Source: a virus. From it: a DNA stretch of 21,881 bases. The translations under genes were made by a program, and so were the position numbers. The stretch covers positions 1 to 21,881 of IMG/VR virus record IMGVR_UViG_3300048929_000179. The stretch is one strand, 5' to 3'. The first letter of the stretch is position 1; the number at the start of each line of letters is the position of its first letter. The notes beneath the pieces are model-generated. The model searched no databases. It saw only the letters and a program-made list of their open reading frames with translations, and was not told the DNA's origin. Of the stretch, positions 1 through 21,881 are shown one piece after another.

Positions 1-417
1 TAAATTGCTATTTAGCGTACCAATTTCCTGTTCCATAGCATAAGCCAATGCGGCACTCGCCGCCTTTGACGTGCTGTTTTGCTGTTGACTCACCACGTCT
101 GTCTTTAACAATAATTTTGTAGCAACCCTGTCTGAAATTTCATCCAATAATGATTGCCCAGTAACAGTCGCTCCTATCGTCCCTAATAACCCACTCGTAT
201 CAGTTCCGTCAATCCCAGACAATGTGTCTGCTATATATCCATGAGCAAGAATTTGCCAATTTGTAGTATCCACTTTGGGGTTCACTGTACTATTCGTAAC
301 ATCTGTTTTTGCTATGTAAGACGAACCGCCAAAATATACAATATCTAAAAACCCATAATTATTGCCAGAAGTCCAATTGCCCACCGGAAACATTAAAATT
401 TTACCTGCTGTAGCCAT
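1..417 (-). CDS. Tail fibre/baseplate protein, N-terminal part (runs off window; absent from ORF track)
   Basis: Manual translation from ATG 417: MATAGKILMFPVGNWTSGNNYGFLDIVYFGGSSYIAKTDVTNSTVNPKVDTTNWQILA..., open to base 1. The W..G..Y...D.V...GSSY...P...W pattern is a CBM5/12-like module common in phage fibres. RBS AAGGAAGGTG. Confidence 0.75.
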   Translation of the reverse strand, partial: MATAGKILMFPVGNWTSGNNYGFLDIVYFGGSSYIAKTDVTNSTVNPKVDTTNWQILAHGYIADTLSGIDGTDTSGLLGTIGATVTGQSLLDEISDRVATKLLLKTDVVSQQQNSTSKAASAALAYAMEQEIGTLNSNL

Positions 418-436
418 TTATCTCATCACCTTCCTT

Positions 437-1303
437 TTAAATGTAATTGTAGTCTAAATTTCTTGTTACTCGATTTATGTTAAATTCTAATTGATCTGAA
501 TCTGGGTATTCCAGCTCCCTGCTCACAAGGTTAAGAGTAAGCACTGGAATTACTAACCCCGCATATGATGCCGCTTTGTCTGCTTCAATTTTGGCTTGCT
601 CGTAGTAAAATTTGCCATTATCTGTGTCTTCCCCTTGTCTGCTGTTTGTACCACCACGGGCATAACTTTCGGATAATTTTGCACTAGTAGCCGCCTCATT
701 TTCAACATCCGACATATATTCTTGGATTGATGTCATTAGGTTTTGTAGATCTGTGCTCATTTGATTAAATTCGGTCTCATATGTAGCCATTTGAGTATTA
801 ACACTTGCAATTAAGGCTTCAGCTTCTTCTTTTGTAGTGGTGATATCTGCAAGAATCTCAGGAATCGTTGAAGCTTCCGCAATGATATGAGAGAGTACAT
901 CAAAATCATCACTTTCAATCAGACCTAAATAATTAGTCAATGATTTCGTGATGTCCAAATTCTGAGGCATTGTACTTACCGTAATCATAGAGCCGGGTTC
1001 TTGAAGTATAAATTCATAAGTTACATTCCCGACTTTAGACAACATGTTATTCGTAAAAGTAAGAACGGGGCAACCTTCGACCCACGGATCGTCAAGCCAT
1101 TTATCTACATAAGGCTCGGCTTCACCTTCTGCCCACATACGAATGCGCACAAGAGTTTCGTCTGTCATATTTTGATACAATGAACCGTTGTCTGTAAAGA
1201 CCAGCTTATATTGTCGTGATAGATTATCGTACTGCTTGGAAAGCAAATACATATAATCCCTTGGCTTAGAAATATCAGCTTTCATTATTGGTAAAACACC
1301 CAT
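437..1303 (-). CDS. BppU-like upper baseplate protein
   Basis: N-terminal KQYDNLSRQYKLVFTDNG resembles BppU_N; a coiled coil and the SESYARGGT...EDTDNGKFYYEQAK tail-protein motif follow. RBS AAGGAGG. Confidence 0.7.
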   Translation of the reverse strand: MGVLPIMKADISKPRDYMYLLSKQYDNLSRQYKLVFTDNGSLYQNMTDETLVRIRMWAEGEAEPYVDKWLDDPWVEGCPVLTFTNNMLSKVGNVTYEFILQEPGSMITVSTMPQNLDITKSLTNYLGLIESDDFDVLSHIIAEASTIPEILADITTTKEEAEALIASVNTQMATYETEFNQMSTDLQNLMTSIQEYMSDVENEAATSAKLSESYARGGTNSRQGEDTDNGKFYYEQAKIEADKAASYAGLVIPVLTLNLVSRELEYPDSDQLEFNINRVTRNLDYNYI

Positions 1304-1334
1304 TTTATCGCCTCCTTCTTTAATTTTTTGTATT

Positions 1335-1364
1335 AAAATAAGCCGACAGGATTAACCCATCGGC
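1335..1364 (-). terminator. Intrinsic terminator
   Basis: Minus strand GCCGATGGG-TTAAT-CCTGTCGGC followed by TTATTTT. Confidence 0.6.
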
Positions 1365-1391
1365 GTTACCGTTTAAGCTATTTAATTGTTC

Positions 1392-1562
1392 TTATGACCA
1401 GTTGAGAAATTTAACAAACAGAACGTGAAAATCATGAAATCTTCCTTGTTCCAATAAAAGTTCACTCTTTACTTTGAATGCTTCATAGTATGCATTTATA
1501 TCTGATAGGTCTACATCTATGGAAACATCGCCGTCGTGATTTATACTTTCTTTTTGTTTCAT
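1392..1562 (-). CDS. Small hypothetical protein, 56 aa (below ORF-track cutoff)
   Basis: AAAGGAG RBS then MKQKESINHDGDVSIDVDLSDINAYYEAFKVKSELLLEQGRFHDFHVLFVKFLNWS*; fills the gap between neighbouring genes. Confidence 0.6.
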   Translation of the reverse strand: MKQKESINHDGDVSIDVDLSDINAYYEAFKVKSELLLEQGRFHDFHVLFVKFLNWS

Positions 1563-1581
1563 TATTTGCTCTCCTTTACGT

Positions 1582-1971
1582 CTATGGCAATAAAAAATCT
1601 ATTGCATCAATATCAATTCCTTTTTCGTCTGGGAATGAATCGCACGCTTCCTGAGATAGAGCATATGGCTCAATTTCACACTCCATCAATAATAATTCAT
1701 TCATTTCTTTTCCGAAATCATCAGCGCTTTTATTCTCTTTAAGGTTGAATTTTATTTTATCGTCGACCATTGTGATATATTTTCCACCTTCATCTTTATA
1801 ACAATACTCGTCATATAAATCGTTTCGTAATCCTACAAACAATTCATAGTCACTGGCGAGAGATTTGATGTTCTTGTTGCACCAATACTTGACCTTAAAT
1901 CCTACATCTAATGATTTAATATATATTAGTGTGTTTACTGCATCGAAAACCTGACTGTAAATTAATTCCAA
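1582..1971 (-). CDS. DUF1617-like phage protein
   Basis: KNIKSL....E.....R..L...Y..KDE.G pattern typical of this late-region family; TTG start after GGAGG. Confidence 0.55.
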   Translation of the reverse strand: MELIYSQVFDAVNTLIYIKSLDVGFKVKYWCNKNIKSLASDYELFVGLRNDLYDEYCYKDEGGKYITMVDDKIKFNLKENKSADDFGKEMNELLLMECEIEPYALSQEACDSFPDEKGIDIDAIDFLLP

Positions 1972-2010
1972 ATTTTTATTTCCTCCATAATTTCATTATA
2001 GTTAGTTGTT

Positions 2011-2053
2011 AAAAACGCAATTATAATAAGAAAAAGTTGCGTTTTTCGCAACT
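2011..2053. promoter_or_regulatory. Nested inverted repeats, probable protein-binding site, overlapping a weak minus-strand promoter
   Basis: AAAAACGCAA (2011-2020) / TTGCGTTTTT (2037-2046) and AGTTGCG-TTTTT-CGCAACT (2035-2053); minus strand reads TTGCGA-17-TATTAT. Confidence 0.45.
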
Positions 2054-2123
2054 CTGTAATTTTAAATAAGCCCTTATTTACTTGTGTTCTTGCTAATTTA
2101 TCCTGTTCTTTATATCTTTTATC

Positions 2124-2687
2124 TTATCTTTTATTTTCTAATAATTCACGCCATCCTGTTTCATCAAAATATCTACACACGTCTATATCTGGTGACTTGC
2201 CGTTAATATAAATATATGGATTTAGTATGTAGACTTTTGTCTTTTTGCCATCATTAATGTTTCCTGTCGTGAATTCACCAATAACTCCTTTTGCAACTAG
2301 AGAATTTACTATTCTTGTGATTCTAGTGTAATCAATTTCTAATTGCTCGGAAATGTCACGAAGTGTCATGGCTCTCATACTTTTTCCATGTCCAATTCTT
2401 AGAACGCAATCCTCATATGATACAAATTTACATATAGCTACGGTCACCATGAATTCTTTTGGTGGTAAATTCTTTGATAAAATAAAAGCCGTATCTGTAA
2501 ATAATTTCACAAATGACTCCCCTTTATTAAAATTTGCGACATGAGAATTAAGATATTCCCGTCTTTTTAACTCTGACGTACTCAAATTTGTATCTTCAAT
2601 AGAAGTGCAACCTGAAGTCTCACATATTATTTCACCCGTTTCTTTTACCGTGTGGATCACATCATATCCGTTTATTCTAGTTTTCAT
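2124..2687 (-). CDS. RepL-like winged-helix DNA-binding protein
   Basis: ETGEI N-terminus, FVKLF, HTH (TLRDISEQLEIDYTRITRIVNSLVAKGVI) and YILNPYIYING C-terminus are characteristic of Firmicute RepL-like proteins. Confidence 0.7.
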   Translation of the reverse strand: MKTRINGYDVIHTVKETGEIICETSGCTSIEDTNLSTSELKRREYLNSHVANFNKGESFVKLFTDTAFILSKNLPPKEFMVTVAICKFVSYEDCVLRIGHGKSMRAMTLRDISEQLEIDYTRITRIVNSLVAKGVIGEFTTGNINDGKKTKVYILNPYIYINGKSPDIDVCRYFDETGWRELLENKR

Positions 2688-2707
2688 TTAGTTGTCTCCT
2701 TATTTTT

Positions 2708-2899
2708 TTATATAAGGGCTTCAATTGCCTTCCTTAATCCATCTTTTGCTTCGAAAACAAAGACACATCTTGTAAAATCAGTTGTACCGTCTTCTTGTTT
2801 TTGTGGTTTTACATCAACAATCTTGAAGCCCATTCTTAATAATTTTCTGGCGATAGATGCTTTAATTACAATTTGGTTCTTTTCAGTCAAAATCACCAT
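2708..2899 (-). CDS. DUF5659-like small phage protein
   Basis: IARKLLRMGFKIVDVKP...VFVFE...L.KAIE pattern; the true start may be a few codons downstream. Confidence 0.6.
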   Translation of the reverse strand: MVILTEKNQIVIKASIARKLLRMGFKIVDVKPQKQEDGTTDFTRCVFVFEAKDGLRKAIEALI

Positions 2900-2926
2900 T
2901 CCCTTCTTGTTCTATTTTTGTGCAAC

Positions 2927-2954
2927 AAAAAAGAGCAGGAGATTAGTCCTGCTC
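2927..2954 (-). terminator. Intrinsic terminator of the antirepressor operon
   Basis: Minus strand GAGCAGGA-CTAATC-TCCTGCTC followed by TTTTTT. Confidence 0.75.
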
Positions 2955-2961
2955 AGAAAAA

Positions 2962-3162
2962 TTACATCTCTATATCCATTTCATACGCTTGGCAGATATT
3001 ATTACCATAATCATATTTACTTAAATCCCTATGTGCTTCGTTAGTTTGATCATGATTATAATTCTTCTCAAATAGAATCTGTGACTCAAACGGATCGAGT
3101 TTAACTACAATTGCTTTTATGTATTTATTTGAAGGAGAAGCATTAGATAATACTTTTACCAT
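2962..3162 (-). CDS. Hypothetical protein coupled to the antirepressor
   Basis: TAATG stop/start overlap with the upstream gene; GAGGTG RBS. Confidence 0.6.
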   Translation of the reverse strand: MVKVLSNASPSNKYIKAIVVKLDPFESQILFEKNYNHDQTNEAHRDLSKYDYGNNICQAYEMDIEM

Positions 3163-3989
3163 TATGCCGTCACCTCGCTAATTTTATTTTTGAAATCTGA
3201 ATCATATTTATAGTATTCATCAATATATTTAGTGAGATACCGGTATAAAAAATCTTGACCTTTGGCGGTTACTCTAGTTATTGCAATTTGATATTTTCTT
3301 CCACCTTTAACCACATATGTATAACTTTTTACTTCAAAATAATCTTGATTAGAATAGTAAGAAGCAGGAGAGTTATCTTGATTAAAAACATTCATGTCAC
3401 GAAGAAACTGCATCATCTTATTTCTCTTTGTTTTTAATTTCTTTGCGGCTTGGTTCAACGAAGACGTTCCATCATTGTCAATATATAAGTCAAACTGTTC
3501 TGCCTTTGGTTTCATTATTTCATTTTCTTTTGCAAGGTTGGCTGACAATAATAGTGCTTCAGACAAAGTGGTGGGAATCTTAAAATTATCTATATCCACT
3601 TCCTTTGGTTTAATAAAGGCTTGTGCGAGCACATCTTTTGCTTTTAGCTGATAATGCATAAGCTTTTTTACCAGTTCTGGTGATTCTTCTTGCATTTTAG
3701 GCGTTATAGAAATTTTTGCCAACCAAAGAGGTAGAAAGTCTAATTCCAAACACGAAATCTCTTGATATCCTCCATTTGTTGGGAGGATTAAATTTCGTCC
3801 CCCTTGAAGAAGAACCAAATCCTTCTTCATTTTAGATTTTTCGTTCTTTGTTTGACCCTCAGATAGACCTATTCCATCACACACCCATGTTATGCCCACA
3901 TAAATTTTACCCGTAGAGTTATCTTGTGCGCACATAATTGCATCGCCATAAAAATTAACTTCTCTCGTTACTAATTCATTTTTCATCAT
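3162..3989 (-). CDS. ant: Phage antirepressor (P22_AR_N-like N-domain plus ANT/KilAC C-domain)
   Basis: VNFYGD...KIYVGITWVCDGIGL...CLELDFLPLWLAKI N-domain; PTTLSEAL...KPKAEQFD...SLNQAAKKL...FLR...TRVTAKGQ C-domain. Confidence 0.88.
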   Translation of the reverse strand: MMKNELVTREVNFYGDAIMCAQDNSTGKIYVGITWVCDGIGLSEGQTKNEKSKMKKDLVLLQGGRNLILPTNGGYQEISCLELDFLPLWLAKISITPKMQEESPELVKKLMHYQLKAKDVLAQAFIKPKEVDIDNFKIPTTLSEALLLSANLAKENEIMKPKAEQFDLYIDNDGTSSLNQAAKKLKTKRNKMMQFLRDMNVFNQDNSPASYYSNQDYFEVKSYTYVVKGGRKYQIAITRVTAKGQDFLYRYLTKYIDEYYKYDSDFKNKISEVTA

Positions 3990-4014
3990 ACTATTCCTTT
4001 CATATTATATGTAT

Positions 4015-4043
4015 TTGACATCACAGAATAGAAAGGGTATAAT
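4015..4043 (+). promoter_or_regulatory. Consensus sigmaA promoter, antisense to the RHH-ant operon
   Basis: TTGACA (4015-4020), 17 bp spacer, TATAAT (4038-4043). Confidence 0.85.
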
Positions 4044-4049
4044 TTAAAC

Positions 4050-4117
4050 AGATATAGCTTGCCTATATTGTCGTTGACAGCCTTAACTACTTTGGACGGT
4101 GGTAGGCTGTCTTTTTT
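4050..4117 (+). ncRNA. Putative ~68-nt antisense sRNA (Sar-like)
   Basis: Follows a perfect promoter; hairpin ATATAG/CTATAT then terminator GACAGCCT...AGGCTGTC-TTTTTT; no credible ORF. Confidence 0.7.
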
Positions 4118-4301
4118 ATTCTTCAAGCTCTTTTAAATTTATTACGCCATCAGAATACGCTTGCATCAATATTTCAAGCACTTCATTCATATCTAGTTCG
4201 CTTCTAGTACACGCAATCTTGAATTCCTTCTTTACTTCTGGTAGAAGAGTGAAGTTATATCGTTTACGCTTACTAGATACATATGTTGGTTCATCTGTCA
4301 T
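4116..4301 (-). CDS. Ribbon-helix-helix (Arc/CopG/ParG-like) repressor, 61 aa
   Basis: RKRYNFTLLPEVKKEFKIAC...MNEVLEILMQAY fits beta-helix-helix. Start moved to ATG 4301 (GAAAGGTG RBS) because the track start lies inside the promoter. Confidence 0.8.
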   Translation of the reverse strand: MTDEPTYVSSKRKRYNFTLLPEVKKEFKIACTRSELDMNEVLEILMQAYSDGVINLKELEE

Positions 4302-4317
4302 ACAATCACACCTTTCA

Positions 4318-4360
4318 TACATCATATAGCTAATATACATCACATGATGTACGAAGTCAA
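4318..4360 (-). promoter_or_regulatory. Promoter of the RHH-ant operon with palindromic operator
   Basis: TTGACT (4360-4355)-17-TATATT (4337-4332); palindrome TACATCA-N2-TGATGTA at 4336-4351 plus a third half-site at 4318-4324. Confidence 0.75.
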
Positions 4361-4410
4361 TAGCGTAATGGAAAAATATTCAATTTATTATACACGTCTC
4401 TTCGTGCAGA

Positions 4411-4419
4411 TGCTATAAT
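4411..4419 (+). promoter_or_regulatory. Extended -10 promoter
   Basis: TG-C-TATAAT ~25 bp upstream of the ATG at 4445. Confidence 0.6.
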
Positions 4420-4444
4420 AAAATAAAATAACAAAAGCGGAGGC

Positions 4445-4747
4445 ATGAGTATGAAAAATCAGCCATTAGTAGATGAATTAATTGAATTAGGAATTTATGA
4501 TGTTGTCGATTATGACAACGAATACGAGCAAAATCAAGAGTTTATGACTACCACTGATTCAAATAACAAAATCAGGAAAGTCGAAGATAATAAAATATCA
4601 GACGAAGAAATTAAACTTCTTTTGTCTGCTAAACAAACCAGATATTTAAAAAGAATAGCCTCTATGGTCACAATTCTTGCAGTGGTGACAATATTAGGAG
4701 CGTGTTATTGGGCGTATATGTATTTCAAGATTAAATCGATGTTTTAA
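4445..4747 (+). CDS. Membrane-anchored hypothetical protein (moron)
   Basis: GGAGG RBS; acidic N-terminus; one C-terminal hydrophobic helix (IASMVTILAVVTILGACYWAYMYF); own promoter and terminator; opposite strand to the rest of the window. Confidence 0.8.
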   Translation: MSMKNQPLVDELIELGIYDVVDYDNEYEQNQEFMTTTDSNNKIRKVEDNKISDEEIKLLLSAKQTRYLKRIASMVTILAVVTILGACYWAYMYFKIKSMF

Positions 4748-4750
4748 TGC

Positions 4751-4785
4751 AAAAAGAGCCAGTCTACTTAACGTAGGTGGCTCTT
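4751..4785. terminator. Probably bidirectional intrinsic terminator
   Basis: Minus strand AAGAGCCA-CCTAC-GTTAA-GTAG-AC-TGGCTCTT-TTT, located between convergent transcripts. Confidence 0.75.
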
Positions 4786-4932
4786 GTGTTTCATTGCTAA
4801 GCGTCAATATATTGTAAAAGCACCCAATTTCTTGAGTGCTTTTACGGACCAGTGAACACAGACATAAACTGGTCGAGATAAGTTTATGCGGTTCAATAAA
4901 ATAATACGTCCATTGAAGCATCTTGCTTCGTT
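4751..4932 (-). ncRNA. Putative ~180-nt structured ncRNA downstream of the PemK-like gene
   Basis: Perfect promoter upstream. Hairpin GAAGCA/TGCTTC (4915-4929); nested stem GGAC/GTCC, TGAAC/GTTCA, CATAAACT/AGTTTATG (4846-4911); 14-bp stem with GAAA tetraloop (4814-4845); terminator. Confidence 0.72.
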
Positions 4933-4938
4933 GAATGT

Positions 4939-4967
4939 ATTATATCTTAAATATATGCCTTTGTCAA
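4939..4967 (-). promoter_or_regulatory. Consensus sigmaA promoter for the ncRNA
   Basis: TTGACA (4967-4962), 17 bp spacer, TATAAT (4944-4939); begins 5 bp after the PemK-like stop codon. Confidence 0.88.
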
Positions 4968-4972
4968 CACTT

Positions 4973-5752
4973 TTATTCACTTTCTTTGTTTTGCTGACAG
5001 CTTAATTGTAATTCTAATTCTTTAACCTTGCTTTTTAAATCTTTTATAATTGTATCTTTATCATTAAGTCTTTCTTTTAATTTTACATTGTTCTTAATTT
5101 CATTTGAGTAGTTGACGTTTATCGTAGGAAAGCAAACCGAGAATAATTGATTTTGTATTGAATGTAAAACTTCTGTATCCTCAATTTTAACATCCAATTC
5201 AGAAATCCTTCCAGCAGATAAAAATTTAGCATCATTAATCATTAGTACGCAATCTTTTGAAAACCCCTCTTTCTCATATGCCGTCCTATTCTTTTTTGAT
5301 TTATTAGGATTTTTTGTAGGATGATAGCAATCATAAACCCACCCGGCGCCAGAAGTTATTGGTATAAATAATATTTTTCCTTCTTTTTTACTAATGCACA
5401 ACCCGTAATGATAATATGCTAATTCACCATTATATGCTTTCCCATAATCTAAATAACAGACTTGACCAATATCTATTTTTACCTCTTTTTTATCCTTATT
5501 AAGATATTTGGTAAACGAGTATTTTTGAAGCCAAGTTGAGTCACTTTTAATTATTGAAGCAGACTCGTAGGCATTAAGTTGTTTTATTCCTTTAATATAA
5601 TTGCCTACAAATTGTATCGCACCTAATAAAATTTCAGGAGCAATTTTACTTCTCGTGCCTTTGTTTTTTGCACAATTTTTCGTGTAGCAAGAAATATCCT
5701 TTATATCACCCCAATGCATCGAGGTTGTATCAATTTTTTCATTAACACTCAT
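4973..5752 (-). CDS. PemK/MazF-fold endoribonuclease-like protein with N-terminal extension and C-terminal coiled coil
   Basis: GQVCYLDYGKAYNGELAYYHYGLCI...ILFIPITS and CVLMINDAKFLSAGRI match the PemK pattern G.I..vDfG...GsE....hpa.v...vP.TS / s......i..isk.Ri. Confidence 0.72.
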   Translation of the reverse strand: MSVNEKIDTTSMHWGDIKDISCYTKNCAKNKGTRSKIAPEILLGAIQFVGNYIKGIKQLNAYESASIIKSDSTWLQKYSFTKYLNKDKKEVKIDIGQVCYLDYGKAYNGELAYYHYGLCISKKEGKILFIPITSGAGWVYDCYHPTKNPNKSKKNRTAYEKEGFSKDCVLMINDAKFLSAGRISELDVKIEDTEVLHSIQNQLFSVCFPTINVNYSNEIKNNVKLKERLNDKDTIIKDLKSKVKELELQLSCQQNKESE

Positions 5753-5850
5753 ACTCCCATTCCCCTATCATAAGTAATCTCTATATAATTATATACCATA
5801 ATTTTCCATATTTCTACAGGAACGTAGGTTCTTATGATAGGAGAGTATGA
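5749..5850. repeat. Inverted repeat covering the RBS and ATG of the PemK-like gene
   Basis: TCATACTC-ccattcc-CCTATCATAAG (5749-5774) versus CTTATGATAGG-a-GAGTATGA (5831-5850): 11 + 8 complementary bases. Confidence 0.8.
5788..5831 (-). promoter_or_regulatory. Putative promoter of the PemK-like gene with adjacent LexA-type (SOS) box
   Basis: TAGAAA (5816-5811)-17-TATAAT (5793-5788); GAAC-GTAG-GTTC at 5820-5831 matches the Firmicute GAAC-N4-GTTC box. Confidence 0.55.
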
Positions 5851-5863
5851 CTAACAAAAACGT

Positions 5864-6001
5864 TTAAAAGATTTTACCAATTATTTGGCACAAGTAATCT
5901 ATTTCTTCTTTAATCTCTTTGCATTTCCTTTCCCTCTGAGTATCCTTTTCCATTTTATCCATTTTTTCATTAAGATCTATCATTTCTTGCTTAATTGACA
6001 T
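5864..6001 (-). CDS. Small charged helical protein, 45 aa (below ORF-track cutoff)
   Basis: AAAGGAG RBS then MSIKQEMIDLNEKMDKMEKDTQRERKCKEIKEEIDYLCQIIGKIF*. Confidence 0.6.
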   Translation of the reverse strand: MSIKQEMIDLNEKMDKMEKDTQRERKCKEIKEEIDYLCQIIGKIF

Positions 6002-6023
6002 ATTAACTCCTTTCAATTTACAA

Positions 6024-6053
6024 TAAAAGAGAGTAGAACTTAATCTACTCTCT
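6024..6053 (-). terminator. Intrinsic terminator
   Basis: Minus strand AGAGAGTAGA-TTAAGT-TCTACTCTCT-TTTATT directly after the 247-aa gene. Confidence 0.75.
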
Positions 6054-6059
6054 AAATAA

Positions 6060-6803
6060 TTATGGTCTTACGAAATTAGCAGAACAGCCAATTATTTGAA
6101 TATACTGTCCATCTCTAACCGTAACCTCTCTTGGTGTTTTAAAAACAAATATTCTCTGTTCCATATTGTGGCCTTGGGTAGATTCATCTTTACTTGACGG
6201 AATAGAATTAAAAACTCTGCACTCCGCTCTGGTGTTGTTGGGGTCTATTCGGGTTATAGTATAATCACCTGCTTTAATATCTTTGCCAACTAAAAATACC
6301 CCTTCTTTACTAATATCCAGTTGTTCTGCTTCCGTCACTGGGACATATACTCCTGGATTCACATCATCTCCTTTGTGGAGTTTAATGTAATTAAAATTAC
6401 TCATATCACTGTAAGAACCTTTAATGATTATATCGTTAGCGAGAACCTCTGGGTAGAATACATATTCTCCAGCGGGAATATTACCGCTGTCAACCCATTT
6501 TCCAGACGTGTCAAACGTATATTTTTTATTTGATGTTGATACGGTTGTATCGTTTGATTGCACCCATTCGCCAGATTCGTTTACAAGATATCCATCGGGA
6601 GTAGTTGTATTGCTTAACATATATCCTCCTTCATTAAAATAGTACCACTTGCCGTTTACTTCTTTCCATGATTTTTTTACGTATGAACCATTATCATTCT
6701 GATACCACCATCCAACATCATCCTGTTTCCATTCACTCGCAAAAGAGGTTATGCAAAGTGCTGTTGAAAATGCTAACACCAAGGCTAATATTTTTTTCAT
6801 CAT
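6060..6803 (-). CDS. Secreted cell-wall-binding-repeat protein (moron)
   Basis: Signal peptide MKKILALVLAFSTALCITSFA; WKQDDVGWWYQNDNGSY / WKEVNGKWYYFNEGGYM / TTPDGYLVNESGEW repeats; C-terminal domain with G.DI.AG.Y motifs. Confidence 0.88.
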   Translation of the reverse strand: MMKKILALVLAFSTALCITSFASEWKQDDVGWWYQNDNGSYVKKSWKEVNGKWYYFNEGGYMLSNTTTPDGYLVNESGEWVQSNDTTVSTSNKKYTFDTSGKWVDSGNIPAGEYVFYPEVLANDIIIKGSYSDMSNFNYIKLHKGDDVNPGVYVPVTEAEQLDISKEGVFLVGKDIKAGDYTITRIDPNNTRAECRVFNSIPSSKDESTQGHNMEQRIFVFKTPREVTVRDGQYIQIIGCSANFVRP

Positions 6804-6843
6804 CTCACTCCTTTTATAAAATAGTATTATAGTTTATGAATTT

Positions 6844-6872
6844 ATTATAATACTACCCATAAAAATAGTCAA
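6844..6872 (-). promoter_or_regulatory. Near-consensus sigmaA promoter of the moron
   Basis: TTGACT (6872-6867)-17-TATAAT (6849-6844). Confidence 0.8.
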
Positions 6873-6878
6873 TTATTC

Positions 6879-9704
6879 TTAACCGCCCAGAGCCTTAAGT
6901 CTATCGTCAAACCACTTCATAGTCTCTGTGAGAGTCCACGTCTCACCTCCCCACCATGAGTCCCCAGTGATTCTAATATCGGTAGCGTATACCTTTTCAC
7001 CGCTAACAGCAAAGACGTAATTATTTATGGCAGTTGGACTTCCTCCGCTAAATCCACCCCACAGTGCAAACCGATTCGAAGCAGTGCTTGCAGACATTCC
7101 AGAGTATTGATCTGTAGACATAAATAATGCACGATCAGTATACGTGGTATAAAAATCTCCCATGTACACCTCATTATCGCTCACATAGAAAAACCCGTTA
7201 CCAATACTAATTCTTCCACCAGTGATATATGTACTAGAATTTCCGGTTAATCCGGTTGCCCCAATACTCCAACCACCAATGGTACCAGATGTTGCAGTAA
7301 TTACGCCTGATATATTGGCGTTTGAAGCGTATAAGTATCCTTGGTTCGTCACTCTAAACGGTGCGATAGCTGAATTGCTGTTACCCGCCCAATAAGCGAT
7401 TGCTCCTGTAGTAGCATCAGAACTCATACCTACATTACCAGAGTATAATCTATTTGTAGTAATAGTCCAGTTAGCAATATGTCCTTCATCAATTTCTGCA
7501 CGACCTTTGAATACCAACTTGTTTGTGACGGCATCTATATAGAAGAGTTTCGTTCCATTTTTAGAAATGTTCAAGATATTAGCAGGATCATCAGGATTAA
7601 TCTGTACTCGGAATCCATTAGTTGCGGAAGCCACAAACCCGTTTTGGTCAAGTGTGAGAGTATTATTCTTGTTTTGGATTGAAAGAGATTCTCCGAAGAA
7701 CATATCTCCAGCAATCACGTCAGCAGCGACAGCATAGAATTCCTTTGTTACACCACCTACGGTCTTATATACTTTGCCTATTGCAACCTTTGGAGTCTTT
7801 AGATTTGTTCCATCTGGTTCTTCAAATAATAGTATCTGTCTGTTGGTAATCCAAAGTTTTTCTGGTGCAAATTTACTTTGTTCTGGTAAATACTTTCTGA
7901 ATAAAAGTCCTGCGTCACTTAAATCGGTAACAATGTTATTCGCATTACTCTGAATCTGCTGTAAACTCAAGTCAAGAATTTCTTTCTTAGTGGCATTGTA
8001 AGCAACGGTTGCCTGTTCACTGGCCTGATTCCACCCTGAAGTTTTATAATCGAGAGTGGTGCTAGACCTATTTACCATGTTTTTGATGGTTTCAAACTCA
8101 AAGAAACCGTCTTCCAAACTTGTTTTAGAGCTGAAAGTGAGAGAGAAGTTCTTAAAGTTATCCCAATCCAATTCCATCTTTAATAGTCTAGCTGAGAAGA
8201 AAGCTGTATCTGAATACTTAATCCTCACAATATCACCTAATTCAAGCTGTTCTGTCCAGTCTTTATAATTGAATAGTACAGGAAAATTCACAGCGTCGAC
8301 AGTCATTTCAAACTGTGGGAAACACACTCTCGACAACTCACTCATGCCATGTTCGTACAAATCTTTCTTCATAGCAAGAACTTCTGTATCGGTCATTATA
8401 TCGGTTGCAATATATGAGTCATCACATAGTTTGTCCTCACGAATAAATGGTTGCAATTCTATATATAAATCTTCACCAAGGACAGACTTAATGTCTACGG
8501 TATAAGAGCGTATTTCGGTCTGCTTCGCCGTAATCTGTGTATTCTTAGCTGTAATTTGTGATTGTCTTACAATGATTTCAGCAGTTACTTGATTCCAAAG
8601 AGTATTATTCGTAGTATATGCTTGCGCAGAAGTAGGGTCATTCCCCATTTTATCTGTATACAAAGACATATTACTCAAATATATTTTCTCTTTACTCTTT
8701 AGTCCCACAAGTCCATACTGCGTCCAATCTGTACTGGATTCGTTGGCGGGCATTTTATTGTTTAGATTATATAATTCTTCGTACAGAGTGTTTAGTTGAG
8801 AGAGAGCAGTGGATATCAATACTCCATTGGTTTCCATTAACTGATAATATTCTTCTAGTTTGGTTTTGAGTTCTATACTCATATCTTCATAGAAGTAACT
8901 AAAATTTGTTATGTAGCCATTACTGCTTGCATTAACTCCTGCAATAGATAGTGGAGTGCCACTGGCATCGTTTCCACCTGTGACATATAACATAGTTTTA
9001 ATGTCATCTTCATTCCAGGAGATATCCAATTGTTTTAACAAGTTACGGAATGATAACACAACTGGAACGGTCTTACCGAAGTTTTCCAGCTTATACGCTG
9101 ACACAGATCTATCATTGCTGTCAAAGGTAAATATACATTCAAACGCAGTAGCTACGTCTTCGGTAAGAAATTTATATGAAGATATACTATCATTACTAAA
9201 ACTTCTACGTCCTTTGGATATAGCGTCGTCTATATGCTTGAATGTCCACCCCGGATTCTTAGCCATAAATATATGAGCAATGCTATGAGCGGTATCAGCA
9301 GCATCATAAAGTGCGTATCTATCTAATCCACCTTGTTCATCGTCTTCGGTGCCCATAGACCCAAAAGAGGTTAGTAGGGTTTGAGTTAATTCTGTCACAA
9401 GGTCATATCCTGTAACTTCAATGAGTGGATTCACGCCATCATCTGTACGTTTTATATCTGTTATTCTGAACCAACCTGCATTGTTTACTTTGAAATATTT
9501 ACCGATTGAAACCTTACTATATCCAAGATTTTCCTGAGATCCATTATACTTATACATTTGAAACTTGAAACTAGATATCCCGTTTACGTACAATGACGCC
9601 TTCATATGTAACACATTGAGCTTACAAATTATTTTCTTATTGGGGTATGATAAATATACTTTTGCTGGATCGATATTATTATAAGCGTTAAAAGTAAATT
9701 TCAT
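6879..9704 (-). CDS. Tal-like tail tip/hub protein with C-terminal beta-repeat spike
   Basis: Position after Dit; FRNLLKQLDISWNEDDIKTMLYVTGG and LELGDIVRI...ARLLKMELD prophage-tail motifs; GTIGGWSIG and APFRVT..G repeats. Confidence 0.8.
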   Translation of the reverse strand: MKFTFNAYNNIDPAKVYLSYPNKKIICKLNVLHMKASLYVNGISSFKFQMYKYNGSQENLGYSKVSIGKYFKVNNAGWFRITDIKRTDDGVNPLIEVTGYDLVTELTQTLLTSFGSMGTEDDEQGGLDRYALYDAADTAHSIAHIFMAKNPGWTFKHIDDAISKGRRSFSNDSISSYKFLTEDVATAFECIFTFDSNDRSVSAYKLENFGKTVPVVLSFRNLLKQLDISWNEDDIKTMLYVTGGNDASGTPLSIAGVNASSNGYITNFSYFYEDMSIELKTKLEEYYQLMETNGVLISTALSQLNTLYEELYNLNNKMPANESSTDWTQYGLVGLKSKEKIYLSNMSLYTDKMGNDPTSAQAYTTNNTLWNQVTAEIIVRQSQITAKNTQITAKQTEIRSYTVDIKSVLGEDLYIELQPFIREDKLCDDSYIATDIMTDTEVLAMKKDLYEHGMSELSRVCFPQFEMTVDAVNFPVLFNYKDWTEQLELGDIVRIKYSDTAFFSARLLKMELDWDNFKNFSLTFSSKTSLEDGFFEFETIKNMVNRSSTTLDYKTSGWNQASEQATVAYNATKKEILDLSLQQIQSNANNIVTDLSDAGLLFRKYLPEQSKFAPEKLWITNRQILLFEEPDGTNLKTPKVAIGKVYKTVGGVTKEFYAVAADVIAGDMFFGESLSIQNKNNTLTLDQNGFVASATNGFRVQINPDDPANILNISKNGTKLFYIDAVTNKLVFKGRAEIDEGHIANWTITTNRLYSGNVGMSSDATTGAIAYWAGNSNSAIAPFRVTNQGYLYASNANISGVITATSGTIGGWSIGATGLTGNSSTYITGGRISIGNGFFYVSDNEVYMGDFYTTYTDRALFMSTDQYSGMSASTASNRFALWGGFSGGSPTAINNYVFAVSGEKVYATDIRITGDSWWGGETWTLTETMKWFDDRLKALGG

Positions 9705-10498
9705 AGGAAGTTTATCACCAACTTTCTGTACTCACGATACTTAATTAAAACAGTACACTTTAAGTTAAACGTGAGAGTATTTTCTTCGTCATAGAGTCTT
9801 GGGCATATTAAATTTGAATCACTCATTATGTCATGCGCCGTACGACTAGTTGTAATATTTTCATCTTTAATGGTGATTATTTCACCCACTTGCAAGTTGC
9901 TAATTTCAGTTTTATATGCACTATCGGTTTCGGCTGAATTTGTAATTGTGAGTTTTCCTGCTTCTTGCGTGGTAATTTGCAACTCTGGATATATCTCTAA
10001 TTCCTCATCGTTGTTTACATATATACTTATTGTTTTAACTGTATCGGTAATGGAATATGTGTTTTCATATTCGTCAGAGAATGCGACAGGAGAGGAAGTT
10101 TGTACTGTATATTGGATTCCTTTTACTTCCATAACAGTCCACGTCTGAGGGTTATAGAATTTTGCTCTTACCCATGCATCGCCAAATCTTTCATCATGAA
10201 TAAACAGCCACTCATAATCTCCACGATTACAGAATGCTTTGCTCATAGCACGTTCCTGTTCGGCTGAAATGTCCGAACCATCTTTGTTAATTACTTGTAA
10301 CGTGAACTCCATTGGCTCTTTGTAACTCTGCGATATTTTCTGATACTCAATTGCTTGTGCTGCTTTATCTGTTACAATCTCAGAAACTTGCCCTTTATTG
10401 AAACGACTTGATGTTGACTCAAGACTTACAGCCATAACTCCAAATTCATCGCTACACCAGTTGCCAAATGTAAATGAACCTCTATACATATTTTTCAC
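9701..10498 (-). CDS. Distal tail protein (Dit)
   Basis: FTFG...SDEFG N-terminus, T.SP.AFS, IYPELQI, PRLYDEENTL; lies between tape measure and Tal with an ATGA overlap. Confidence 0.8.
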   Translation of the reverse strand: MKNMYRGSFTFGNWCSDEFGVMAVSLESTSSRFNKGQVSEIVTDKAAQAIEYQKISQSYKEPMEFTLQVINKDGSDISAEQERAMSKAFCNRGDYEWLFIHDERFGDAWVRAKFYNPQTWTVMEVKGIQYTVQTSSPVAFSDEYENTYSITDTVKTISIYVNNDEELEIYPELQITTQEAGKLTITNSAETDSAYKTEISNLQVGEIITIKDENITTSRTAHDIMSDSNLICPRLYDEENTLTFNLKCTVLIKYREYRKLVINFL

Positions 10499-10517
10499 TT
10501 CCTTTCTTCGTTTAATA

Positions 10518-10552
10518 GAAAAAGACCGTATGGCGATGAAGCCATACGATCC
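10518..10552 (-). terminator. Intrinsic terminator between tape measure and Dit
   Basis: Minus strand GATCGTATGGC-TTCATC-GCCATACGGTC-TTTTT. Confidence 0.75.
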
Positions 10553-10556
10553 TAAA

Positions 10557-13500
10557 TTATCTTTGTGTTCCTTTTGTTTTGTAGGCGCTATTCATTTGAT
10601 CTACAATTTTGCTAGGGATTCCATTAACTAAATCAGTTACGTAGTCTTTCATAGTACTGTCTAATCCACCTTCAATTGTTACTAGTGGACTTGTGATGTT
10701 GAGTGCGACACCATTGTTGTTAGGCATAATTTTAGTGGTATCGAGTGTTGGTAAATTTGACATAAGTGCATTTGCGATGTGTCTGGTCGGATCATTAGCC
10801 ATATCATATAATGTCTTTGTCATTCCAGAATTGAATACCGTTTCCCCACCTTTAAACTGCATGAGAGTACCAGTGTTGTCTCTAATAAGTTCGCTACCAA
10901 CCCCCTCTTCGTCCATATAAGCTAATCCTGACTTTGCAGAAATAGTTCCACTTTTGTATCCCACTGTAATATTTCTGCGTTTCACCTCATCATAAGATAA
11001 AGTATTTCCGTCCCATACGCCATCATCATTTACGTAATAATATCCACTACCATTTTTAGCCTTTATAGCCATGTCAGTAGCCATAGTGCCATCAGATTTT
11101 AAATAGTACTGCTTGCCATCTTTACTATTTCGCCATGTGGATTTAACCATCTGACCGTTTTCTGGCTCAAAGTATCTCCAATCACCAGAACTTTCGTCCC
11201 AACCAGTTTTCATGTAACCATCTTCGTTGAAACTATATTGCTTGCCTCCAATGGTATATGTACCATCAGACACATAGTCGTCATTAGATGAGCCATACCA
11301 CCAGCCTTTAGATGTCTTCTGCCATGTGCCACTACCCGTGACATCTTCAAATCCAGAACCGGACAATCCACCGGAAGCTCCTCCCATCATACTTACCAAC
11401 TCGGTAAGACTTGACAAATCAATACTCGCAATATCAATGTTGATTTGAGCAATGGCATCACTAACAGCAGACTGGAATGTATCGACTGCGCTACTTGCGG
11501 ATTCCCATGGAGACGTGAGATCAGATGTGGTTGCTAAGTTATAATCCTCTCCATATTTTGTGAGTGTTTTATAAACTGTGCTATAATTATTCTTTACATC
11601 GGAGAGATAGTCAGAGATTACCTTTTGCTGTTTGTCATAATTATTTTTCAACTCATCTAATTCAGCCTTCTTAGCATTTGAATAGTTTTCTGTTTCTTTG
11701 TCCAGCGCCTTAACTTGTTGGTCATAAACATTGTCTGCCTGTTCTTTTGCTAATTCGTCCTTCGCATCTTTTAATTGCTTTTCTAACTGTAGTCTTTGAG
11801 CAATATCCTGTCTATTTGTTGAATTAGATAATTCATTTATTTTTGCCTGTAAATTATTAATACCTGTCTGCTTCTTGCTAATACTATCGAGATAATCCTG
11901 ATATCCTTTTTCTACCTCCCATGCCTTTTTCGTTGTATCAGCAAGTTTATTCATATCATCAATCTGTGCCTGTATCGCATCATATCTAAACTGTAAAATG
12001 GCAGATTCGGCTTCTTTGGTGGCTTTGACGGCTGCCAATTGCGCACTCGTATATTCATTTAGCTTATCATTATATTCAGACTGTGTGAGTGAGCCATTTT
12101 CATACATTTCGTTAACAGCTTCAATGGCGTTTGCATATTCAGCCGCTTGCTGTTTTGCATTGGCATATTGCTGACCATACAAAGCAATCTGAGCCAAACC
12201 CTTAGAAGTAATCATGCTGTCTTGCATTAATCCATCAGAACCCATGACATCAATCATAGCGCTTACACTGTTGTTGATCCGGTCTATTGTGTTGACAAAG
12301 TCTTTAATGCCGTCAAAAGATAAATTAATCATGGCCTGACGGAAATCGTTCATTGATGAAACCGTGTCGTTCATCTCTGAATTAATGTTAATCAGTTCCT
12401 CACGATATTTACGCCATTCGTCCGTGCCTGTTTTAATTGCACCAGAACTTACAGCCTTTGAGAGCTCTTTGCTTAATGAGTTATATTCGCTTTCGAGCTG
12501 ATTGTAAATACCTTTTTGCTGACTGATTAAATTCTCGTAATCTGTGTTTGATATTTCTTGTCCGAGTTTTTTCTGTAAATCAAGAAGACTCTTACTAAAG
12601 GAAGAATACTTTTCAGACAGAGACACTAAACTTTCAAAGTCATTAATTATGTTATCTAACCTGGATTTTGCCAATTCTTGCATTGACTTCTTGGTTTCAT
12701 CGATTTTCTTACGAACATCTTCGGCCTTGTTGTACCATTCCTGATAATTTTTGATATTATTGGAAACCGTTTCGTCGGTTATCGTTTCAATCTCCATCGT
12801 ACCGTTTTTAATTTTATCTATGTACGATTCGGGCAAGCCTAACGACTTTGCTTTTTCATTATATGAATCCATTATAGCTTCTAAAGCAGTAACCTTATTA
12901 GCCATTTCATCAATAGCAGTGTCTGTCAAAGTATTCTTTGACTTATAATTCGAAGCGTCAGCAATTCTATCTTGGAGATTTTTAACCTTCTCATCTGCAC
13001 GATCTATAAGAATTTCTATCCAATCAATCTCATCCTTAAAAGCTTCTTTATCCTTTTTTCCAGATCCAGATGCCTTATTTGTCTTCGTTCCACCAGAATA
13101 TGATGCATTTACATTTGTACCTTTGCCTTTGTAACCTCTGGCGGACTTTATGGCGTTATCTACTTCTTTTTGAGCTTCTGTTTTTGCCGCATCTAGCTTT
13201 TTGTTGTACTCACTGAGTTGTTTTGCTTGTTCCGCAGCCTGACCAAGTTGACCAGGATTGAAACCTCCAGACAACAAACTTTCTCTATTAGTCTTTTGAG
13301 TTTCTGCATCAAAAATTTGACCAGACTTAAGTTTGTTGTAGTTTTGGAGAGCAGTACTGGCGGTTCCAATTACTCCAATTAAAGATATTACGTTTTCAAT
13401 ATCCCCACTAGTATCAAGCGTAGTTCCATTTACGTTTGCCTTTTCCAAAGCAAGTCCAGCAATTGCAACCTTTGCAACGTCACTTTGAGTGGCTTCATCA

Positions 13501-16500
13501 ATTAGCTTAGGAATCTCACTTGCGGTAGCATTTGTGAGTGCATCACTCATATCTACAGTATAAGCCTTTTCTGCGGATAGTCTTTCTTGTGTAACTGCGA
13601 GTCTATTTGAAACTACTTCATCTGCATTTGCAACGCCCATATTCTTGAGCATAGCCGTGGTTAGTCCAGCGTTATCTTCCGTAAGCCCCTCTAATGCCTC
13701 AGAGTTATCGAGCCATTCAGTAACAAGATCGTTGAATGCTGATTGCGCCCCTTTAACATCTTTTGGTGAAGAAGATATCTTTTCAATGAAGTTTGCGTAG
13801 GAATCACCAAGTTCGCCAAATGCCTTTTTAAAATTGCCATCATCTAAAAGCGAATAATCAAAAGGATTTTTGCCTTGCATACTATTCATTATTTTGTCAA
13901 GGGACTCAAAACCCGTTGATAATGAATTAATATTGGCAATGAGTTCTTGTTTTGATATGGGAGCGAAAGCATTATTTCCAGACTCAGCAACCTTACCTTG
14001 AATAATATCTAGTCGTTGAAGAACCGTAATCACACCTTCAACGTTTAATCCGTATTTTTTAGCATACTCGACAAGCTTGTCAAAGTTGTCGGTTTTGCCG
14101 TCATCAGCCATTGCAAGCAAATCTTCTTCAGAGAGACCACGCAAGTCGCTTGTAAGACTTTTTAGGTTATCCCGATTTGACTTAATACCGTCTTCAAAAT
14201 CATATATACTAGTATCTGCTTTACTAAAAACATCTGTGACGATAGCACCATATCGACCCCAATCATTACTAGTAAGGTCTATAGATTTTTTTACACCATC
14301 AAGATCTTTTTTAGCAGTTGATATTTTTGATTCGTCACCAGACGCAAGAGCTTCGTTAAATTTTTCTACTGCTATTTTTGCATCATTATATCCATTTGCT
14401 AAATTCTTATTGTCACTTGCTTGAAGTTCGGCATCTAAGCGTGCTTTGTATTTTTCCCCAAATTCATCAATAGTTTTTTTTGCCTTATTTAACTCTGGGC
14501 TTGTGGCTCCTAATATTGTAGAAATAAGAGGATCATTCTTACCGTATTTTTCTTGGAGCGCTGTTACGGCATTCATAAAATCATTAATTTGTTTATATGC
14601 AGTAGTGGGATCTGCGGTAAGTCTAATAGTAAATGCTCCCGTAGACTCCTCCGTATCCGTCTTAAGCCCAAGCTGTTTTGCTATATCTAAAACATCTTTA
14701 CCTTGGTCGGTATACATACTAACATCTCTGCCAAAAATGTTGTAGGACTTCTGAGATGTCATTTGATTTTCTGCATCTTCCAAACCCTTAGTATTTTCAT
14801 TTAAGAATTTCTGTGCAGAAACCTTGTTTAGCTGTCTTATAGCTTCTGTTTGATCTTTGTAGGCATCTGTTACTAGATTAAGTTTTCCATGCTCCTCACC
14901 ATATTTTTCATTTAAGTCTTTCTGTATGGCAAGTAGCTCTTGCTTAATTTGTTTTTGTCGTTCCTCTGTAGCATTCGTGTTTAATAATTCGTCATGTAGT
15001 TTTTTATATTTGGAAGCAGATTCCTCTATAGCATTAGATGAATCTGTAAAGATATTAGTTGCCTCGGTTGTTTTTTGGCGCATATCTTCTACAGACTGCT
15101 TATACGCGTTCCACGCAGCCATTCCAGCAGTAACAGCCATTCCAACCATCATCAATGGATTCGCCATCATTGTAGCCCATAAACCCTTTAGCGCAGTACT
15201 AAGCCCAAGAGTGGACACCTTTGCTGTGGTTTGTGCAGTTGTAAGTGTTCCCGTGGAAATTGCAGCCTTAATTTCTTCGGCAGAAACTCCAGCTGTTGTC
15301 AAAGCCATAATTTTTTGTTCTTTGCTTAATGCAGATTGAGAAACTATATTGATTTTGGTTTGAGTATCTACTGTTTTTAAAATTGCAGCAAGAGAAGAGT
15401 AGCTTGATGCTCCAGTAGAAACAGCTGAGTTTAACTCATTTAAGGCTGTAACCGCTGTCCCCGCGGATTTTAAATCTTGAAAATTCTCAACAAATGCACC
15501 AAGTCCAATTGCACCCATTGCTGCGGGGAATAATCCAATTGTTTGAACTATTGATTGCAGGATATTATTAAGTTCTGATCCAGAATCAATTAAAGATTTT
15601 AGAAAATCAGAATTTACTACGGTCTGAGATAGTGACTGAAATGATGCAATATATTGTTGTGTTTTTGCCTCAAGAGAATCCATCCATCTGGCCTGTTCCT
15701 GATAGGCACTACCCTCTGAATTAATAGATGCCTGAAGCGCTTTATCTACCTGTCCAGATTCAAATGACTGGATAAGAGCAGCAACCTGATTTCCCCTCTG
15801 TTTACCTGCCACGATTTCGAGAAGATCTGCTTGATCAGTTTGAGAAATCTGTGACCAAACCTTAGATATTCCCTTTAAAATTTCATATGTAGACTTAAAA
15901 TTACCCGAATCATCAAAAATGTTTACCGTTCCGCCAGTACGATTGAGTATCTGTGTTTGAATCTTTGAAATAGAGTCAACATTTTCGTATTCTTCACCTA
16001 AGTCTTCTAGCTCACCCTTCATTCCACGCACACGCATTGAGAGAACTTTTAGTGCATTTCCCATTTCAGATGCGTTTTGAATAATTTCAGTACCACCAGT
16101 AAGCATTGCAAGTGATTGGTTTATATCGTTACCAGCAAGTTTTAATGCAGATGCAGAGTTTTTCAACCCTTCACCTAGAGATGCTGAATCAGTTGCAAAC
16201 TTATTTCCAAGTTCATTCAACGAATCAACAATTGTAATACTATCAGATGCCTGAATATTAAAAGCCTTCATTGCCGTAACAAGGTCAGAAACAGCAGTGT
16301 TGTCGTCAACTTCACCAACGTTTGCATAAATCGATGATATTTGAGCTAATTTAGCTGCATCATCAATTCCGAATCCTAACTTTGCCCACGTAGCTGTCTG
16401 CTCGACTAAACTAGAAATAGACCTACCTAATTCCTGTGCATCTTTGTTGGCATTTTTTAGAAATTGTCTATACTTTGTGTCGGTTTCATCTGTTACCTTA

Positions 16501-17129
16501 TATAAATTAGTCATGGCAGTGTCTATATCATAAACCGCCTGATACATTCCTTTTAATGCCCTAACGCTCCCAGCAACCAGCGTACCTATCCCAAACCAGT
16601 TGGAAAAGGCTCTAATATTCTCCTTAAATGTATCACCAAGAGATTTACCAATCATACCAGCAGACTTTGCTTCATTTTTTAACGTGGAAAGCTGGGTCTT
16701 CAAGTTTGCTAGAGACTTATTGTTGTCGGCTGAATCAATAGCGGTTTTTAATTCTAAAAATCTATTACGCAATTCTCCGGTTAATTTTGTGTTTGTGGCT
16801 AAGAATTGATCTATGTTTGATTTAACATTTATTTTTTGAAGATTTAGTCTAGTTATGTTATTGTTAATTCCACCAGAAATCTGTTTACCAATTGACTGAC
16901 CAAGTTGCTGACCCTGTGATTTTAAACCGGATTCATTTAAATTTGACTTAATATTTAAAGTAACCTTTGAATTGTCAAGTGCAGATTGAATCTTGTTTAA
17001 AGCATTGTTACTTAATGTAATATCATCTACGTTGAGACGTAATCCTTTTACATTACTTAATTGTTTTTGGATTTTCGCATCTATACCATTATCAAGCTGC
17101 GCCCCAATTTTAAAATTCAAATCATTCAT
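10557..17129 (-). CDS. Tail tape measure protein (SPbeta YomI-like core), 2190 aa, with C-terminal cell-wall-binding repeats
   Basis: Core motifs TAMTNLYKVTD, IVDSLNELGNKFA, GNALKVLSMRVRG, AGKQRGN; long coiled coils; hydrophobic segments. Start moved to ATG 17129 (GAAGGGGTG RBS) because the first 25 track codons start inside the IS right end. Confidence 0.93.
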   Translation of the reverse strand: MNDLNFKIGAQLDNGIDAKIQKQLSNVKGLRLNVDDITLSNNALNKIQSALDNSKVTLNIKSNLNESGLKSQGQQLGQSIGKQISGGINNNITRLNLQKINVKSNIDQFLATNTKLTGELRNRFLELKTAIDSADNNKSLANLKTQLSTLKNEAKSAGMIGKSLGDTFKENIRAFSNWFGIGTLVAGSVRALKGMYQAVYDIDTAMTNLYKVTDETDTKYRQFLKNANKDAQELGRSISSLVEQTATWAKLGFGIDDAAKLAQISSIYANVGEVDDNTAVSDLVTAMKAFNIQASDSITIVDSLNELGNKFATDSASLGEGLKNSASALKLAGNDINQSLAMLTGGTEIIQNASEMGNALKVLSMRVRGMKGELEDLGEEYENVDSISKIQTQILNRTGGTVNIFDDSGNFKSTYEILKGISKVWSQISQTDQADLLEIVAGKQRGNQVAALIQSFESGQVDKALQASINSEGSAYQEQARWMDSLEAKTQQYIASFQSLSQTVVNSDFLKSLIDSGSELNNILQSIVQTIGLFPAAMGAIGLGAFVENFQDLKSAGTAVTALNELNSAVSTGASSYSSLAAILKTVDTQTKINIVSQSALSKEQKIMALTTAGVSAEEIKAAISTGTLTTAQTTAKVSTLGLSTALKGLWATMMANPLMMVGMAVTAGMAAWNAYKQSVEDMRQKTTEATNIFTDSSNAIEESASKYKKLHDELLNTNATEERQKQIKQELLAIQKDLNEKYGEEHGKLNLVTDAYKDQTEAIRQLNKVSAQKFLNENTKGLEDAENQMTSQKSYNIFGRDVSMYTDQGKDVLDIAKQLGLKTDTEESTGAFTIRLTADPTTAYKQINDFMNAVTALQEKYGKNDPLISTILGATSPELNKAKKTIDEFGEKYKARLDAELQASDNKNLANGYNDAKIAVEKFNEALASGDESKISTAKKDLDGVKKSIDLTSNDWGRYGAIVTDVFSKADTSIYDFEDGIKSNRDNLKSLTSDLRGLSEEDLLAMADDGKTDNFDKLVEYAKKYGLNVEGVITVLQRLDIIQGKVAESGNNAFAPISKQELIANINSLSTGFESLDKIMNSMQGKNPFDYSLLDDGNFKKAFGELGDSYANFIEKISSSPKDVKGAQSAFNDLVTEWLDNSEALEGLTEDNAGLTTAMLKNMGVANADEVVSNRLAVTQERLSAEKAYTVDMSDALTNATASEIPKLIDEATQSDVAKVAIAGLALEKANVNGTTLDTSGDIENVISLIGVIGTASTALQNYNKLKSGQIFDAETQKTNRESLLSGGFNPGQLGQAAEQAKQLSEYNKKLDAAKTEAQKEVDNAIKSARGYKGKGTNVNASYSGGTKTNKASGSGKKDKEAFKDEIDWIEILIDRADEKVKNLQDRIADASNYKSKNTLTDTAIDEMANKVTALEAIMDSYNEKAKSLGLPESYIDKIKNGTMEIETITDETVSNNIKNYQEWYNKAEDVRKKIDETKKSMQELAKSRLDNIINDFESLVSLSEKYSSFSKSLLDLQKKLGQEISNTDYENLISQQKGIYNQLESEYNSLSKELSKAVSSGAIKTGTDEWRKYREELININSEMNDTVSSMNDFRQAMINLSFDGIKDFVNTIDRINNSVSAMIDVMGSDGLMQDSMITSKGLAQIALYGQQYANAKQQAAEYANAIEAVNEMYENGSLTQSEYNDKLNEYTSAQLAAVKATKEAESAILQFRYDAIQAQIDDMNKLADTTKKAWEVEKGYQDYLDSISKKQTGINNLQAKINELSNSTNRQDIAQRLQLEKQLKDAKDELAKEQADNVYDQQVKALDKETENYSNAKKAELDELKNNYDKQQKVISDYLSDVKNNYSTVYKTLTKYGEDYNLATTSDLTSPWESASSAVDTFQSAVSDAIAQINIDIASIDLSSLTELVSMMGGASGGLSGSGFEDVTGSGTWQKTSKGWWYGSSNDDYVSDGTYTIGGKQYSFNEDGYMKTGWDESSGDWRYFEPENGQMVKSTWRNSKDGKQYYLKSDGTMATDMAIKAKNGSGYYYVNDDGVWDGNTLSYDEVKRRNITVGYKSGTISAKSGLAYMDEEGVGSELIRDNTGTLMQFKGGETVFNSGMTKTLYDMANDPTRHIANALMSNLPTLDTTKIMPNNNGVALNITSPLVTIEGGLDSTMKDYVTDLVNGIPSKIVDQMNSAYKTKGTQR

Positions 17130-17132
17130 ATC

Positions 17133-17290
17133 ATCACCCCTTCCGCATAAGCTTGAACCTCTCATCACTAAAGTGACGAGATTCCTACTTCTCAGATTTC
17201 GCAACCTCCATCTCCGTAGGCGTAACTTCCCGTCGTTCCAACGGTATTATTTATTAGTTAGGCACTTAGTGGTCTAAGTCCTTCGTTTAA
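17133..17290 (-). ncRNA. Predicted TnpB omegaRNA/reRNA (scaffold plus flank-derived guide); 5' end approximate
   Basis: ACCGTTGGAACGACGGGAAGTTACGCCTACGGAG...GTAGGAATC + RE hairpin + TTCAA, then guide GCTTATGCGGAAGGGGTGAT; established TnpB architecture. Confidence 0.75.
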
Positions 17291-18444
17291 TATGTTAATA
17301 CTTGCATTAATATCTCGGTCATGATGAGAATGACATTCTGGACACTTCCATTCCCTAACAGAAAGATTTTTTGTATCCTTATTAACATATCCACATACAT
17401 TACAAGTCTGACTTGAAGCAAAGAACTTACCTACTTTAATAACTTCACGACCATACCAATTAGCTTTATATTCTAACTGTCTTACAAATTCAGACCATGA
17501 AACGTCGGCAATAGACTGAGCGAGTTTGTGATTTTTAATCATGCTTTTAACTTGCAAATCCTCAATACAAATTACATCATTGTTTTTAACCAATTCCGTA
17601 GATAATTTCTGCAAGAAATCTTTCCTCTGATTCGCAATGTGTCCTTGAAGCCTAGCTACGTGAATTCTTGCTTTATTTCTATTAGAACTACCTTTTGTTT
17701 TTCGAGATAATTCCTTTTGAAGTTTTGCAAGTTTCTTTAATGATTTTTTCATATATTTGGGGTTTGATATCATTTCTCCGTCAGAAGTTATGCAAAATTC
17801 TTTAATGCCCAAATCAATTCCTATTGAATTTCCAGTTAGTTTACGCTTGGACATTTCAACATCTGTACAACACAGTGAAACATAATACTTTCCAGATGGT
17901 TCTTGCGAAATAGTAGCATTGAGTATTCTTCCTTGCGGAATCAGTTTATTTTTAGTTTTAACCATTCCAAGTTTTGGAAGTTTGATGTATTTGTCATTAT
18001 ATGAAATGTTGTCATTTACATATTTTGACTTATAAGAAAATCTATGAGTTTTCCTACTCTTGAATTTTGGAAATCCGCTGTGCTCTTTAAAAAACTTCAG
18101 ATAAGCGCAATCTAAATCTTTAAGAGAAGATTGGAGAGCAGTAGAATCAACTTCTTTGAGCCATTCTAATTCAGTTTTTAATTTCTTCATGTCGTTTGCA
18201 CATTGCACATAGGAAAATGTTTCTTTACTGTTTTGGTACATTTCAATTCGTTTAGCCAGATATTTATTATATACAAATCTGCAACAACCAAATGTTTTTG
18301 AAATGATTTCTTGCTGTTTTCTATTTGGATATATGCGGTATTTATAAGCTTTTTCCACGCACTCACCTCCTTTTCTGATTTTTATATCTACATATGTAAC
18401 AGATTCATCTCACGAATAAATTCGAAAGTGTTCTGGGTTTAAGC
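17153..18444 (-). mobile_element. Non-autonomous IS200/IS605-family (IS1341-type, tnpB-only) element
   Basis: Left end after TTTAT: GCTTAAACCCAG-AACA-CTTTCGAAT-TT-ATTCGTGAG. Right end GAAT-CTCGTCACT-TT-AGTGATGAG-AGGTTCAA. ISDra2-like end layout; no tnpA. Confidence 0.88.
17258..18358 (-). CDS. tnpB: RNA-guided endonuclease TnpB
   Basis: [12 protein letters not shown]; RuvC-I GIDLG, RuvC-II IEDL and RuvC-III DRDINA all keep their acidic residues; zinc finger CNVC/CPEC; AAGGAGG RBS, GTG start. Confidence 0.96.
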
Positions 18445-18474
18445 ATAAAAATACACCCACACGAAAGAGGGTGT
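18445..18474 (-). terminator. Intrinsic terminator whose U-tract supplies the IS target motif TTTAT
   Basis: Minus strand ACACCCTC-TTTCGT-GTGGGTGT-ATTTTTAT. Confidence 0.65.
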
Positions 18475-18487
18475 TAGTCAATCTATT

Positions 18488-18901
18488 TTAAGAGACGTTA
18501 AGCCCTTGTTTTCTGAGTTCTAACATGTAAATATTCCTTGCGTTTTCATAGCAATATTTTAAAAAATCTTCCCAATAATAACCCTCTCGAAATATGAGTT
18601 CATTACCGTGAAATCCTCTTGCTGCGAGTTTAGCCACATAATCACCCGTAGCATCTTCATAATTCATTGAATCTGTATCTACGAATACTTCTGCAATTGC
18701 ACTTGAAAGCATTTGAAATTTTGGACTGTCTAGAAATTGATACGAACGCTCGTAAACCCTTGGGGAATAGAGATCATAAAAATCTTCTTCGATATATTCT
18801 ACTAATTTTCTTGTAAGTATATTAGCCGTGTTTCTCAAAGCAATAGACATGCATTTTTTAATATATTTTTCAAGTTCAGCCGTACTATTAAAACTTGGCA
18901 T
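18488..18901 (-). CDS. Putative tail-completion (HK97 gp10-like) protein
   Basis: F.S..ELEKYI...VY/LY.P..Y.R pattern common just upstream of SPbeta-like tape measures. Start moved to ATG 18901 (AAAGGAG RBS). Confidence 0.55.
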   Translation of the reverse strand: MPSFNSTAELEKYIKKCMSIALRNTANILTRKLVEYIEEDFYDLYSPRVYERSYQFLDSPKFQMLSSAIAEVFVDTDSMNYEDATGDYVAKLAARGFHGNELIFREGYYWEDFLKYCYENARNIYMLELRKQGLNVS

Positions 18902-18920
18902 GACACACTCCTTTCTAATC

Positions 18921-18968
18921 AAAAATAGAGCAGGAGAGTAGCAAAATATCACCACTCAACCGCTCTAT
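18921..18968 (-). terminator. Intrinsic terminator-like hairpin
   Basis: Minus strand ATAGAGCGG..GAGTGG...CTACTC..CTGCTCTAT-TTTT. Confidence 0.6.
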
Positions 18969-19005
18969 GTCAAAGACACATTTTACTGGGATTTATATGT
19001 TGTTT

Positions 19006-19665
19006 TTAGTATTGATTCCTTATGTAATTCACTTTGTCAATAAGCCTTACTAAATTATTAACTGCAATAATATCGCTTTTATCTACCTCACATAAATCAT
19101 AAACTAATATCTCAAGTATTTGCGTAAGATTGTTTTCAATGGTTGTTTTGTTTTTGATTTTCTTGTCATCTAAAACACTTTTCTCTACAAACGCAAAGAA
19201 TTGAACCATATTCATAAATTCTTTTTCATTAGATTCAACATCTAATACTAGTTTTCCGTTTGATGATACTTGATTAAACTTAAATTTATTCAAATCAACA
19301 TTAAGTCCTCTATCAAGAGAAACTTTGTTGGATTTTACATATTCATTTGCTTTTAAAATTCCACAGTTAATAATTACTCCGTTTGGGTATCCTTTGTAAA
19401 TCGGAATTGTGAAATCACTATTCTTTTCCAGTTCATCAACTATGCCCATTCCAATACCTCGACAATCTACAATTATCATGGAATAATCAGAGTCTTCACA
19501 TAACTCAGCGATTACATCCGCCACATCTTTGGCGTTCAACCCAGGAATTTCTTTCCAATCCTCAAGTCTTACATTGCCAATTTTATCTCTAAAAACATCT
19601 ACATCGTAGAATCCTATATCAGCCGTATCTCTGCTCGCACATACGCACATAATATTTTTATTCAT
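19006..19665 (-). CDS. Stand-alone protein resembling a terminase large-subunit nuclease (RNase H-like) domain
   Basis: IIVDCRGIGMGIVDEL resembles the TerL C-terminal iviD..G.G.gv.D.L motif; no Walker A/B; AAAGGAG RBS. Confidence 0.5.
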   Translation of the reverse strand: MNKNIMCVCASRDTADIGFYDVDVFRDKIGNVRLEDWKEIPGLNAKDVADVIAELCEDSDYSMIIVDCRGIGMGIVDELEKNSDFTIPIYKGYPNGVIINCGILKANEYVKSNKVSLDRGLNVDLNKFKFNQVSSNGKLVLDVESNEKEFMNMVQFFAFVEKSVLDDKKIKNKTTIENNLTQILEILVYDLCEVDKSDIIAVNNLVRLIDKVNYIRNQY

Positions 19666-19733
19666 AATCTTGATCTCCTTTAATTTTAATAGAAGAGAGC
19701 CATATTCCAGACTCTCTTAACGATTTGTTGTAT

Positions 19734-19759
19734 AAAAATAAGCCCTATTTCAAAGGCTT
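19734..19759 (-). terminator. Intrinsic terminator
   Basis: Minus strand AAGCCTT-TGAAAT-AGGGCTT-ATTTTT; a second hairpin AAGAGAG/CTCTCTT lies at about 19693-19718. Confidence 0.6.
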
Positions 19760-19767
19760 TCAAATAC

Positions 19768-21267
19768 TCATTTTACTATAATTAAATCTATAACATAATC
19801 CGCATAGTTTCCATCTAAGTCTTCTGATGCTATTTTGACATTTGTAGATGACTTCGATACGATTGCGACACTAGCAACATCTGTGGCTCCAGAATTATTT
19901 GTAGTGGTAGCAAAAACTAAATAGTCAGAACTCATATATGCCATAATAAATCCTATAGTATAACAACCAGCAGCCGTTCTCGACACACTTGAAATATTGC
20001 CCGTCGACCTAACAATAGACCCATCTTTGTTGATTACAACCATCGCATGTATGCCAATGCTATTATTCATATTTGATTCCAAAACACCGAGTCTTGAATA
20101 TATGTTATCTACCGTTGTTTGTAGGTCATCAATGTTGGATATTTGATGATTATGAGAATAATTAACAACTGAAACATTTCCGTTTTCGTCAATGGAAATA
20201 TCTGTTCCATTTTTTATACCACCGATAGTTGTAGAAGCTATAGGCAACGTATAATTATTGGCTCCAGTAGCAACTCCCGCCAGTTTAGTTTGTTCAGCCG
20301 CAGTATAACTAGCAGTTGTATTATCCAATGTGGCTTTGTTGTTATGGGCATGGCTATTCATATAAGCAGAACCCCAGTTACTTTTTTCGGTTTCAGTAAC
20401 ATGTAATACCAAATCAGACATGTGTGATATTAACGATGATATTGCCTTGGCTATTTTTCCAAAAGACGTTGTTATTATTTCTCCGCTAATCAAATTTGAG
20501 TTACTTAACGCCATTGTAAATGTTGGAGTTTGATTATTTGTGGTCACATTAGGAACATTCTCTAGGCCAATGTCTGCCTTAGTCGTGTTATGTGGGTTTG
20601 ATCCTGTTGGGTGAGCGTAGACAGTTTTTTCAATGCTATCAACAATAATATTACCATTAGACGATGATACCTCAACTTTATTAGCTCCAGATGAAATCCC
20701 TTGTAATTTTGTTATCTCTGTATCTAGCAACAAAGATTTATTATTTATTTTATCTACTTTATTGTCTAATTCTGAGCTTATTTTATTAGCAGACCACAAT
20801 GAGTTGTCTGTTATTAATCCGATTTTTGTGTCATCTACGTGAAGTCCACCCACTGAATCTAAATCTGCATTACTTATAAATTCAGACAATACTTTTGGTG
20901 ACCATAGTCTAATTTCATTTGTATTGACAGAATCCCCATTTTCACTAGGCGAATATCTTGGAGTAGATGTAAAATCAGATCTTATCCACTCTGTGCCGTT
21001 ATATGCGTATATGCCTTTTAGCCTTGTAGATTTAATTACGTTCCACCATTGATTATTTATACTTGTAGTTATTTCTGCTATTTGACCTAATTGTGGGTTT
21101 TCGACTAATAGCAAATCATTGTATGTATCACATTTGTAATCTATTGTAATAGAGTTATTGTCTAAATCAATTCCCATATTATTAATAAACCACTTCTTAC
21201 ACTCCTCTTGAGTTGATTTATTGTATTTTCTAATCAATCCAACTATTTCGCCTAATTCTGCTGACAT
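19768..21267 (-). CDS. Fibre-like virion protein (head/neck/tail fibre)
   Basis: Fibre repeats LWSANKI, KVDK...KL.GI..GAN, NPHNTTKADIGLENV.N, HAHNNKATLD, YTLP.AS...GGIK and C-terminal ISSVSRTAAGCYTIGF. ATG 21267 fits the GAGGGTG RBS. Confidence 0.72.
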   Translation of the reverse strand: MSAELGEIVGLIRKYNKSTQEECKKWFINNMGIDLDNNSITIDYKCDTYNDLLLVENPQLGQIAEITTSINNQWWNVIKSTRLKGIYAYNGTEWIRSDFTSTPRYSPSENGDSVNTNEIRLWSPKVLSEFISNADLDSVGGLHVDDTKIGLITDNSLWSANKISSELDNKVDKINNKSLLLDTEITKLQGISSGANKVEVSSSNGNIIVDSIEKTVYAHPTGSNPHNTTKADIGLENVPNVTTNNQTPTFTMALSNSNLISGEIITTSFGKIAKAISSLISHMSDLVLHVTETEKSNWGSAYMNSHAHNNKATLDNTTASYTAAEQTKLAGVATGANNYTLPIASTTIGGIKNGTDISIDENGNVSVVNYSHNHQISNIDDLQTTVDNIYSRLGVLESNMNNSIGIHAMVVINKDGSIVRSTGNISSVSRTAAGCYTIGFIMAYMSSDYLVFATTTNNSGATDVASVAIVSKSSTNVKIASEDLDGNYADYVIDLIIVK

Positions 21268-21282
21268 TAAATTCACCCTCTA

Positions 21283-21600
21283 TTACCTTATTTGTATTGT
21301 CACTAGAGCAGATATTCCACTTTCTTTAATCTTAAATGTCTTAATGGGAGAGAAACCTCCAGTAGTATAAAAATCTGGGGCAGACTGTTCATATCCATTG
21401 ACGATAACTGTACATTCGGTATCTGGTAAAATAGTAATTTTCATATTCGTTGGACTCGCCCAACTTCGTATTATTTCAGATGTATAATTATATTTTGATA
21501 AAAGTTCCGATGCGATTTGCGGTTCTGATAAAATATCAAAATTAATACTAGTTGATGTTATCTTTTTTTGAATCGGTGCACTTGTAATTGTTTCTGCCAT
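21283..21600 (-). CDS. Hypothetical beta-rich phage protein
   Basis: AAGGAGG RBS; adjacent to and co-oriented with the fibre gene. Confidence 0.7.
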   Translation of the reverse strand: MAETITSAPIQKKITSTSINFDILSEPQIASELLSKYNYTSEIIRSWASPTNMKITILPDTECTVIVNGYEQSAPDFYTTGGFSPIKTFKIKESGISALVTIQIR

Positions 21601-21643
21601 TTTGTTTTCCTCCTTTTTTTATTCTTGTATGCCATTCTTTGCA

Positions 21644-21680
21644 TAAAAATAGCACCCATACCTTTTACAGCATGAGTGCT
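21644..21680 (-). terminator. Intrinsic terminator
   Basis: Minus strand AGCACTCATGC...GTATGGGTGCT-ATTTTT. Confidence 0.7.
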
Positions 21681-21684
21681 TGAT

Positions 21685-21849
21685 CTATTCGTTTATGTAC
21701 ATGGGATAAATCTCCCATTTTGCCTTTGGATATTTCCGCACATTATCCCAAAAGGTTTTATGAATCTCTTCTTCACCTAGGTTCTTATCAATATGGATAA
21801 CTTTGCCCCCAGTAACACATATTTCTTCACATATCATGTTAAAATACAT
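21685..21849 (-). CDS. Small hypothetical protein
   Basis: GAGGGG RBS favours ATG 21849 (MYFNMICEE...); followed by a terminator. Confidence 0.6.
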   Translation of the reverse strand: MYFNMICEEICVTGGKVIHIDKNLGEEEIHKTFWDNVRKYPKAKWEIYPMYINE

Positions 21850-21881
21850 TGTACACCCCTCACCATTCATCTTTGCAGCTT

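Follow-up and report, generated by a model that had tools for sequence, protein, structure and literature searches.

The 21,881-nt stretch of viral DNA analysed here (IMG/VR record IMGVR_UViG_3300048929_000179; hereafter the window) carries on its minus strand a gene for an enlarged MazF/PemK-fold protein of 259 aa (ORF at 4973..5752), followed by a small structured RNA. We favour the reading that the two form a toxin/RNA-antitoxin module akin to type III, in which the gene order is inverted and the RNA has its own promoter, and we would put the probability of this reading at about 55%. Judging from the sequences compared, the structured RNA downstream is a non-coding gene with a promoter of its own and is inherited along with the toxin gene, and by analogy with known RNA antitoxins it is most likely the antidote to the toxin. 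It is also from the analogy with ToxIN that we infer toxicity, RNase activity, direct RNA-protein binding and a shut-off trigger.

The long-form MazF-like protein and its setting

As modelled by AF2 (pLDDT 74.7), the 259-aa protein is composed of a helical N-terminus, a MazF/Kid-fold barrel and a C-terminal coiled coil. The barrel, of the MazF/Kid/CcdB type, spans residues 91-211 (5120..5482, minus strand) and was recognized by both Foldseek and VIA-align, so that the MazF/Kid fold proposed in the first-pass annotation is borne out for these residues. Foldseek matched it in the PDB to MoxT, MazF and YdcE with E values of 6e-6 to 1e-4 and TM scores by target of 0.70-0.74, while VIA-align superposed it on Staphylococcus aureus MazF with a Z score of 9.4 and an rmsd of 2.9 over 109/115 residues, and on Kid, CptN and CcdB with Z scores of 8.3, 7.3 and 7.0, respectively. 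Residues H115, T133/S134, H144, R156, E162, D174, K176 and R182 are invariant in the barrel. The MazF catalytic residues could not be aligned in the toxin because it has no significant sequence match to solved MazF proteins, profile and single-domain searches of PDB sequences returning only coiled-coil or chance matches. H115, T133 and S134, all invariant, are found within the expected MazF motifs, an equivalence that is our own reading of the motifs only, and by this kind of reading Tyr or His, beside the invariant His, appears to stand where MazF usually has Arg.

The PemK-like core described earlier for this protein is one to which Pfam is blind: the window protein matched no significant family and PF02452 (PemK_toxin) was absent at its curated threshold, with weak matches to PF02452 in 2/32 family members (best E 5e-4). 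No match to the window protein was returned by PADLOC or PHROGs. The core is clear, however, from the fold and from the ESM Atlas, where the neighbours of the toxin are named PemK family and PF02452 is found on 16-93% of their members. The barrel is preceded by an N-terminal domain (aa 1-88; 5489..5752, minus strand) with helices predicted at residues 15-77, which is kept across the superfamily, can be aligned across A1/A5 and has invariant residues N30, Q47, N51, S66 and W74; when it was folded alone and used in a fold search, only generic helical matches were obtained (Z <= 5.7). The C-terminal coiled coil (aa 209-257; 4982..5128, minus strand) is predicted as a single long helix with pLDDT 85-93 and has matches to coiled coils.

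The block holding the toxin gene, at 30% GC, is the most AT-rich in the first 12 kb, where the structural genes have 35-39% GC. As part of our best explanation, and with the same modest preference, we place the module in a variable part of the genome of a large temperate Lachnospiraceae phage. Among relatives, the module is located in phage or defence-type hot spots, and defence-island-type neighbours in other loci include GmrSD_N, Hypoth_Ymh and NYN; a scan for tRNA and tmRNA genes found none. We collected 33 homologues of the toxin with identities of 42-55%, none of which has a precomputed Pfam domain. Searches of GenBank phages and PLSDB plasmids by tblastn with the window protein and two distant relatives gave no match, and no related loci were found in IMG/VR when distant relatives were used as queries. 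In the sequences gathered, members of the toxin clade have to date come only from uncultured gut material and from a small number of Lachnospiraceae genomes.

The first-pass annotation noted the lack of a MazE/AbrB/RHH antitoxin gene overlapping the toxin gene, and the wider comparison agrees with it. No such gene overlaps the toxin gene or is conserved beside it, no co-transcribed partner of the MazE/PemI/Kis type and no family matches were found near it, and no neighbouring ORF is conserved in 18 loci, the upstream genes changing from locus to locus. A small protein could still act as rescue factor, encoded either by the 45/50-aa ORF upstream of the toxin gene (5864-6016, minus strand) or as a peptide within the RNA region. 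The 45-aa ORF does have a good Shine-Dalgarno sequence (AAAGGAG), and a 75-aa ORF overlaps the RNA. Neither is conserved, however: the upstream ORFs differ in every locus, and the 75-aa frame, which begins in the P1 loop of the RNA and has no RBS, is down to 29 aa in L019, the nearest relative, and is absent elsewhere. The RNA region contains no RBS or conserved ORF and its substitution pattern is that of a paired RNA. We consider a small-protein rescue factor extremely improbable, whether from the 45-aa or the 75-aa ORF.

The downstream small RNA

The promoter of the small RNA (4939..4967, minus strand) matches the consensus at 12/12 positions and begins 5 nt past the toxin stop codon, which ends at 4973; TTGACA at 4967-4962 and TATAAT at 4944-4939 are separated by a 17-nt spacer. 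The perfect promoter reported earlier was therefore found again, and it recurs in homologous loci: a near-consensus promoter lies at or over the toxin stop codon in 22/27 distinct loci, 16 of them with a perfect 12/12 match, and in L006 a 12/12 promoter is located 80 nt further on. The candidate promoter of the toxin gene itself (TAGAAA-17-TATAAT; 5788..5816, minus strand), identified by consensus scan only, falls far below it with 10/12 positions.

The start of the RNA is placed near 4932 from the position of the -10 box, and both ends are predicted. The short form, of about 117 nt (4816..4932, minus strand; supported by covariance model and fold energy), would run to terminator 1, and the long form extends to about 4751 (~180 nt). 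The 183-nt stretch 4932-4750 (minus strand) folds at -57.2 kcal/mol, compared with -34.7 +/- 3.8 for shuffled sequences (z = -5.96), and 0/200 shuffles were as good. The first module is the P1 hairpin GAAGCA-AGA-UGCUUC (4915..4929, minus strand), which aligns with the base of the class B P1 and whose pairs covary across RNA classes. It is followed by a single-stranded linker, AAUGGAC GUAUUAUUUUAUU (4895..4914, minus strand), which is unpaired in consensus folds and whose GUAUUAU is common to the window RNA and class C. The second module, P2, is a three-tier stem with the conserved loop UUAUCUCGACC (4854..4894, minus strand), supported by covariation: its 14 pairs are paired in 99.5-100% of cells, with compensatory change in 5-7 of them. 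Next comes a 14-bp GAAA-capped stem followed by UUUU (4814..4845, minus strand), present also in L019 with compensatory changes. Its location, equivalent to that of the class B intrinsic terminator, and the UUUU after it make it a probable terminator 1, which would give the short, ~117-nt RNA. The second, bidirectional terminator (4751..4784, minus strand) serves also a convergent 100-aa ORF (4445-4747, plus strand).

All four elements of the fold proposed in the first-pass annotation are thus present where they had been placed, but the third is probably a terminator, and what had been taken for a single-copy RNA of four equal elements is better described as two hairpin modules with one or two terminators. 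In both modules the stem begins with GAA, ends with UUC and is followed by unpaired A-N-UGG. The two modules of the window have only short flanking motifs in common, and the repeat search reports no direct repeat; likewise, no tandem repeat array was found in 4600-6200, including upstream of the toxin gene. No relevant Rfam match was obtained with the whole window at gathering score (4227 models), nor any match at E <= 10 over 4600-5100 or at E <= 0.1 in eight representative loci. The suggested Infernal comparison with Rfam, pemK motif and type III antitoxin models included, was accordingly without match, and the RNA family is not in Rfam.

Small RNAs beside toxin genes commonly act by pairing, and with its long unpaired linkers this RNA could exert a type I-like control, pairing with the toxin mRNA to block translation or trigger decay. 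However, the RNA lies on the same strand as the toxin gene and so is not a cis-antisense RNA. Even its best predicted duplexes with the 5' region of the toxin mRNA do not surpass those of shuffled RNA (z -1.7 to +0.3 in five loci), and the longest perfect complements, of 8-11 nt in nine loci, are of the length expected by chance and fall at positions that are not conserved; no anti-RBS (CUCC) motif was found in the RNA. Such a mode of action seems to us very unlikely.

Covariation and co-inheritance of gene and RNA

Covariation downstream of the homologues, proposed earlier as a check, proved strong. In a structure-blind MAFFT alignment (A2), pairing stands at 97.2% over 33 pairs, while slid controls on the same alignment pair at 35-47%. 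Double changes occur in 12 pairs, compared with 5.4 +/- 1.5 in shuffles, and 0/500 shuffles reach 12; adding the class A RNAs, of which there are two only, raises the number to 16. The strand of the RNA is fixed by its G-U pairs. Trained on class B RNAs alone, without class A, the covariance model R1 recovers the window RNA at 4818-4933 (minus strand) with 46.2 bits and E 5e-9, and the class C RNA has the same architecture as the other classes.

Linkage of the RNA to homologues of the toxin had been anticipated, and a promoter, structured RNA and terminator do follow the gene in essentially every close homologue. In IMG/VR the P2 pattern matched 7 contigs, 7/7 adjoining a toxin gene, and in 151 Lachnospiraceae genomes the sole true match to the RNA model adjoins a toxin gene. 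A weak RNA-model match without a toxin gene (G114) was rejected, as it falls within a coding region. No intact close homologue without the RNA was found among the loci compared. The sole locus without it, L037, is a chimera or else a decayed copy: its toxin ORF lacks the coiled coil and reads on, without a change of frame, into unrelated sequence (contig coverage 2.3x). In L024 (class C) and L020 (class B) the flanks are 96-98% identical and only the toxin gene and RNA are replaced, with the RNA terminator as right boundary of the swap. On this sequence comparison, toxin gene and RNA are exchanged as one cassette between near-identical phages. RNA classes also track protein clades. Co-inheritance and agreement between class and clade are expected of any two adjacent genes and are no proof of interaction.

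Distant superfamily members align to the toxin with an hhalign probability of 100% (E 3e-51) and have the same layout, with a downstream RNA of two plain tandem hairpin repeats. Other relatives are without the RNA, namely proteins of about 190 aa of Erysipelotrichaceae encoded directly upstream of tilS and a chromosomal subfamily of Lachnospiraceae. Since such RNA-less relatives exist, the fold family is not necessarily toxic, and their conserved chromosomal contexts suggest that it may have non-toxin roles. This favours the idea of an RNA that acts as a phage regulatory sRNA in its own right, or is just a structured 3' element with strong transcription, and has no more than genetic linkage to a non-toxic MazF-fold moron. 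Against it, the RNA was never found without the gene in the collections searched and the cassette boundaries enclose exactly gene and RNA. Moreover, the RNAs of distant relatives, although unrelated in sequence, keep the position, the promoter and the two-hairpin plan, which points to a function linked with the protein and not with any one phage. We regard an independent RNA as unlikely.

The linkage, the cassette and the covariation would fit equally well a functional ribonucleoprotein whose RNA, instead of inhibiting, serves as a cofactor, scaffold, sensor or decoy, for instance as a bait for the nuclease or RNA-binding protein of an invading phage, or as the specificity element of a nuclease. 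The conserved N-terminal domain, with its generic helical matches only, leaves room for such a role, and RNA classes would diversify alongside protein clades in any specific RNA-protein pair. The perfect promoter, however, implies a large RNA excess, the classic signature of an antitoxin, and the protein has a toxin-type fold without any other inhibitor. In addition, three loci (L028-30) have a frameshifted toxin gene and an intact RNA, and the reverse case was not seen. A ribonucleoprotein of this type is in our view rather unlikely, and inhibition of the toxin by the RNA remains the reading that we prefer.

Proposed mechanism and relation to known systems

In the mechanism that we propose, the coiled coil would hold two barrels together and the RNA would come from two sources. 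No terminator lies between the toxin stop codon and the small RNA, so the RNA should form the 3' end of every toxin transcript, which would guarantee at least one antidote per toxin message, and its own consensus sigma-70-type promoter would supply a large excess. The two RNA modules may occupy the two RNA-binding grooves of the toxin dimer and block it, as ToxI does on ToxN and RCd22 on AbiF; a stoichiometry of one hairpin per subunit is what we infer from this arrangement. Should the RNA be shorter-lived than the protein, a stop in transcription, caused by the shut-off of a superinfecting phage or by prophage loss, would free the toxin and halt the cell, with abortive infection or prophage retention as the outcome.

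In type III systems (ToxIN/AbiQ, CptIN and TenpIN), the RNA is located upstream of the toxin gene, with one shared promoter and an attenuating terminator before the toxin, and consists of arrays of identical 34-45-nt repeats (PMC3401426, PMC5086642). The window module resembles them in its Kid/MazF-related barrel, the lack of a protein antitoxin, a structured RNA of repeated modules and the mobile-element or phage setting, and the expected logic, a labile RNA in excess over a stable toxin, is the same. Unlike them, it has its RNA downstream of the toxin gene with its own 12/12 promoter and the terminators after the RNA, two diverged hairpin modules instead of an array of identical repeats, no match to any Rfam type III antitoxin model, and a toxin that is nearer to true MazF than ToxN or CptN are and has extra N- and C-terminal domains. 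The contrast with repeat-based antitoxins drawn in the first-pass annotation is smaller than claimed, because distant members carry two tandem hairpin repeats, but the downstream position and the separate promoter stand.

[quoted passage not shown] Like it, the window module is phage- or prophage-borne, from a clostridial host and has a two-hairpin RNA with a terminator. AbiF is, however, an Abi_2/AbiD/F protein related to Cas13 ancestors, and RCd22 forms the 5' leader of its toxin's mRNA, under a shared promoter (PMC12373285), whereas the window toxin is of MazF fold, without Abi_2 in Pfam, and its RNA has no match to the abiF motif (RF03085). With type II MazEF/PemIK (Kis-Kid) the toxin shares its core fold, but there is no MazE/PemI-type gene, the toxin is twice the usual length and Pfam PemK_toxin is below threshold. 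The pemK RNA motif is likewise a structured RNA beside a PemK-like gene, although Rfam gave no match, and type I systems differ in that here antisense complementarity is at chance level and the toxin is a 259-aa soluble-type protein instead of a small hydrophobic one. We found no description in the literature of a MazF toxin with a downstream RNA system.

We give even odds to the broader proposal of an undescribed class of toxin-antitoxin or defence cassettes, whose long-form MazF-like toxins are checked by a separately and very strongly transcribed downstream two-hairpin RNA, one module per subunit of the toxin dimer, with matched classes swapped at phage hot spots. The RNA family could be added to Rfam. 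Toxins and RNAs in matched classes, exchanged between gut phages that are otherwise almost identical, offer a ready set for the study of RNA-protein specificity and are relevant to the competition among phages in the human gut microbiome. An RNA placed downstream, carried in each toxin transcript and expressed in addition from a consensus promoter would be a new regulatory design, and a long-form MazF with such an RNA, if true, would be the mirror image of the type III layout on a classic type II fold. MazF and PemK are textbook protein-neutralised (type II) toxins; if a whole branch of MazF is indeed controlled by RNA, the boundary separating type II from type III would become less sharp, and a partner would be at hand for many MazF-like genes that are at present annotated as orphans.

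The putative toxin and the RNA downstream of it

In the IMG/VR virus record, which is 120 kb long, the window covers the first 21.9 kb; tail and tape-measure genes lie upstream of the toxin/RNA locus and an antirepressor downstream. The putative toxin is coded by a 259-aa ORF at 4973-5752 (-), in the block with the highest AT content of the first 12 kb, and a perfect TTGACA-17-TATAAT promoter is found at 4967-4939 (-), five bases past its stop codon. The 183 nt at 4932-4750 (-) fold at -57.2 kcal/mol, against -34.7 +/- 3.8 kcal/mol for shuffled sequences (z = -5.96), and this fold contains four successive elements on the minus strand: a short hairpin, P1 (4929-4915), a long interrupted stem, P2 (4894-4854), a 14-bp stem capped by GAAA (4845-4814) and a final hairpin with a U-run (4784-4751). 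The AT-rich gene, the promoter and the four elements are thus as described in the first-pass annotation, whose observation was correct in all particulars. The final hairpin is also used by a 100-aa ORF at 4445-4747 (+), which is convergent with the RNA, shares its last terminator, carries a hydrophobic helix at its C-terminus and matched no family in Pfam, PHROGs or PADLOC. Upstream of the toxin gene, a highly charged 45-aa ORF with a strong Shine-Dalgarno (ATG at 6001; within 5864-6016 (-)) sits between a terminator at 6028-6053 (-) and the toxin promoter.

Searches of Pfam, PHROGs and PADLOC gave nothing significant for the toxin protein. An AlphaFold2 model built with 32 homologues (pLDDT 74.7) has three parts, namely helices at residues 15-77, a beta-barrel at 91-211 and a single long helix at 209-257. 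The best Foldseek matches in the PDB were MoxT, MazF and YdcE (E 6e-6 to 1e-4; TM by target 0.70-0.74), and an aligner independent of Foldseek gave Z scores of 9.4 for Staphylococcus aureus MazF (109/115 residues), 8.3 for Kid, 7.3 for CptN, a type III toxin, and 7.0 for CcdB. The proposal of a PemK-like core is supported by these matches and by ESM Atlas neighbours that carry the name PemK family; PF02452 was weakly matched by 2 of 32 family members. Since no alignment to a solved MazF was obtained at the sequence level, the predicted structure establishes a MazF-type fold but not an active site. The N-terminal domain folded alone returned no informative match in a structural search.

Toxin gene and RNA as one cassette

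Homologous loci were gathered from species genomes, IMG/VR and metagenomes, and the close-homologue set consisted of 42 loci, window included, with 27 distinct downstream sequences. At the toxin stop, 22 of these 27 have a promoter with 10 or more matches in 12 positions, its start falling within the interval from 22 nt before the stop codon's end to 17 nt past it, and in 16 of the 22 the match is a perfect 12/12; L006 also has a perfect promoter, but 80 nt further downstream. All promoter loci then have 120-300 nt of non-coding sequence, closed by an intrinsic terminator. By sequence, the downstream RNAs fall into classes A (the window and L019, its nearest relative), B, C and D to G. Searching with the P2 sequence pattern matched seven IMG/VR contigs, all seven carrying the toxin gene, and the RNA model found one true match in 151 Lachnospiraceae genomes, adjoining a toxin gene; a second, weak match was rejected as lying inside a coding region. 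Linkage of the RNA to toxin homologues, a check set beforehand, was therefore confirmed. L037, the only locus without the RNA, lacks the coiled coil too and probably represents either a chimera or a decayed copy (contig coverage 2.3x, assembly chimera possible). In the fusion at L037:597-2363, ~350 codons of unrelated sequence continue the reading frame of the toxin homologue and replace coiled coil and RNA.

Between two phage loci, L024 of class C and L020 of class B, the flanks are 96-98% identical; this identity is lost ~290 nt upstream of the toxin start and returns at the RNA terminator, with no nucleotide similarity along the toxin-plus-RNA stretch. The site shared by L020, L021 and L024 behaves like a hot spot exchanging toxin/RNA classes. 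RNA classes track clades of the maximum-likelihood protein tree (support 100/100 for class C and 96/90 for classes D-G), which is the expectation for linked genes and no proof of interaction. Genes upstream of the toxin vary by locus, and no small ORF near it is conserved across loci, the 45/50-aa ORF of the window included, in agreement with the earlier claim that no MazE/AbrB/RHH antitoxin gene overlaps the toxin gene. Several cassette neighbours are of defence-island type (GmrSD_N, Hypoth_Ymh, NYN), and three phage loci have a GmrSD_N (DUF262) gene close upstream of the cassette (L020:2895-3872, L021:2704-3645, L024:2709-3638). L021 also has, at 3670-3855 (-), a 61-aa ORF divergent from the toxin gene, Phd/YefM-like by eye only and not present in other loci. 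One phage lineage (L028-30) has a frameshifted toxin and an intact RNA; the frameshift, near codon 80, is seen in L028-L030, L049 and L052, with an RNA identical to that of L021.

Conserved structure of the RNA and its two-hairpin plan

When the 12 distinct RNAs of class B are aligned by MAFFT, which is blind to structure, 33 pairs in three helices emerge and 97.2% of their cells are paired; pairing falls to 35-47% once the partners are slid by 1-3 columns. Changes on both sides occur at 12 pairs, against 5.4 +/- 1.5 in shuffles, and none of 500 shuffles equalled this value. The covariance model trained on class B only, from which the window RNA and L019 were absent, matches both, at 46.2 bits for window 4818-4933 (E 5e-9, a rough value from a shortened calibration) and 48.4 bits for L019. 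In the joint alignment, class A, with its two members, is a shortened class B that shares with it the loop UUAUNUCGACC, the linker, P2 and the base of P1, and compensatory pairs rise to 16. Compensatory changes recur in class C, which has its own P1, three-tier P2 and terminator. That the RNA is on the same strand as the toxin gene follows from conserved G-U pairs. The GAAA-capped stem of the window occupies the terminator position of relatives and has UUUU behind it; most likely, therefore, it acts as a first terminator, which would give an RNA of about 117 nt. Classes D-G (L023, L026, L045, L046, L050) are otherwise unrelated in sequence and have one small hairpin in common, AAAAAC-GGUUR-AGUUUUU, which directly precedes the terminator (last ~60 nt). 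No Rfam family matched the window or eight representative loci, and no conserved ORF was found in the RNA across loci.

An all-against-all protein search identified 163 relatives of the toxin. The profile of 22 distant ones aligned with the close family over 228 columns (hhalign probability 100%, E 3e-51), and they share its three-domain plan. Four of their genomes have a promoter over the stop codon, an RNA of two similar hairpins and a terminator, with direct repeats in three (2 x 33 nt in L081, 2 x 18 nt in L084, 2 x 13 nt in L085). Given these repeats, the window RNA may be read as two diverged modules, GAAGCA...UGCUUC then AAUGGAC and GAACCG...GUGUUC then ACUGGUC; a repeat search in it found no repeat, and the resemblance is limited to short motifs. 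In class C, an invariant CACGGA follows both stems. The description of the RNA as single-copy holds for the phage record, although that copy is itself readable as two modules.

Some relatives lack any RNA. Distantly related Erysipelotrichaceae proteins of ~190 aa (L009-L018, e.g. L012:3890-4453), from which the coiled coil is also missing, are in most loci coded directly upstream of a tilS-like PP-loop gene (SGGxDS motif). This position points to a role of this branch that is conserved on the chromosome and possibly of the housekeeping kind. A chromosomal Lachnospiraceae subfamily (L063-L070; 8/401 genomes, motif YEHRGLVIGV) retains the coiled coil and has neither downstream promoter nor RNA; two copies contain internal stops.

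Possible mode of neutralisation

Type I-like antisense pairing was unsupported, as the RNA and its shuffled versions reached equal energies in duplexes with the 5' region of the toxin and the longest complements were of 8-11 nt at non-conserved positions. The economical remaining reading would be direct neutralisation of the toxin protein by the RNA, a mode already demonstrated in ToxIN and CptIN (PMC5086642) and in the AbiF system of a Clostridioides difficile prophage, whose antitoxin RCd22 has two hairpins (PMC12373285). Unlike in those systems, the window RNA lies downstream of the toxin gene, so each toxin transcript would end in one RNA copy, and the consensus promoter would supply a large excess on top. 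Two hairpins together with a dimerising coiled coil suggest that one RNA may serve each toxin dimer. We infer this scheme as a whole, including toxicity, nuclease activity and RNA binding. Literature searches found no description of a MazF-fold toxin whose RNA partner lies downstream under a promoter of its own, and neither GenBank phages nor PLSDB plasmids yielded a match to the protein clade. The finding would belong among RNA-neutralised toxins, a known kind, and would not be categorically new; what departs from ToxIN/CptIN and AbiF-RCd22 is the downstream position of the RNA and its own promoter.
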